Shown here: in pieces, positions 1 through 64,000 of the stretch
Position numbering within the stretch: position 1 is the stretch's first letter
How the letters are laid out: the number at the start of each line of letters is the position of its first letter
Virus record (IMG/VR): IMGVR_UViG_3300034073_003340
Location: 1-64,000 of that record
Length of the DNA: 64,000 nucleotides
Reading direction: 5' to 3' (one strand)
Position numbers and translations under genes: made by a program
Notes under the pieces: generated by a model
The model's input: the letters and a program-made list of their open reading frames with translations, nothing else
What the model was told of the DNA's origin: nothing
Databases searched by the model: none

Positions 1-1599
1 AATAAGCGACTCGATATCACTATCATACTCAGCATCATTATCGCCGCTATATGGATTTGGGTTGTAATATGACTCGTCAACTTCTCCGGCATTCAAATCA
101 TCTTCAAGCGTCTGAATCAATTTGCTCGCAATGGTCTTTTCAGCACCGTCTAGCTTTTTACCTTCAGCCATCTTATCAATGATGGTCCCAACGTAGTTCA
201 GTGTAGCAGGATTAGCCAAAGCATGTTGACCCACATACAAATCTAGATAAAAACGCGCCTTAGCGTTCATGTCAGCAAAACCGGGAACTCTTTCAGGAAA
301 CTCTGGAATTTCAAAATTGCCAGCCAAAATAGCACGCAATCCATCAGCCAACTCTTCAATACCCTTTTCTTGATCCTTGTCTAGTTGTGCTGGGCGACCA
401 GCATCGTCAACTTGTCCCGAAGCCGCATGACGCGATTTAGTCCAAGCAGTGGCATAGTTCAAAACCGCATCCTCTTCGTTGATCTGATATGGTGTTTCCA
501 TCAGATCCAAGAAACCAGTTGCGTCTTCGAAGATTTCACTTTCATTGAACGCCATACTAGAACCAAATCGGGTCCAGCTTTCTTCGTTGTGTCCATATTC
601 ATCCAGAAGAGCCTCGACTAACGCGTCAGCAGCGGCATCCTCGAGAGTGAGGACGCTATGGAACATTTTGTTCATATTGGTCATATTTTCACCCATTTGT
701 AGCAGAGCGACTGGCATCAAAGACTCTGCCAGAGCATGGTTGGAGTCAATCATTAGAATATCCTGTAGGTGGCTGATTCTATCACCGACTGATTCATTAA
801 GATTGACTGTATTTAACGGAAGGGACTCTTTTATTTTGTGATAACCGCGTGGTCTACTCATTGTCATGAAGGCTTTACGAAGCTCAACAATGCGATTTTT
901 GATAGGGGTTCTCAGAGAAAGTGCTTCTTCACCTAGTAAATTTCTAGCATGATGAATATAGCGGCTAACCTGGGCCAGATTCAAACTTTCTTGTGCCAGA
1001 ACTGATATCTTGTTCCCAATATCATCATAAGGTCTTCCGCCTTGATTGATATGTTGGGCAAACGCACGTCCTGCGCTCAAATGGTTCTCCGAGAACTTAA
1101 ATCGTTCTCCTTCTTTGGTCTCAACAAAAAGACCTAGGATATTTCGACCACGAGCACCAATTACCCCTTCAACTACAGGACGACAGTGTCGTACAATCAA
1201 TTTAGTGGGACCAAACTTTTGATAACTGGTCTTTGTAGACCCCCACATATTTGCTTCATTCATACTTGCCTGATAAGCAAAATCTTTGGGTTGAAGCTCG
1301 CGACCATATTTTCTAACATTGAACAATACATTATAGCGAGTCGTAATCTGTCTAAGAGTATTGATCAGCTTGCTAATGGCTTTGACATCAGTGCTTTGGC
1401 TGAGGTAAAGCTTCACCTCAGAATCACTTCCTGCTTCAATAACACTCACCATCAGGTTGTCTGGAGTGGCGAATACTCTACGAGCTGATTTGGGCTCATA
1501 GGTTTTGTTGCCATCATCGCCATACAGCGTAAGGGTCTTTCCTGATCCTTTCAGGACTTGAAATAACTCTTCGCTAAGGCTGTCAAACAACGAGCTCAT
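1..1599 (-). CDS. Conserved jumbo-phage hypothetical protein downstream of terminase (partial, runs off left edge)
   Basis: ATG at 1599 with GGAGG RBS and upstream CTAAATA. My translation (MSSLFDSLSEELFQVLKG...GARGRNILGLFVETKEGERFKFSENHLSAGRAFAQH...) stays open to position 1. Absent from the ORF track because it has no stop in the window. Confidence 0.8.
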   Translation of the reverse strand, partial: MSSLFDSLSEELFQVLKGSGKTLTLYGDDGNKTYEPKSARRVFATPDNLMVSVIEAGSDSEVKLYLSQSTDVKAISKLINTLRQITTRYNVLFNVRKYGRELQPKDFAYQASMNEANMWGSTKTSYQKFGPTKLIVRHCRPVVEGVIGARGRNILGLFVETKEGERFKFSENHLSAGRAFAQHINQGGRPYDDIGNKISVLAQESLNLAQVSRYIHHARNLLGEEALSLRTPIKNRIVELRKAFMTMSRPRGYHKIKESLPLNTVNLNESVGDRISHLQDILMIDSNHALAESLMPVALLQMGENMTNMNKMFHSVLTLEDAAADALVEALLDEYGHNEESWTRFGSSMAFNESEIFEDATGFLDLMETPYQINEEDAVLNYATAWTKSRHAASGQVDDAGRPAQLDKDQEKGIEELADGLRAILAGNFEIPEFPERVPGFADMNAKARFYLDLYVGQHALANPATLNYVGTIIDKMAEGKKLDGAEKTIASKLIQTLEDDLNAGEVDESYYNPNPYSGDNDAEYDSDIESLI

Positions 1600-1641
1600 G
1601 CGCAATCCTCCACTAAGTGTGATATTTAGCGAAAAATATCA

Positions 1642-4221
1642 TTAGAAGCTCATAGGCATAGGAGCGGATCCTATATCATCCGTGTCACCTATGCTTTTCA
1701 AGTTTTCTTCAATCTGCTCTTCCCAGTCGGCGCAAATCTGTAGTAATCTGACTATCTGTAGGGTTCCCATAACCAAGTCGTCATTTACCCCTATTTTGCC
1801 CTTGTAGGAGCCGCCACCGCGTACAAAGTTCTTGAGCTCCGTGAGTAGTGCTCTACTCTTCAAGGTCATTCTACGGGTCTCTACGAGCGTTTTAAAGCGA
1901 GCACAGGCGGTCATCTTTGTTCTACTATTGGTATTCAGACCTTTTCGACCTTTGCCGCCGCCGCTTTTGCGAGGTTCATGTGTGAAAATGCCTGGAAAGT
2001 TCTCCTCCCCAATATTATCAATATGAACCAGGGCTGCTTCACCCAAGCTGTTGTTTTCAACCGACCAGTAGATCTCTGGATCGCCATCTTGGTCTGGGTG
2101 ATTAGCCAAACTGTGATGGATATAAAGAAGAGCCTTACGAAGAATCTCAACCTGATCTTGCGTTACCGTCTTATTATGTCTCCACTCTGCTACTTGCGTC
2201 AAAGTTGTGAGATCAAATACCTGTATTGCCGAGAAGTCAGATCCGGTTCCCATCGAGGGATCAAGTGTTGCGCCATAAATGTGATTGGGTTGAGGCTCTT
2301 CAAACCAGCGCATTTGGCCAATCTTAAAGATCGGTTCCTGTGGGCTCAAGTTGGCTAATGTGAGTGGATTGATAAGAGTTTCATCCTCAGAAACGAACTT
2401 ACACTCGTATTCTCGCTGGAATTTCTCTTCGCCAAGCTGTTGACGCTGGGTCTGGGCCCAAGCTTCATCTCGGGTTGGATTCTTGTCCCAAGTAATTTCC
2501 AGGGGCTTATAACCATTACGACCCAATCCACCAGGAATTACTTCACCATTGTCGTCAATGTTATTCTTAGCACCAAACCAAATCTCAGCGAACTGATCTT
2601 CGTCGTTGTTTGGAGTAGAAGTGATGATACAGCTACCACCCGTAGACAGGGTTGGCGCAATAGCCGACCAGAACTCAACTGCTTTATTGGGCTGAACGAA
2701 CGCAAACTCGTCCAAGTACAGTAGGGAGATGGAAAGACCACGACCTGCGTCCTTGGACGTAGCTCGTGAAATGATTCTGGAGCCGTTGTCAAACGCAATT
2801 GTGCCCTTGTTGTATTCCACAACACCGCTGCGGAGCCAGTTGTACTGCTCGAGATTCTCATAAGCAAAGCGGATACGATCCATGATCTCTAGAGCAGATA
2901 CGAACTTGTTTGCCGCAATGAGAATCGTGGTATCGGGTTCAAACATTGCCTTCCAAAGAAGGAAACCAGCCGCACAAGTCGTATTGTGAGTTGGCACAAG
3001 AGTTTCACCACAAAGGAACAAATGATCCTCATTGTCTACTTGTAGACAACGAACCGGAACGCTAGTGGTGGACTCAATTGATTTGATATAGATTCTAGAA
3101 TTCTTTGGATGATTCTTACAACGCTTTTGACGTTCTAGTTTTCTTTCCAATTTGAAAATATCAAATAGCGACGTAGTAAATCGAACGGACCAGGCCGTCT
3201 TATAACCAGTTTCCCTGCTAGAAACTGTTGATTTGATACCTAGACTACTCAATAGTAGGCGAACTTTTCGCACCATGTTTTCATCACTCTGATAGAAATT
3301 ACAGGTGCCATTCTTTTCCACTGAACCATCGGTATCCATAAGACCGCGGAGAAGTTCAAGACGATTTTCTACTGAGGTGAAGATATACGAATCAGGTATA
3401 TGCTTATTAGAGATCACTCCCAAGTCACGCAACGCAACTTTGAAACCACCAGCAATATTGAAACTACCAGTCGTGTCACTTCTCTTATCTAGCCTAAACT
3501 GAGACGTTCTGAATCCAGCTTCTTCTACAGCCATCTGGTAAGTGGGAAAGTCATCAATATGACAGGTCACACCAGAAGAATTTCTTCCACCATCCCCAAG
3601 CCAGACTCCAAGCAGGTATGGATCTACAGGAAGCTTGCTATCGCTAAACTCTATAGCGGCACAATGTTTAATATGAACGCTCTGTGTGCTTTCGGGTCCA
3701 TATTTTTTGAGACAGTCAATCAGTTCAAGGGTCGTGATTGTCCTCGTCCTATCCTTTTTTAATGGCAATTCAACAGTCCAGAGATGATCCGCATCAGCAA
3801 TAACAGTCTCGCCATGGCTGAATTCTACCCTATAACAGGGGCGATCGTTCATAGTTTCAGTTATGAACTGAATTCTTGTTGGCTTACCATCAGCACCATA
3901 GATAGTGTCACCCACCCTCAGATCACCCATTGTGGTGAATCCACTAGGTGTCAGTATCGGAGTATCCAATGCCAAGGCTTTTCCCATTTGTCGAGCCGTT
4001 AGGGCAATAGTATAGCGATTCTTATGAAAAGCATCGATCATCTCTTCCTGGTAAGGCCAAAGCTTAAAAGGAACTCGACCTTGGGTGGGATGCTGGATCT
4101 TCACATAATTCTTACAGAAGTAGATAGGGTCAGACATACACTTTCTGAGCTCTTCAATCTGATTTAGATTAAAGCGGTCTTTGCTGTACCCTTTTTTAAT
4201 AATTTCAATATCTTTAGCCAT
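1642..4221 (-). CDS. terL: Terminase large subunit (T4 gp17-like) containing an intein
   Basis: Walker A ARQMGK|T split by the intein, Walker B LLYLDEFAF, ITSTPN coupling motif, and RNase H-like nuclease (LDPSMG, NDDLVM). Confidence 0.95.
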   Translation of the reverse strand: MAKDIEIIKKGYSKDRFNLNQIEELRKCMSDPIYFCKNYVKIQHPTQGRVPFKLWPYQEEMIDAFHKNRYTIALTARQMGKALALDTPILTPSGFTTMGDLRVGDTIYGADGKPTRIQFITETMNDRPCYRVEFSHGETVIADADHLWTVELPLKKDRTRTITTLELIDCLKKYGPESTQSVHIKHCAAIEFSDSKLPVDPYLLGVWLGDGGRNSSGVTCHIDDFPTYQMAVEEAGFRTSQFRLDKRSDTTGSFNIAGGFKVALRDLGVISNKHIPDSYIFTSVENRLELLRGLMDTDGSVEKNGTCNFYQSDENMVRKVRLLLSSLGIKSTVSSRETGYKTAWSVRFTTSLFDIFKLERKLERQKRCKNHPKNSRIYIKSIESTTSVPVRCLQVDNEDHLFLCGETLVPTHNTTCAAGFLLWKAMFEPDTTILIAANKFVSALEIMDRIRFAYENLEQYNWLRSGVVEYNKGTIAFDNGSRIISRATSKDAGRGLSISLLYLDEFAFVQPNKAVEFWSAIAPTLSTGGSCIITSTPNNDEDQFAEIWFGAKNNIDDNGEVIPGGLGRNGYKPLEITWDKNPTRDEAWAQTQRQQLGEEKFQREYECKFVSEDETLINPLTLANLSPQEPIFKIGQMRWFEEPQPNHIYGATLDPSMGTGSDFSAIQVFDLTTLTQVAEWRHNKTVTQDQVEILRKALLYIHHSLANHPDQDGDPEIYWSVENNSLGEAALVHIDNIGEENFPGIFTHEPRKSGGGKGRKGLNTNSRTKMTACARFKTLVETRRMTLKSRALLTELKNFVRGGGSYKGKIGVNDDLVMGTLQIVRLLQICADWEEQIEENLKSIGDTDDIGSAPMPMSF
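2983..3978 (-). mobile_element. Class 3 intein (332 aa) with LAGLIDADG homing endonuclease, in the terminase P-loop
   Basis: Starts ALALDTPILTP (Ala1) and ends PTHN|T. WCT signature: block B DHLW, block F VRCLQV, block G PTHN. LAGLIDADG motifs LLGVWLGDG and LLRGLMDTDG. Confidence 0.93.
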
Positions 4222-4266
4222 AGATGAACAAGGGCTCTGATCAACAGACCAGAGCCCTTTCCTATT

Positions 4267-6177
4267 TTAATCGAAGGTCTTTACAGACAGCTTCTTGGTT
4301 GGAGAAACACCGTGTTTAGACATCATATCAACGACCATTTCATAGTTGTTGATAAGATCAAGGGAGGTGAAACTAGCAATCACCTTTCCAGGACGATATT
4401 TGCTTCCGGTAGAGGTCTGAGTAACACAAGTAACTGGTGTCCCATTAGGAGTTCTGCTTAGCCCAGTTACATAGTTGAGACCCTTCTTTCCATTACGATC
4501 AATTTCTAGAACAGTTACACCAGCCCTGCTGCTACCGCTACTCATATCATCAAAATATTGTGCGGTTCCATTCTTGATATCTTCCAAACTAGCGTATCCG
4601 CAATCGGTGTTTAGATAGAAAGGCTCTCCGTATTTGGTATGTGGTGACTTGGAATAGTAGAGTTGAACCTCATCCAGATCTGAATTCTTGAATTCGTCCA
4701 ATAAACTCTCAGCCGTTGGTTCCAAACGGTCTAAGCCTTTTTCACGCTTCCAAGCAATGCGATCATGAGCATTGCGCCATTTTGCCACTCTTTTACCTGC
4801 ACCCTTACGCATAATACCCATGCGTTCAGCTTCTTCAGCATCATGGACTAAATCGTCCAGATCGCCCGCTTTCTTCTCATGATGAGCCTTGCTGTCTCGA
4901 GCCTTGGCAGCATAGCGTCCCTTGAGATCACCACTTAGTTCGTTCAGCTCAGTTTCATCAGAAGCCGTTTGGCTTTCACCAAAATCACCACCCATATCAA
5001 AGCCCAACTCTGCACTGGTGTCTTCTCCGTGATCCTCTTCGCGATTATGTCCAAAATAGCCTACGCCATAGATACCATAACCAAACTTTGGGTTATTGGA
5101 CTTCTTGGAAGCTTCCTCGACATAATCACGAAAGCTTTTTGGAGAAACCGACTCTTCTTGATGGAACTGATTGGTGCTGTGATCAACGGCTTCTTGTCTA
5201 ATTCTATCCATTGTCTTTTGATCGATACGATCAATAATGTCTTCACCAGTTGATTTAACCACTACTGCGGTAAGGTCTAGCGTGCCGCCCATGCTAGCAA
5301 CTGGCATGTGATCCAATCCAGTATCAAAGTCTCCTGAGTCCCAATCATAATGAACGGTAACTTCAACTTCGCCCTGTGGGTGAGTCTCATCTTCAATCCA
5401 GGTGTCAAACTCTTCACTGCCACCGGGCTTATAAGGAGATTCAGTAACCTGCTCGGATACATCAACGTCTTCAAAATCCATATCGTTTAGATAGACAATG
5501 GACTTACCGCCCTTGTGGGTTACTAGCCAAACGCCATCTACCATTGAATCAGGCTTTGCGGTGGCACCATCCATATCATGAGTGCTCATGAAATCTAGAA
5601 ACGCGATCGCACCTTCTTCGGTGTCAGGAAACTTAGTCTTCAGCTTGTCTTCAAACGGTCCTTCGGATAGTGGGTTATCGCCTGAACGAGCTGGAACTCT
5701 TTTTGTATCCGGCTGAACTACTGTTCGGCTAGCAATGCCTGCGTATTCCTGAGGATCAGTTTCATTCGTGCGGTAATCATAATTGGCTTCTTCACCAATC
5801 TTTGGATCAACTAGGTCACTACCCATATCCACTTCTTTGGAAGCTGCCTCTGGACCGTTTGGATCAATTGGATCCACCATATGATCATCGTCGCCGTCCG
5901 AATAGCTCATTGCTGCGAACTGTGGTTCCAAGAGATTCATGATAGAACGTAGATCTGGTGAATTGATGGTGGAGGTCATTGTCGCTCCACCCTCTTGAAC
6001 ATCAACGGTCAAAGTAGCTGGACCATTGAAGGCAGCACTATTACCAGCAATGCCTGCGTTCTTGAGAACCTGAGCCAGTTCAGGAATATCAGCCGCTGTA
6101 ATTGTGGTATTTGATGTCATATCACCATTGCTATTGGAGATATTGAGACTCACTGCCTCATCAATCTTCTTAGTCAT
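4267..6177 (-). CDS. Acidic probable head-internal/prohead core polyprotein
   Basis: 636 aa, very acidic, many (I/L/V)xE-S/A sites. The ELSGDLKGRYAAKA motif resembles ELSRDTQMAYAKKA in 44827..46290. Confidence 0.5.
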   Translation of the reverse strand: MTKKIDEAVSLNISNSNGDMTSNTTITAADIPELAQVLKNAGIAGNSAAFNGPATLTVDVQEGGATMTSTINSPDLRSIMNLLEPQFAAMSYSDGDDDHMVDPIDPNGPEAASKEVDMGSDLVDPKIGEEANYDYRTNETDPQEYAGIASRTVVQPDTKRVPARSGDNPLSEGPFEDKLKTKFPDTEEGAIAFLDFMSTHDMDGATAKPDSMVDGVWLVTHKGGKSIVYLNDMDFEDVDVSEQVTESPYKPGGSEEFDTWIEDETHPQGEVEVTVHYDWDSGDFDTGLDHMPVASMGGTLDLTAVVVKSTGEDIIDRIDQKTMDRIRQEAVDHSTNQFHQEESVSPKSFRDYVEEASKKSNNPKFGYGIYGVGYFGHNREEDHGEDTSAELGFDMGGDFGESQTASDETELNELSGDLKGRYAAKARDSKAHHEKKAGDLDDLVHDAEEAERMGIMRKGAGKRVAKWRNAHDRIAWKREKGLDRLEPTAESLLDEFKNSDLDEVQLYYSKSPHTKYGEPFYLNTDCGYASLEDIKNGTAQYFDDMSSGSSRAGVTVLEIDRNGKKGLNYVTGLSRTPNGTPVTCVTQTSTGSKYRPGKVIASFTSLDLINNYEMVVDMMSKHGVSPTKKLSVKTFD

Positions 6178-6179
6178 GA

Positions 6180-6884
6180 TTAGCCCTTCCTTTTGACGTT
6201 TTCGTCATAGTTACCATGGTTACCAACTAGACTGGGCTTTGACGTCTTGGTGCCGGCCTTTTTGGTGTTAACGTGGACAGGCTTGACCGTATCCATGTCT
6301 TTGTTGAAATCATCAGCGACTTCAGTGCTCTTTTTGTTAAGCCAGGAAAACTTATTGGTTTTCCTAATCTCTTCAATTGCCGGAACGGTTTCTGCTTCAG
6401 CGTCTGCTTTGATCTGCGCTAGATAGTTCAGGAATTTCTTATTGTATTCGTCACCAAAAGCGACTTCTTTGGGCTGGTCTTCCTTTTCATAAAAAGGATC
6501 TTCTAGAACAGCCTGATGATCATCCTTATGAATTTCTTCAAGGGCTTCTGCCTCAATAGCCACTGGTTCGTTCTCGCCTCTGACGATTAGGGCGCTATCC
6601 GCGATCTGAAAGGCTTGGCGCAGCTCAGTGGCCAAAACATAGCTAGAGGCAGAAACACCAGTCTTGATATCCAGGACCCAAATCTCTGCCATTGGATAAT
6701 TCTTAAAATCCAGGGGAGACTTTTGAGCCATCAGCTTCTTTGGTGTAGAAACACTTTGGATGTCATACTTGAAAAGAGCCTTTTTGAGCGTTTCGACGAA
6801 GTGGGCGTCCATGGGAACAACCGACTTGACGCGATACCCAAAGCTCTTGGCAGATTCTGCCAGATAGTGGTAAAATGATTTCAT
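6180..6884 (-). CDS. Conserved virion-associated hypothetical protein
   Basis: Start MKSFYHYLAES with GAGG RBS and a late-promoter motif at 6912-6917. Confidence 0.6.
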   Translation of the reverse strand: MKSFYHYLAESAKSFGYRVKSVVPMDAHFVETLKKALFKYDIQSVSTPKKLMAQKSPLDFKNYPMAEIWVLDIKTGVSASSYVLATELRQAFQIADSALIVRGENEPVAIEAEALEEIHKDDHQAVLEDPFYEKEDQPKEVAFGDEYNKKFLNYLAQIKADAEAETVPAIEEIRKTNKFSWLNKKSTEVADDFNKDMDTVKPVHVNTKKAGTKTSKPSLVGNHGNYDENVKRKG

Positions 6885-6927
6885 GGCGTCCCTCACACTT
6901 GGAGTTTAGCCTATTTAGCGGAAATCT

Positions 6928-7434
6928 TTAGATCTCGCCTTTGCGGATCTTAGCCATAAGATCATTACGGTTTGCGGTAATACTAGAACCGTTATCTATG
7001 AACTCCCCATCTTCAACACCATCGTTCATGTCACGCTTGTGTTTATCCTGCTCCATTATCAGACGGATCTCTTCCATTCGTCTTTCTGACTTCGAACGGG
7101 AAGCCTTAAGAGCGATCTCCAGAGCTTTGAGGGCAGGAGTAAAAGCATTGGGTCCTGCATTCTTGGGTTCAATATTGAACCCAAGGTCCATGAGATCCTT
7201 GTGAGCGCGCATTGCGACATCGTAGATTTCATCAGTCTCTGCGGTGTGTTCCTTTACCCCGGTTGGATCTGTGGAGGCAGACAACGCCAGAGGGCTAGCA
7301 TTAGCTAACGCATTAGCCATCTGAGATACCTCTGCGTTCACAGCAGGAGTTTCTTCAACTTGACCCTCAGCGAGCTCTTTTAGGGCATCTTCCAAACGCG
7401 GTAGATTTAGTTCGTCTTCTAAAGCTTTTGTCAT
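6928..7434 (-). CDS. Conserved helical hypothetical protein (possible small terminase)
   Basis: 168 aa helical/coiled-coil ORF in the packaging cluster. The function is inferred from position only. Confidence 0.4.
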   Translation of the reverse strand: MTKALEDELNLPRLEDALKELAEGQVEETPAVNAEVSQMANALANASPLALSASTDPTGVKEHTAETDEIYDVAMRAHKDLMDLGFNIEPKNAGPNAFTPALKALEIALKASRSKSERRMEEIRLIMEQDKHKRDMNDGVEDGEFIDNGSSITANRNDLMAKIRKGEI

Positions 7435-7862
7435 TTGTCTTCATCCCTGGGCAACTCAAATTCGACAATAGGAGCGTTTGGCTTCAATTTTCTAAACTGA
7501 GATGCTTCACGGAGGCTTTGCTTGCCACCACCAACGCGAACTAAGGCATCTATATAAGTCAGAAAGGTTTCACTTTCATCACCCCAATCTTTCCCAACAA
7601 TGATTTTATCATCTACGGGAAAGCAAGGATAATCTGATGCTTTTGAACACGCGATACCAACGGTGGTCATTTCACCACCGAGTGGATCAACCGCGATTCT
7701 ATAAGCCAAACCTGGTATTCCTTGATCTGTAAGACCAGAAACCATATGGGTTACCATTTTCCCACTTGTAGATTCAACATGATAGATACCTAGGACTATG
7801 AGACGCTTTGCTTCAGTCTCATCAAAAGTACCTTCGCTATAACCAACAATACCAAGTTTCAT
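7431..7862 (-). CDS. SLOG/LOG-superfamily nucleotide-binding protein
   Basis: Rossmannoid pattern MKLGIVGYS...VSGLTDQG...VRVGGGKQSLRE, similar to the LOG/SLOG GGxG(T/S)xxE motif. Confidence 0.55.
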   Translation of the reverse strand: MKLGIVGYSEGTFDETEAKRLIVLGIYHVESTSGKMVTHMVSGLTDQGIPGLAYRIAVDPLGGEMTTVGIACSKASDYPCFPVDDKIIVGKDWGDESETFLTYIDALVRVGGGKQSLREASQFRKLKPNAPIVEFELPRDEDK

Positions 7863-7884
7863 AAATACACCTCTGTGTATTTAC

Positions 7885-8319
7885 TCACCTTTTACCAGCT
7901 TGTCTGTAAAGTTGGCGTTCAGTCATGATACGAAACTTTATGCCATTGGATTTACACCAATTATAGGCAGCTTCCCACTTGGCTTCATTTAGCGTGATGG
8001 CATCAATATCCTTTTGCGTTCGAGCAGCTTCTGGGATGCTCTGACTCAAAGGTTTGATCTCAATTATCTCAGCGTGCTTGGCACCAGTTTTGTCGGTGTA
8101 AAGTATAAAGAAGTCTGGGATATAATTGCGAATCTTTCCAGTGAACGGATCCTGATACTGTATCTTAAGAGACTCGCTTGCCCATTGTTCAACATAAGGA
8201 TGTTGGTCGCATAGATTCATAAAGGTCAATTCCCAAGCGGACCTATATGTGATAGGAAGAGTCCCAACGTATTTTTCTGGGTTCTTGGGTTCAAACGTTC
8301 CTTGATTATAAAACGCCAT
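7885..8319 (-). CDS. Head completion nuclease (T4 gp4-like)
   Basis: F-x-PKNPEKY, YRSAWE, WASE, YIPDF and IEIKP motifs. Confidence 0.88.
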   Translation of the reverse strand: MAFYNQGTFEPKNPEKYVGTLPITYRSAWELTFMNLCDQHPYVEQWASESLKIQYQDPFTGKIRNYIPDFFILYTDKTGAKHAEIIEIKPLSQSIPEAARTQKDIDAITLNEAKWEAAYNWCKSNGIKFRIMTERQLYRQAGKR

Positions 8320-9383
8320 TAGAATAGCTTTCCAGGTCTACCAAACAAGGCACCTTTTAAAAGACCTTGGACACCCTGTCTGGCCGCTCCAGTATTACCA
8401 GAGACGATGTTTTTTAAACTAGATGCGGCAGTCTTACCAATAGCAAGACCTCTATTGGCATCATAAGATCCTGCTATTTCGCTGATAATACGACCAGGAC
8501 TACCGAAGCCTTGGCCGGTTATACCACTCAAGAGATTTCTCTGTAAGGTCGCACCAATGGTATCATCTAAACTACGGGTTATAGCATTTGGAGTTGTCGC
8601 CAGACCAGGAGTAATATCTAGATTTGGTAGATCGTTTGGAACGTCCCAATATTGACCAAAATCCAAACCAGCATCCTCAGCAATTTCCTGTGTTATGGGT
8701 TCGGGGTCAGCGTAAACTATTCCCTCAAAATCAATAGACATCTGAATTTCGTTGGTAACGGCACCAACGCTATAATCAAAATCGTCTGGGTTGAAGCTGG
8801 AGATCTTTGGATTGATCAGATCAAATCGTTCCATTACACCATTGTAGAATTGATACACCGAGATATGACTAAAGAAATAGGCGTAGTTCTGCTCTACCAT
8901 TGGGGGTAGAAAACCCCAGCGACCCAGTTCAAAGGACTCGCCAGTTACGATATCATAGACCGTTGATCCACTTGAACCTGCACCGTATATCTTACTATCA
9001 CCATAATAATATTGGTAATATTCAACAAACATATTTCGCAGATCCTGCGAAATGGTATCATGAAATCTAACCTGGAGCGGCTCAAAGTCATGACCGGTTT
9101 GAACAATACGTTTACGATTATACTGATTCAGCGTCTCTTGGCGAAAGGTAACTTTGGGTCGATCAATATTCTTGACAACTAGTCCAATTCCTCTTTCCCA
9201 TCCACTACCACCAGTAGACTCCGGGCGATAGAACTTCATCCAAAAAAGGAATTTGTTCTTGGGAACATTGGCGAATCTAGTTCCGCCCAAACCAAAATTG
9301 TTTGAAGCGTGATGGCTGTCCCCCAACATGAGGGACAGCCCATTAGGATCAGAAGTCCTACCGCCTCTTGAAGTTTCAGTCAC
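8319..9383 (-). CDS. Tail tube-like protein (baseplate tube initiator/gp54-like)
   Basis: PKVTFRQETLNQYNRKRIVQT...F-x-P-x-x-V-x-FHD tube-fold motif, directly downstream of the tail tube gene. Confidence 0.6.
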   Translation of the reverse strand: MTETSRGGRTSDPNGLSLMLGDSHHASNNFGLGGTRFANVPKNKFLFWMKFYRPESTGGSGWERGIGLVVKNIDRPKVTFRQETLNQYNRKRIVQTGHDFEPLQVRFHDTISQDLRNMFVEYYQYYYGDSKIYGAGSSGSTVYDIVTGESFELGRWGFLPPMVEQNYAYFFSHISVYQFYNGVMERFDLINPKISSFNPDDFDYSVGAVTNEIQMSIDFEGIVYADPEPITQEIAEDAGLDFGQYWDVPNDLPNLDITPGLATTPNAITRSLDDTIGATLQRNLLSGITGQGFGSPGRIISEIAGSYDANRGLAIGKTAASSLKNIVSGNTGAARQGVQGLLKGALFGRPGKLF

Positions 9384-9393
9384 TGACTAAACC

Positions 9394-10232
9394 TTATAGA
9401 CGGTTGCCAGGAATCTGCTCAGGAAGCGCGGTCATTAGACCGTTTGCCTGCGTTGCGTTATCAAAACGAACAGTCAACGTAATGGTCTGGAAACCGGATT
9501 CAGCATAGTCCAGATCCATGTAGTCAACGTTCTGTAGGAAGCAACCTTCAAGCGTCCATGTCTCAACGACAGTGTCATTGCCACCGTCCATGGTCTCAAT
9601 AATGGTTACAAACTTATAGTTGATACCAGAAGCAAAAGCCGTCTGCTCAAAGTGGTTGAGCTGCTTCTGTAACTGGTGCCCAACAAGCTTAGCAACGTTG
9701 TTGGTCAAGTCATCCTTGAGAACAATCTGCAAGGTCTCCCACGTATGCTTACCAGCATAGTAGGCGGTGCTGTTGTAACTATGAACAGGAACTTCTTCGT
9801 GGGCAATTTTTGGTTTGCCAACGCTCTGAACCTGCTGGGTGAAGTCGAGACCACCTGCGATTGGACCAAAGTTAACCACGCGGACGCGGAAGCGATACTT
9901 ATACTTGAGTTGGAGAAGACCACCGCGGCCCTGTCCGCCTCCAAGTGGAACCATTTGTATTCAATCAGTGTCGTTAATACTGATCCGCCTTACGGCTGCT
10001 CATTGTTACCAATGAGATTAGACTATATCATGACCCACTTGGGGCCCCACCCGTTTCAGCCCACTTGGGCCTACGACCTTTCGGTCTAGTCGTTGAACGT
10101 TCCGGTTCATAACTCCGGCTTCGCTGCTGATTGTCCCTGAGGGATTTTCCAGCAATTAGAGTGGTTTTTCGACCAGGATCACTCCTGGAAGCAGCTATTC
10201 CTTTAACCGAACTTAGATAGAGTTTCTGCCAT
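9394..10232 (-). CDS. Tail tube protein (T4 gp19-like), spliced: exon 1 10232-10206, exon 2 9951-9394 (194 aa)
   Basis: GGAGG RBS plus ATG GCA GAA ACT CTA TCT AAG TTC GGT (MAETLSKFG) joins in frame to GTT CCA CTT (VPLGGGQGRGGLLQ...KYRFRV). Also YYAGKHTW and W-x-L-x-GCF tube motifs. Confidence 0.92.
9952..10205 (-). mobile_element. Group I intron (subgroup IA-like, 254 nt, no internal ORF)
   Basis: P AATTGCTGGAAA, Q AATCAGCAG, R GTTCAACGACTA, S ATGATATAGTCT. Exon-terminal U pairs with G in P1 (CGGU|UA with UAGCUG). P10 GGAAU pairs with exon 2 GUUCC. P3 CCACTC/GGGTGG. P7.1 GACC-GAAA-GGTC and P7.2 GCCC-AAGT-GGGC. Terminal omega-G. Confidence 0.95.
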
Positions 10233-10329
10233 GACGATATCACCTCCTAGGTAACGATCTATTTTGATTATTTAGCGTTTCAGATTGTAAATAGAAACAA
10301 TTAGAAACTTTTAGAAGATTTGGAGTTCA

Positions 10330-11142
10330 ATGTATTACGTTTATACCTTGTGTGATCCAAGAAGAGATGACCAACCATTTTATGTTGGCAAGGGATCACG
10401 AGACCGATGTAAGTCCCATCTATATGAAACGTATCAGAATACGAGCAATCGCCGCAAGTGGTGTAAGATAGCTGCTATTAAGAAGTCCGGGCTTGAAGTT
10501 ACTATCAAAAAGATTCAAGAGGATTTATCAGAGTCTGATGCTTATGATCTGGAAGAAGAATTAATCAAGAAGTACGGTAGAATAGGCTATGAATCCAATG
10601 GCATCTTAACCAACATATGTGAATCTTCTCGTCCTCCCTCTGCTAAAGGAAGAATGATATCAGATGAAACTCGTAGAAAGCATAGTGAACGCCAAAAAGG
10701 TCCACTAAATCATAGATATGGTATCAAGATGTCAGATGAGGAAAAGGAATATAGGCGTCGATTTAATTTAGAAAATGGTATCAGACCGCCTGATAGGACA
10801 GGGGTTTCCCACACTGAAGAGACCAAAATCAAGATGAGTCTAGCCAGCAAAGGTAAGAAGAAAAGCCCTGAGCATTGTAAGGCGATTGGTGAAGCTCGTC
10901 GTGGAAAATCTCTAGGACCATGTTCCAATGAGAAAGCCAAGAAAATAGCAGAATCACAGTATAGAAACTATCAGCTTACTAGCCCTGAAGGTAAAAATTA
11001 CACAGTGAACACAAGTAAACTAAGAGAGATGATAAAGATATTCAATTGGTCATATGGGGGAATCATGGCAGCTAAAATTGCTGGGAGAAAATATCGAGGT
11101 TGGACTATTTTAGATCTGGGACGATCTAAAATACCAGATTAA
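10330..11142 (+). CDS. Free-standing GIY-YIG-type homing endonuclease with NUMOD3-like repeats
   Basis: YYVY...PFYVGKG...R...H catalytic module and basic GxxxSxETxxKxS repeats. Opposite strand to its neighbours. Confidence 0.85.
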   Translation: MYYVYTLCDPRRDDQPFYVGKGSRDRCKSHLYETYQNTSNRRKWCKIAAIKKSGLEVTIKKIQEDLSESDAYDLEEELIKKYGRIGYESNGILTNICESSRPPSAKGRMISDETRRKHSERQKGPLNHRYGIKMSDEEKEYRRRFNLENGIRPPDRTGVSHTEETKIKMSLASKGKKKSPEHCKAIGEARRGKSLGPCSNEKAKKIAESQYRNYQLTSPEGKNYTVNTSKLREMIKIFNWSYGGIMAAKIAGRKYRGWTILDLGRSKIPD

Positions 11143-12051
11143 CTAGTATTCCTGAACCGCGACGATTTTAGCCTTAGTGGTCAGATATTCCCAAAGAGGA
11201 TCATCAGTTGGTTTCCCAGCCCAATAATTTTCTGCGGCTGTTTTGAGTTCCTGGCTATCATAGTCGTGTCCGTCGTCTACCAGGGAAGATATAAGACTAG
11301 ACCAGTTCATATCATGCTTATAAACAGGCCCTAGAGGTTGTAAGGTGAACACGTATTCAGTTGAGCCTCCCGCCGAATCCAAATCATCTTCATTACTAAC
11401 CATGAAAACCGCATCACGGTGAGAAAGCTTGTCGGCTGGTCGATAGCGTTCTAGAACTTCAAAAAACGGCACATATCCCCAGTCACGATCATAATCACTT
11501 CCTCGACCGGTTAGGATCGTTCCTACGTCTAATTCATTGACGCTGGAGTGATAATAGAGACGAGTATTCAAAGATTCTTCCAGTTGTCCTGGAGTGATAG
11601 ATTTCATAAATTTCAGGAAAGTGGAGGTAGAAATGTTCCAATCTGTGGAATTTTCAACCATTCTTACCAAATTAGGCGCATACAGATCAAAATTAAAAAC
11701 CGCAGACTCAAAATCGTTGTATTCTCGTTCTATCCAATCAGCAATAGAATCATTGGTGACTTTTCCGTCGCCGTCAAACAGAGAACCCCTTACATAAACC
11801 GCAACGTGATAGACTCTAGCATCCGAAGTCAGAATATCTTCTGGCTCAGCTTCATCTCCATCTCCATATACGTCCTCACAGATTACTACTATTCTGGGGA
11901 CCTCACCTTGCTCTTCGAGAATCGTAGCCAAAGCCAAGGCAAATGTCCCACAGTTTCCTGAGAATAGATTACCACTACCAAAATGAGATTGGCAAGAATT
12001 TATCAAACCAACAATATCCAATTTGGATTCAGAGATTTCAGACCAGCGCAT
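11143..12051 (-). CDS. Two-domain protein: papain-like Cys-His-Asp domain plus Arr-like ADP-ribosyltransferase-like domain; probable head-packaged effector
   Basis: NCGTFALAL / YHVAVY / FDGDG in the N-half. LYYHSS...L-x-VGTIL...AVFMV...YW-x-G...WEYL in the C-half. Each domain is preceded by an xxES site. Late promoter upstream. Confidence 0.55.
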   Translation of the reverse strand: MRWSEISESKLDIVGLINSCQSHFGSGNLFSGNCGTFALALATILEEQGEVPRIVVICEDVYGDGDEAEPEDILTSDARVYHVAVYVRGSLFDGDGKVTNDSIADWIEREYNDFESAVFNFDLYAPNLVRMVENSTDWNISTSTFLKFMKSITPGQLEESLNTRLYYHSSVNELDVGTILTGRGSDYDRDWGYVPFFEVLERYRPADKLSHRDAVFMVSNEDDLDSAGGSTEYVFTLQPLGPVYKHDMNWSSLISSLVDDGHDYDSQELKTAAENYWAGKPTDDPLWEYLTTKAKIVAVQEY

Positions 12052-12064
12052 ACATATATTTAGT

Positions 12065-12100
12065 CATGGAAATAGCCCCAGTTTCCCAGGACCATTCCTT
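12065..12100 (-). terminator. Hairpin following the stranded Ro60 3' end (probable original Ro60 terminator)
   Basis: AAT-GGTCCTGG-GAAA-CTGGGGCT-ATT on the minus strand, just after the stranded TAA at 12106. Confidence 0.5.
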
Positions 12101-12105
12101 TTGCC

Positions 12106-12150
12106 TTACTTGCTGAAGAAGTCCGACATGATCTGCGGAGCCGCAGTGTC
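12106..12150 (-). pseudogene. Stranded duplicate of the last 14 codons of Ro60 (DTAAPQIMSDFFSK*)
   Basis: Translates to DTAAPQIMSDFFSK*, versus the current Ro60 end SQDAPQVMSDFFSK*. Same length and recoded codons. Confidence 0.92.
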
Positions 12151-12464
12151 AATAGGCTTTAATCATTTTACCATTTATAGCCATATTTTCAGTTAAGCAA
12201 AAATCTGGATTATTTTTCTGAATCTCTTTCTTCAATTCATCAATTTGCTTCTCTAGAAGCTTGATATGATTTTTCAAAAAAGTGATATCTGATTGTTTTG
12301 CTGGATCGTTTAGCATAGTTTCTCCATTTATATTCTTTGTTTTAGCATAGCAAATATAAATGTATTTTTCAATAAATAGGAGTGGTAAGCCAGAGGGGTC
12401 GGATCCTCTGGCAACCTAGCTTGGAGCAAACAGGCTGTCCCACTTGATATTTATTGGAGCTCAT

Positions 12465-13337
12465 ATGAGTCAGATCTGCGACTATGGCTGTGGTCGTCTT
12501 GCCACAACATTCAAACCCTATTCTAAACGCTGGTGCTGTGAAACATCTCAGAACAAGTGTCCTGCAATCAAGACCAAGCAGAATACCCAACAGGCGATCG
12601 AAGCCCGTAAGCAAGGTGTGAGGAGCAAATACGGGGTAGATAACATCTCACAAATACAAGCCGTTAAGGACAAGAAGATCGCAACTTGCTTGAGCAATTA
12701 CGGTGTTGAGAATCCCAATCAATCTTCAATCATCCGTCAAAAAGCTGAAGCCACTAACCTAGATAGGTATGGTGGAACAAATCCTCGTCATTGTGACAAA
12801 GTTAAGGAGAAAGGACGTCAGACTTGTCTTGAACGTTACGGAGTAGATAACGGAAGCAAGACTGAGCAAGCCAAAACAAAAATATCATCACACAAGCTAG
12901 GTCTCACTGATCAGGAAAAGCTACAGATAGCCAAGAGAAGAGAAGAAACTTGTTTAGAACGCTACGGAGTGAGGAATGTATCTCAGAACGAGAAGATCCA
13001 TTACTCTAAGCTAGTCACGGCCAGGGCCAAAACCTACACCTTTCCCTCAGGACAAATAGCAACGGTACAAGGATATGAACCACAGGTTTTAGATTCGTTA
13101 TTAAAAGCCGGTATTAGAGAGCAGGATATCAAAGTTGGACGTCGCAACGTGCCAACTATTCGCTATCACTATGAGGGCAAGGACAGATTCTATTTTCCTG
13201 ATATCTATATAGCCAGTCACAACTGGATCATTGAGGTCAAGAGTCTTTTTACATTCCGACTTGAACGCGAGAAGAACATGGCAAAAAGAGTAGCCACCAA
13301 AGCTGATGGCTACTCCTTTAGTTTCGTGATACGGTGA
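12465..13337 (+). CDS. Free-standing PD-(D/E)xK endonuclease with N-terminal Cys cluster and five YGVxN repeats (homing-type)
   Basis: CDYGCG...CC...CP; KYGVDN/NYGVEN/RYGGTN/RYGVDN/RYGVRN; YFPDIYI...IIEVKS. GGAG RBS before ATG 12465. Confidence 0.75.
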   Translation: MSQICDYGCGRLATTFKPYSKRWCCETSQNKCPAIKTKQNTQQAIEARKQGVRSKYGVDNISQIQAVKDKKIATCLSNYGVENPNQSSIIRQKAEATNLDRYGGTNPRHCDKVKEKGRQTCLERYGVDNGSKTEQAKTKISSHKLGLTDQEKLQIAKRREETCLERYGVRNVSQNEKIHYSKLVTARAKTYTFPSGQIATVQGYEPQVLDSLLKAGIREQDIKVGRRNVPTIRYHYEGKDRFYFPDIYIASHNWIIEVKSLFTFRLEREKNMAKRVATKADGYSFSFVIR

Positions 13338-15080
13338 TTACTTCGAGAAGAAATCGCTCATCACCTGGGGAGCATCCTGGCTAAAGCCAACTACGTCCAA
13401 CATACCAGCGTCCTTGGGGTCCGCAATGGTACAGCTGGTCGCAGTCATACCAACCACAACAGACTTAGCAGGGATGCCAGTCTTCTGTCGGTAAGTCTTC
13501 AGAGCCTGAGAAGGAGCCTGACGACCCGCATAGGTCTCGTTGTCCGTGTAGACAGCGAAGTTCTCCACGGGCAGCTTGTTATCAAGCGCCCACTCAAAGG
13601 GTAGCGAGCAGTCCGTGTTACCGAACGGCAGGCCCGAGATCGTGTTGATCACGTCATCCAGTCGCTGACGCGGACTGATCTTCAGGATCGACACCGGACC
13701 AGCATCCTTGACGTTGGCGTTCATGCGACCTCCATAGCCGTAACCATAGCCGCTACGACCACTGCCACCAGTGAATCCAATGAACTCATAAGAGTTCTCG
13801 ACATTCGCCGTGATCAACGCCATAGCCGCCGAAGCGTCACGAGCAGTTAGTCCCGGAATGTTGCCGATGGCAGCACTGCCCATGGACCCCGACACGTCAA
13901 GAGCTAGCAGCGTATTCTTGCCGGTCGGGGCCACATTGCCAAACGAGGCATAAAATGCCTGGTCGAGCGAGTCTACAACGCCGCGAACGACGTTCCAGGA
14001 CAGACTACCCTTGAAACCACGACCCTGACCGTAGGTCTTCATCGCAGCAAGGATAGCAATTGGGTGAACACGAGCCTTGCGAAGAGCCTCACCATCGGAA
14101 AGCTTGGCCTTGACCAGCTTCTCGGCGGCAGACATCGGAGTCAGAAGACCAACACTTGACATCTTGCCCAGGTTACGAATCATCGCAGTCAGCGACATGT
14201 TGGTCAGCAAAGCCTCCCAAACATTGGCATCGTTAAGGAACTGAGTGGGAATCGCCTCACGAGGAAGGTTGTGATCCACAATCAGCTGGATGATCTCCTT
14301 GGCAGAAGTTGCCTTCTTTGCCGCCTCAAATGCGAGAATCTGAGGGTGGAGAACACCAGACACGTCAGAACGGGACAGGCGAACCTCGCTTTCAAGATTT
14401 GCCGAGCCACGAACGTAGTCCGTAGCACCAACATTCGACATTCCACCAACCATCCAACGCAGGACAGCATCACGCGCAACATCGTCCGTCTTGGGGTGAC
14501 CCAGACGAAGCATGTCACGGTGCGACCATCCATCGCGCTGCTGATACTTGATCGCCTGGTTAGCCAGCCGGTCAAGTGGCATCTCTAGATACCAGTTACC
14601 TACTGCTCGACGTAGAGCGCGCCCCCAACCGCGAACGCCGTCCACAAAGGCAGCAAAGTGGAACAGATGGGTTCCAATCCGAGCGACCTTGGGTAGAGCG
14701 TCAAGAGCAGCCTTACGAGTTGCCTCGCTGTCAGCTGCCGATGCTAGAGCCAGAACGAATAGAGCAGGGTCGTTCTTGGGAGCGCGGCCAGAGTCACTGA
14801 TCTCTACCACACGATTTACAACGCGGATGCCATCCTCGTCAATTAGACGCAGGACGTTCTGAGCATTGGACTTGGTCAGCTCGCGCTCACCCACATAGTA
14901 GGTTCCACCCTCGGTTCCGAGGATCAGGAAGCGATCAAGCTGATCCCATGGAGAAACCACGAAGGTGAATCCACCGGCGTTATTCTTGGCCATTTCCGAC
15001 TCACGGCCCGGAATGGGCTGAGTCTGCGGCGTCTGCTTGGAAGCAATGGCACCCATCAGGACGTTCTTGGAATTACTCAT
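13338..15080 (-). CDS. rsr: Ro60/TROVE-vWA RNA-binding protein (Rsr)
   Basis: NNAGGFTF, LDRFLILGTEGGTYY, IKYQQRDGWSHRD, ALDVSGSM (MIDAS), VYTDNET and GMLDVVGF. GAGGAG RBS before ATG 15080. Confidence 0.95.
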   Translation of the reverse strand: MSNSKNVLMGAIASKQTPQTQPIPGRESEMAKNNAGGFTFVVSPWDQLDRFLILGTEGGTYYVGERELTKSNAQNVLRLIDEDGIRVVNRVVEISDSGRAPKNDPALFVLALASAADSEATRKAALDALPKVARIGTHLFHFAAFVDGVRGWGRALRRAVGNWYLEMPLDRLANQAIKYQQRDGWSHRDMLRLGHPKTDDVARDAVLRWMVGGMSNVGATDYVRGSANLESEVRLSRSDVSGVLHPQILAFEAAKKATSAKEIIQLIVDHNLPREAIPTQFLNDANVWEALLTNMSLTAMIRNLGKMSSVGLLTPMSAAEKLVKAKLSDGEALRKARVHPIAILAAMKTYGQGRGFKGSLSWNVVRGVVDSLDQAFYASFGNVAPTGKNTLLALDVSGSMGSAAIGNIPGLTARDASAAMALITANVENSYEFIGFTGGSGRSGYGYGYGGRMNANVKDAGPVSILKISPRQRLDDVINTISGLPFGNTDCSLPFEWALDNKLPVENFAVYTDNETYAGRQAPSQALKTYRQKTGIPAKSVVVGMTATSCTIADPKDAGMLDVVGFSQDAPQVMSDFFSK

Positions 15081-15097
15081 GATCTGTACTCCTCTTT

Positions 15098-15252
15098 TCG
15101 GCTCGTGAAACCCACGAGCAAGGTTGGCCTCTGACATCAAGGCCGGTAGTTCGATCTAGGGAGTGGGGTGACGGCCACTCGGCTCACAGCTTACGCTGTG
15201 ATTGAGAAACGGACGGTTTTCTATAGAAACACAAAGCGGACGGGCTTTGTGA
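15098..15252 (-). ncRNA. Structured RNA immediately upstream of rsr (leader or Y-RNA-like candidate)
   Basis: Six consecutive hairpins in about 155 nt. Three have CCGUC-containing loops and one has a GUAA tetraloop. Confidence 0.5.
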
Positions 15253-15259
15253 TAATGCC

Positions 15260-15562
15260 TTATAACTGGGCTTGGTTTGCCTCGTCAAGAGTCTTTTTTA
15301 GAACTTCTAGCACTTCTGCCTTGCTTCCAAAAATACCACTCATTGAGACTGGATTTGTAATAGCAACATGGATTACCGTCGGACTAAAAAATCTGATGAT
15401 TCCATAGCCTTCAAATCGACCGTTTCCAGGCTTGCGATTGTTCCATCTGGTTCGATACTTACCGCCCACACTGTAGACGTCATATCTATAATTGTTTTCG
15501 ATGCCCAGCAAATCTGAGACATCCTGGTAGAACTTTTCTACCTCACTGATTTCCTTTTCCAT
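15260..15562 (-). CDS. Phage hypothetical protein
   Basis: 100 aa ORF (RWNNRKPGNGRF motif) with TTGACA-N17-TTAAAT directly upstream. Confidence 0.7.
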   Translation of the reverse strand: MEKEISEVEKFYQDVSDLLGIENNYRYDVYSVGGKYRTRWNNRKPGNGRFEGYGIIRFFSPTVIHVAITNPVSMSGIFGSKAEVLEVLKKTLDEANQAQL

Positions 15563-15604
15563 ACTCTATTTAAGCATAGATTTGGAATCTTGTCAACTCA
15601 ATGG

Positions 15605-16425
15605 TTGTCGGGTAGCACGAACTCTACCCGACGAGGCTCCACCACCATATAGGTATTGGATAAAAGTAAAGGTCTCGTTCGTGAGACCACCCCTGCGTCA
15701 TCAACAACATGGCACTTTGGACCGCAAGGTCCGAAGAGCAAGTAACGAGGTGGACCGGGCTAGTGTATTGAGATCGAAATCTTAATACCTATATCTCCCT
15801 AAGCAGACCGAAGCCTGTTTCCATGTTGTTGAGTCAGCGTGTTAGGTTACTTTCTAGTAAGATAACCCACCATCATCGGCTCTCGATCTATTTATTTGGG
15901 GGTCTCCGGAGACCGAAGTCTCCGGAGGGCAAGTTGACTAGGTCTTTCCAGCGCCAACTTGCGGGGCTTGATAAATCAGATACTTGGTCTGATCACACCT
16001 ACTGAGTCCTATGCCTTTCAGACCCAACGCGTCTAGGGGAAGTTACTCAAGGCCCCCATGTTTCCGATCAAGGTAGTTAAGGAGGAACCAAATCTAGGCC
16101 TTATGACCGAAGCCCGCCTATCCTCTTTATTCGTTTTAATAGCGTTGGTGACACTATTTAAACTACTAAACCTCACCGTCGCACGCTAGGATGAGGGTGA
16201 GGGGTGATCCTTCCCTCAACATAACTACCATGTGGGACCGAAATCCCAGATCACTAGGGACACTCGCAAGCGCCCCGTCGCACTTTACCAGGTCGATTCC
16301 TGGACTTTTGTTCTCCTCCGGTGCCGTCCGGCAGATACCTTTATGTGTCAGCACACACCCCAGTCGCCAAGAACAAAATATATGGGTTCAAGAGCCTAGG
16401 CTCCTCCGTGCCGTTTAACCGTTGT
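15605..16425 (-). ncRNA. Large structured non-coding region, possibly three tandem ~250-280 nt RNAs
   Basis: No credible ORF. Five UUCG-capped hairpins, G-U pairs that only work on the minus strand, a 12-bp and an 11-bp long-range helix in pseudoknot order, and internal TAAATA motifs at 16155-16160 and 15889-15894. Confidence 0.7.
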
Positions 16426-16464
16426 ATATTAGATCCTTTTGAATCGCAATATTCTATTCATGGA

Positions 16465-16492
16465 AATGGAGAGAGTTTTACCTCTCTCCATT
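16465..16492 (-). terminator. Hairpin terminator after tail sheath
   Basis: AATGGAGAGAG / CTCTCTCCATT 11-bp stem just after the sheath stop. Confidence 0.7.
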
Positions 16493-16495
16493 CTC

Positions 16496-18910
16496 TTAGT
16501 TAAACAGAGCGCCTAAATCATCACCGGTGGCAACAATGCGAACCGGAATATAGATGAATTCAATTGCCTGAACTGGCTGGATAGCAATATCTACCCATAG
16601 TTCCTGGCGATCAATTCGCTCTGGTGTGTTGTTGGTTTCATCACAAACCACAATGAAGTCGTAAAGACCACGTAGACCTACTAGATCTGCTAGAAAACGC
16701 TCAAAGGTCGTTCTCACAGAATCTCGAGTCTGGAAGTCGTTTGGTTCAAAGAGGAACGGCTTGCTGATGTTATCCAAGTTGTAACGTAGGTAATTGACCA
16801 AACGAGCAACGTTGATGCGATCAAGAGCTGTTTCTAGGCTGTGACGAGTCTTCTGCCCATATACCACCAAACCACGATTTGGAATAAACGCGATTGGGTT
16901 GATCTTATTGGAATACAGAATATCACGCTGACCAGGGTTCAAGATAGCAGCCTTGAATTCACCCTCATCATCAAGATATCCAACGCTAGAGGCATTGTTA
17001 ACAAGACCACGAGTGAAACCAGCAGGAGCCATCCAAGGGTAGCTGATGCTATCATTGTAAGCCAGAGTTCTAAGAGCAATCGTCGACGGTGGGACCATGA
17101 TCTCGTTACCATCAACATTGGTGCTCAGACCCCATGGATAATACATACCAACATATGGGTTGAAAGTGCTGACACCATTTTCAGTGTTACCATTTCCAGC
17201 ATTGTTGGCAAACTCTGTGATTGCCGCGCCAGTTGGCTTCAAGCGGATTGGAGTGTCACCTACAATAAATGCCACTTCCTTCATGTCCGTGTTCAAAGTA
17301 ACCATCTCATCGATTAGTTCAATGTAACCAGGAGCAGCCAGGAGGTTAAAGTAAACCGTTTCTGCACGGATGTCTTCATTTGCGGAAATCGTTGCCGCAA
17401 GCGAGCGGACAATCATCTGACGCTGCGCACGACGTCCAAAGAACGGAACACCATTTGTCTGGAAGCCAGAAACGTTTGACCACTTGCCTTCAGAAGCATT
17501 GTATTGCTTGACGTCGTTGGTAGACGCAGCAAGATCAAACAACTTCATACCTTCAGCATAGTTGAGTGACTCGGTAGTTTCAGCTTCACCAAACGCAATA
17601 CCGTCAATTGGGTCAATGTTGTTTTCAACATTAATAACCTTCCACAAGCCACCGGTTCGACGATACATCTTTGGATAATTTTCCAAATCCGAAGTATCAA
17701 CCCAAAGATCGTTTTCGACCAGTGGAGCACCAGTGGACTGAACCGTTGGTGCCGATCCCAGCAGGATCACACCGTTGGCATCAGTTGCTGGATAAACTGT
17801 GCGGTATGGACGCCATTCTCCGCCTTGGTTAACCTTGACGTTTACTACTAGATTCTGGTTATTGAACCAGAGAGTTCCATCATCGGCTGTGTTGGTTGGC
17901 TCAGTCGCACTAGCTTCTTCCCCAAGAGCTTCCCAAACATCAGTATTTTCGTTATAACGAAGGAACTCAAAAACCGCACGAGTATCTTCATAACTCAAGA
18001 ATACTGAACCAGCAACTCTAGTTAGAGTGTTGACCTTTGACAAGCTGTAGATAGGAACTAGGGTTTCTGCCCAAATGCCAGTTCCGGCATTATAGGTTTT
18101 TAGAAGCCAGGTCGCTGCCGCACTAATGCTGGTAATAACATCAGGGGTATTGAGAACTAGAACGTCGCCAATGTTTCCAGTAGCAGGACGGAAATTGTTG
18201 TATTTTAGTTCCAGAGAAGCCGAAGATCCTTCAGCAACCTTAGCTGTCTTCCATTCTGGTGTTCCTACAACAAACCATTCGTCGGCAATACGCTGATAAA
18301 GAACCTTCTTTGAATACAACACTACCATGGCAAAATCACCATTGGCAGAATCTACCAGAAGAGGAACTTTCTGTCCAGGAATGATTTCAGGAGCCGCGCT
18401 ATCAAGAGAAGACTCATCTTCTACGATCCAAAGATCGCGCTCAGTCCATTCACTACCAGTATATTCGTAAATACCCCAGGTATTGTTTTGCGTATCTAGC
18501 CAGTTCGTGCCATTGGTAGCTTCGGCACGAGGCTCAGAAGCCTGTGGCATCAGCTGCCCATAGTCGATCGCAGCACGAATGACAAACGCACGGTTAGCAA
18601 TACCAAGATACTGGTAAGCAGCATGAAGACCATACTCGTTTAGTTCGTAACCATGAACGGCAGAGCCATTTCTGGTGTAAAAAATTGGGTTGCCAAACGT
18701 CTGGAGGAGTTCGCGCTGGCTCGTGATAGGGTAGAGCTTGTTCGCGTTCTCGGGCAAGGTGCCTTCGGCCACGCCGCTACCCGAAGGCAGAGACTTGAAT
18801 TCGTGCGTGCCGATAATAATCAGCGGAACAGTGCCTTCACCAGCCGTTGCGTAGTTGGATTCGTCGGTTACGGTAACAGATGTACCGGGCGACACTAGAG
18901 GATATACCAT
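16496..18910 (-). CDS. Tail sheath protein (T4 gp18-like)
   Basis: LVSPGTSVTVTDES N-terminus; YPWMAPAGFTRG, INPI, RINVARL, FLFEPND and PVQAIEFIYIP. Confidence 0.95.
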   Translation of the reverse strand: MVYPLVSPGTSVTVTDESNYATAGEGTVPLIIIGTHEFKSLPSGSGVAEGTLPENANKLYPITSQRELLQTFGNPIFYTRNGSAVHGYELNEYGLHAAYQYLGIANRAFVIRAAIDYGQLMPQASEPRAEATNGTNWLDTQNNTWGIYEYTGSEWTERDLWIVEDESSLDSAAPEIIPGQKVPLLVDSANGDFAMVVLYSKKVLYQRIADEWFVVGTPEWKTAKVAEGSSASLELKYNNFRPATGNIGDVLVLNTPDVITSISAAATWLLKTYNAGTGIWAETLVPIYSLSKVNTLTRVAGSVFLSYEDTRAVFEFLRYNENTDVWEALGEEASATEPTNTADDGTLWFNNQNLVVNVKVNQGGEWRPYRTVYPATDANGVILLGSAPTVQSTGAPLVENDLWVDTSDLENYPKMYRRTGGLWKVINVENNIDPIDGIAFGEAETTESLNYAEGMKLFDLAASTNDVKQYNASEGKWSNVSGFQTNGVPFFGRRAQRQMIVRSLAATISANEDIRAETVYFNLLAAPGYIELIDEMVTLNTDMKEVAFIVGDTPIRLKPTGAAITEFANNAGNGNTENGVSTFNPYVGMYYPWGLSTNVDGNEIMVPPSTIALRTLAYNDSISYPWMAPAGFTRGLVNNASSVGYLDDEGEFKAAILNPGQRDILYSNKINPIAFIPNRGLVVYGQKTRHSLETALDRINVARLVNYLRYNLDNISKPFLFEPNDFQTRDSVRTTFERFLADLVGLRGLYDFIVVCDETNNTPERIDRQELWVDIAIQPVQAIEFIYIPVRIVATGDDLGALFN

Positions 18911-19024
18911 AAACCAGCCCCTTTTGCAATCGGTGGATTTCGTTACCAGTATTTATCCAGCGCGCAGAAAGGTAGCGGTATTAAGTGCTAGGAGAACCTA
19001 ACCTAAATTTAGACTATAGTCAGA

Positions 19025-19627
19025 TTAATCTTTTATCCAACCAAATAGGTTGCGAATCGCCCATTTACCAGCATTGTTTAGGTCACGGGTTCCAATACCT
19101 GCCCATATACCCGAGGGCTTAGGTGGAGCATCAATTGGTTTCCATCCACCAATCCATTGAAACCATTGTTCTTTGCTTTGGTCGAAAACATAACAAGGGA
19201 TAGGTTCAAACTGAGCAAGTTTTTCGTGGCGATCCAAGAACATCTGAACCGCCCAGCCTGTCCCACCATCAACAAGATTACGAGCGTTGATCGTTGATAC
19301 CGCGTAAACAGCTTCAGCCCACTGAACTTGATACCAGTTGCGTCTCAGAAGGGATTTGACGTTATGAGATCGTTTGCCTGGCCAAGGACGCTTGATCGTC
19401 TTACTGGCCCTGAGAAGTGCTGAATCAGCCTTCTCTAGTTGCTCTTGGGAGAGGACTACAATCTCTTGTTTGGGCGCGTCACTACGGTGCTTTTCAAAGG
19501 ACCAATGGATAACGCTTTGCCCGTCGCGCCCAGCATTCATACCCCACTGTAGATCAGAACCAATTGCCCCACCACTTAGACAAATGTTTCCAGTCAGGGC
19601 TTCAAAAAGTGATTCTTCAGTAGACAT
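19025..19627 (-). CDS. SLOG/DprA-like nucleotide-binding protein
   Basis: CLSGGAIGSD, LLRRN-x-x-QV, DGGTGWAV and WAGIGTR motifs. Confidence 0.6.
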   Translation of the reverse strand: MSTEESLFEALTGNICLSGGAIGSDLQWGMNAGRDGQSVIHWSFEKHRSDAPKQEIVVLSQEQLEKADSALLRASKTIKRPWPGKRSHNVKSLLRRNWYQVQWAEAVYAVSTINARNLVDGGTGWAVQMFLDRHEKLAQFEPIPCYVFDQSKEQWFQWIGGWKPIDAPPKPSGIWAGIGTRDLNNAGKWAIRNLFGWIKD

Positions 19628-20256
19628 TGTGTTTTACCATATAGATCTTGAATGGTCCCGTCATTGTCTATAACGGGCGCAGGTTCCCCTAGCCATGCCC
19701 ATTCAGATACATGGACGGTGGGATGCGAAATAGCCATAGCTGAACGAACGGGACTATCATCAAGGGCAGTTTTCAACGCCAGATCAAACCATTCAGGCTC
19801 TGGTCCTCTTTTTACTCTGAAGAGGAGACCATTGTATTGACGGATCAAAGCACATTCATTTGGAAAGCGACAATCAGTTACTACCACTCTCTCTTTGCCA
19901 CGTAGCCGAGACTCCAAGCTTTTGATCCAGAGATTGTTGTCAAAATGCTCACGCATTACATCAGTTCCAATTACCTGCATTGCCGTTCTTGGAGTGAATC
20001 GGCCTAGGTAATTGTAAGGGCTTTCATGCCAGTTAAGCTTTTGTTCCCACCATTCATCCGGGGTCTCTCGCCAGGTTCTACTATCAGTGGTGTTGCCTTC
20101 TAATAGCGCACGATCCCAGCCAAATACAGCAGCCAGCAAGTCTTTTAGAGGGTTAGCAAAGCTTTCTACTTCAAATCCATGCTCACGAACGAGATATTCA
20201 CCCGCCGTATCTTTTCCTGATCCTTTGAAGCCAAGGATTCCTACAACTTGAATCAT
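19594..20256 (-). CDS. Deoxynucleoside monophosphate kinase (T4 gp1-like)
   Basis: GFKGSGKDT P-loop, SFANPLKD, TPR-x-x-MQ-x-x-GT and VTDCRFPNE. Confidence 0.92.
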   Translation of the reverse strand: MIQVVGILGFKGSGKDTAGEYLVREHGFEVESFANPLKDLLAAVFGWDRALLEGNTTDSRTWRETPDEWWEQKLNWHESPYNYLGRFTPRTAMQVIGTDVMREHFDNNLWIKSLESRLRGKERVVVTDCRFPNECALIRQYNGLLFRVKRGPEPEWFDLALKTALDDSPVRSAMAISHPTVHVSEWAWLGEPAPVIDNDGTIQDLYGKTQCLLKNHFLKP

Positions 20257-20313
20257 ATTCTCACCTGTTTATTTTAGGTGAGAATAACAGATCAAACTAC
20301 ATAGTGTCAGTAT

Positions 20314-20667
20314 TCAGGTGGGAAGAAACTCTTTGAGGCGCGCAATGGCTTCAAGATGAATGGGAACAATATAGACTCTACCAATACCAATGGGATCGGC
20401 AGGAATTTTCAATTCCTCGATAAGAGCATGGATTTCATCGGGATCGAAGGCGTGGCCCGCTTCGAGTTTTTCAATCATCCCTGCGGCTCGAATCTGAATC
20501 TCCGGTTGATTTTCAAACTTTCGAACGTGATGAGGCTGACCATCTAAGATGATCTCACCCTCTAGAGGTCCCAGACCATCGTTGATAGGAATAGCGTAGA
20601 TCCCTCCAAGTCGGCGAACCAACGAGGAGGGATCATACCATTCAGGAGTCGCATAGGGATCAGTCAT
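20314..20667 (-). CDS. Hypothetical protein
   Basis: ATG 20667 overlaps the upstream gene stop; 117 aa. Confidence 0.6.
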   Translation of the reverse strand: MTDPYATPEWYDPSSLVRRLGGIYAIPINDGLGPLEGEIILDGQPHHVRKFENQPEIQIRAAGMIEKLEAGHAFDPDEIHALIEELKIPADPIGIGRVYIVPIHLEAIARLKEFLPT

Positions 20668-21148
20668 TGGGGTAAAGGCCAAAGCGAGCCAACAGGATCG
20701 CCAGTTCAGCCTTGTCACCGAACACATAGGCAGTGGTCACTTCCTTGCGGAAGCATACCATCTTACCCGGAGGACCATATACCGGCGGCATCGTATGAAC
20801 CGAGGCGTCCATGAACTGGACGATTTCCTTGTCCACCAAGTAGGGATACGTGGGGTCGACCACCAGGTCAGCAACAAAGCCCAGCTTCTTGGCAGCGTCG
20901 ACCACTGACGTAATAGTCGTGATATCCAGCTGGTTCTTATCACCCAGTGCGATCGTGGTTCCGAAACCGCCGGCGCTGTTGTGCCAGGTCATGATGTCCG
21001 CATTGGGCTCTTCGCCCTTACTCAAGGGCATCACAACTTCACGCCACGTCATCTGGTTGCCGGCGTGCATCGCATGGGCAATTGCCTTCCCGGCACCCAG
21101 GCTGGGCAGGTCAGTGCGGATCAAACAATATCCGATCAAATCAGGCAT
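20660..21148 (-). CDS. Peptidyl-tRNA hydrolase type 2 (PTH2)-like protein
   Basis: YCLIRTDLPSLGAGKAIAHAMHA matches the PTH2 R-x-DL...GK...Q/H-x-x-HA motif. GGAG RBS. Confidence 0.6.
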   Translation of the reverse strand: MPDLIGYCLIRTDLPSLGAGKAIAHAMHAGNQMTWREVVMPLSKGEEPNADIMTWHNSAGGFGTTIALGDKNQLDITTITSVVDAAKKLGFVADLVVDPTYPYLVDKEIVQFMDASVHTMPPVYGPPGKMVCFRKEVTTAYVFGDKAELAILLARFGLYPND

Positions 21149-21198
21149 AAATACTTTTCTCCTATTCAGTTTCAAATAATCTAACACCAGGTGGCTAG

Positions 21199-21834
21199 AT
21201 GTCAAATGATTTCTACGTCTATCTTCTACTTGATCCTAGAAGATACTATCTACCATTTTATATCGGCAAAGGCAAAGGTGATAGAGCAAACCATCATTTG
21301 AAATATGAGAGTCACGCAAAAACCAATACTTTCAAAAAATCAGTCATACAAAAGATTAGAATTAGTGGTCAAGAACCAAAGGTTATGTTCTGGGCTGTAA
21401 ATCTAACTGAATCAGAGGCTTTTGACTTAGAAAAGCAACTTATAGCAAGATTTGGTAGAAGAGATCTGAAAACTGGTATTCTAACCAATCTGTCAGAAGG
21501 TGGATTCGGAAATGCTGGAAGAAAATTCACAGAGGAACATCGAAGGAAGATGTCTGAAGCTGCTAAAGGTAGAAAACACACTGACGAATCCAAAGCTAAA
21601 ATTAGTCTGAAACGTAAAGGCGTTTTGGCCTCAGAAGAAACTAAAAAGAAACTATCTGAAGCGAAAAAGGGGAAAGGTGTCGGATCGGCCAATCCAATGT
21701 ATGGACGGCGTGGAGAATTACATCACAACTACGGAAAAGAAGGTCTTACTGGTGAAAAGAATGGAATGTTCGGTCGCAGACATTCACCGGAAACCATAGA
21801 AAAGATCCGTCAGAAAGCATTAGCTAGGAAGTAA
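21199..21834 (+). CDS. Free-standing GIY-YIG-type homing endonuclease with NUMOD3-like repeats
   Basis: FYVYLL-x-DPR...PFYIGKG...R...H; G-x-K-x-T/S-EE-x-R/K-x-K repeats and NPMYG/NGMFG. Confidence 0.85.
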   Translation: MSNDFYVYLLLDPRRYYLPFYIGKGKGDRANHHLKYESHAKTNTFKKSVIQKIRISGQEPKVMFWAVNLTESEAFDLEKQLIARFGRRDLKTGILTNLSEGGFGNAGRKFTEEHRRKMSEAAKGRKHTDESKAKISLKRKGVLASEETKKKLSEAKKGKGVGSANPMYGRRGELHHNYGKEGLTGEKNGMFGRRHSPETIEKIRQKALARK

Positions 21835-21894
21835 AGATCTTTCATATTAGCCTCCTGTGCTGTTAAAAAGGATCTAGCATATATTTGCTGGTTG

Positions 21895-22353
21895 TCAACC
21901 AGCTTGACTCAGATAGTGAGCCTGTCGTTTCGCCTGATACTTGATGGCGTCTTTCTGGCTGCTAAAGTAGCAGTGGTTGTAGAAATTGTTGTTATTGACC
22001 GAATTACCCACAGTGATGCGATGTAGAGCGCCGCCGGTGTGATTCACATATTCGTAGTCGCGTATCTTCTCCAAGGTATCGAGGCATTCACCGTTTGCCC
22101 CTCTTGGCCTATAGTTGTGAATCACGTTGATCTGGCTGGAAATCGTATTGCCATTTCTGGTAACGATAACTTGGTATATCCTAGACTGTGTGAGGCTGAT
22201 CAGTTGCTCAGGGAAGATGATAGCACTCTTATAGGCACGGAGCATCTTTTCACGATCGCGATAGGTCTGGGCCCATTCACCAGAGGCTGACAGGATTCGC
22301 CAGGCTTTGTAGCCCTTGGTTCCCACTTTCTTGAAATCAACTGCTCCAGCCAT
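21895..22353 (-). CDS. Hypothetical protein
   Basis: 152 aa ORF with an upstream TTGACA promoter. Confidence 0.65.
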   Translation of the reverse strand: MAGAVDFKKVGTKGYKAWRILSASGEWAQTYRDREKMLRAYKSAIIFPEQLISLTQSRIYQVIVTRNGNTISSQINVIHNYRPRGANGECLDTLEKIRDYEYVNHTGGALHRITVGNSVNNNNFYNHCYFSSQKDAIKYQAKRQAHYLSQAG

Positions 22354-22485
22354 AAAGAGAGTCCTTTAGATGTTCTGATATGAATATGTCAACCATATTT
22401 TCGGTGTTGGTTATCATGAACATCAGAACATCGTGATTTATAGCACATCTTGATTTACGAGAGGATAACAGTAGATCCCAGGGTG

Positions 22486-22965
22486 TCAATCAGGATATCC
22501 ATCATAGTCTATAAGACTTGGACCGCGACGACCAATATATTTTCCCCAATCTTTATCGAGGGCATCATAGGTATAATCAAACATCTGCTGGCGTGAAATT
22601 CCCTTGATGTTGAAAACGTGACGGGCACGAAACCTATTGTGGTTTTCCCAACCGGAGCCAAGGTCGTTACCCAAGCGATCAAACTTCCTGCAAAAGGTTT
22701 TGAACTCTTCCACAAAGCAAGTATAGCTGAGACAGCGGATAGGACAACTCATTTTGAAGACTATGACTCGCTGACGATCTCTAGGAAGCAGATCATCGAA
22801 ATTGGTATAGAGGACACGAGCAATATCGGTTGGTTTATAGAAATAATCTTCTACACCAATAAATCGATCGCGAAGCTGTAGCGCAACGAGAGCTCGCCAA
22901 ACATCAAATGGATGCTGACGGTTCATTCTGCGGTTGGGATCAATCTTGCGGCCAATAGGTCTCAT
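22486..22965 (-). CDS. Hypothetical protein
   Basis: 159 aa ORF with upstream TTGACG-N16-TAATCA. Confidence 0.6.
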   Translation of the reverse strand: MRPIGRKIDPNRRMNRQHPFDVWRALVALQLRDRFIGVEDYFYKPTDIARVLYTNFDDLLPRDRQRVIVFKMSCPIRCLSYTCFVEEFKTFCRKFDRLGNDLGSGWENHNRFRARHVFNIKGISRQQMFDYTYDALDKDWGKYIGRRGPSLIDYDGYPD

Positions 22966-23002
22966 GTGTCTTGATTAACACAGAGCCACATGGCGTCAAC
23001 CT

Positions 23003-23776
23003 TTAACCGAACAAAAACCCGTACCCAATATTTTGCTCAACTTGATTACTGAGCTCCAAGAGTAGAGCATCCATTTCCTGTTGGCCTTCAGCCTTTAAAG
23101 CAGCGCCATTCAAAGTAGTTCCACCTTGTGGGCCAATGAAGGTTCCAAATCTATCACGTGCTTCACCCAACATGACTTTTGCCTGAGCCGTAGTAAATCG
23201 AACCAACCAAGGTCTAGCGTAAGTGTCTGTTAGAATAAGTTCATCAGGACGATGCGCATAAACCCAAAGCATAACAGTCTCATTGGCAACAGGTTTACGT
23301 AGAATGTCCAAACGGTGTCGGGTTGGATGCCAGTTAAACATGATATGAAAACCAAACATTCTACCCACTAATTCTTGGAAACCTGTAAAAAGTTCATAGG
23401 TAACCAAGCTGGGAATACCTCCACCATTTCCACCAAAACCGCCGACACCAGCGGATCCAAGTAGAGTATGATTGGCCACCGCAGCCGCAAATGGTTCAAA
23501 GTCGGAACCAACGTTTGACATGGCGCCGCCGTATCCTCCTCGGAAAATTTGACGAACTTCCTGTATTTCATCCGGAAGGATATATTCAGATTGGTCTGGT
23601 TGAAGTTCGAGGAACGCATATCGTTCCTCGACGGAATTACTGGACCTTTGACGATAAGTTGCGAGAGCAAAGTCTAGAGCATCTTCATAATGCTCCGGAG
23701 TCAGTTCGATCTTAACCATACCGCCGCCAAGGCGACGAAACACCTCTTGAATCAAGATTTCGCGCTGAGTTTTCAT
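23003..23776 (-). CDS. Neck protein (T4 gp13-like)
   Basis: RRLGGGMVKIELT-x-EHY, K-x-MLGEAR-x-x-F...GPQGGTTLNG-x-x-LK. Confidence 0.88.
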   Translation of the reverse strand: MKTQREILIQEVFRRLGGGMVKIELTPEHYEDALDFALATYRQRSSNSVEERYAFLELQPDQSEYILPDEIQEVRQIFRGGYGGAMSNVGSDFEPFAAAVANHTLLGSAGVGGFGGNGGGIPSLVTYELFTGFQELVGRMFGFHIMFNWHPTRHRLDILRKPVANETVMLWVYAHRPDELILTDTYARPWLVRFTTAQAKVMLGEARDRFGTFIGPQGGTTLNGAALKAEGQQEMDALLLELSNQVEQNIGYGFLFG

Positions 23777-23850
23777 AATAGATCCTCCACCTGGGCTCTA
23801 CCTATTTAGTGGGTGACCGCGGATAAGTAATAGAGAACCGGAGGATCGAT

Positions 23851-24975
23851 ATGGCCAAGATGTCAATGTGGGATCGTCACAAAAATGACGATTACTACTT
23901 TATTGATGAACAAGTTAGGGAGCAATTCAACATTGGCGGTGTTGAAGTTCTCCTACACAAATATCTTGGAATTCATGATCAGGGAGAGCAGGGGGACGCT
24001 ACTCAACCCAGCAAAGCCAAAAGCAAAAAGCAGGGTATACGTCAAATCCAAGATCTTTTCTTTCTGGAAAATAGAGATCGAGCCTACGATCCTAACGTTT
24101 ACGAGATGAGAGCCTCCTATAACGTTCAGGACACTGAATTTGATATTAGACAGTTTGGTTTATTCCTAGAGGCAGATACTCTTTATCTGGAGTTTCATAT
24201 AAATGATACTCTAGAAAAGATTGGACGTAAACTAATGTCCGGCGATGTGCTTGAGTTTCCACATATGAGAGACGATGCGCTCCTGGAAGAAGACGCACCA
24301 GCTATCAACAAATATTACGTCGTCAACGATGTAAGTCGAGCAGCCGGAGGGTGGTCCCAAGTATGGAGACCACACATCTTCAGAGTCAAATGTAAGCCTC
24401 TGACTGATAGCCAGGAATATAAAGATATCCTGGATAAGGCAGCCACTGATGCTAACGGCGATGACACTGGTTTCAACATTCGTGATCTAATAAGTGACTT
24501 CAGAGATCAAATTGAAATCAGTGATGCCATTGTGGAACAAGCAAACAATGACGTCTCTCTGAGAAATTTCGAAACTGCTCAATTCTACGTAGTACCTGGA
24601 GATGAGATGGGTAAACAATACCCATGGATTTTTGCCGGTGACGGAAAGCCTCCAAATGGAGCAGAATTAGCCGGAGCAGGCATGAGCTTTCCAGACGAAC
24701 CCAGAGACGGTGATTGGTTTTTACACCTTGGGATGGAACCCAACGTTCTCTATCAATTTGTGGGTAATCAGGAAGTAGATCAATTTGGTCAACCAATTGG
24801 AGCAGGCGGAGGTTCTTGGCATCGTAGAGAAGTAGACTTGAGGAAAAAATGGCAAGCTGCTCACCGAATTCTTCAAAGCTTCATTAACAATGATCGCACC
24901 GGTAATATTGGCGGAGACCAGGTCAAAGAAAAAGTGGCTCTGTCAAAGGCAGTAAAGCCCCGTGCGGATTTTTAA
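23851..24975 (+). CDS. Neck/head-closure protein (T4 gp14-like)
   Basis: IQDLFFLENRDR-x-YD, FG-x-FL...F-HIND...GR-x-LM-x-GDVLE-x-PH. Confidence 0.8.
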   Translation: MAKMSMWDRHKNDDYYFIDEQVREQFNIGGVEVLLHKYLGIHDQGEQGDATQPSKAKSKKQGIRQIQDLFFLENRDRAYDPNVYEMRASYNVQDTEFDIRQFGLFLEADTLYLEFHINDTLEKIGRKLMSGDVLEFPHMRDDALLEEDAPAINKYYVVNDVSRAAGGWSQVWRPHIFRVKCKPLTDSQEYKDILDKAATDANGDDTGFNIRDLISDFRDQIEISDAIVEQANNDVSLRNFETAQFYVVPGDEMGKQYPWIFAGDGKPPNGAELAGAGMSFPDEPRDGDWFLHLGMEPNVLYQFVGNQEVDQFGQPIGAGGGSWHRREVDLRKKWQAAHRILQSFINNDRTGNIGGDQVKEKVALSKAVKPRADF

Positions 24976-24985
24976 GGAGAGTGAA

Positions 24986-25426
24986 ATGAAAACAGGTTCA
25001 AAAGGAATTGAATTAATCAAAGCATTTGAAGGGTTTAAGGCAGAAGCCTATCTCTGCCCAGCCAATGTTTGGACGATCGGATATGGAACAACCTCTGGTG
25101 TAAGAAGAGGTCAGATTGTTACGATCAAAGAAGCTGAAGAACTACTTCAAAAGGATCTGGAAAAGTTTGAAAGATCTGTCAACAGTTTGGTAAAAGTAAA
25201 ACTCACACAGGATCAATTCGATGCTCTTATTTCTTTTGTCTACAACGTGGGTTCTGGTAATTTCAGAGGTTCAACCCTTTTAAGCCTACTAAACCAGGGA
25301 GACTACGCATCTGTACCATTTCAGATGGCACGATGGAACCGAGCAAACGGACGAGTTCTCGCTGGTCTGACTCGTCGTAGAAAAGCTGAAGGCGATCTAT
25401 TTAGAACTGGTAGATTCACCGCTTAA
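24986..25426 (+). CDS. GH24 lysozyme (endolysin-like)
   Basis: E-8x-C-5x-T triad (EGFKAEAYLCPANVWTIGYG), QFDAL-x-SF-x-YNVG and GL-x-RRRKAE. AAGGAG RBS. Confidence 0.92.
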   Translation: MKTGSKGIELIKAFEGFKAEAYLCPANVWTIGYGTTSGVRRGQIVTIKEAEELLQKDLEKFERSVNSLVKVKLTQDQFDALISFVYNVGSGNFRGSTLLSLLNQGDYASVPFQMARWNRANGRVLAGLTRRRKAEGDLFRTGRFTA

Positions 25427-25435
25427 GGAGTCGTC

Positions 25436-26827
25436 ATGTCGCTAGACTATTGGTATGATGGGCAGTTACGTCGTTATTGGCTTCAATTCTGCCGCATCTT
25501 TGAAGGGTTTCAGTATGAAAGTGGGGTAGGCGCCAATGGCACCAAGACCCTTCGTACCTTTCCAGTAAGTCTGGGCGGTAAGAATAGACAAGTGGGTCAT
25601 ATTCTAAGAAATGGTAGCGAAAACACGATGTTATCCACTCCCAGGATAACTTGTGAAATGACAGAAATCGTGCCTTCCAGCGAAAGACGTCAAACTCCAA
25701 ATCATGTTTCAACTGTCAACATCTTTGAAAGAGCAATTGATCCAAATACTAATCTTTACACCAATGAACTGGGAAAGACATACACCGTAGAACGATTTAT
25801 GGCGATCCCATACGATATTACGATGCGGGTCAACGTTTGGACTTCTAACGAGCAACAAAAACACCAGTTCATGGAACAAGTATTGGTCCTATTCAATCCT
25901 AGCATCGATATTCAGACTGGTGATAATCCAATCGACTGGACCAGTCTGACTATTGTTGAGTTGGATTCCATAACCTGGACGAATCGAGAATTGCCTATTG
26001 GCACAGAAGACGATATCGAAATTGCTACATTGACATTCAAAATGCCCATTTGGCTAACTCCGCCTGCTAAGATCAAGAGACAAAACATTATTCATCAGAT
26101 TATAACCAACATTGGCGAAATGAATAAAAGCTATGTTGGTGAGCAAGCCGGTGGGTATAATTTTTCTCCAAACGATCTTCACACTAGAGTCATTGTAACT
26201 CCTGGTAACCATCAGGCAAGAGCCGAGGTTCTCTTGGATTCTGCCGGTAGACCATATTGTGAAATCACTCTCTTGAGTGAAGAGGGGCTTGTCACAAAGC
26301 CAAACGGGGAGGATGTATGGGAATGGAGAGAACTGCTCACTAGATATGGACAATATCGAAAAGGCGTCAGTCAGTTTCGTCTCAAAACTACCGATGATCT
26401 CGATGATGAAGATTCTGATATCATTGGTATCTTTGACTTCCACCCAACCGAAGCCAATAAGATTCTCTGGACACCAGATCCTGAGACCTTACCAGTTAAT
26501 ACCCTACAGACCATAAATGGTATGATAAGTCCAAACGCAGGTCATGCGCCCGGTCGCGGATTACCAGACGCAGAAGAAGGCCAGCGATATCTACTAGCCG
26601 ATGACTTAGATGCTGTCCCAGAATGGACAAATCTAAAGGCTTCTGCCAATGATATTATAGAATTTGATGGGACAGAATGGAAGGTTTCTTTTGACGCATC
26701 AGTTAATACTGATATCAAAGTAGTTCTAAACGGTAGATCAGGAAAGCAACTTCGCTGGACGGGGGAAATTTGGGTTGATGCTATATCAGCCGACTATAAT
26801 CCCGGATACTGGAGAATCTTTCTGTGA
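25436..26827 (+). CDS. Tail terminator/sheath stabiliser (T4 gp15-like) with C-terminal extension
   Basis: YWYDGQLRRY-x-x-QF-x-RIF, P-x-PY...NVWTSN-x-x-QK-x-Q-x-x-EQ-x-L-x-x-FNP. Confidence 0.8.
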   Translation: MSLDYWYDGQLRRYWLQFCRIFEGFQYESGVGANGTKTLRTFPVSLGGKNRQVGHILRNGSENTMLSTPRITCEMTEIVPSSERRQTPNHVSTVNIFERAIDPNTNLYTNELGKTYTVERFMAIPYDITMRVNVWTSNEQQKHQFMEQVLVLFNPSIDIQTGDNPIDWTSLTIVELDSITWTNRELPIGTEDDIEIATLTFKMPIWLTPPAKIKRQNIIHQIITNIGEMNKSYVGEQAGGYNFSPNDLHTRVIVTPGNHQARAEVLLDSAGRPYCEITLLSEEGLVTKPNGEDVWEWRELLTRYGQYRKGVSQFRLKTTDDLDDEDSDIIGIFDFHPTEANKILWTPDPETLPVNTLQTINGMISPNAGHAPGRGLPDAEEGQRYLLADDLDAVPEWTNLKASANDIIEFDGTEWKVSFDASVNTDIKVVLNGRSGKQLRWTGEIWVDAISADYNPGYWRIFL

Positions 26828-26887
26828 CGGCATAGAAGCCCGTGCGGCACATTGTGAACACCTAGCCGGACGTAACCAGTAGACTGG

Positions 26888-27112
26888 TCAAATATCCGGT
26901 GTAACGTTCTTGCGGGCTTCTATCTGCTCCACAAACCATTGCGTTGAATGCTCTGCTGAGCAAAAGTCTACTCTTACTTCAGTGTATTCACAGATATCAG
27001 GATTGGCCCAATATATACCACGGCCATACTCGTCTTTGACGTAGCTGGGATCAGAAACCGGCTTACCACAAACCTTACACCTGGACACAAGAGAATTCAT
27101 CAAATCAAACAT
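26888..27112 (-). CDS. Small Cys-rich hypothetical protein
   Basis: 74 aa with CxxC...C...FCS pattern. Confidence 0.5.
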   Translation of the reverse strand: MFDLMNSLVSRCKVCGKPVSDPSYVKDEYGRGIYWANPDICEYTEVRVDFCSAEHSTQWFVEQIEARKNVTPDI

Positions 27113-27142
27113 ATTGACTCCGTTCGTGCGAACTCATTACTG

Positions 27143-27556
27143 GTGTCGCAAAGAAAGGTCAAGGATATGCGCGAAACTATCAGCAGAAAACTTCTTATAC
27201 GATATCAGGACGATGACGGCGAATATGTGTTCTTGTCTGGTTTTGAGAACGGTAAACGCGGGGAAATGGCTGTTTTTGAAGGCTTTTCAATTGAAGATGC
27301 TAGAAATCTCGAAGGGCTCTGCGACGATGTAGTTCTAGAAGTTTTTGAGGCTTTTCAAAAAGCCAATAGACTCAAAAGCTGCGAATTTGTGAGAATCACC
27401 ACATCCGAAATTATAGATGATTTCCTAGAAGGCGATGAACGTCTGCGTGAAGTTCGACAGATGGCCGCAATATCAAAGCTCACTGAGAGTGAAATCAAGG
27501 CTCTGGATTTGACCAATATCGCGGTCTATATCAAAACCAAGTATCATAACACATGA
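27143..27556 (+). CDS. Hypothetical protein, paralog family A
   Basis: C-terminal LR...A-x-x-KLT-x-x-E-x-x-AL...VY-x-K-x-K-x-HNT, shared with the next gene. Confidence 0.7.
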   Translation: MSQRKVKDMRETISRKLLIRYQDDDGEYVFLSGFENGKRGEMAVFEGFSIEDARNLEGLCDDVVLEVFEAFQKANRLKSCEFVRITTSEIIDDFLEGDERLREVRQMAAISKLTESEIKALDLTNIAVYIKTKYHNT

Positions 27557-27987
27557 AAACTTTCATAGAAAAAAGAAGAGTCATTCTCATCAAAACCCTT
27601 TGGGAAATTGGCGAGTTCGCTCCAAACGAATGCTATTTCTACGAGAGACCTCGAGGAATGAGCGACAACAAGGGAAAATCTTTGGCTGGCCATGCCCGAT
27701 GGGCTGGGGTGAATGATATAAGAGATGCTACCAATTTAGAAGGCATGAGCTCTGACGAGGTCCTGGATCTTTTTTACCAGATAAAAGATTTGCTAGACGA
27801 CGGTGATACCATAGAAATAATAGATCTCGTTCTTACAATGAGCCATACGCCAGTTTCATTTGATCCCGATTTGGAAAAAGAATTCCTACGCGAAAAAGCT
27901 TTGAAAAAGCTCACACTGGATGAAATAGCAGCTCTCGGAGTAACCAATCTCGCCGTCTATTCAAAGGTAAAAAACCATAATACTTGA
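27553..27987 (+). CDS. Hypothetical protein, paralog family A
   Basis: C-terminal LREKALKKLTLDEIAALGVTNLAVYSKVKNHNT. Confidence 0.7.
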   Translation: MKTFIEKRRVILIKTLWEIGEFAPNECYFYERPRGMSDNKGKSLAGHARWAGVNDIRDATNLEGMSSDEVLDLFYQIKDLLDDGDTIEIIDLVLTMSHTPVSFDPDLEKEFLREKALKKLTLDEIAALGVTNLAVYSKVKNHNT

Positions 27988-28011
27988 CTCCTGAGCACAA
28001 TCTGTTAGATC
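27984..28011 (+). promoter_or_regulatory. Early/host-sigma promoter TTGAC(A/T)-N16-TA(G/A)AT (representative)
   Basis: Same 16-nt spacing, usually with TG(T/C) before the -10, at + 33514-33541, 34651-34678, 37931-37958, 46372-46399 and - 21178-21205, 21871-21898. Confidence 0.75.
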
Positions 28012-28029
28012 AAAAATCGAGGAGAATTT

Positions 28030-28674
28030 ATGACTACCAGGAAAGTCTACAAGGTAAAGGATTTATCAACTGGTCTCTATATGGGAAAAGGCGGGGGTTG
28101 GGATAAAAAAGGCAAAACCTGGGAGTCAATCGGTCAGCTCAAACTTACTTTGGGAAATTGCGGCTGGTGGTCTAGAAGCAATGAAAAAATGAATGACAAT
28201 GATCTTCCCAATTCTGATATAAAGATCATCGAGATTGTCATTGTTGAAGACGAAAACAATATGACTGATCTGGCTGAAATTGTTGCTCGCCAGAGGCGCT
28301 ATATCAAACTTGAAGAGAAATTCGGCAGCTCGTTCAGAGAGCTAGTAGAGAGGATCGAGGCACAAGGCCAGGTCAATCAGTTCCAGTGGGTTATGATTGT
28401 TGAATCAAGCTACGACTATAACAACAAAGCCCACAAAGGCGATATCGTGGAAATGCTTGATATGATTAAGCATTTGAAACTCAAACAAAACAAAGACTAC
28501 AAGAAGGCCTCAAGCTATTTCAACCAGCAAGCCGCTATAGCATTTGCTAGCAAGCAGGTTGCCATGCAGGTGAGGCTAGGAATGAAGGCAAGAGTCCAAG
28601 GTGTGGATATCAAGGATTTTGTTGAAACAAATCTTGACGAATCGGAAAAACCCCTGCTAAATAGTAGCACATAA
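28030..28674 (+). CDS. Hypothetical protein, paralog family B
   Basis: VYKVKDLSTG...GKTW N-terminus and C-terminal layout similar to 37329..37910. Confidence 0.7.
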   Translation: MTTRKVYKVKDLSTGLYMGKGGGWDKKGKTWESIGQLKLTLGNCGWWSRSNEKMNDNDLPNSDIKIIEIVIVEDENNMTDLAEIVARQRRYIKLEEKFGSSFRELVERIEAQGQVNQFQWVMIVESSYDYNNKAHKGDIVEMLDMIKHLKLKQNKDYKKASSYFNQQAAIAFASKQVAMQVRLGMKARVQGVDIKDFVETNLDESEKPLLNSST

Positions 28675-28739
28675 GGAGATGCGAATCCATACGGGGTTGC
28701 GCACACTTATAAACATAGCCTATCGAAAGGTAAGGTAAC

Positions 28740-29735
28740 ATGACACTGAAATCACAAATTCTCGATCTGTCGCGTCAGAATAACATTGGCGCACTTTCCC
28801 CATTCATCGATAAGCTGTTTGATGAACAGATTGAACGGGGACTTTTCCCCACTACGTCTGATCTCGCAGCGACCAAGGACGCCATCATCAAGTTTCTTGA
28901 AGACTATCGTGAGCAGACCGGTCGACAGACGGTAGTCCTGGGGATGAGTGGCGGTGTAGACTCGGCACTGACTGCCGCACTTTTCAAAAGCGCAGGCTGG
29001 CGCGTTATTGGCGTTACCATGCCAATCCATCAGAACCCCGAGGAAACCGCCCGAGGCAAGGAAGCTTGTGAGGCTCTCGGTATTGAAGCTCGTCATATCG
29101 ATCTTTCCGATCTGTATGATGTCACCCTGAAGCACGAAGCCGTTCTGGACCCTGAGCTCAATGGTCCGATTATGGAAACCTTTGGTAACGAATTGCGTGT
29201 GGCAATTCGCAAGGGTAATATCCGGGCGCGCCTTCGCATGGTCACCCTCTACAACCTTGCTGCCAAGGAAGGCGGCATCGTGGCTTCAACTGATAACTTC
29301 AGTGAACTCGGAGCCGGTTTCTGGACGCTACACGGCGACGTGGGCGATGTTTCACCCATCCAGGCGCTGCTGAAAAGCTGGGAGGTACCATACATCTCGA
29401 GCATTGCTGGTGTTCCTGAAAGCACCTATCGCGCGACGCCAACCGACGGACTCGGCATCAGCAATGGTGACGAAGCTCAGCTAGGAGCCAGCTACCTCGA
29501 GTGGGATATCATGGTAAACGCCATGATGACGCTGGATCTGCATTCTCTGAAGAAGTTCATTGAAGCCAGCCAGGACGAACGAGCCATGGTGGTATTTTCA
29601 GCGGTTAGCCAGCGACTTGGTAGCAGCTGGTTCAAGCGTATGAACCCGGTCAATACCAAGCATCCCCTATTCCCTGACCGTTATGAGCAGCTTGCTGGCT
29701 TGGATCAAGAATTCCAGCCCAAGGTGGTCCTCTAA
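28740..29735 (+). CDS. nadE: NH3-dependent NAD+ synthetase
   Basis: VVLGMSGGVDS PP-loop, GNIRARLRMVTLY, TDNFSE...GFWTLHGD and PTDGL. No glutaminase domain. Confidence 0.92.
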   Translation: MTLKSQILDLSRQNNIGALSPFIDKLFDEQIERGLFPTTSDLAATKDAIIKFLEDYREQTGRQTVVLGMSGGVDSALTAALFKSAGWRVIGVTMPIHQNPEETARGKEACEALGIEARHIDLSDLYDVTLKHEAVLDPELNGPIMETFGNELRVAIRKGNIRARLRMVTLYNLAAKEGGIVASTDNFSELGAGFWTLHGDVGDVSPIQALLKSWEVPYISSIAGVPESTYRATPTDGLGISNGDEAQLGASYLEWDIMVNAMMTLDLHSLKKFIEASQDERAMVVFSAVSQRLGSSWFKRMNPVNTKHPLFPDRYEQLAGLDQEFQPKVVL

Positions 29736-29802
29736 ACACAATCTGGTTGCGATAGCGCGAAAACGTGCTATCGCACCATTTGTAACTGAATAGGAGGATC
29801 AT

Positions 29803-31116
29803 ATGGTCGATCTCGCAACTCGCGCCCACAATCACAACTGGCGCATGGATCCCATTATCAGGTCCCTATTGGACACTGATTTTTACAAGCTTATGATGGG
29901 CCAGTTCATTTTTGAACGTCATCCCAATCATATCATCACTTTTGGTCTCAAGAATCGAACCAAGACCTTTGTTCTTGCTGATCACATCAACATCAATGAT
30001 CTAACTGAGCAGCTTGATCATGTGAGATCTCTTCGATTCACTCCTCAGGAGTTGATCTGGCTCCAGGGCAATACATTCTATGGTCAAGAAAGAATCTTCA
30101 AGCCCGCATATATCAATTTCCTACGGACTTTGAAACTTCCTCCATATAGCATCGGGTTCAACGAGGATGGAGATTACTCCATCACCTTTACTGGGACTTG
30201 GGCCGAAGTGACCTTCTGGGAGATTTATTGTCTCTCAATTGTAAGCGAGCTCAAGACTCGTGCCGCACTTCGGACGCTCAGCAAGTTTGAACTTGATATT
30301 CTCTATTCAAATGCCAAGTCTAAGCTTTGGAAGAATTTGAAGAGGATTCGCAAAGCGGAAGTTCGTGGTCTATCGGATATGGGAACGCGTCGTAGACATA
30401 GTTTCCTCTATCAGGAATGGGCGGTGCTCGCTGCGGCTGAAGCCTTGGACCAAGGGTTTGCTGGAACCAGCAACGCATATCTTGCTATGAAGTATGGCTT
30501 TGAAGCTATCGGAACTAATGCTCATGAGATGCCCATGGTATTAGCTGCTATCAAAGCAAGTCAGGGCGGCACCGATGAAGAAATCCGCCAAACCCAGTAT
30601 GATTTTCTACAGGGATGGCAGAATGGATACTCCGGAAACGTGTTGGTGGCTTTGCCTGATACTTTTGGAACAACACAGTTTCTCAGGGACGCACCACAGT
30701 ATCTAAGCAATTGGCGTGGATTCCGTCCTGATAGCAAAAAGCCAGACGAGGCAACTGAAGAGCTTATTGCTTTTTGGAAGCGTATGGGTGTTGATCCTTT
30801 GAAGAAGCTGGTTCTTTATAGTGACGGACTGGATGTGGATGAAATTATTCGCATTTGGAATAAGTGGAACGGTATCGTCCAAATTGGTTTTGGATGGGGG
30901 ACCAACCTGACCAATGACTTCAGGGATTGTCACCCGCGCGGGGAAACTACGCTGGATCCACTATCACTGGTTTGTAAGGTAATTGAAGCCAATGGTCATC
31001 CGGCGGTCAAGCTGTCTGACAATTACTCTAAGGCCACTGGTGATAAGGCCGAAGTAGATCGCTATCGTAGAATTTTCGGTAGCGAAGGAATGAGCAACAT
31101 TGGAGTTGTGGTATAA
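29803..31116 (+). CDS. pncB: Nicotinate phosphoribosyltransferase
   Basis: SLLDTDFYKL, DMGTRRRHSF, GTSN, GTNAHE (phospho-His), LPDTFGT, RPDS, SDGLD, FGWGTNLTND and VKLSDN. Alphaproteobacterial-style N-terminus. Confidence 0.95.
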   Translation: MVDLATRAHNHNWRMDPIIRSLLDTDFYKLMMGQFIFERHPNHIITFGLKNRTKTFVLADHININDLTEQLDHVRSLRFTPQELIWLQGNTFYGQERIFKPAYINFLRTLKLPPYSIGFNEDGDYSITFTGTWAEVTFWEIYCLSIVSELKTRAALRTLSKFELDILYSNAKSKLWKNLKRIRKAEVRGLSDMGTRRRHSFLYQEWAVLAAAEALDQGFAGTSNAYLAMKYGFEAIGTNAHEMPMVLAAIKASQGGTDEEIRQTQYDFLQGWQNGYSGNVLVALPDTFGTTQFLRDAPQYLSNWRGFRPDSKKPDEATEELIAFWKRMGVDPLKKLVLYSDGLDVDEIIRIWNKWNGIVQIGFGWGTNLTNDFRDCHPRGETTLDPLSLVCKVIEANGHPAVKLSDNYSKATGDKAEVDRYRRIFGSEGMSNIGVVV

Positions 31117-31457
31117 TGACAGCCAATCCTAGATATGCTTGTACCACCCCTGGTTGTGGTATGAAAAATACCCGCAAGCAACTTAGGATCAATAATGGCA
31201 TTTGTCCACATTGTAAGACCGCGATGTCTCATAAGGATTGGATGGGACAACATACTGCCACAATAGCGCAAGTTCTTTCTCTTCCCAAAGCTGATGAAAT
31301 CAGCGTAGGAGACATTGCGGAAATCGTCGGTATCAGTCGGGTTGATTTGATCAATTTGGCTGTCCAGGAAAAGATTAGGGTTTGGACTTCTGACCCAAAT
31401 AATATAGAAGCTGCTGTGAAGCAGGATTTAATGCTCGCAAAGCTCTATAGGAGATAA
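31116..31457 (+). CDS. Zn-ribbon plus HTH-like protein
   Basis: CxxxxC...CPHC followed by SVGDIAEIVGISRVDLINL. Confidence 0.5.
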   Translation: MTANPRYACTTPGCGMKNTRKQLRINNGICPHCKTAMSHKDWMGQHTATIAQVLSLPKADEISVGDIAEIVGISRVDLINLAVQEKIRVWTSDPNNIEAAVKQDLMLAKLYRR

Positions 31458-31461
31458 AGAT

Positions 31462-32139
31462 ATGGCTTATTGTTATCCGTTTCGCATGGCAAGTGGCACA
31501 GCCACTATGCTGCCAATTGATGCTAAGAATCAAAGGGTTCTTCTTGGGGTTCGTTCTAAGAACGCTTGGGTATATCCTGGAAAGCTCAGCCTCGCAGGTG
31601 GCTTTATGGAAGCTCGCTTTGTTGAGGAGCAGGATCACGATCTGATGAAGCAGGCCCGGCAGTTTGTTATGAATCTCCTGGGGTGGAAGTTGGTCGCAGA
31701 CGAATACGCCGAGGGTGAAAATCTCGAAGAATGCGCGATTCGTGAACTGGAAGAAGAAATGGGCATCAAAGTTGATATTGATCAGCTCAAGATGTTCTCG
31801 GTGCGATCAAACTGTCGCACCGATACTCGTGCCCATGTGATCAATGCCTGTTACTACTTTGAGATGACTGACGAGCAAATCAAAGCTGCTACGGCCGGTG
31901 ACGATCTCGATTTTCTGGTCTGGCACTACATGGCCGACTTTGATATTGAGATTCCATATCAGGCACTGGAAGCCAAATATGATATGGCGTTCAACCACTT
32001 CGAGGTCATGATTCAGGGAATCGCAGCTTGGCGCAAGGAACAGCGATACAAGAACCTCGAAGCCGAGGTCGCTAGACTGCGCGAGCAGGTTAGCAACCTT
32101 AGCTGGGGAATGGCTGGCGATCGCCAGGGAGGCGTATAA
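31462..32139 (+). CDS. Nudix hydrolase (ADP-ribose pyrophosphatase/NrtR-type domain) with C-terminal coiled coil
   Basis: LAGGFME, Nudix box GENLEECAIRELEEEMGI, RTDTRAHVINACY and MAFNH. Confidence 0.85.
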   Translation: MAYCYPFRMASGTATMLPIDAKNQRVLLGVRSKNAWVYPGKLSLAGGFMEARFVEEQDHDLMKQARQFVMNLLGWKLVADEYAEGENLEECAIRELEEEMGIKVDIDQLKMFSVRSNCRTDTRAHVINACYYFEMTDEQIKAATAGDDLDFLVWHYMADFDIEIPYQALEAKYDMAFNHFEVMIQGIAAWRKEQRYKNLEAEVARLREQVSNLSWGMAGDRQGGV

Positions 32140-32744
32140 TGGCAAAAAGAACCGCACTAGCAGCAATGCGAACTATGCCTCTACATAAGGGGCATACTAT
32201 GATTGCCCAGCAGATGGTTGACAACTATGACACGGTGATCATTTGTAATGGTTCGGCAGACAAACCGATCACAATTCAGAATCCATTTCCTGTACAGGTT
32301 CGTATGGAGATGTGGAAGAGAGTGTTTGGTGATCGTATCAAGCTGGTTCCAGTATCTGATCTTGGAGCCACCCGTGACACCAACGAGTGGTGCGACTATC
32401 TTTTGAGCAAAATCAAGGGTCTTGGTTTGCCTGATCCCACCGATTACTGGACTGGTTCACCGGCAGATGCTATTTGGTATCGGGGTCGATTCTTCAATAA
32501 GGAGTGTGGCTCACCGGCTGATGATAATACCGATGAGTTCATCCAGCGATACATGCCAAATGGGGTCTTCCGTCAGCTTCATATGGTCGAGCGGACTGGA
32601 AACTATATTCCCAGCGCCACTGAACTGCGCCAGTTCATGGTTACCAGAGATGACGGTTGGAAACGCTGGGTTCCAGCTGTAATACATGATCTAGTCGAGG
32701 AGCATTTTCCCGAAGAGTTCAAAGTGGGACACGGAGACAAATAA
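32139..32744 (+). CDS. NadM-like NMN/NaMN adenylyltransferase
   Basis: PLHKGH (HxGH), GSA...NPF...R-x-EM and SATELR. Confidence 0.85.
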   Translation: MAKRTALAAMRTMPLHKGHTMIAQQMVDNYDTVIICNGSADKPITIQNPFPVQVRMEMWKRVFGDRIKLVPVSDLGATRDTNEWCDYLLSKIKGLGLPDPTDYWTGSPADAIWYRGRFFNKECGSPADDNTDEFIQRYMPNGVFRQLHMVERTGNYIPSATELRQFMVTRDDGWKRWVPAVIHDLVEEHFPEEFKVGHGDK

Positions 32745-33082
32745 TGGGTGACATGGGAGATCTGTTCAAGGATCTTAAGGATATCAAGAAACAGCGGGCC
32801 CAATCAAGAGTTGATGAGTTTAAACAGAAGAAAGAATTCATTGAAAACTCTATCACCCAATCGGCCAACGAACGACGTGGAGAAGTCTATTTCAGAGTCG
32901 ATGATAGTGGAACCTTTAACGTCCATCTGATTAGTAACCGGATTACTGGAACCAGGAACAACAGAGCTACGATACAGTTCTATCCTACCAAGGGATCATG
33001 GCAGTTCAAGGGAAAAATGTTTCACGGTGGTGTAGACGCCTTTGTGGCATGGGCCACAAAAACGATAAGGAAGACATTATGA
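32744..33082 (+). CDS. Hypothetical protein
   Basis: 112 aa, translationally coupled; MGDMGD...QFYPTKG pattern. Confidence 0.65.
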   Translation: MGDMGDLFKDLKDIKKQRAQSRVDEFKQKKEFIENSITQSANERRGEVYFRVDDSGTFNVHLISNRITGTRNNRATIQFYPTKGSWQFKGKMFHGGVDAFVAWATKTIRKTL

Positions 33083-33507
33083 GTGCGATCATCCAGACCG
33101 TAGCATCAGTTGAGCCATATGGTGAAAACCTCTCCATCGTGACCACTAGCGAAGGACACAAGGTTATCGCGAATCGCAAAGAAGATGGCAGTTTTCGCTG
33201 GACCACGGGAGAAGTCATCTGCTATGTCAGCGAAGGATCCATTATCCCTGACGACGTCCTCAAGGAGCGTGGCTACTGGGACGCTGAAAAGGATCGAGGT
33301 CTACTCGACGGTGGCAAGCGAAATCGCGTCAAGATGAAGAAGTTGGCCGGCTTCGAATCACGTGGTTTGCTTTTCAAAGTCATGGAAGGCGGAGCAGGTC
33401 CTCTAAATGGAGACCTTTGGATAGTTCGAGGTGATCAGTCTAGCAATATGTTGACTCTAGGCGATGATGTATCAGAATTCCTAGGTATTGTTGAATTTCA
33501 GGGATGA
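33079..33507 (+). CDS. Stand-alone OB-fold resembling the N-terminal domain of DRB0094/Rnl5-type RNA ligases
   Basis: GEVICYVSEGSIIP...RVKMKKLAGFESRGLL...GDDVSEFLGI pattern. ATG 33079 overlaps the upstream stop. Confidence 0.6.
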   Translation: MSAIIQTVASVEPYGENLSIVTTSEGHKVIANRKEDGSFRWTTGEVICYVSEGSIIPDDVLKERGYWDAEKDRGLLDGGKRNRVKMKKLAGFESRGLLFKVMEGGAGPLNGDLWIVRGDQSSNMLTLGDDVSEFLGIVEFQG

Positions 33508-33560
33508 TCCAGATTGACAACTTGAAACTAGGATGTAGATAAAAAGGATTGGAGAATAAA

Positions 33561-34181
33561 ATGTCAAAGTTTCTCATAGTTGTCGATACACAAAGGGATT
33601 TTATGTATCCAGACGGCGCCCTGTATGTCAGCGGTGCTGATACTTTTATTCCTGCTGCCAATAGCTTTTTGCGTAATTTAGACGCACCGGAATATTCTGG
33701 TGTTCTGTTTACCATGGACACCCACACTCCTGAGGAATATGCCGGCTCACCTGAGAGTGAGATGTTTGGTCCACATTGTGTAAAGGGAACAGACGGTTGG
33801 ACCAATGTGTTCGATCCCGAATATATGAGCAAAGCGTTTCCGATCTATTATCTAGAAAAGGGCGTTTTCAATATGTGGGAAGAGCCCGGTCTCCAGATAT
33901 ATCCGACTAGTGGGGTCCTGAATTCCTATGACCATACTCGCGGGCTCCAGGGAGATGAAGAAGGTATTGATCGTGATCAATTCTTCCAGCAGCTTTTAAG
34001 TCAGGGTATGACTATTCAAGTATTTGGTGTTGCGAGCGATTACTGCGTCAAATGGGCAGTAGATGGTTTGATCCGTCGAGGATTTACCGTAGAGGTTATC
34101 GACGATCTCTGCCGGGGCATATCCACGCCGGCAAGCGAGGTATTTGCAGGTTCGGAATATCAACAGGTGAGGATCGTATAA
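33561..34181 (+). CDS. pncA: Nicotinamidase
   Basis: LIVVDTQRDF, DTH, PHCV-x-GT-x-G, KG and GVASDYCVK. GGAG RBS. Confidence 0.9.
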   Translation: MSKFLIVVDTQRDFMYPDGALYVSGADTFIPAANSFLRNLDAPEYSGVLFTMDTHTPEEYAGSPESEMFGPHCVKGTDGWTNVFDPEYMSKAFPIYYLEKGVFNMWEEPGLQIYPTSGVLNSYDHTRGLQGDEEGIDRDQFFQQLLSQGMTIQVFGVASDYCVKWAVDGLIRRGFTVEVIDDLCRGISTPASEVFAGSEYQQVRIV

Positions 34182-34654
34182 TGGGCATAGTAATTAAAAG
34201 CCCAAATAGCCTGCTACCTATTCGCAATCGTAGTATTTTCTTGGCTGGTGGGATTAGCAATTGTCCCGACTGGCAGGAGACGACTGCTCAGCGCATTGCC
34301 AATAGCGTGGATGACTGTATTGTCTATAACCCCCGGCGTGATGACTTTGATATGTCAGCGTATGAGGAAATCAGTAGACAACAGATCACCTGGGAATATC
34401 ATGCCCTCCGAATGTCCTCGGTGAACCTTTTTTGGTTTCCGGCCGAGACTCTTTGTCCCATTACTCTCTTTGAGTATGGTAGTGCGATAGAGCGTCTCCC
34501 CGACGGTGCGGTAATGTGTGGCACCCATCCCGACTATGAGCGTCGCTTCGATCTCGTTGAGCAGACACGCTTGCGAAACGGTATGCCAATCTTCAATGAT
34601 CTGGATCAACTTATCAAAGAAACCATCATACTGCTGAAAAGCATTCCTGCTTGA
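34181..34654 (+). CDS. Nucleoside 2-deoxyribosyltransferase-like protein
   Basis: IFLAGGI...WQ...NPRR...QI-x-WE...FWF...PITLFEYG. ATG overlaps the pncA stop. Confidence 0.8.
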   Translation: MGIVIKSPNSLLPIRNRSIFLAGGISNCPDWQETTAQRIANSVDDCIVYNPRRDDFDMSAYEEISRQQITWEYHALRMSSVNLFWFPAETLCPITLFEYGSAIERLPDGAVMCGTHPDYERRFDLVEQTRLRNGMPIFNDLDQLIKETIILLKSIPA

Positions 34655-34699
34655 CATATCTCCTTTCTCTGCTAATCAGGTGGGGAAAGGAGATACATC

Positions 34700-35359
34700 G
34701 TGACACCGCCAAAATATCCGCGCACATTCCACTGGCCATGGTCCCAGCAGGTTCACAGTGATGACTCCTATCATCAAGATCCTGAATTCTTTGTTGGCAA
34801 GGATGTTGTCGTAACTGAAAAGCTTGATGGTGGAAATACTGCTCTCAATGGGGGAAGTGTCTATGCCCGATCAACAGGTCAAGAAGCAACGCAAGGCTGG
34901 TTTGCCCATGTGAAGAAGTATCACGCATGGAAATCCACTGGTCTTGATCCTGATATTACCATTTACGGCGAAGATTTAGCGGCTCTTCATTCCATCAAGT
35001 ATCAGATTCCAATGGATAAAACCTATAAGGTTTTTGCGGTAAGGGAAAAAGATCAGTTCCTTTCCTGGGAGTCAGTGGTTTCCACTGCTAGCCAAATTCA
35101 TCTGGATATTGTTCCCGTGATTTTCAACGGTCGTTTCAACAGCATCAAGGAAATCACCAAGTTCTTTGAAGACGAGATTCGCAAGCCAAGTAAGTTCGGC
35201 ACAGAACGCGAAGGGTTTGTGATGAGAACTGTTGATGGGTTCGATGCCAGCAAATTCTCTCAGAATGTCTGTAAGTATGTGAGAAAGAACCACGTTCAAA
35301 CAGACGAGCACTGGACCAAGAACTGGACTTGGAACGATTTGAGCCAGCCCGGTTACTAA
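34700..35359 (+). CDS. ATP-dependent RNA ligase (nucleotidyltransferase domain only)
   Basis: KYPRT-x-H, motif I TEKLDGGN, IYGE, FAV, EGFVMR and KYVR. Confidence 0.85.
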   Translation: MTPPKYPRTFHWPWSQQVHSDDSYHQDPEFFVGKDVVVTEKLDGGNTALNGGSVYARSTGQEATQGWFAHVKKYHAWKSTGLDPDITIYGEDLAALHSIKYQIPMDKTYKVFAVREKDQFLSWESVVSTASQIHLDIVPVIFNGRFNSIKEITKFFEDEIRKPSKFGTEREGFVMRTVDGFDASKFSQNVCKYVRKNHVQTDEHWTKNWTWNDLSQPGY

Positions 35360-35405
35360 ATTGACTCTTTGGGCCTTTTGAGCACAAAGTAAGCCCAAAG
35401 AGTCA

Positions 35406-35912
35406 ATGGAGTATGCGGTGTTTAAACCAGGTAAATTCTATGCCATCCAGGCCCGAGAAAGAGACGGAAATATCGTTTTCTGTGAGGCCGTCAATCAATA
35501 TCTAAATCACTCAGATAGATTGAAGTCCATTGCTCGCCAGGCCGCCAGAGGTGGTATGAACGACTTCCAAGACAATATTGACGACGTCCATGTGATGACT
35601 CGGCCTAACCCGTTTAGTTCAAAACTATGGCCAACTGGTTCAGACATTAATGAAATAATAGATCATATGCGGTCTATACGAAACTCCTCAAGCAAATCAG
35701 ACATAGATCCAAATAGTCTAAAGATTGTTGTCATCAACTGTAGTGTTGATTCATATGTGCCTGAAAGTCCAAGTGACGAAGAAACTGAATTGAGAAGGTT
35801 TGTCCTAGAAAAACTGAATAAAGAGGAAAAGCGTTTGTTAAAGGTTGATCATTGGGACGTATATAACAAACTAGCTGATCGTTCATCTATCGATACACAT
35901 GAAGACGATTGA
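35406..35912 (+). CDS. Hypothetical protein, family A C-terminal motif
   Basis: LRRFVLEKLNKEEKRLL...VYNK. Confidence 0.65.
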   Translation: MEYAVFKPGKFYAIQARERDGNIVFCEAVNQYLNHSDRLKSIARQAARGGMNDFQDNIDDVHVMTRPNPFSSKLWPTGSDINEIIDHMRSIRNSSSKSDIDPNSLKIVVINCSVDSYVPESPSDEETELRRFVLEKLNKEEKRLLKVDHWDVYNKLADRSSIDTHEDD

Positions 35913-36900
35913 CATGCCCAAATCAGGAGTATATAAACCTGGAATGAATATGTCCAAGACAAATACACCACAGGGTCAAACTAATAGTGCCAACCCTACT
36001 AGTTTGAAAAAGCTACAAGCATCATATGATGCTTTGAAGCGCGTCGAAGACATGAGTATCCCAAAAAAATCACCAAAGCCTACCAAACAGTCTCCCCATA
36101 TCGAGGGACGATACAAGAAAATGGGCGAGGCTATAGGCATCTGCCCCTATGAGCTAAAAGCCATAATGAATGGCTCGTTTAGTGAGGATCAGATGTTGAT
36201 CCTCACTCTTCTCAAAAAGTTTGTTACTGCTGCCAAGCTTAGTGGTGCCGTGGATCTTTCCCCAATCCATACTGCTTTGAAGGAATCTGAGGAGCGATAT
36301 CAGAATGATCTCGAACAATGGAAAATATCAAGTAGAAAGATTGAAGGTGCCCAACGGCTTCATGAAAAAGAACTAGCAGAAAAGCAAAAGGACTTCAGCA
36401 CCACATGGGGTGATATCCTCATCGATCTAGTCACTAAGATTAGTCGAAACAACGATATCAAGAGCCTTGGCGAAATGGACCAACTAATGGTCTTGGCTAT
36501 AGCCAGGACAGGGTCCAAATATTGTAAGGTGGTAAAAGACAAGATCAGTCTTGACTTCAATAATTGTAAAAAGATGCCAGCCGAGGATATTATCAGTCTC
36601 CGAGATGTTGCCAATACCATCAAGGAAGAACGAAAATACAATGAGTGGATGACATGGCTCAACACAGCTTCTCTTGAAGAAATGAAAAGTGAGCTCCTGA
36701 AATCTGAACGTGGCCTCGTTGATTTGTCATATGATCAGATCTCCGATATCAGCTTTGCCATTTCGAAGAAAATAGGCATTACCGCAGGTTTTGATGATAA
36801 TGGTGACTTCGTTTACCTATATGACGGTTCTGATAGTGATGAATGGTTTGACCGACCACAATATGATTGGTATGGCAACCCACGTCATTGGAAACTCTAA
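35899..36900 (+). CDS. Hypothetical protein
   Basis: 333 aa helical ORF. Confidence 0.65.
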   Translation: MKTIDMPKSGVYKPGMNMSKTNTPQGQTNSANPTSLKKLQASYDALKRVEDMSIPKKSPKPTKQSPHIEGRYKKMGEAIGICPYELKAIMNGSFSEDQMLILTLLKKFVTAAKLSGAVDLSPIHTALKESEERYQNDLEQWKISSRKIEGAQRLHEKELAEKQKDFSTTWGDILIDLVTKISRNNDIKSLGEMDQLMVLAIARTGSKYCKVVKDKISLDFNNCKKMPAEDIISLRDVANTIKEERKYNEWMTWLNTASLEEMKSELLKSERGLVDLSYDQISDISFAISKKIGITAGFDDNGDFVYLYDGSDSDEWFDRPQYDWYGNPRHWKL

Positions 36901-36987
36901 TATAACAGAATGAGAATACAAATATAGACAGGTGACAGTTCACCTGTCTACCGTGTCCAAGAAGGTTAAAAACCACTTGGAGCACCA

Positions 36988-37329
36988 ATGTCTAGTTCAC
37001 CCGAAAATGATGATCTTGTAGCAGAAATGCAGGATCGCGCATATACCACAATAGCATATGTCATTCGCAATCTAGCGCAGTCCTACAACGCTAAGGTCAA
37101 CGACCCACTAATCATCAACAATGCTTTACTGAATACCGTGGCTCAAATGGTGGGCGAAATGATCGCCTGCTATCCCGCTAATGAGCGAGAAGAAGTTTCC
37201 CTCTCAACAGTCAAGCATATGAACTATGCTCAGGATATGATGGTCCTCGAGCTTGACCAGAAGAACAATCCTCCGTCCGGCGAAGAAGCTTTGGATCTAT
37301 CCAGCATGACCCCAAAGGGTAACTGCTGA
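36988..37329 (+). CDS. Hypothetical protein
   Basis: 113 aa ORF with GGAG RBS. Confidence 0.65.
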   Translation: MSSSPENDDLVAEMQDRAYTTIAYVIRNLAQSYNAKVNDPLIINNALLNTVAQMVGEMIACYPANEREEVSLSTVKHMNYAQDMMVLELDQKNNPPSGEEALDLSSMTPKGNC

Positions 37330-37910
37330 TGACAAAGCTATTCAAAGTTCGAGACAAGGTAACTGGTAAGTTTTGGAACGGAAACTATCGCAGGTCAGCT
37401 TTTGACGATCAGGGTAAAACTTGGAAGAAAGTAGATAAGGTAGAAAACTCCATTGGCCACTTTATAAACTACCGCAATCGTTACAACCCCCAAACCTCGC
37501 ATAGCCTGCCAGACTCCTGGGAAATCGTAACAGTTGAACTGGTAGAAAAAGAAGTAGACAAAGAAAGTCTAAATGACTTCATGAAATTCCTGTTGCTGAA
37601 GACTGAAGTTGAGAAGTCAGGCTATCAGTTTTCATATTTTGTTGAAAAGATGAGAAACAAGAAAGTTTTAGATCAGATAGAATTCTTGATTCTCTTAAAA
37701 CCCAGTGAAGGACGTCGCTATGTGGACATGGAACGAATCATAGAGGCTAGGTCGCATATTCGAGGACTCGGCATTAAGACTAGGACTTTTAGAGAAAGTT
37801 CTGGAGTGTTTGGCATGATGGATCGTCAGCAAGCCCTCAGAGCTCGAATGACCCTAGACGTTGAGGCTACAATTGATCTCAGAGAATTACGAAATAGATT
37901 AGGTCTCTAA
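37329..37910 (+). CDS. Hypothetical protein, paralog family B
   Basis: LFKVRDKVTG...GKTW; similar layout to 28030..28674. Confidence 0.7.
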   Translation: MTKLFKVRDKVTGKFWNGNYRRSAFDDQGKTWKKVDKVENSIGHFINYRNRYNPQTSHSLPDSWEIVTVELVEKEVDKESLNDFMKFLLLKTEVEKSGYQFSYFVEKMRNKKVLDQIEFLILLKPSEGRRYVDMERIIEARSHIRGLGIKTRTFRESSGVFGMMDRQQALRARMTLDVEATIDLRELRNRLGL

Positions 37911-37992
37911 TCAAACCTTTGCCTTTCTGGTTGACATCCTATCTTCTGAGTGTAGAAATAGGATATAGACAGCAAGGCAAAGGAGATCGAAA

Positions 37993-38364
37993 TTGGGCAC
38001 TACTACACTCAAGGATTATGGTCGCCATTCGGAACGGCACGGTGACATTCCTTTTTACTATGGCTTTCCGTTCCGCTTTTGGTTTGGCGAGCATCAGCTG
38101 GCACCCGAAGATGTCGAAACCTGGTGCCGTGAGAATTGTGTGGGCTTTTATAAGACCGTGAGCTACACGCATAAGTCGTCAGTTCGGGTCAAGGGACAGC
38201 CCAGCAAGTTCGACACCAAGGTCGTATATATCGACAAGATCTACCTCGCCGACGAGGCCGACGCAATGCGCGTCAAGCTTCAATTCGACGTTCGCAGCGA
38301 GGTCGTCAAGCGGCCGGAGCGCCTCAAGGCTCGGCGCAAAAAGCGCAAGGTCGTCAAGGCCTAA
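37993..38364 (+). CDS. Hypothetical protein with basic tail
   Basis: 123 aa, early promoter upstream, AAGGAG RBS, terminator downstream. Confidence 0.65.
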   Translation: MGTTTLKDYGRHSERHGDIPFYYGFPFRFWFGEHQLAPEDVETWCRENCVGFYKTVSYTHKSSVRVKGQPSKFDTKVVYIDKIYLADEADAMRVKLQFDVRSEVVKRPERLKARRKKRKVVKA

Positions 38365-38378
38365 TAGCACATATAAGG

Positions 38379-38414
38379 AAAAGGTCGGGTGAAATCAAAA
38401 CCCGACCTTTTTTC
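38379..38414. terminator. Bidirectional terminator
   Basis: AAAAGGTCGGGT / ACCCGACCTTTT stem with A and T tails. Confidence 0.8.
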
Positions 38415-38491
38415 TTATTTTGAGTATTGATCTTTTGGATCTTGCTCAGTATATAATGTTTTACCCATTGAACAACAAAAGGATATCGTTC

Positions 38492-38992
38492 ATGAAGACT
38501 ATCGTTCTCGCCGCCGTTGCGGCTCTGGCCGCAATGGCAACTCCTGCCGCAGCGCAGGATTTCACTGGTGCCCGTGTTGGTGCTACGGTGGGTTATGACA
38601 ACGTTCAGGGCGTCGAAGACGTCGCCTACAACGCCGTTGTCGGATATGACCTGGCCGTTGCTCCCCGCGTAACGCTGGGCGCAGAAGCTACCCTGGGTGA
38701 CTCGGAAGTTTCGACGGCCGGTGTGGCTGCTTCGCGCGACGTGGGTGTGTCGCTCCGTGCAGGTTACGTTCTGACCCCTCGCCTGCTGGCGTTCGGCAAG
38801 GTCGGCTACGCAACGACCCGCGTGGAAACTCTGGTGGGTAACACCAACTTCGAAGGCGTCCGTTTTGGCGGCGGTCTCGAAATGGCAGTGACCAAGGACC
38901 TCTATGTTTCGGCCGAATATGCTCGCACCGAGTATGAAGCCGGCATTGGTGGCCGTGACCAGGCTCTGATTGGTTTCGGCGTCCGCTTCTAA
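38492..38992 (+). CDS. Outer-membrane 8-stranded beta-barrel protein (Omp25/RopB/OmpA-TM-like)
   Basis: Signal peptide MKTIVLAAVAALAAMATPAAA, alternating beta strands and C-terminal GFGVRF beta signal. Confidence 0.88.
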   Translation: MKTIVLAAVAALAAMATPAAAQDFTGARVGATVGYDNVQGVEDVAYNAVVGYDLAVAPRVTLGAEATLGDSEVSTAGVAASRDVGVSLRAGYVLTPRLLAFGKVGYATTRVETLVGNTNFEGVRFGGGLEMAVTKDLYVSAEYARTEYEAGIGGRDQALIGFGVRF

Positions 38993-39007
38993 TCCAAGCG
39001 GTTTAAT

Positions 39008-39043
39008 AAATGGGCAGTCGGGCACAAATCCGACTGCCCATTT
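39008..39043 (+). terminator. Terminator after the OMP gene
   Basis: AAATGGGCAGTCGG / CCGACTGCCCATTT 14-bp stem. Confidence 0.75.
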
Positions 39044-39087
39044 CCATGAATATAGCATCTATATGAATATGGTGTTAACCAACAATA

Positions 39088-39636
39088 ATGATAACCTTAT
39101 TTCTTCTTGCCTGCGCTCTAGCAGCCGATGGCTTTGCTGTTTCAATTGCTCGCGGAGCAGCTAGTGATCATAGCTGGAAGAATGCTTTTGTTACTGGAAT
39201 AGCGTTTGGATTAACGCATGTTGCCATGATAGCGTTGGGCTGGTTTGTTGGTGATATCATATATGATTGGAAAGATGTTGCTCCTTGGATAGCCTGTGTG
39301 ATACTTTGCCTATTGGGCGGAAAAATGATCTTAGAGGGTTGCGACAACTCCAGTGAATGCGAAACTAATCAAGTTAGCAACAACAACGCATTTGCCCTCA
39401 TAGGGCTTCTGAGCGCGTCTCTGGCTACTAGTTTGGATGGCGCTGCCGCAGGTATTACCCTTCCTCTTATGGGTCTATCTTTTGCTTTAAATGCGATTGT
39501 TATAGGAGGAGTGACCACGTTACTCTGTGTTGCCGGATACCGAGCAGGAGCCCTCATAGGGGCTCGTTGGGGCAAATACGCAGAGTCTGCTGGTGGTGTT
39601 GTCCTTATAGTAATTGGGATGAACCTTATTCCTTGA
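39088..39636 (+). CDS. mntP: Manganese efflux pump MntP-like membrane protein
   Basis: Twin motifs ALAADGFAVS and ATSLDGAAAG, six hydrophobic segments, G-x-x-AE-x-x-GGVVLI-x-IG. Confidence 0.82.
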   Translation: MITLFLLACALAADGFAVSIARGAASDHSWKNAFVTGIAFGLTHVAMIALGWFVGDIIYDWKDVAPWIACVILCLLGGKMILEGCDNSSECETNQVSNNNAFALIGLLSASLATSLDGAAAGITLPLMGLSFALNAIVIGGVTTLLCVAGYRAGALIGARWGKYAESAGGVVLIVIGMNLIP

Positions 39637-39684
39637 CAAATAGGCCCAAGATATAGCAAATAAGCCACAAGCAAGGAGAAAACT

Positions 39685-40044
39685 ATGTTTGAGAAGACTC
39701 AGAAGGCAGTCAATGATCTTAGTTCGGCGCTTGCCGAAGACGCCACAAGTGCCTTAGCCGTTGCCAAAGCGACGGTTATTCCGGCGGTCAGTGGGCTGTT
39801 GAACAAGATCGCTAATGCGGCCAACACGGTAGCCCAGGGTGTTGAGGACGGTTCGCTGTTCAAGGCAGATCCTGACGACAATGACCTGGCAAAGGCACAC
39901 GACGGCGGCGGTTTCCCTGATCCACTTCCCACTGAAACCGAAAACAACGCCATCAAGATCCTACGGGCTCTCGGAAAGACTGACGAAGAGATCGCCCAGG
40001 CAGTTGGTGTTTCCCTGTTGACTGTAAAGATGTCCACCGAATAA
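39685..40044 (+). CDS. Hypothetical protein
   Basis: 119 aa with AAGGAG RBS. Confidence 0.65.
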   Translation: MFEKTQKAVNDLSSALAEDATSALAVAKATVIPAVSGLLNKIANAANTVAQGVEDGSLFKADPDDNDLAKAHDGGGFPDPLPTETENNAIKILRALGKTDEEIAQAVGVSLLTVKMSTE

Positions 40045-40052
40045 GTCAGTGG

Positions 40053-40090
40053 CAGAAAAGCCCGTTACGTTTCCGTAACGGGCTTTTCTG
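40053..40090. terminator. Bidirectional terminator between convergent units
   Basis: CAGAAAAGCCCGTTACG / CGTAACGGGCTTTTCTG. Confidence 0.85.
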
Positions 40091-40135
40091 TCCTTGAATT
40101 CCTTCAAGTGTGGGGGCCGAAGCCCCCAGCACCGA

Positions 40136-41359
40136 TTAGAGGAATTTCAGGTTGCCTGTGTTGATTCCAACCAGACCTAGGTAATCCGCAGCGTTACCCA
40201 GCGACGATGCGCTGTTGGTGAGCTCCAGGTAACCATAACGGGTCATGAACGAAACCACTGGCTCGAAAGTCTGTGGATCGATAACAACGCCCGAAGAGGT
40301 CAGTGGGACGTATGGGCAGTAGTATGCCGCAGCGTCGATTTCACCCTGGCCCTTGTAACCAACAAGAACAGGAGTGTCGTCCTGTGCGTACTGGTCAACG
40401 TAGACGCGCAGCGAGTTGTTCAGCGTACCAACATACTTGGTGTTGGTTGGTGCTTCAAACACGCCTTCGGTGGTGCGAGCGAACGCCGAAGTAGTAGCAG
40501 ACTGCAGGATGGTCAGAGCGGTTGGGCTCACAACAATCCAGTTAGCTGCGCCACGACGGGTGCGCTGTGCGATCAGGTTAGCCTGACGGTTGATCAGAAC
40601 CGAAAGAGCGGCGTGCTCGTCACCGACGAACGTTGCGGTGCCCGAAACGGAACCCTGATCGTAAATGGCAGTAGCAGCACCTGGAAGCATACGCAGCGAG
40701 TTCAGGATTTCCTGGTCGATTTCTGCGGTGATTTCCTGGGCTAGAGCAGCCATGATTTCAGCTTCAATGTCGATGCCCTGCTGAGCCTGTGCGTCCTGCT
40801 GAGCCTCGAAGGTCCAACGAGCGCTCAGACGACGGGTCTTAGCTTCGACGGTTTCCTTCAGGATCTGGATCGACAGACGGTTACCTGGGCGACCTTCAAG
40901 AGCTGCGGTTGAAGCAGCACGTGGGTTACCTGAGTTAGCTTCACCGTTACCCGAATATGCCTTAGCAATATCGAATGGGCTTAGTGCTTCTGCGCCAGCG
41001 GTCACACCAGCAGCGTTGTCCGCATAGCGAACGCGCAGAGTGTGGATCTGAGCAACAGGACCAGTCATTGGCTGAACACCAATGATTTCGTTAGCAATAA
41101 CGGTTGGCATAACGCGACGCAGAACTGGAAGGATAACCTTGTTCATTGTTGCGACGTTACCAGCAGCGGTGCCACCAGCGGACGCGGTTTCCATCAGAGG
41201 GTTACGACGCATTAGATCCTGGCGAGTGTTCTCAAGAACAGTCTCCATTACCTTCTGCTTGTTGGGGTTTGGCGAGCCATCCATGTTGACCTGCAGGTCG
41301 CGACCCTCGCAGAGAGCCTCCTTGGTAGCCTTCCAATTGCTTTCAAAAAGATTAGCCAT
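40136..41359 (-). CDS. Major capsid protein (T4 gp23-like)
   Basis: LP-x-LRRVMP-x-x-IANEI-x-GVQPMTGP, KTRRL-x-ARWT-x-EA-x-QD, EI-x-AEIDQE and FMTRYG. Confidence 0.97.
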   Translation of the reverse strand: MANLFESNWKATKEALCEGRDLQVNMDGSPNPNKQKVMETVLENTRQDLMRRNPLMETASAGGTAAGNVATMNKVILPVLRRVMPTVIANEIIGVQPMTGPVAQIHTLRVRYADNAAGVTAGAEALSPFDIAKAYSGNGEANSGNPRAASTAALEGRPGNRLSIQILKETVEAKTRRLSARWTFEAQQDAQAQQGIDIEAEIMAALAQEITAEIDQEILNSLRMLPGAATAIYDQGSVSGTATFVGDEHAALSVLINRQANLIAQRTRRGAANWIVVSPTALTILQSATTSAFARTTEGVFEAPTNTKYVGTLNNSLRVYVDQYAQDDTPVLVGYKGQGEIDAAAYYCPYVPLTSSGVVIDPQTFEPVVSFMTRYGYLELTNSASSLGNAADYLGLVGINTGNLKFL

Positions 41360-41373
41360 TGTAAAGATTCTCC

Positions 41374-42783
41374 TTATTCTTCAATTCCAGCCAGTCGGCG
41401 AAGCTCTGCAATTTCGGAAGTCGACTTTGCAGGGGCATCCTCCGCGCGGGCAGATTCAGCAAGTGGGTTGACGCGGTTGCCAGTTACGGCCACCGTCTTC
41501 TTAGGTTCGGCAGCAGTCTCAGACAGCGTGCGACGACCCTGGTTTGCGCTCCTCATGCCCTCGTTGAGGACAGTTGGAAGGTACTTTTGGAAGGCTTCTT
41601 TGAGCTTATCCGTTTTCACGGTATCAAGAAGTTCTTCCATCACGTTCCTCTTCTCCTTACTTAGTGGGGAGAGAAGTTCGTTCTTGATCTGAATTCGAGC
41701 AGCACGCTCTTCAGCTAGCTTGGCCTTGCGGGCGGCTAGCGTGATTTGCTCGTTCTTCTCGTTCAGAATCTGGTTAGCAGCTTCTAGCTGGCTCTTGCTT
41801 TCGTTAAGCTGCGCTTGTAGCTTACGAACTTCAGAACCTTCGCTGAGGTAGCTGGTCATGAACTCGGCCGAGAAAGCTTCAAACAGTCGGCGACCGAACA
41901 TATTGTTGCGGGCTTCCTGGATGTCTTCCTTGAGCTGGGTCAGTTCGCTGCGAATCTGAGCGTCGATGGTCGATTCAACTAGCTTGCTTGCGCGAGCAAT
42001 GAATGCCTTCTTGGTCTCATCTAGCTTTGCCTTAGACTCAGCAATCAAACGAACCTTGGCTTCAACAAGAGCATTCTTGTCTTCTTCCAGTTCCTTGATT
42101 TCCTTGTTCAGGTTTTCGAGAACAAAGTTCTCGAGTTTGTTAATACGGGCAGCGGTCTGCTCGTTCATCGAAATGCGGTGCTCACGAAGCTTCTTCGCAT
42201 CAGCGACGCGTTGCTCAGCAAGTGCCTTTTCCTGTGCCTTAACCGAGCCAATCTCTTCAGATAGCTTGGTCATGACAAACTGTTCGATGCGAGAAGTATG
42301 CTCGGCTAGCTTGGCATCATAAGAAGCCTTGGCTTCCGAGATTTCCTTTGCCAGCTTGACACGCTGTTCCTTCATTAGAGCGTGATCTTCTGCGATGCCC
42401 TTTAGCTCTTCAGCCAACTGGGACATAACAAACTGCTCAAGCATCTTAATATGCTCAGCAGTCTTAGCCTTGTAGGACGCACGAGCTTCCTTGATGGCCA
42501 CTGTTAGATTAGCGCGCTCTTCATTTAGTGCCTTGGTCGCAGCAACCGACTCAGCCGCATACTGCTTAACAGCATCGGTGAGCATGTTGTCCATTGCTTC
42601 AACAAGGTTTCCCTTGTCTGCTTCAAAGCGAACCGAAAACTCTTCGCGGACCTGTTCTTCAACTTCCTCACGGATAGAAGAACGGACCTCGTCAAGCTTT
42701 GCGTTCCAGGCTTCCTCGAGTGCGGTTTTAGTGTCTTCATTTAGAAGACCCGACTCCAGGAGTGAATTTAGTCCATTATCCAT
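41374..42783 (-). CDS. Prohead scaffold/core protein (T4 gp22-like)
   Basis: Long coiled coil between protease and capsid; GRRLFEAFSAEF and C-terminal LRRLAGI. Confidence 0.85.
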   Translation of the reverse strand: MDNGLNSLLESGLLNEDTKTALEEAWNAKLDEVRSSIREEVEEQVREEFSVRFEADKGNLVEAMDNMLTDAVKQYAAESVAATKALNEERANLTVAIKEARASYKAKTAEHIKMLEQFVMSQLAEELKGIAEDHALMKEQRVKLAKEISEAKASYDAKLAEHTSRIEQFVMTKLSEEIGSVKAQEKALAEQRVADAKKLREHRISMNEQTAARINKLENFVLENLNKEIKELEEDKNALVEAKVRLIAESKAKLDETKKAFIARASKLVESTIDAQIRSELTQLKEDIQEARNNMFGRRLFEAFSAEFMTSYLSEGSEVRKLQAQLNESKSQLEAANQILNEKNEQITLAARKAKLAEERAARIQIKNELLSPLSKEKRNVMEELLDTVKTDKLKEAFQKYLPTVLNEGMRSANQGRRTLSETAAEPKKTVAVTGNRVNPLAESARAEDAPAKSTSEIAELRRLAGIEE

Positions 42784-42794
42784 GAAACTTCTCC

Positions 42795-43433
42795 TTAGGC
42801 TTTGAGGTTGTGGATCCAGTTCAAGAGCTCCTTTGCGAGGTGCCCTTGTGCCTTTGGATCATGCTTCACGGCATGTGCCAGATCTTCAATGACCGCACCA
42901 CGACGACGCATGTTTAGCGCCTCGTAGACTGCCTTGGGGTAAGCCTCTGGAGCCGATGGACGTGCCACAATATCAACAGTAACAATTTCAAAATCTGAAA
43001 CGTTACCGTGATCGTCCACGTTACCGGAACCACGAGAACTAACACCAAGCTTCACACCATTCTCAAGAAGGGTGCGAACGATGTTGCCCATTGGAGTTGG
43101 GAGGATTTTCAGTTTACCCATACCATTTGGACCGTCCATATACATCTCGGTGATCATATGAGATACACGGTCGATATTGATGTTCAGTTCCTCAGGGTGA
43201 TCAGCTTCACCTAAAACACTCTCGCCTCTACGTAGGGTGTCATTGATACTATCAACAGCCATACGAATTTCGCTAACTGGATAGATTCTCTGGTTATGGT
43301 TCTTGGTACCGCCCTGGACGAAAATACCGCGCATAAACAAGTCCTTGGGCTTGCCATCTACGCCACTTGCGCCCTCTTCAACGACGCACTTGGCTTCGTC
43401 AAAGTTCATTCTTTCGGTGAGAACCAATGCCAT
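42795..43433 (-). CDS. Prohead protease (T4 gp21-like)
   Basis: N-x-N-x-RIYP, GEADHP, RVSH, LGVSSRG-x-G and DIVA-x-PSAP. Confidence 0.95.
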   Translation of the reverse strand: MALVLTERMNFDEAKCVVEEGASGVDGKPKDLFMRGIFVQGGTKNHNQRIYPVSEIRMAVDSINDTLRRGESVLGEADHPEELNINIDRVSHMITEMYMDGPNGMGKLKILPTPMGNIVRTLLENGVKLGVSSRGSGNVDDHGNVSDFEIVTVDIVARPSAPEAYPKAVYEALNMRRRGAVIEDLAHAVKHDPKAQGHLAKELLNWIHNLKA

Positions 43434-43438
43434 GTTGC

Positions 43439-44662
43439 TTACTTCCTCTTGAAGTCGGAACCGCGTAGATCAGTTGCCTGACCAATTGGGCTCTTTGGCG
43501 AATCGGAACCGAAACCATCCTTGGAGTTCAGCTTTGCCGACTTATCGCCTTCTTTGCTGACCTTTGTCTGGCCATCAGTTGCCTTCTTAACCTGATTCTT
43601 CAGTAGAGGACGTGCCTTGACTTCTGGAGCCGCTTCACGCTCATGACCTTCGTGATGATCGCTGTGGATTTCCACAGCCTTACCACCAACGCGGGCATCT
43701 GCGTCGTGCTCTGGAAGTGGGCTCTTGTCGTTAACAGCAACCTTCGCACCGTCAGCGCCAATTTCCTTACCACCGTTGAGGTTTGGATCCTTTACAGGCT
43801 CTAGAGTCCATGACTCTTCGAGATCAGCAAAATCGTCTTCCGACTCAGTTACTACTGATTCATCCATTTCGTCTTCAGACTTTTCAAAAGAGATAAGAGC
43901 TAACGCCTTGCCATCACTGGCGTATGCCTGTGCCCAAGCATCTCCTTTATCAACTCCTAGACTTGCTGCGATTTGTTCGATGTTAGGAACAACGTCAACG
44001 CCTGGGTTGTAACCCTCGTCATCGCCATCTTCATCCTCATCCTCATCACCGTCAACATCAGGAATGTCTTCACTGTAAGGGATAATAGCAACAACGAAGT
44101 GATAGTAATCACTTTCATCACTATCTATGAATACACCGTTAGATGCCTGGGCTTTTGCGTAGAACTCATCAAAGTCACCCTTGACGCGGTCTTCATAATC
44201 CCACTGGTCATCATCCATACTTTCGACAACTGGTGTTTCTTCACCTTCTTCGTCAGTACCGGTGATTTCAGCAAATTCTGCCTTGAGGCGAGCCATAACG
44301 GCTTCGAGATCCTCAATGGTATCTGCAATTGTTTCTTCAGCTGGAAGCTCTTCGCCACCAACCATGTCTGCGTCCATATCAGCTGGCAGTTCTTCACTGT
44401 CAGCTTCTAGATCCGCATCAGTCTCTTCGCCTTCAGCTTCTTCTTCGGCGTCATCGCCTTCAGCTTCGCTGTAAAACTCTTCAGACTCGATTGCTTCCTG
44501 GTCATCTTCGATGTCCTGGGAAAGCGAATTGTCCTCACTCATAAGCTCTTCGTGGATCTGCTTGCTGCGCTCCACAAACCACTCATGAAGGAGACCAGCT
44601 GCCTCGTTCTGCTCCTCATTGACGAGCATTTCGAGCACCTTATTCAGGTCAACTGTCTTCAT
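43439..44662 (-). CDS. Acidic prohead core-like protein, paralog 1
   Basis: A-x-x-LLHEWFVE N-terminus and shared C-terminus (RVGG-x-AVEI...KSA-x-LN...SPI) with the upstream paralog. Confidence 0.6.
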   Translation of the reverse strand: MKTVDLNKVLEMLVNEEQNEAAGLLHEWFVERSKQIHEELMSEDNSLSQDIEDDQEAIESEEFYSEAEGDDAEEEAEGEETDADLEADSEELPADMDADMVGGEELPAEETIADTIEDLEAVMARLKAEFAEITGTDEEGEETPVVESMDDDQWDYEDRVKGDFDEFYAKAQASNGVFIDSDESDYYHFVVAIIPYSEDIPDVDGDEDEDEDGDDEGYNPGVDVVPNIEQIAASLGVDKGDAWAQAYASDGKALALISFEKSEDEMDESVVTESEDDFADLEESWTLEPVKDPNLNGGKEIGADGAKVAVNDKSPLPEHDADARVGGKAVEIHSDHHEGHEREAAPEVKARPLLKNQVKKATDGQTKVSKEGDKSAKLNSKDGFGSDSPKSPIGQATDLRGSDFKRK

Positions 44663-44704
44663 AGTTGCTCTCCTTGTTACATTGAACATCGCGTGGCTCT
44701 GTTC

Positions 44705-44720
44705 ACCAAGTATTTAACCA
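44705..44720 (-). promoter_or_regulatory. Late promoter TAAATA (T4 TATAAATA-like; representative)
   Basis: TAAATA shortly upstream of many structural genes (around 1623, 6912, 7878, 10269, 12057, 18951, 23803, 44713, 49233, 51659). A gp55-like sigma is present. Confidence 0.75.
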
Positions 44721-44826
44721 AAGTGCTTCACAGCTAAGTGAAAAGGGTCAAAAACTTAGATTTTTGAGTATTTGATGTTCAGATTAGTATGGTAGGGGAT
44801 TTTCATCCCCTACCATTATTGTCTCT

Positions 44827-46290
44827 TTACTTTTTGAGACCCTTCGCACCCTTGCCACTAATTGGCGATTGGGTATTCACCGAACCATCCATCTTATTCA
44901 GAAGAGCCGACTTTTCGGTCTTGACCTTCTTTGGATCGTCCTTGGAATTCTGAATGTGGTGCTTGACTGGAGCATCCTTGACCTTTGGAGCCTTTTCAAG
45001 AGCATGACCCTTGTGGTCCTTGCTCTTGATCTCAACAGCTTCACCGCCTACTCGCTTGTCACCCTTCTTGGAAGGAAGGGTCGACTTGGTGTTCACTGGC
45101 ACTTTGCCTTCTTCACCAACTTGCGCTCCTTCAACATTCTGAAGCTTATCAGAAACGGCTTCCAGACCAGCAAAGCTTTCCTGTAGCTCAGCAATAAGAG
45201 ATTCAACAGTATTTGCCCTGGTGTCATTTCTCAGTGCGCGTTCAGCAGCGTTGCTTTCTCTATCGAACACTCTAGAGTGTTCCTCGTCAGATGAATTGTC
45301 TTTGGACGACTCTTTGATCTCATCTTCATCTTCATCTTCATCTTCATCGTCAAATTCTTCGTCGTCATCGTCACTATACGAATGCTCTTCTTCTATACTC
45401 TTTTCGATATGATCGAGCATTGCTTTTGCCAGAGGTATTTTGATTTCATCTGGCATTTCCGACGTTGGTAGATCATCATCGCCGTCGATTTCGTCACTAT
45501 CAGAAAGCTTCTTTAAAATTTCCTCTAGAGTGAGATCATCGTACATTTCAGAAAACAGAAGATTTACGAAATATCCTTCGACAATGCCAGTGTAACCAAC
45601 CATTACTCCGGCCGTTGGGTTACCATCCTGCTCTACTTCTAGATCTGGATAACCGTTTAGAGAATAAAGGTCGAATTCCTCATCGTTGGCATCTTTTTCT
45701 TCATATTGAAGAGCCGCTCTTTCCTTGCGAGCCTTGTTGGCAACCATGTCCAGACCAACAACTCTGCGACCTACTTTCTCAAGATCAGCACTTGGTTGAT
45801 CACGAAACTTGCGAGCTTTTTTCGCATATGCCATCTGAGTATCGCGAGAAAGTTCATCAACGCGAGCTTCATCCATGTCTTCAGACGGAGTGAAGATCAC
45901 ATAAGCAATAGAAATCTGCCTGTCTTCATCAGGCCAAATTCCACTGTCGTAAACCGCGTCTGGATCGATATCAGACATAAGTCGAGTCATAACCTCAGAA
46001 TGACCATCAAACACGCCTTCTTCGTATGGGACTTGCTCCCAAGAAGCTAGGGCAAGATCCCCATCTAGCTCAAACTCGGTCTCACCTGAAGTTTCACCAC
46101 TTTCAATCATCCCGCCAATCTCATCCAAGACGTCGAAAACCTCGTCTTCGGAATTTTCCATGATAGGATTAGTGATTGAATTGTGAACCTTTTTACCTTG
46201 CTCAACAAACCACTCATGTAGAGCAGCCTGGGCATCTTCCACGTTATCGCTGTTTAGCGATTCCATGATATCCATTAGAGTGATTTTCAT
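44827..46290 (-). CDS. Acidic prohead core-like protein, paralog 2
   Basis: Start MKITLMDIMES; ALHEWFVE; C-terminus homologous to 43439..44662. Confidence 0.6.
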   Translation of the reverse strand: MKITLMDIMESLNSDNVEDAQAALHEWFVEQGKKVHNSITNPIMENSEDEVFDVLDEIGGMIESGETSGETEFELDGDLALASWEQVPYEEGVFDGHSEVMTRLMSDIDPDAVYDSGIWPDEDRQISIAYVIFTPSEDMDEARVDELSRDTQMAYAKKARKFRDQPSADLEKVGRRVVGLDMVANKARKERAALQYEEKDANDEEFDLYSLNGYPDLEVEQDGNPTAGVMVGYTGIVEGYFVNLLFSEMYDDLTLEEILKKLSDSDEIDGDDDLPTSEMPDEIKIPLAKAMLDHIEKSIEEEHSYSDDDDEEFDDEDEDEDEDEIKESSKDNSSDEEHSRVFDRESNAAERALRNDTRANTVESLIAELQESFAGLEAVSDKLQNVEGAQVGEEGKVPVNTKSTLPSKKGDKRVGGEAVEIKSKDHKGHALEKAPKVKDAPVKHHIQNSKDDPKKVKTEKSALLNKMDGSVNTQSPISGKGAKGLKK

Positions 46291-46397
46291 TTTTTCTCCT
46301 TCGCGAAAGGAATCAGAGTCAAGGCTCTGATATTCTTTTGTATTTACCGTAATGACAAACACCTTTGATGTTTGACAGGTGATCCTCGGCTGCTAAT

Positions 46398-46868
46398 ATG
46401 ATATCAAAGGAGAAAAGCGTGACACCGATTGATACCAAGCTCATTGAAGGGGTTGAAACCTTCAAAGATTGCGCAGATCGTTCATTTCTGAATATTCTTC
46501 GGGGAATGGATCGAGATGATATTCAAGGCCAGGCAACAATTCGTTACCTAATTCAAATCAAGCATTGGCCTTTTACTCAAGACAGTGAGTTCGCTGAACT
46601 ACTGGAACATTTCTTTGGATCATATGTTGGACGTAAGTCTCTGCCTGCTGAGGAATATCAGAAGAAAACTTTTGATATGATCAAAGACGCTTGGAATTAT
46701 GAATGCGTTGTACCGGTTGTTGAGCCAAAGGAACCAATCGCAGATAAACCCAAAGCTGGCAAAAGAGCCGCAAAGCCCAAAATGGTAAGCGAAAATCATT
46801 TGGACGAAGAAGGAGAAAGTGGCTCAAAAACCTTCAAGTCGATCAATCAAGCCGCTTCTAGCACTTGA
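46398..46868 (+). CDS. Hypothetical protein
   Basis: 156 aa with early promoter at 46372-46399. Confidence 0.65.
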   Translation: MISKEKSVTPIDTKLIEGVETFKDCADRSFLNILRGMDRDDIQGQATIRYLIQIKHWPFTQDSEFAELLEHFFGSYVGRKSLPAEEYQKKTFDMIKDAWNYECVVPVVEPKEPIADKPKAGKRAAKPKMVSENHLDEEGESGSKTFKSINQAASST

Positions 46869-46910
46869 TCTAGAAACAAATAATCTAGAATAGGTGTAGG
46901 GAGTTTTTGA

Positions 46911-47198
46911 ATGCAGAGCGAAAAGATCAAGACCATTGTTGCCCAAGTCAAGGCATTGTCTCGAGGAGAGGAAGATGCCGAGAATGTAATGGTAGCAATG
47001 TTAAGAGACATGGCCAAATCACCAACATTTGCTGTTGCGATCATCCATCGTCTAAAAGATGAGGGTATAGATCTGTTAGACCATGACGGCGAAGCCGCAG
47101 AAGCATTCAAGGCCAAATTTAGACCACAAATGGAAAAACTGGGTGAGCGAGAACTCACCCAGATCAAAAAGATTTCAGGAAAATTATTTCAAGAATAG
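46911..47198 (+). CDS. Hypothetical protein
   Basis: 95 aa with GGAG RBS. Confidence 0.65.
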   Translation: MQSEKIKTIVAQVKALSRGEEDAENVMVAMLRDMAKSPTFAVAIIHRLKDEGIDLLDHDGEAAEAFKAKFRPQMEKLGERELTQIKKISGKLFQE

Positions 47199-47201
47199 TG
47201 T

Positions 47202-47468
47202 TTATTCTTCTCCGGCATTGACACCGTTCAGACCATACATGATACCAAGCAGTTCCTGCTTACGTGTCATTTCAAGATTTTTAGTGGACCGGATCTTTTT
47301 AAGACGATTGATCATCTTCAAAGTAAGCTTTGGCTTTCTAGTCGCCTCAATGTCTGGTCCACTGATTTCATCTTCTTCAGGACTATAGCGTGAATTAGAT
47401 TCTTGGTCTCTGACCGTTTCAACCCTTTGGGCATCTTCAGTTATCTTTGAAAATTCACGATATCTCAT
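47202..47468 (-). CDS. Small conserved protein downstream of portal
   Basis: TRKPKLTL-x-x-IN-x-L-x-K-x-R...MYG; overlaps the portal stop. Confidence 0.7.
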   Translation of the reverse strand: MRYREFSKITEDAQRVETVRDQESNSRYSPEEDEISGPDIEATRKPKLTLKMINRLKKIRSTKNLEMTRKQELLGIMYGLNGVNAGEE

Positions 47469-49204
47469 TCTACGTCCTCTCCGTCGTCAGTAGACGATTC
47501 ATCACCACTTATTGGACTCGCTGATCCATCATCAGCGTTATCATCAAAAGTTTCATCTTCTAGATCGTCGCCCATATCCAGATCATCATTTGGTCTGATT
47601 CCAATACTATCTAGACCGGCGGGGGTCGCTCCAGCAAAACTATCGTCGGCAGCAGTTCCCTTTGTGGCGTCTCGATTTTCTTCACGCCACATACGTTCAT
47701 TTTCGTTAATTTCTTCTTCTGACATACCCAACTTATTGAGCATCAGCCATCTCTTGGAGAAATGTTTCATTTCTGCCAGAGGTTGATACACACTGATAGC
47801 AGCGGCATCTCGTTCCAACTTAGCATAAACACCAAAGTTCTCGGGTGGATTAAAGTTCAGTTCATATAGACTAGCATCTATATTGTATCCGCGTCGACGA
47901 ACGAAAAGTTTGAATTCATCATCAAATACTGGCGCTAGGAGATTTTGTAGACGCTGACAGTATTGGGCAAAACGAAACTCTTGAATATAAGCAGTTCCCA
48001 CACGGCCATCGTTAAAACTCTGCATTCCATCATCTGGCCCAGTTGGCAAATAACTTGAAGGAACACGGAGACCTCGAAGCAATTTGTTAGACCAAAATCG
48101 CAAGTCATCAATCTGACCTAGGTTTTCACCGGCTGGTAATGTCTCAACGCGCGATCCGCGGCCCTCAGCACTTTGAGCAAAGAAGAAATCTTCCATCATG
48201 CTCATTGGATTATAGGTGGCATCACCTATACTCGCACCACCACCGGTTCGGTTTGGATATCGGCGCTGATGTATCTCGTTTTTGACCTTTTCAAGATAAC
48301 CACCAACCTTGTGAAGAGGCATACCACCAACGTCCACATAAAAGACGCGACGCTCGGGAGCGCGCTGAATTCGGTAGATGATTACAGCTTCTTCAAGCAG
48401 GCCTTTTTCACGCCATACTTTGTAGACACTCTCAAGAATGGACGTTCCAAATGGCCAATTAGCATCAAGTCCTTCGCTGAGACTGAGATGAACTACATGG
48501 GTTGCCTCAATAGCGGTCTGGGTTGAATCCCTGTCAAAACGAGTGTTATTGGGATGACCACGACCCCAACGCTTCAAATCCTTACTGGGTTGCTGAACGC
48601 TCATTTGACTTGAGCCACCTGTCAAGTTCTGCCCATAGGCATCAGGGGCAGTAGCCGTAAAACTGTTTAAATTGACATCAAGGTCACTGAAAACATACGC
48701 CTCGGGCTGTTTGCCCTCGGCTTCATTGACTAAAATTTTATCAACTTTCGTGGGATCAACCCAAAACCAACGAAGAGTTTCAGGATCACGAATAAAGAAC
48801 TGATCACCATACTTTAGAGTAGAGCGAAACATTCTCCAAGTTCTACGCTTGAAATCGTTGATCTTACTCCACTGCATCAAACAGTTTTTTAGAATCTCTA
48901 CTTCTGTGTCGCTTGCTTCTTTGCGATAGTTGATTTCAAAGACTTCATCAGTTTTTGTGTCCTTTTGAACACAAAAATCTGCGATTGTATCCAAAGCAGC
49001 ATTTACTTCTGAATCATTATCCATGTCATCGTATTGACCATATCGGTCAATACGCATTGGTGAACCTTCATAAACTTCTGGTAAGATGCTAGCATAGTTG
49101 GCGCTACTCCCACCGGTGGTTGGATCATAGTCGCGAGAACGAGCCAGCTGGTTCTTCAACCGCTGGTTCATTGGTACAACCTGCATATGCTTTTTATAGG
49201 ACAT
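47465..49204 (-). CDS. Portal protein (T4 gp20-like)
   Basis: IYRIQRAPERRVFYVDVG, EDFFF...EGRGS-x-VETLP-x-G-x-NLG and L-x-VP-x-S. Confidence 0.96.
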   Translation of the reverse strand: MSYKKHMQVVPMNQRLKNQLARSRDYDPTTGGSSANYASILPEVYEGSPMRIDRYGQYDDMDNDSEVNAALDTIADFCVQKDTKTDEVFEINYRKEASDTEVEILKNCLMQWSKINDFKRRTWRMFRSTLKYGDQFFIRDPETLRWFWVDPTKVDKILVNEAEGKQPEAYVFSDLDVNLNSFTATAPDAYGQNLTGGSSQMSVQQPSKDLKRWGRGHPNNTRFDRDSTQTAIEATHVVHLSLSEGLDANWPFGTSILESVYKVWREKGLLEEAVIIYRIQRAPERRVFYVDVGGMPLHKVGGYLEKVKNEIHQRRYPNRTGGGASIGDATYNPMSMMEDFFFAQSAEGRGSRVETLPAGENLGQIDDLRFWSNKLLRGLRVPSSYLPTGPDDGMQSFNDGRVGTAYIQEFRFAQYCQRLQNLLAPVFDDEFKLFVRRRGYNIDASLYELNFNPPENFGVYAKLERDAAAISVYQPLAEMKHFSKRWLMLNKLGMSEEEINENERMWREENRDATKGTAADDSFAGATPAGLDSIGIRPNDDLDMGDDLEDETFDDNADDGSASPISGDESSTDDGEDVE

Positions 49205-49239
49205 CTGGCGCCTTTGCGGATAAACTCCAGATATTTAGC

Positions 49240-51636
49240 TTAGAAGGAATGCTCGGCTATAGACTTTGTATTCTTGTTTCCTTCTTGTAGCAGACGATCC
49301 ATTCTATCGCTCATATTGCGGATCACCGCAATTTCCTCACGAACTGCTTCCAAATGTCTATCACTATTATCTTTGATTTGTTTTAGAAGACCAGTTGAAC
49401 GTTCGCTTGCTTCCATGATACGGTTTGTCATCTGATCGACCGTAAGAGAAGTTCTAGAACGCTGCCCAGTGGCGTCAGCAGGAGCAGCAACGTTACGTGA
49501 TCTAGACATGGGAGCACTTGACCCTGCGCGGGCTGCTCTGGGGCTCTGAGAAGCATCACTGCTACCAGTTAAGTTATCCCAATCATTATAGATAGCACCA
49601 CCAAGCCCGGTGAGACCGCCTAGGACAGCTCCAGGAATGGCACCTACACCGGCGAAAGCTGATCCGGCCAGTGCGCCGCTTCCTGCTCCACTTAAAATGC
49701 TAGTCAGATAGCTTGAACTACGTGATCCAAAGAATCCTTTTTCGTTGGCACCAGTCCCAGTAAAGCTTTCACCCTTACGACTTTGGATTTGCTCACCAGA
49801 AAGGTACATGCCGCCTATTCCGGCCGCAACACCGCCAGCAATACCTAGAGCTGGTGCTGCTACTCTAGCTAAACCGGCGAACCTACCAGCGCCTCCGGCC
49901 GCACCTGCTGCTCGACCAATACCACTAGCACCTCTACCCCCAGACCCTAGAACTGAACTAAGACCGCGGAACAATTTCAATGAACCAGCTGCGGCGGTCA
50001 AACCCCCAGAGAAAATAGCCAAACCACCTGCGACTGCGAGGGCGGCGGTACCTATAGAACCCATGGTGTTAGTTTGAAGAGATGCGCTCATTGCTGCTTC
50101 TTGTAGCTTTACGTTGAAAGCGTCCATACTAGGAAGGATATCATCTCTTAGCTTGGGACCCAACATATCAACCATTGGATTGAATACCGCGGTGACTCCA
50201 GAATCAATGGTTACCATTGCCTTATTGAATGATTCAGCAAGCTGTAGAGCTCCTGTCGCTGCTCTCTGTTCATTGTTTTGATTCTGATCTGATGCTCTGT
50301 TGAAATCCCCATCCGTATTGTTGCTTTGGGAAACAAAACGATTCTGCAGAACTGATTTTAAAGCGCCACTGAGTGGATTATTATCAAGCTGCGCTTGTTG
50401 GGCAAATTGGAGTTGGAGATCTTTATTCTTCGCTAGATTTGCTCCATTTTCCTTTAGAGCCCTTGCCACTTCCAACTGAACTTGATCCGAAGATGCGCCA
50501 TTTCTCAGCATACCTTCAGCAAGAGCCAACGCCTTTTGTAAATCAGGATTGACTGCCGCTAGTTCAGCGGCTGGCTTGTTGACAACTTGACCAAAAGTCA
50601 GCTGATCAGTAATTGCTTGAACGCCGACGTCACCAAAGTTGTTTTTAAAAATATCCCTTACAGCATTAGCAGCCTGAGCGTCAAAGCCCTTGGAGTCAGC
50701 TACCGCATTAAACTGATAATCTGCGGCTGCTAGCTTTTGGGCTTCAAGGGCTTCTTCCCTAGTCTTACCTAAGATATGAGCAGTGGTTTCACTGGTCTTT
50801 ACGAGGTTTAAGATGCCCGCCGCCATTTGCTCACTGGAGCGATTCTGACCCGCACCCTGAAGCCTCAAAATTTCAGCATATGTGGACGTGACTTCGGTAA
50901 TTTGGTCTGGCAACATTCCCATATAACCAGATGCTCTAGTCATCTCCAACAGAGACTTTCGCACGTCACCAAACTTGATAGCCCCAAGCTGACGAGCACC
51001 CTGCGTTCCATTGCTCATTGCTTCAACGAACTGTTTTACAGTCATGCCAGCGGCGGACGCTTGGCGTCCCATATCCTGCATTGACATGACCGAACCTTCG
51101 CCAGTTGCCATCAACTGTCTATAGAAGTCAATTCGTTCTGCACCAACAGAAAAGCTTTTTGCCACAAAAGCAGAAGCTGATGAGGCGACCGCCCCAAAAG
51201 AACTATTAGCCGCCGCTAATCTCTCTCCAAAAGTCTTGGTATTCTTACCGGCAGTATCCACAGCATCAGAAAATTCGTTTGCCTCTGATCCTGCTTTTCT
51301 AAGGATTTGATCCAAAATGGTATTACCATCCGTGGATCCTTGACGACGAGTCTTTTCCTCAGTGATTATGGTATTTCGTTTGGTAGTAGGAGATTGGACA
51401 GGACCAGTACCCGGCCTTGGAGCGCCTTTGCGCATTTCCTTGACCAACTCACTTATGATAGTTTTTCTATCCTGAGTTGTTGAATCACCTTTACCAATTG
51501 ATCCACTCATTTTGTTGAGGATCATTCTGATACGATAAAGCTCGTCACGGGAAAGCTGATCACCTTTGGTTCGCTCTAGGCGGTCACCAAGGTTTTCAAT
51601 GATCGTCTTGAGTTGTTCAAGGTCAAAATCAGCCAT
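49240..51636 (-). CDS. Tape-measure-like/baseplate hub protein
   Basis: About 800 aa, Ala/Gly-rich helical with glycine-zipper segments. Probable start MADFDLEQ; late promoter upstream. Confidence 0.6.
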   Translation of the reverse strand: MADFDLEQLKTIIENLGDRLERTKGDQLSRDELYRIRMILNKMSGSIGKGDSTTQDRKTIISELVKEMRKGAPRPGTGPVQSPTTKRNTIITEEKTRRQGSTDGNTILDQILRKAGSEANEFSDAVDTAGKNTKTFGERLAAANSSFGAVASSASAFVAKSFSVGAERIDFYRQLMATGEGSVMSMQDMGRQASAAGMTVKQFVEAMSNGTQGARQLGAIKFGDVRKSLLEMTRASGYMGMLPDQITEVTSTYAEILRLQGAGQNRSSEQMAAGILNLVKTSETTAHILGKTREEALEAQKLAAADYQFNAVADSKGFDAQAANAVRDIFKNNFGDVGVQAITDQLTFGQVVNKPAAELAAVNPDLQKALALAEGMLRNGASSDQVQLEVARALKENGANLAKNKDLQLQFAQQAQLDNNPLSGALKSVLQNRFVSQSNNTDGDFNRASDQNQNNEQRAATGALQLAESFNKAMVTIDSGVTAVFNPMVDMLGPKLRDDILPSMDAFNVKLQEAAMSASLQTNTMGSIGTAALAVAGGLAIFSGGLTAAAGSLKLFRGLSSVLGSGGRGASGIGRAAGAAGGAGRFAGLARVAAPALGIAGGVAAGIGGMYLSGEQIQSRKGESFTGTGANEKGFFGSRSSSYLTSILSGAGSGALAGSAFAGVGAIPGAVLGGLTGLGGAIYNDWDNLTGSSDASQSPRAARAGSSAPMSRSRNVAAPADATGQRSRTSLTVDQMTNRIMEASERSTGLLKQIKDNSDRHLEAVREEIAVIRNMSDRMDRLLQEGNKNTKSIAEHSF

Positions 51637-51726
51637 ATGTCTCCCCGATCTTACATCATTATTTAGTGACCTATTAACCGTGCGGTTAATCAACCGATAA
51701 GTAGACATATGACAGAGGAGACAAAA

Positions 51727-52587
51727 ATGTCCGACAATCCATTAGCAGCATATTTTCGTGGGGCAGACGTCCACCAGATGCTACCAACTCAAGGTCAGTT
51801 CTTTGATGAAAATGAAATTGAACTGGCTATCAACGGAGAAGTGGCAGTTCTACCAATGACTGCTGCTGATGAAATTATCCTAAAGAACCCTGATGCTCTA
51901 CTAAATGGTGATGCGTTGGAGCGACTCTTTAAAAGTTGTGTTCCTGCCATCAAGGCTCCTCGAAAGATTAGCGTTCCTGATATGGACGTCTTGCTACTAG
52001 CTATCAAATTAGCCAGTTATGGCGATACGTTGGAAATATCCACTACTTGTCCTAATTGTAAGACTGAATCTTCTTTTGAAACTAGCATCAGAGGAATCTT
52101 GTCAGATATAACCCTAGTCAAAGATGAAGATACCTTGGTCCGTATTGATGATGACATGGTAGTGTATTTGAAGCCCTATGATTTTGAAAGCAAGACCAAG
52201 CTGGACTTAGCAGCATTTGAAGAAGCCAAACTTCTCCAACACCTATTGAGCATGGATGCTGATGATGAAGAGAAGGCCAAACTCTTCAATGAGTCATTTG
52301 AAAAAATCGCAGAACTCAATCTGGATCTTTTGAGTCATTGTATAAGACACATTCAAATTCCCAATAAGGCTGATGCCGGTAAGACTATCATGGTGTCAGA
52401 TCAAAAACATATCAGGGAATTTATTCGTAACGCTGACAAGAATAAAATCAAAAAGATCAATGAAAAGCTGGCCCATCTGAGCAAAAGTGGAGTCAATCGC
52501 GATATTGACGTTCAATGCTCAAATGAAGAATGTAAGCACGAATGGACAACTCAAATGACGTTCGATGCTGCCCATTTTTTCGCCTAA
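51727..52587 (+). CDS. Baseplate hub/tail assembly chaperone (T4 gp26-like)
   Basis: NPL-x-x-YFR...LPT-x-G, MTA-x-DEI-x-LK-x-PDAL-x-NG, D-x-D-x-LL-x-AI-x-x-ASYG, two CxxC motifs, ends HFFA. GAGGAG RBS. Confidence 0.8.
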   Translation: MSDNPLAAYFRGADVHQMLPTQGQFFDENEIELAINGEVAVLPMTAADEIILKNPDALLNGDALERLFKSCVPAIKAPRKISVPDMDVLLLAIKLASYGDTLEISTTCPNCKTESSFETSIRGILSDITLVKDEDTLVRIDDDMVVYLKPYDFESKTKLDLAAFEEAKLLQHLLSMDADDEEKAKLFNESFEKIAELNLDLLSHCIRHIQIPNKADAGKTIMVSDQKHIREFIRNADKNKIKKINEKLAHLSKSGVNRDIDVQCSNEECKHEWTTQMTFDAAHFFA

Positions 52588-52811
52588 GGCTCTTGGGAAC
52601 TCCACCTGAAGATGTTCCAATGATTCTTCAGGAATATGTAGACGACGCAAGAGCCTTAGAAAATCAGCTTATACAGATTGCGTTTTATATGAGAGGTGGT
52701 TGCCCTCTTGATCAAGCTTATAAGCTAACGAATCGTCAGAGAAAGAACACTCTGAAGTTCATTGAAGAAAATATCGAGAGAACAAACAAGACCGGGGTCA
52801 TGATGCACTAA
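52582..52811 (+). CDS. Small gp51-like chaperone domain, possibly expressed by -1 frameshift from the gp26-like gene
   Basis: Open -1 frame across T TTT TTC at 52575-52581; I-x-FYMRGG...AY...QR...FI-x-EN motif. Confidence 0.55.
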
Positions 52812-53188
52812 AGAGTTCCATGCTCTAGAAAAATTCCGGCCAGATTGGAGTCACGACGAACATGACAAAGCTCAAGATCAAGACCCTGAGAGACCTCCTT
52901 GAATTGTTTGAACAAGTCGATAAGCAATTGGTTATTGATCTTCCAAAGACCAGAAGCTTGATTGATGACCAATTGACTGTCACCAAAAATGACAGCCTTT
53001 TGGATGCCATTGTCTTTGGCCCAAATAACCGCCCAGACCAAAGCTGACCATTCAGCGATATTATTGGTTCCCTGACCCAGGTCCTTCATCGTAAGGGCTT
53101 GAGGCTTTTCCCCATCCCTGCATATAACAATACAGCTAGACATCTTTCCTGGGTTTGGGGAACAACCACCATCAAAATATATGTTCAT
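52808..53188 (-). CDS. rnhA: Ribonuclease HI-family protein
   Basis: FDGGCSPNPG, TNNIAEWSAL, GDSQLVINQ...W and HV-x-R-x-x-N. Confidence 0.88.
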   Translation of the reverse strand: MNIYFDGGCSPNPGKMSSCIVICRDGEKPQALTMKDLGQGTNNIAEWSALVWAVIWAKDNGIQKAVIFGDSQLVINQASGLWKINNQLLIDLFKQFKEVSQGLDLELCHVRRDSNLAGIFLEHGTL

Positions 53189-53244
53189 TCACCAATTTAG
53201 CTTATCTGAATCCTCGGTGTCAATCAGTCGCAGATATTCCAAAC

Positions 53245-54060
53245 CTCTTTGGGCTATTAGCCCATAACGTTCACCTCGAACTTACGTTCGAGGACTAAGG
53301 TGTTTCATTTAGCTTTCTTCGCTTACGCTCATTCGCTAATTCAACACCTTAGTGAGGACATTGTTCAATGCTGTTCTGAAAAACTAGATTTATCATCAAT
53401 CAACATCACCAATTGCCAGAACTTTAACGACATATCAATTACTCAGGACGAATTAATTGATAACAAGTAACTGAGCTTTCTGGCATGCCAGAAAGTGAAG
53501 TAGGACTTGCGTTGCGAAGCTAGCAAGGCCTCTTAACCTTAATGGATAATCGATCAATTCATTCAGTCACACTGACTTCCCCCGTCTCCGGGAGAAGTTC
53601 AAAAAATGAATGAAATCTACAATTTTAGGGATTCACACAATATGACTGGCGTGGACAGTTCAGAGGATCCTAGGTCTGCCATTATATCCTGCACCTTTTC
53701 AGTGCTCACTGCCGCTTCTGTGTAATCGGTCTCCAGCTGGAGTACCTTTCCACACAGGACGGTCGGTAGTTCGTTACGCTACCACTCAACATCTCCATTG
53801 CTCACGCCAGCGGCTCCGGAGACTTGCTCGTTTCTTTTCAAAACGAGTCTAGTCTTTGACTAGGGCGTCCCACTCTTTGGAGAGCGAGGGACCTGCCTAG
53901 ATTTCCAGGACGTTGCCGAAGCCATCTCCAGATCCATTCTAGATCCGTTGAAGTTCCTCTGGGGTTTAGCACGTAGCCACTTTCCCAGCCCATGGTCGCC
54001 GCCCAATACAGCGCTCTCCGGGGGTTCGAGGGCATGATCTGCGCCTCCACTGCCTTATCT
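53245..54060 (-). ncRNA. Large ornate structured non-coding region (ncRNA and/or replication origin candidate)
   Basis: No credible ORF. Nested hairpins capped by GUAA, GAGA, GAAA and C(UUCG)G loops on the minus strand, with G-U pairs favouring minus. Perfect 20-bp palindrome at 53476-53495. Confidence 0.65.
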
Positions 54061-54190
54061 TTCTCACACTTCAGCTTCCAAAAACTGATAAATAAGTATG
54101 TAAAGGACGGGTATGTTATTGGGTGTGTTTTTAGCTCAATAATAAATTACAAGGTGTCGTGGTAGTCCCAGGTGACCGTTCTTAGTGTAT

Positions 54191-54240
54191 GGGCCCCGGT
54201 TGGAACTTCTAGTTCCTCCGGGGCTCTTTGTTTTTGTTTT
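54191..54240 (+). terminator. Plus-strand intrinsic terminator within the non-coding region
   Basis: GGGCCCCGG...CCGGGGCTC stem followed by TTTGTTTTTGTTTT. Confidence 0.7.
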
Positions 54241-54368
54241 GTGTTCAAGAGCTATAAAGTAGAATCTGTAACTATCCTCTTGTGGGATATTTAGTACACA
54301 GATCAGACCGTTTCTACGGCCTCGATTCAGCTACATCTGATAATCGATCTGAGGAGAATGTTGGTCTC

Positions 54369-55196
54369 TCATTCAAAACATCTCCTATTCGTATTCATCA
54401 TAATAGATGTTTTGATCATAGGAGCATTCGTATACTCTAGATAGTATGGTACCTGGCTATGCTTTATGTCAACAAACCAGGATTCTTTTTCTTCATTGGA
54501 TTGATAATGGAGTATAGCCATATTCCAGCGACGATCAGACGCTAGATCATATCCATCAACTTTTACCGGTGTTTTACTATATGGTGTATAGATATGGGTT
54601 TGATCTAGATCACTGAGATACTCAATTCTCGATAGTGCCATTCTGGGCATCTGGAGACAGCTTCGGTGATTTAAATCACACTCTCCCAATAGGTTGATTG
54701 GCTTAGAAAGTTTGTCTTTTTTCATGAACTTGGAGGCCTGGATTCTATAGAAATCCAAGAATACTCTCGCCATGCTCTTTCTAATCTGAGGGTCAATCCT
54801 GGTCTCTTTAGCAGCCAGGTTAAGAGTGTATAAAATACTCTCATTCAGAAACCGCTGGCCCAGAACGTTTCTACCTAGCAACATCCTCCGGTGTGGTTCC
54901 AAATGTTCAGGTAGAGAGATATCTTCAGATGCGTTTAAAAATGGAGTAATGGACGTTCCATACTCAGCCAAAGTTTCCCAAAGTCTTGTCCAATCCTTAT
55001 GAAGAGAAAGCAAAACAGTAGGATTGGTTCGAACTTTGGAACTCAGCCCAGATACTAAATGATTGTGATAGTAGAGTTCCTCTTTTATGAACCCTTTGAA
55101 GCAAGTCTTGTCAGCAAAAGCTAGATTAATCATAATTCTCAAATCACGAAATTTAGCGTTCACATTCAACTCCTTTCTGATATCAACATGCGGCAA
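54369..55196 (-). CDS. Hypothetical protein resembling the WED/REC half of TnpB/Cas12f, lacking RuvC
   Basis: By-eye register with TnpB: INL...YYHNHLV ~ LYP...FVYNHFL; HIYTPYSKTPVKV ~ LKLPKLGWVK; WNMAILH ~ LNVTVRR; SWFVDIK ~ HYEASV. The ORF ends before any RuvC-I Asp. Confidence 0.4.
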   Translation of the reverse strand: MPHVDIRKELNVNAKFRDLRIMINLAFADKTCFKGFIKEELYYHNHLVSGLSSKVRTNPTVLLSLHKDWTRLWETLAEYGTSITPFLNASEDISLPEHLEPHRRMLLGRNVLGQRFLNESILYTLNLAAKETRIDPQIRKSMARVFLDFYRIQASKFMKKDKLSKPINLLGECDLNHRSCLQMPRMALSRIEYLSDLDQTHIYTPYSKTPVKVDGYDLASDRRWNMAILHYQSNEEKESWFVDIKHSQVPYYLEYTNAPMIKTSIMMNTNRRCFE

Positions 55197-55261
55197 TCAG
55201 GGTTACCTTGTCTATATTCTGGTGTTAATAAATACCTACATAATTGGAAAAAGGATACTTC

Positions 55262-55801
55262 ATGACTAGCCGACAAAAATCCAAAGGTAACGCCTGGGAA
55301 AACGAAATTTGTAAGTTCTTTGGAGAAACCCTGGGAGGTAACTTTCAGCGAGTCCCAAACTCAGGAGCATACATCGGTGGTAAGAACGTATACAGAAAAG
55401 ATCAATTATCTGAGGGACAGGCGCGAGCTGCCAAAGGGGATATCATCCCACCGGATGATCTACCAAAATTGAATATCGAAGCCAAGAACTATGGTGATAT
55501 TGCGTTCCATCAGATTCTTGACGGATGCTGTAAGCAACTTGACACCTGGATTGATCAAACTGAGGAACCAGCAGATCCTGGTGATTTCTCTATGACCATT
55601 TTTAAGATCACCCGCAGGGGAAGTTGGGTCGCTTTCAAATCAGAGAATCTGGCTAATTTTGATATGACTGGCTTGTCTTATGTTACGTATCGAAAAGGCT
55701 TTGGATCTGAAAATGCCTGTGATTATATCATTGTCAGTCACGTCCCATTTTTCACCCAAAACAAGTTGGCAGTGAGAAAATTAGGTGGCGCTGAAAATTG
55801 A
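55262..55801 (+). CDS. Holliday junction resolvase (Hjc-type PD-(D/E)xK)
   Basis: SKSKGN-x-WE-x-EI, F-x-RVPNSGA, GDII-x-P and IEAKNY. Confidence 0.85.
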   Translation: MTSRQKSKGNAWENEICKFFGETLGGNFQRVPNSGAYIGGKNVYRKDQLSEGQARAAKGDIIPPDDLPKLNIEAKNYGDIAFHQILDGCCKQLDTWIDQTEEPADPGDFSMTIFKITRRGSWVAFKSENLANFDMTGLSYVTYRKGFGSENACDYIIVSHVPFFTQNKLAVRKLGGAEN

Positions 55802-55868
55802 CCTTTGGTCACCATTTATAGCATAAAGAAAGCCGGGATAGTTTTCCGGCTTTCTTTATGGAGTAACA

Positions 55869-56219
55869 ATGAGTAAACTGAGCCTCAAGCAGCTTGAACG
55901 CAAGCACCTTCCATATGGAAAGTTCAAATTCATCGTTCTCTTGAAAAGAGAATCCCGTCGCATATGGCGTTGCTCTAGCAACGCATCAATGGTTGAGCAA
56001 ATGCGTGGATTTCTGAGAACCACCGTCAACGGATCTTTTAAATTGGTTCATGAATACAATTACAAAGGCCGTAGGGTATATACTCATCTATATCTGACTG
56101 AGCCAATGGATCTAGCCATGCTCAAGCTAGTTCATGGTGATAGGCTTTTTAAGATTTACAAGGTAAAACTGGTTCAGCCTCACGAATCACCTTTAGGTGA
56201 TGGTCAAACTGAATCCTGA
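55869..56219 (+). CDS. Hypothetical protein
   Basis: 116 aa with GGAG RBS. Confidence 0.6.
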   Translation: MSKLSLKQLERKHLPYGKFKFIVLLKRESRRIWRCSSNASMVEQMRGFLRTTVNGSFKLVHEYNYKGRRVYTHLYLTEPMDLAMLKLVHGDRLFKIYKVKLVQPHESPLGDGQTES

Positions 56220-56394
56220 CCACAAAGACGTCTTGGAGCTCGTTTGTATAAAACGAGTCCCCTATGATTTCATATTCACCAACAAATCTACCAGCGAACC
56301 AGTCATCGACTTGTTTGGCTTTGTCTTTGTGGATAAACTGTGCTTGGTAACGCCACTTATTGAAAAATTTACTCGTCGTCTTTTGAAATCTCAT
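56149..56394 (-). CDS. Small hypothetical protein
   Basis: 81 aa, coupled to the upstream minus-strand ORF. Confidence 0.5.
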   Translation of the reverse strand: MRFQKTTSKFFNKWRYQAQFIHKDKAKQVDDWFAGRFVGEYEIIGDSFYTNELQDVFVVRIQFDHHLKVIREAEPVLPCKS

Positions 56395-56725
56395 CAGGAT
56401 CGTCCGTATGCTGCTCTACCCGGTCGAACAGCGTTTTGAATGCTTCATGATCCTGAAGTTTCCACATCAACAAAGTTCCAGAGTTCTGTAGATACAGCTC
56501 AACTTCGTTTGTGGCTGGATGATTCTGGAGTTTCCAATCAACATCCTCTTCTCCGACTTCTCGCCGTAGTCGCTTTTCCAGCCGACTTTTTTGCGAAATA
56601 GCAGTGATCACATCATTTGTTTTGGCGAGAACAGCCCGGATTTTGAAACCAGTGAAAATCGTCGAGGGGTCCCAGTCCGCATCATAGCGGTTGACCTTGC
56701 GAATCTCAAGCTTGTTGCTGCTCAT
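56369..56725 (-). CDS. Hypothetical protein
   Basis: 118 aa with GGAG RBS. Confidence 0.6.
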   Translation of the reverse strand: MSSNKLEIRKVNRYDADWDPSTIFTGFKIRAVLAKTNDVITAISQKSRLEKRLRREVGEEDVDWKLQNHPATNEVELYLQNSGTLLMWKLQDHEAFKTLFDRVEQHTDDPDEISKDDE

Positions 56726-56787
56726 TGCTTACTCCATATTTAACCATCGGGAAATGGCATAACACAGACAGCTATAGAGTCAACCAA

Positions 56788-57102
56788 TTAGGTCCAAACT
56801 AATTTGAACATTAAAGCGTGATCAGGGTTTTTAAAGAAGATCTTCATATGTGTTTGTCTATTTGTAAAATGAGGTTCAAGATATGGGTCTATATCGCCGT
56901 ATGGAATCCATGCCCAATTGTAATGAAATTGGGTTATTGCCGCGATAGCTTCGTCTTCAGTCCACCATATCATGGTATCACCGGGTCCAGCTATACTCTC
57001 AAGGCAACTTTTTATCTCATTACTCATATAGCATCTGGACTGAGTTTTAGACCAGACACTAGCAGACTGTAGAGGAAGTATAATGCTCTTGATTACAGCC
57101 AT
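56788..57102 (-). CDS. Hypothetical protein
   Basis: Ends F-x-N-x-x-HALMFKLVW, similar to the next gene. Confidence 0.6.
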   Translation of the reverse strand: MAVIKSIILPLQSASVWSKTQSRCYMSNEIKSCLESIAGPGDTMIWWTEDEAIAAITQFHYNWAWIPYGDIDPYLEPHFTNRQTHMKIFFKNPDHALMFKLVWT

Positions 57103-57317
57103 GTGAGTTTGAACCTCAACGCATCACTTATGTTCTTAAAAGAAAAGATTGTTGAAAACGCGTCTGGATTCGCTGTCCAAGACCATTCCTTTTCATTCAA
57201 GTTATCCAACAACCACTTATGGCAATCTGGGGTTATTTGTATTCTCTCCCAGATATCGTATGATACACCTTGTCTGCCATCAGCATGTGGTGCTACTTCA
57301 ATGTTGATGTGGATCAT
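57093..57317 (-). CDS. Hypothetical protein
   Basis: Ends F[13 protein letters not shown]. Confidence 0.6.
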
Positions 57318-58176
57318 CTACAAACATTCCACAACTAGCCTTGACATCAAAGCCGACTCTTGGAACAATCCTACTACTCTCATTACCAAACGCCTCAGCA
57401 AGAATATCAAAGTTTCGCTGTATGATCTCTTCACTGGGTTCATTACCTTGAGCTGGGCTATAGGGATTATAGCGAACCAAATTGAACTTTACATCTAGAC
57501 TGCGAACCAAGATAGCCATAATGATTTCTTCCAAGACTTCAAGACTATCATTTTGGTCCTCAATAAAAGACCAATGAAGAGTAACAAGCTGACCAGTCTT
57601 TTGCTGCCATTCCACAAGCTTCCATAACGCATCATGTGGGTTCATTGACTTAGGAAGCCATCTTTTTCGAAAGTCGTCTCTCATAGAATAGAGAGAATAA
57701 TAGATCTGTGCCCCAGTGTCACCAAAGATGTCATAAAGACTACGATCTGAAACCTCTTCTGGCATAATTGTGCTGATGTTGTATTTGGCTATCAGAGCGT
57801 GTTGCTCTGCGAGGCTCTGTAAGGGCCTACAAACATCATCCCACTTAGATAGCACTGTGGGGTTAGATAACGGCTCACCACGCGCCATGAAGTTGAAATT
57901 GACCCTCTGGGCATCATCAAACTGACGATAATGACGAAACACCTGCAGGGCTTGGTTTTCGTAGTCCCAAGCACTAGCAGGTGTCATCATAGTTTGGCGA
58001 GTCTGAGTCAAATGACAAAACCTACAAGCTTTATTACAACCTGTGTGGCTGCTCAAATAGGTTATAAAATAATCCTCTTGGCGCCGTACATACCTAGCCT
58101 CAAAGGCTCCTTTGTCATCGTGTGGGATGACAAAATTTACACTGGCATCTTCGGCGCTATAGAGGACTCTAGTCAT
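57298..58176 (-). CDS. RlmN/Cfr-like radical SAM enzyme
   Basis: [13 protein letters not shown] (CxxxCxxC), FMARGEP (cf. MGMGEP), SL-x-S, ND, NL-x-x-YNP and ASCG. Confidence 0.8.
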
Positions 58177-59953
58177 TGGCTTCCGTATCTGTTACAAATG
58201 TTGTGAAGTTGTTTTCCTTTTGAACCAGAAGTATCCGTGGCACACGACTGACCAAGCTGTCATTATGTGAAATTAGAAAAACGTTCTTACCACGGTCGCG
58301 GGTCATCTTCTTGAGAATCTCGAGAGCCAAATCCATACCAGCCGGATCCATACCAGAGTCAACGAGTTCGTCAATCATCAGTAGGTTCAGGGGCTTGTTC
58401 ATGGTTTCCCAAACATCTCTAAACGACCACGCTAGTGAAAGAACCAAACGGTTGGCTTCACCATTGCTCAGCTGCGCAAAGTCATATTCCTTACCAAGCA
58501 ACATGATCTCAACAGACAGATCGCTCTGGAAGCTTACTTCGTGAGGAAGCTGAACCTTGTCCAGATAACTGTTGAGACGGACGTTCAGATAGCTTAGGTT
58601 CTGATCAATAATCTTTTTGCGAATAAAGGAGTTCTTGTCTGTAAGCAGCTTGACCAGAAAGTTCTGATGTTCCTGAAGTCGACTCAACTCGTTGAGGTAG
58701 TCATAGGAGATATCTTGAAGACCAGAAGTGCTCAAAGTGGCAATCTGATCAAGATATGGCGACTCGACCGCCACTTCTCTGTTGATATCGCTTATCAGTT
58801 TGTCCAGAGTATGACGATGATTTAGAGCTTGTTCCATGTTGTCATAATTGACAACAGGCGCGCTTCCCAAAGCCTCGAGATCACCTATTGCCTTTTCTAG
58901 ATCCGTCGCCGCAGCATAGAGATCAGTTGCGGCAACTTCTCGTTCCTGTAAAAGTTTGGATTTGCGATCCTGTAAATCTGCTAGAATTTCCGCATGTTTT
59001 TCACTGTGAACTTCCTGGCCACAAGTGTGACATAGGTTTTCATTAGCCATGCTGAGCTGGCTTTCGATGCGCTCAATATTACTATCAATTGAGTTGAAGG
59101 CTCTTTCTAGTCTAGAAGCATCGCGTTCAAAGCGAGCAACTTCCTGACTAAGGCGATTGAATTCAACTAGAGTTCTCTGATTGTTGATTTCAACTTCAAT
59201 ATCAATCTCGTTTAGATTGTCTATCGCCTTTTCCAGTTTAAGCAACTTGGCGGTATGTTCCTTATCCCATACTTTGTTTTTGAAATTGAGCTCATTAATA
59301 GTCTTTTGGATCTTTTCGTTGGAATCTTTGACAGTCTTAATACGGATTTCTTCTCCTTTGATCTCGTCCTTGATCTGCTTGACGAGTTCTTTGAGCTGAT
59401 CAGCTTTGCTTGACAGCTGGGTGATACCTAGCAATTCTTCAATTACATCACGCTGATCTTTGGCGCTCATATCAAGGAATGGAACGGTCTTGCTGTGAAG
59501 CGCGACAATATGCTTGAATAGCAAATGGGAACACCCAATCGTCTTTTCAATTTCAGCCTGAGTTACTTTGCTTTCGCCATGGGCTTCATCGGTCCCTTCA
59601 GCATTCACCAATCCATCGTTTACATAAAAGCGCAAAAAGTTTGGTTTGCGGCCGCGCTCAATACGGTAATTCTTGTTACCGATATCAAAATCCAGACTTA
59701 CGCTCATCTGCTTTTGATTGGTTTTGTTGACGAGGTTATCTCTTTTAATCGCAGTAAGAGGAAGACCATAAATCGCATAGCAGATGGCTTGTATCAAGGT
59801 CGTTTTACCAACACCATTTCTGCTACCACCTGACCCCAGATCTACATTTTCACCAAGAATCAGTGTCAAGCCGTGCTCGTCAAGATTCACGGCCTGCGTG
59901 GTGTTTCCTACACTGAGGAAGTTCTTCATCGTAACGGTTCGAATTTTTATCAT
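58169..59953 (-). CDS. SbcC/Rad50-like ATPase (T4 gp46-like)
   Basis: NFLS-x-G, NGVGKTT Walker A, CHTC zinc hook, LSNGE signature, IDE Walker B and ISH. Confidence 0.95.
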
Positions 59954-60294
59954 TCTGTGTTCTTTCGACCCAAATAGAGGTTTACCCGTGCTAGAACTGA
60001 TGAGGCATTGCCCACCTGTCCTTCAAAATTTATACCGGTAGACAGTTTGACCAGAACGGCGTCTAGTTCCAAAGGGTCTACCGTGAATACCATGAAGCCA
60101 TTCATGAGCATCAGGATACCATACTCTACATTCTGATGATCTAGAATGTCAGTTACTGCGTTGGCGGTATTTTGAAAATCTGCTGAGCTCATGATTTGAT
60201 TCTTTTTTACAAACTCATATACGAACTCAAATTTTCTAGAGCTGTCTGGTTTACTAGCCGAAATGAAATCAATCTGCCACGGTTCCAAAATCAT
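59950..60294 (-). CDS. Hypothetical protein between gp47 and gp46
   Basis: 114 aa, coupled on both sides. Confidence 0.6.
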   Translation of the reverse strand: MILEPWQIDFISASKPDSSRKFEFVYEFVKKNQIMSSADFQNTANAVTDILDHQNVEYGILMLMNGFMVFTVDPLELDAVLVKLSTGINFEGQVGNASSVLARVNLYLGRKNTE

Positions 60295-61319
60295 GAAAGA
60301 CCTCGGTAAATTTCAATCAGTAGATTCTTGTCTACGGTCAGGCTATCAATACCCTTGAGGCCTTCGATGACAATCTGATCAACCGATTGGAAGATAACGT
60401 CCTCACCAAAAGATTGCTCTTCATTTTCCTTGGTTCCGGGCATGATATCAATTTTGCGAGGACTGAATTGAGCAGCAAATGTGTCCTTTATAAACTGCGC
60501 CTCATCATGATTGACCGGAATATCACAGGTGATACGAGCATAGGTTTTGTCATCAATAAAGCTAGTTGGTGATTCCAGGATCTCAGTCAGCTTCAGAGTT
60601 CGATACTTTGGAGCATCAGGCCATGCTATGAACTCGGGTTCCTGCCCCCATTCCAGGAACATCATACCACGCTCATCATCCCACGCATCAGCAAAGTTGT
60701 GCGGGAATGGATTGCCCAGATAACAAATTTTGTTCTTGGCTTGTCTCTTATGGAAATGACCCGAGAATGCCCAATATTTGACGTCATCAAAGGCTGAAGC
60801 ATTGATCCCACCATGGTCTGGCATTTCAACCATGGCGTTCATCATAAAATGTGGCAACTCAAAATGACCAAACATATAGTCTGACTTTTTGGCCAGTTTG
60901 CTTACCTTTTTGCTATCGTCACCCACTAACCAGGGACAGAATGTAACTCCTCCAACTGTTAGAAAGTCATTGATAATCGTGACGTTCTTGAGATTTCTAC
61001 CAATAGCCACGCTGCTGATTTCACGCTTCTCTTTGTAATAGAGATCATGGTTACCAGGAATAAAGTAAAAGTGCTCAAAGGCATCTGCTAACCTTTCCAT
61101 ATTGGAAAGTGAATAGTTCAGCGTTGAGACATGGATTGCGTGCCGATTGTCATGCCAATCACCTGTGAAGATGATGGTGTCAACATCCCTTGATTTGGCT
61201 TGTTCAATAAACCATTTTACAAAATTTTCACAATCCTGGTTGTGCTGTCGGTCATTGTTCTTTTTACCGAAATGGATATCTGTAAAAACTGCTGCTCGCT
61301 TGAAGAGCTTTTCGCTCAT
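60291..61319 (-). CDS. SbcD/Mre11-like nuclease (T4 gp47-like)
   Basis: TDIHFG, GDW, GNHD, GHFE and SGHFH metallophosphoesterase motifs. Confidence 0.95.
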   Translation of the reverse strand: MSEKLFKRAAVFTDIHFGKKNNDRQHNQDCENFVKWFIEQAKSRDVDTIIFTGDWHDNRHAIHVSTLNYSLSNMERLADAFEHFYFIPGNHDLYYKEKREISSVAIGRNLKNVTIINDFLTVGGVTFCPWLVGDDSKKVSKLAKKSDYMFGHFELPHFMMNAMVEMPDHGGINASAFDDVKYWAFSGHFHKRQAKNKICYLGNPFPHNFADAWDDERGMMFLEWGQEPEFIAWPDAPKYRTLKLTEILESPTSFIDDKTYARITCDIPVNHDEAQFIKDTFAAQFSPRKIDIMPGTKENEEQSFGEDVIFQSVDQIVIEGLKGIDSLTVDKNLLIEIYRGLS

Positions 61320-61375
61320 GGAAACCTCGCTATCTTATTTGTTCCAGTATTAAGACCCTTGACCCCTAGAAGTCA

Positions 61376-62344
61376 TTATTGGTCTGGCATCTGGTTCTTC
61401 GCTAGATAAGCGGCGACACGAGCTTTGCGGGCTTCCTCTTCTTCGGGAGTCAAGACAACCTTTTCAATTTTCACGTTGTTTGGTGAAGTCTTGCGGACAA
61501 GCTTCTTGGCCTCTGGTGCTTCCCCGTTGGCGATAGCCCTCTGACTCAGGGAGTTATCTACCTGTCTAGTCATCGATGGAGTTACACCGTGCATAACCAA
61601 CATATCGTCCCTGATATTCTGATTACGCTTTTCTAGATTTAGAACGCGAGTAAATGCGTTGCTAACTGTCACGGTATAGTAGGCAAAAGGGTTGTCTGAG
61701 CGAGCTTCGTTGAACTGAAGGCCAACTAGACTTAGCTGAAGCAATGCCTGACTCCTCATTTCATCAACATAGGTGTAGCCACGCCAGTTTCCGCGCTGCG
61801 AATATCTTTCAACCAGTTTCATAAACATATTGGCCAAACGATTTGTAATCTTACCATGTGTTTGGCAGAATTCACCGTTTTCCAAGGCATCCTTCCAATG
61901 AGATCTACCAACTTCCTTGGCACCCTCATCTTCGGTTATGATGTAGTGTTTGAAAGGTGGAAAGTTCAAACGAACATGGTTATCTGCCACACTTTTAGGA
62001 TTCTTTACACGACCGTCTTCCAGAGGAATGTGCTCATGTGTCATTACTCTCCACACAATACTATCAACTGGAATCGACAGTGGGTCAATTTCTTCAATTT
62101 TGATCTGATGATTTTTAAGACCTTTTTCCTTTTGGATTAGCTTTTCAGCCTGCATCATCTTCTTGGCCTTGCTCTCACGAACCGACTGGATGAGCTCTAG
62201 ATTGATTTCATCAAGCGATCCTACGATACAGTCATAGGATGAATACTTGGGATCTACAAAATAGGAAAAGGTATTCTTGGACTTGTGAATCTCGCTCAGG
62301 AGTTCTTTGTTGGTTAGATAATTGACCTTGGGTGTAATAGCCAT
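61376..62344 (-). CDS. Late-transcription sigma factor (T4 gp55-like)
   Basis: NYL-x-NKELL, NWRGYTY-x-DEM and NPFAYYT. Confidence 0.85.
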   Translation of the reverse strand: MAITPKVNYLTNKELLSEIHKSKNTFSYFVDPKYSSYDCIVGSLDEINLELIQSVRESKAKKMMQAEKLIQKEKGLKNHQIKIEEIDPLSIPVDSIVWRVMTHEHIPLEDGRVKNPKSVADNHVRLNFPPFKHYIITEDEGAKEVGRSHWKDALENGEFCQTHGKITNRLANMFMKLVERYSQRGNWRGYTYVDEMRSQALLQLSLVGLQFNEARSDNPFAYYTVTVSNAFTRVLNLEKRNQNIRDDMLVMHGVTPSMTRQVDNSLSQRAIANGEAPEAKKLVRKTSPNNVKIEKVVLTPEEEEARKARVAAYLAKNQMPDQ

Positions 62345-62579
62345 ATGTGGCGCCGCTCCTTATGTTTTTATTATTGGCGGTTAATGTAAAAAGCAGTCTC
62401 TGGGTCATTGCCAGCGCATCGCTTGTATTCTTTTTATAGACTAATAGACACCAGAAATCTATAAATTATACACTCGCCATACCCTTGACTGATTGAAATA
62501 AAAGAATAATGACATCTTATTATGGTGTCTATAGAGAGAAGACAGGTTTATTAAAACTCAGGTTTATAGGTCGGTAAAT

Positions 62580-63152
62580 ATGAATAGAGGCAGTAACAAA
62601 GTGGTCTTTGGAGTTGGGCGTTTGAATCCGCCTACTAGGGGTCATGATGTGATGGTTCAACAGGTCAAGGAAGCTGCTGAGCGTCTTGGAGCCCGAGCAA
62701 TGCTCTACATCGTAGATGGAGAGAAATCAGGTCAGGACAAAAGCAAAAATCCTTTAACTGGTGAACAACGTGTTGCGATTGCCCGCAGGCTCTTTCCAGG
62801 GGTCACTGTTGATGTCGTTGGATCAGCCTACGAAGCCCTGGAAGTGTTAGACCTACAATACCTTGAACCAAAGGTATGGGTTGCGGGATCTGACCGTGCT
62901 GCCAAATACCGCAAGCTTCTTGCTAGTGAACAACTAGATTGTGAAGTGCTTGAGGTGGACCGTAGTGCAGGTGAAGCAGATGGTGTAAGCGCCACTGCCG
63001 CACGCAAAGCAGCCCTTGAGGGTAACATGGAAGAGTTCGCTCACCATATGCCCTCAGACCTTAGCCCACAGGAACTTGCGGAGATAGCAGATATGATTCG
63101 TGAGGTGTCCTTGTGTCAGAACCCAATAAGAGTAATACATCAACTGGGCTAG
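62580..63152 (+). CDS. Cytidylyltransferase-like HxGH nucleotidyltransferase
   Basis: GRLNPPTRGH, KNPL, AGSDR and SAT-x-x-R. Confidence 0.8.
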   Translation: MNRGSNKVVFGVGRLNPPTRGHDVMVQQVKEAAERLGARAMLYIVDGEKSGQDKSKNPLTGEQRVAIARRLFPGVTVDVVGSAYEALEVLDLQYLEPKVWVAGSDRAAKYRKLLASEQLDCEVLEVDRSAGEADGVSATAARKAALEGNMEEFAHHMPSDLSPQELAEIADMIREVSLCQNPIRVIHQLG

Positions 63153-64000
63153 TATCCAGCGGTAGCGGACAAAGCGTAAACGCTAAGGCTATCAGTGCCG
63201 GTGACTTTGCTTATGGTGCTCTAGGCAATGGTACGGCCGGTGGACTAGGTAACGCTGCTCTATTGAGCACCACTACAATTCTTCCCAACACTCGCAGAAC
63301 CAAGATCAGCAGAACCCAATTGGAAGCGGCGGATAAAGAGTATACCCGCCAGATGAATATCCTCAGCCAGTTTTGGTCCGTAAAGGATACTTCTAGCCCT
63401 GAATACGCGGCCCAAAAACAAAATGCTATGATGGCACAATACCAGTGGGAACTGGCAAGAAACAATCTTGAAGAAGTTGTCTCTTCTGAATTGTCAAGAC
63501 AAGATCAACCAATCGAAGTTCTACCCGGCGACATCGTAACCTCTCCAACCATCATAGGAGATCTTGAAGGTATTGTCCCCCAAGTTGACGCTGCCCCGGT
63601 AGAAGACGAGATTGTAGTTATTGGTCGCCCCAGAGATAGTAGAATTCGAATCTCTCCAAAGGAAGGCCAACGAGAAGAAATCTTTGGTGACGAAGAATCC
63701 ATTCTCTATATGTTGCGAGAAACAGATGGGGTATTTTTCCCCTATACTCCAACGATAGATTTCAGTCACCGCGCTGAATACTCGTCTATGGCTCCTACAC
63801 ATGCGAATACTAGCTATTATACCTATACCCATACCCCAGCAGTGCAGATCACCATACAGGGGCAATTCAGTGCCCAGAACTTGGCCGAAGCCAAATATAC
63901 TCTAGCGGCGATACACTTCTTTAGAACGGTAACTAAGATGCATTTTGGTGCTCAAGAAGCTGAAGAAGGCACAGCCGGTCTTCCCCCACCAGTTTTGAAC
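63113..64000 (+). CDS. Probable baseplate/tail protein (partial, runs off right edge)
   Basis: GTG start with GAGG RBS, open to 64000 in my translation; GVFFPYTP...HFFRTVTKMHFG...GLPPPV motif. Confidence 0.7.
   Translation, partial: MSEPNKSNTSTGLVSSGSGQSVNAKAISAGDFAYGALGNGTAGGLGNAALLSTTTILPNTRRTKISRTQLEAADKEYTRQMNILSQFWSVKDTSSPEYAAQKQNAMMAQYQWELARNNLEEVVSSELSRQDQPIEVLPGDIVTSPTIIGDLEGIVPQVDAAPVEDEIVVIGRPRDSRIRISPKEGQREEIFGDEESILYMLRETDGVFFPYTPTIDFSHRAEYSSMAPTHANTSYYTYTHTPAVQITIQGQFSAQNLAEAKYTLAAIHFFRTVTKMHFGAQEAEEGTAGLPPPVLN

What the first reader, a model, noticed from the sequence alone, without database searches (positions are those of the whole stretch)
57298..58176. RlmN/Cfr-like radical SAM enzyme lacking the resolving cysteine, coupled to gp46
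Seen: CxxxCxxC and the C-terminal ASCG (methyl-accepting Cys) are kept, but the Cys preceding SSQVGC is Tyr (YLSSHTGC), and MGMGEP is FMARGEP. Established: RlmN/Cfr need both cysteines to methylate adenosine and release RNA. Inference: altered chemistry, such as a stable protein-RNA crosslink, a different substrate or DNA modification.
Basis: partly seen in the sequence, partly recalled or inferred. Interest (0 to 1): 0.6.

Follow-up and report, generated by a model that had tools for sequence, protein, structure and literature searches.

The report
Phage RlmN-like enzyme with tyrosine swap
A giant phage carries an intact radical-SAM enzyme related to the RNA methylases RlmN/Cfr in which one of the two catalytic cysteines is always a tyrosine; it belongs to a large, mostly viral, unstudied family that probably does related chemistry on a different target.

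Summary
ORF 57298-58176(-) encodes a 292-aa RlmN/Cfr-fold protein (AF2 pLDDT 96.6; TM 0.78 to RlmN). It keeps CxxxCxxC and the methyl-carrier Cys (C282 = C355). Tyr40 sits exactly where RlmN C118 / Cfr C105 lies.

This is a family trait, not a one-off. Y40 is invariant in 147/147 representatives at 50% identity or less. No other Cys is conserved. The HhH2 RNA-binding N-domain is absent, and about a dozen RlmN-invariant residues are switched.

The family (PHROG 27142; at least 331 50%-identity clusters) is mostly in jumbo phages. It also occurs on Pseudomonas megaplasmids and in Planctomycetota/Myxococcota. There it sits in a conserved cassette with an AbiEii-type nucleotidyltransferase, an LRR protein and a sulfotransferase-like protein, in genomes that also have a normal RlmN.

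The overlap with gp46 holds only in this phage lineage. Phosso has the same gene order without the gene.

Best reading: an active class-A-like radical SAM enzyme with Tyr as proton or H-atom handler, acting on a nucleic-acid or nucleotide target other than A2503/A37. Substrate and product are unknown. I found no paper on it. It is a new variant of a known kind.

The parts
57298..58176 (-). 292-aa RlmN/Cfr-fold radical SAM protein (P0001), member of PHROG 27142
   Evidence: NCBIfam RlmN TIGR00048 E 6e-19, but 68 bits against a cut-off of 290. PHROG 27142 E 1e-110. AF2 pLDDT 96.6. Foldseek top hits are RlmN 6fz6/3rfa/5hr7, TMq 0.73-0.78.
58057..58059 (-). Tyr40 codon, at the position of RlmN C118 / Cfr C105 (the proton-abstracting 'resolving' Cys)
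   Evidence: Alignments. Invariant in 147/147 diverse representatives. Coordinates checked.
58015..58038 (-). C47-x3-C51-x2-C54, the radical SAM [4Fe-4S] motif
   Evidence: Invariant in the family. Aligns with RlmN C125/C129/C132.
57871..57888 (-). M97-A-R-G-E-P102, the counterpart of RlmN MGMGEP (SAM-binding GxE). R99 is family-specific.
57331..57333 (-). Cys282 codon in the C-terminal loop '[13 protein letters not shown]', counterpart of the methyl-carrying C355 (RlmN) / C338 (Cfr)
   Evidence: Invariant in 149/149.
58169..59953 (-). gp46-like Rad50/SbcC ATPase. Its stop codon overlaps the rSAM start by 8 nt.
   Evidence: The same overlap occurs in L084 and L085.
60291..61319 (-). gp47-like Mre11/SbcD nuclease, same operon
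   Evidence: The Metallophos assignment comes from the syntenic genes of L084/L085.
57093..57317 (-). 74-aa ORF overlapping the rSAM stop by 20 nt. No family match. Not conserved next to the rSAM in other lineages.

Best explanation
The gene encodes an intact, selected and probably active enzyme of a large, uncharacterised sister family of the class A radical SAM methylases RlmN/Cfr.

Shown:
- It has the RlmN fold, the [4Fe-4S]/SAM motifs and the C-terminal loop Cys that carries the methyl group in RlmN/Cfr.
- M97 is kept; it matches RlmN M176, which is proposed to stabilise the thiyl radical.
- An invariant Tyr sits where RlmN/Cfr have the proton-abstracting Cys.
- The HhH2 RNA-docking domain is missing, and a set of RlmN-invariant residues is switched.

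Inferred:
- The enzyme still methylates Cys282 from one SAM and makes 5'-dA radical from a second SAM.
- It then adds the Cys-CH2 radical to an sp2 carbon of a base.
- Tyr40, as tyrosinate base and/or H-atom donor, triggers or completes release of the adduct, so no second Cys is needed.
- The Tyr side chain reaches about 5 A further than Cys, and the docking domain and several basic residues are gone. The substrate must therefore sit differently and is probably not A2503 or A37 of a folded rRNA/tRNA recognised in the RlmN way.
- The target is most likely a nucleic acid or nucleotide. I place RNA (tRNA) somewhat ahead of DNA.

In phages it is a free-standing, horizontally mobile accessory gene. 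In this lineage it was inserted directly behind gp46.
For: Fold and motifs.

Purifying selection: a diverse family (at least 331 clusters at 50% identity with E<1e-30) has 23 invariant columns, including Y40, C47/51/54, C282, G100, S135, N209 and N237.

SAM and mCys machinery shared with canonical RlmN; family-specific switches at C118Y, H235Y, E278H, M178R, A231Y, I232Y and P310R; loss of R141/R206/R344 and of the whole HhH2 domain (one search shows model coverage 76-342).

Mechanism papers: the second Cys is a proton-abstracting base whose C-beta lies 3.6 A from the target carbon, and the N-domain is crucial for RNA binding (PMC9692996; PMC13001441).

Distinct function: five of five cellular genomes with the Tyr form also have a canonical RlmN above cut-off.

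Stand-alone and mobile: no neighbour family is shared by more than 2 of 28 viral lineages, and Phosso has the same synteny without the gene.

Nucleic-acid theme of neighbours: Rad50-like, RecA-like, NAD ligase, RtcB, CCA-adding enzyme.

This phage carries 59 tRNA genes.
Against: - No biochemical data exist for any member.
- I could not inspect model coordinates, so the Tyr40-Cys282 geometry is inferred from homology only.
- A Tyr at this site could block the adenine pocket rather than serve it.
- C282 could be an H-atom donor rather than a methyl carrier.
- Gene neighbourhoods point to DNA repair in three lineages and to RNA repair or translation in three others, so the substrate class is unresolved.
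- The Pfam Radical_SAM score is just under its gathering cut-off (28.6 against 29.5 bits).
Confidence: 0.5

Rival explanations
1. Suicide crosslinker. Without the second Cys, the Cys282-CH2-base adduct cannot be resolved. The protein then ends covalently tied to its RNA or DNA target, acting stoichiometrically as a toxin, a shut-off factor or a block.
For: C118A/S RlmN and C105A/S Cfr form exactly such trapped adducts (PMC9692996; PMC13001441). No second Cys is conserved. The cellular clade sits beside an AbiEii-type toxin-like nucleotidyltransferase, a conflict-system setting.
Against: Loss of function at this site would allow any residue, but Tyr is invariant across sequences as low as 40% identical. 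Other active-site positions are co-switched and equally invariant, which looks like re-tuned catalysis. A single-turnover protein is a costly tool against abundant targets.
Confidence: 0.12
2. DNA-directed enzyme. It modifies or repairs phage or host DNA, for example by C-methylating a base or by radical repair in the manner of spore photoproduct lyase, with Cys282 as H donor and Tyr residues as a radical relay. It would work alongside the recombination machinery.
For: The gene lies directly 3' of Rad50-like gp46 here (12 loci), of a RecA-like gene in another lineage (18 loci) and of NAD-dependent DNA ligase in a third (8 loci). Pooled neighbours are rich in nucleotide and DNA metabolism genes. 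The family has several invariant Tyr residues plus one Cys. That spore photoproduct lyase uses a Cys-Tyr relay is from my own knowledge.
Against: These are three different neighbour genes, and replication/recombination modules are large in jumbo phages. Other lineages place it near RtcB, a CCA-adding enzyme, or R2K ATP-grasp/RMF/L12. No DNA-binding domain is present. The nearest structures are RlmN/Cfr by a wide margin (E 4e-15, against 5e-7 for the next fold). Genome-wide modification with two SAM per methyl would be expensive.
Confidence: 0.13
3. Conflict-system component. In cells it works with, or neutralises, the adjacent AbiEii/MenT-like nucleotidyltransferase, whose known relatives act on tRNA 3' ends. 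The stand-alone phage copies would then be counter-defence enzymes that protect or alter tRNA. This reading concerns biological role and is compatible with the best explanation's chemistry.
For: There is a conserved cassette: sulfotransferase-like, LRR protein, AbiEii, then the rSAM transcribed divergently. It occurs in 35 loci of two phyla, and the rSAM clade there is monophyletic (SH-aLRT 100). In L051 the rSAM sits directly upstream of AbiEii with a 2-nt gap, where an antitoxin would be. Neighbour clustering recovered no other conserved gene, so no AbiEi. Phage holders are tRNA-rich or carry tRNA/RNA repair genes nearby.
Against: The window's phage has no AbiEii. The phage clade is separate from the cassette clade. 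The arrangement is mostly divergent, not operonic. That AbiEii relatives target tRNA is literature knowledge about relatives, not tested here.
Confidence: 0.2
4. Decayed or inactive RlmN remnant with no enzymatic role.
For: Scores are far below the RlmN and Cfr cut-offs. A catalytic Cys and a domain are missing.
Against: The frame is intact. The model is very confident. There are 23 invariant columns across hundreds of divergent sequences, including all cluster and SAM motifs. The family is spread over phages, plasmids and chromosomes.
Confidence: 0.03

Closest known systems
RlmN (23S rRNA m2A2503 / tRNA m2A37 class A radical SAM methylase; PDB 3RFA, 5HR7, 6FZ6)
   Same: Fold (TMq 0.73-0.78). 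Beta-extension plus partial TIM barrel. CxxxCxxC. G-E-P, S-T, N-D and N-P SAM motifs. M176 equivalent. C-terminal loop Cys in an A/S-C-G context.
   Different: About 20% identity. 68 bits against a cut-off of 290. Cys118 is replaced by an invariant Tyr. No HhH2 N-domain. RlmN-invariant R141/R206/R344, H235 and E278 are lost or switched. It co-exists with a true RlmN in cellular genomes.
Cfr (23S rRNA m8A2503 methylase; PDB 9P0P and the cryo-EM Cfr C105A-rRNA complex, PMC13001441)
   Same: Best sequence hit in the PDB (E 1e-9). Shares the 'NL(I/V)RYNP' motif and the two-SAM architecture.
   Different: Cfr C105 is Tyr here. The N-domain is absent. 39 bits against a cut-off of 530. There is no evidence of any link to antibiotic resistance.
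C118A/S RlmN and C105A/S Cfr laboratory variants
   Same: They lack the second Cys, as this family does.
   Different: Those are engineered loss-of-function traps. Here the replacement is a conserved Tyr accompanied by co-switched neighbouring residues, which suggests a working alternative.
Other phage RlmN-like proteins (Tunturiibacter phage Tunturi_5 gp170; Klebsiella phage 05F01 gene_104)
   Same: Short RlmN-like proteins of phages without the HhH2 domain, 24-25% identical.
   Different: Tunturi_5 keeps the Cys. 05F01 has Val there and a Cys three residues later. Neither belongs to the Tyr clade.
AbiE (AbiEi/AbiEii) type IV toxin-antitoxin / abortive infection systems
   Same: The cellular clade of the family is linked to an AbiEii-family nucleotidyltransferase (PADLOC E 1e-36).
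   Different: No AbiEi partner. An LRR protein and a sulfotransferase-like protein are present instead. The phage in the window has no AbiEii.

Membership tests
RlmN / Cfr equivalogs (NCBIfam TIGR00048, TIGR04432, NF000424) | Score above the curated whole-protein cut-off | tested here: not met
   68.2 bits against 290 (RlmN). 35.9-39.4 bits against 530-550 (Cfr).
RlmN / Cfr (class A radical SAM methylases) | CxxxCxxC [4Fe-4S] motif and SAM-binding motifs | tested here: met
   C47/C51/C54, G100-E101-P102, S135-T136, N209-D210 and N237-P238 align with the RlmN counterparts and are invariant.
RlmN / Cfr (class A radical SAM methylases) | Methyl-carrying Cys in the C-terminal loop (C355 / C338) | tested here: met
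   C282 aligns with it and is invariant. Its methylation is not testable here.
RlmN / Cfr (class A radical SAM methylases) | Second, proton-abstracting ('resolving') Cys seven residues before the cluster motif (C118 / C105) | tested here: not met
   Tyr40 in this protein and in 147/147 family representatives. No other conserved Cys.
RlmN / Cfr (class A radical SAM methylases) | N-terminal HhH2 RNA-binding domain | tested here: not met
   The match covers model positions 76-342 only. The protein starts in the beta-extension. HhH2-invariant residues have no counterpart.
RlmN / Cfr (class A radical SAM methylases) | RlmN-type three-dimensional fold | tested here: met
   AF2 model pLDDT 96.6. Foldseek E 4e-15, TMq 0.78 to 6FZ6 and 0.77 to 3RFA. 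The next fold is at E 5e-7.
RlmN / Cfr (class A radical SAM methylases) | Forms m2A or m8A on A2503 / A37 | not testable with these tools
   Needs an anaerobic assay and nucleoside mass spectrometry.
Radical SAM superfamily (Pfam PF04055) | Pfam gathering score | tested here: inconclusive
   28.6 bits against a cut-off of 29.5. Motif and fold are clearly radical SAM.
PHROG 27142 ('Fe-S-cluster redox domain-containing') | Full-length profile match | tested here: met
   E 9.7e-111, residues 7-286 on profile positions 11-299 of 300.
AbiEii-LRR-sulfotransferase cassette of the cellular clade | AbiEii-family gene next to the rSAM, or anywhere in the genome | tested here: not met
   No PF08843 match in the 436-kb phage genome. 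The window protein lies in a different clade.
Spore photoproduct lyase-type radical SAM repair enzymes | Closest structural or sequence kin | tested here: not met
   Not among the listed Foldseek matches, which RlmN/Cfr dominate. No family hit.

The most novel reading that the evidence does not exclude
The Tyr-for-Cys family carries out a class-A-type radical reaction with a new way of ending it. Tyr40 would act as base or H-atom donor. Alternatively the end product could be a deliberate covalent adduct, or even a Cys282-CH2-Tyr40 self-crosslink. The target would be new, in phage-host conflict, for instance tRNA ends or loops attacked by AbiEii/MenT-type nucleotidyltransferases. That would make it both a new radical SAM mechanism and a new counter-defence enzyme.
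Probability: 0.25. Interest if true: 0.8.

Novelty: new variant of a known kind. Interest (0 to 1): 0.62.

Why it matters
RlmN and Cfr are the textbook case of methylation through a protein-bound methylene radical. The role of the second cysteine in that reaction has been debated for 15 years. This is a natural family with hundreds of 50%-identity clusters and at least 2,800 sequences in which that residue is always tyrosine, while the rest of the machinery is kept. It therefore offers a direct test of what the resolving residue must do.

The family may also reveal a new nucleic-acid modification made by jumbo phages. Its link to an AbiEii-type cassette in Planctomycetota and Myxococcota suggests a role in toxin or defence biology. 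Culturable systems exist for testing it: Caulobacter phage CcrColossus gp283 and Pseudomonas phage 201phi2-1 gp434.

It also matters for annotation. These genes are widely labelled 'RlmN' or '23S rRNA (adenine2503-C2)-methyltransferase', and the evidence here does not support those labels.

Tried and rejected
- Conserved small partner or substrate ORF downstream: rejected. The downstream ORFs of the window, CcrColossus and 201phi2-1 show no similarity.
- Conserved neighbour in phages: none is shared by more than 2 of 28 lineages. Pooled neighbours give no recurrent family.
- Informative domain fusions in longer family members: none. One has only an HNH insertion.
- Another Cys taking over: rejected.
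- Net charge and pI comparison to guess nucleic-acid binding: uninformative.
- Promoter and terminator scan around the operon: counts are no higher than in shuffled sequence.
- Complex prediction of the cassette rSAM with its AbiEii neighbour (L051): no answer. This is not evidence either way.
- PADLOC: no defence-system model matches the rSAM, the LRR protein or the sulfotransferase-like protein.
- Ophion, a radical-SAM anti-jumbo-phage system in a 2025 preprint: unrelated, because its rSAM is viperin-like.
- Literature searches for a described phage RlmN-like or Tyr clade: nothing found. Kaminska et al. [quoted passage not shown]
- Sequencing runs: only DNA metagenomes (subsurface, soil, wastewater) and no RNA, so expression could not be checked and read laying was not used.

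Full report
WHAT IS THERE

The window is the first 64 kb of a complete 435,856-bp phage genome with direct terminal repeats. By gp46, its nearest named relatives are Sinorhizobium phage Phosso (59%) and Agrobacterium phage Atu_ph07 (48%). It was found in subsurface and soil metagenomes.

ORF 57298..58176 on the minus strand is intact and encodes 292 residues. Its scores are:
- RlmN model TIGR00048: E 6e-19, but only 68 bits against a cut-off of 290, covering model positions 76-342 of 355.
- Cfr models: 36-39 bits against cut-offs of 530-550.
- Pfam Radical_SAM: 28.6 bits against 29.5.
- PHROG 27142: E 1e-110.

An AlphaFold2 model built on 109 homologues has pLDDT 96.6. Its best structural matches are RlmN structures (6FZ6, 3RFA, 5HR7; TMq 0.73-0.78, E down to 4e-15). 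Cfr follows, and other radical SAM folds appear only from E 5e-7.

Residue-level alignments to PDB chains give three placements:
- C47/C51/C54 fall on the cluster motif.
- C282, in KASCGMF, falls on the methyl-carrying C355 (RlmN) / C338 (Cfr).
- Tyr40 falls exactly on Cfr C105 and on the alanine of the C118A RlmN crystal form.

MAFFT alignments agree. Codon coordinates were checked. The protein has five cysteines in all. The fifth, C116, is not conserved.

IT IS A FAMILY TRAIT

A search of 5.8 billion proteins gave 2,824 hits at E<=0.001. An exhaustive HMMER scan of 1.84 billion 50%-identity representatives gave 331 clusters at E<1e-30.

Conservation across these sets:
- Y40 is present in 120/120 close homologues.
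- Y40 is present in 147/147 representatives at 40-56% identity.
- C47, C51, C54 and C282 are invariant.
- No other column is Cys in more than 22% of sequences.

I compared the family with eight canonical RlmN sequences (E. coli numbers printed there are one too low).

Kept in the family: the SAM-binding and mCys machinery, that is G-E-P, S-T, N-D, N-P, the M176 equivalent and the C-G loop.

Switched at positions invariant in both groups: C118 to Y40, K94 to N14, V107 to R28, G177-M178 to A98-R99, A231-I232 to Y159-Y160, H235 to Y163, E278 to H201, P310 to R235, and Q357-L358 to M284-F285.

Lost: RlmN-invariant R141, R206 and R344, and the entire HhH2 N-terminal domain.

Other short phage RlmN-like proteins differ at the Tyr site. 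Tunturi_5 gp170 keeps the Cys. Klebsiella phage 05F01 gene_104 has Val, with a Cys three residues later. The weak 'Bacteriophage sp.' and Listeria phage hits are ordinary RlmN with the Cys.

WHERE THE FAMILY LIVES

Named phage holders:
- Caulobacter phages CcrColossus and CcrPW.
- Eight Brevundimonas jumbo phages.
- Pseudomonas chimalliviruses: 201phi2-1, Phabio, Psa21, D6, RVTF4, Viktualia.

Phosso and Atu_ph07 are not among them. ESM Atlas clusters are about 75% viral.

A scan of one genome per prokaryote species found 73 loci. These include:
- Pseudomonas megaplasmids of about 1 Mb.
- Isolates of Achromobacter, Acetobacter, Nocardia, Mesorhizobium and others.
- Many Planctomycetota and Myxococcota.

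Seventy-two of the 73 have the Tyr. The exception is a canonical RlmN. All five cellular genomes I tested also carry a canonical RlmN above its cut-off (315-439 bits). The Tyr form is therefore an extra paralogue and not the housekeeping enzyme.

CONTEXT IN CELLS

In 35 Planctomycetota/Myxococcota loci the gene is part of a conserved cassette:
- a sulfotransferase-like protein;
- an LRR-only protein of 520-700 aa;
- an AbiEii-family nucleotidyltransferase (Pfam E 6e-23; PADLOC AbiEii E 1e-36);
- the rSAM, transcribed divergently.

In L051 the order is rSAM, AbiEii, LRR on one strand, with a 2-nt gap between the first two. Neighbour clustering recovered no other conserved gene, so no AbiEi antitoxin. 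These rSAMs form one clade (SH-aLRT 100) that is distinct from the jumbo-phage clade holding the window protein.

CONTEXT IN PHAGES

In this lineage the order gp55-like, gp47, small ORF, gp46, rSAM recurs with the same 8-nt overlap (AATGACTAG). It is seen in relatives whose rSAM is 79% and 65% identical. Phosso has the same order without the rSAM. The gene is therefore an accessory insertion.

Across 87 viral loci in 28 lineages, no neighbour family is shared by more than two lineages. Neighbours differ by lineage:

| Lineage | Neighbour |
|---|---|
| Window lineage (12 loci) | Rad50-like gp46, directly 5' |
| 18 loci | RecA-like, directly 5' |
| 8 loci | NAD-dependent DNA ligase directly 5', plus a PARP-like gene |
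| 9 loci (Pseudomonas chimalliviruses) | RtcB, 1.1 kb downstream |
| CcrColossus, Gurke | tRNA nucleotidyltransferase, 2.3 kb downstream |
| Two contigs over 500 kb | R2K ATP-grasp, RMF, L7/L12 |

Pooled neighbours of 26 lineages are a mix of nucleotide and DNA metabolism genes with no recurrent partner. The theme is nucleic-acid transactions, but it does not separate DNA from RNA. The phage itself has 59 tRNA genes, one R2K ATP-grasp gene elsewhere and no AbiEii.

HOW IT LIKELY WORKS

Current work on RlmN/Cfr describes these steps (PMC9692996; PMC13001441):
1. SAM methylates the loop Cys.
2. 5'-dA radical abstracts an H atom from that methyl group.
3. The methylene radical adds to C2 or C8 of the adenine.
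4. The second Cys abstracts the C2/C8 proton.
5. This triggers radical fragmentation to a thiyl radical plus an enamine, which tautomerises to the methyl product.

The same work reports that the C-beta of the Cys-to-Ala residue lies 3.6 A from the target carbon, and that the HhH2 domain is crucial for RNA docking.

Everything needed for steps 1 to 3 is conserved in this family. I therefore infer that the family still makes a Cys282-CH2 radical and adds it to an sp2 carbon. I also infer that Tyr40, as tyrosinate base and/or H-atom donor to the thiyl or product radical, replaces the Cys in steps 4 and 5.

Tyr reaches much further than Cys, and the docking domain and several basic residues are gone. 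The substrate must therefore be held differently and is probably not A2503/A37 recognised as RlmN recognises it.

What is shown: the fold, the motifs, the conservation pattern, the distribution and the gene contexts. What is inferred: activity, the role of Tyr, and the nature of the substrate.

RIVALS
- Natural suicide crosslinker. This fits the mutant phenotypes. It does not explain why Tyr, and co-switched neighbouring residues, are invariant.
- DNA-directed role. Three lineages with recombination or repair neighbours hint at it. Other lineages point to RNA repair or translation genes.
- Conflict-system role tied to AbiEii-type nucleotidyltransferases. The cellular cassette suggests it, and it is compatible with the chemistry proposed above. 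The complex prediction gave no answer.
- Decay. The conservation pattern excludes it.

NOVELTY

The family is already catalogued (PHROG 27142) and routinely mislabelled as RlmN. In the searchable literature I found no description of the Tyr switch, the missing domain or the AbiEii cassette. It is not a member of RlmN or Cfr as those are defined, because two defining features were tested and not met. It most plausibly works like them up to the resolution step. I rate it a new variant of a known kind and of solid interest to radical SAM and phage biologists.

Noticed in passing
whole genome G000:C1, outside the window (tRNA block about 292-326 kb; tRNA-CUA at 99130-99204 and 293258-293333): ARAGORN finds 59 tRNA genes in the 436-kb phage. 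Two have a CUA anticodon (amber-suppressor type, labelled 'Pyl' by the program). I did not check whether TAG is read through in any gene.
   Followed up: no
L020, L024, L031-L073 (Planctomycetota and Myxococcota genomes), e.g. L020:4084-8834: A conserved four-gene cassette: sulfotransferase-like, LRR-only protein, AbiEii-family nucleotidyltransferase, and the Tyr-type RlmN-like rSAM. It occurs in 35 species of two phyla. No AbiEi was found and no PADLOC system matches. It may be an undescribed toxin or defence module.
   Followed up: partly
L005:2851-3780 (Klebsiella phage 05F01 gene_104): Another short phage RlmN-like protein. It has Val at the resolving-Cys position and a Cys three residues later ('VLSCSHGC'). 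It lies between an ADP-ribosyltransferase-annotated gene and the anaerobic ribonucleotide reductase gene.
   Followed up: no
L007:7115-7945 and L008:9863-10681 (phage contigs of 563 kb and 546 kb): An R2K-clade ATP-grasp gene lies beside the rSAM. Ribosome modulation factor, ribosomal protein L7/L12 and an ART-PolyVal ADP-ribosyltransferase lie nearby. The window's phage has one R2K_3 gene at 102112-102447 of its genome.
   Followed up: partly
window 57093-57317(-) and 56788-57102(-): The two small ORFs after the rSAM share a C-terminal motif, FKNxxxALxFKLxW (BLASTP E 8e-4 over 14 residues). They have no family match and may be a small paralogous family.
   Followed up: partly
window 61376-62344(-): The late sigma factor (gp55-like, PHROG 12791 E 8e-92) is 322 aa, much longer than T4 gp55 (a comparison from memory). 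It heads the gp47-gp46-rSAM gene string.
   Followed up: no
window 55244-55801(+): A PDDEXK_15 / RusA-like Holliday-junction resolvase gene on the opposite strand. It is syntenic in L084, L085 and Phosso.
   Followed up: no
L121:9362-10858 (IMG/VR contig, 359 kb): A phage-encoded WGR-PARP_reg-PARP protein (eukaryote-type poly(ADP-ribose) polymerase architecture) lies 2.8 kb from the rSAM, with an NAD-dependent DNA ligase directly upstream of the rSAM.
   Followed up: no
P0094 (491 aa family member): One family member carries an HNH endonuclease domain at residues 118-153, which may be a mobile-element insertion or a gene-call fusion.
   Followed up: no
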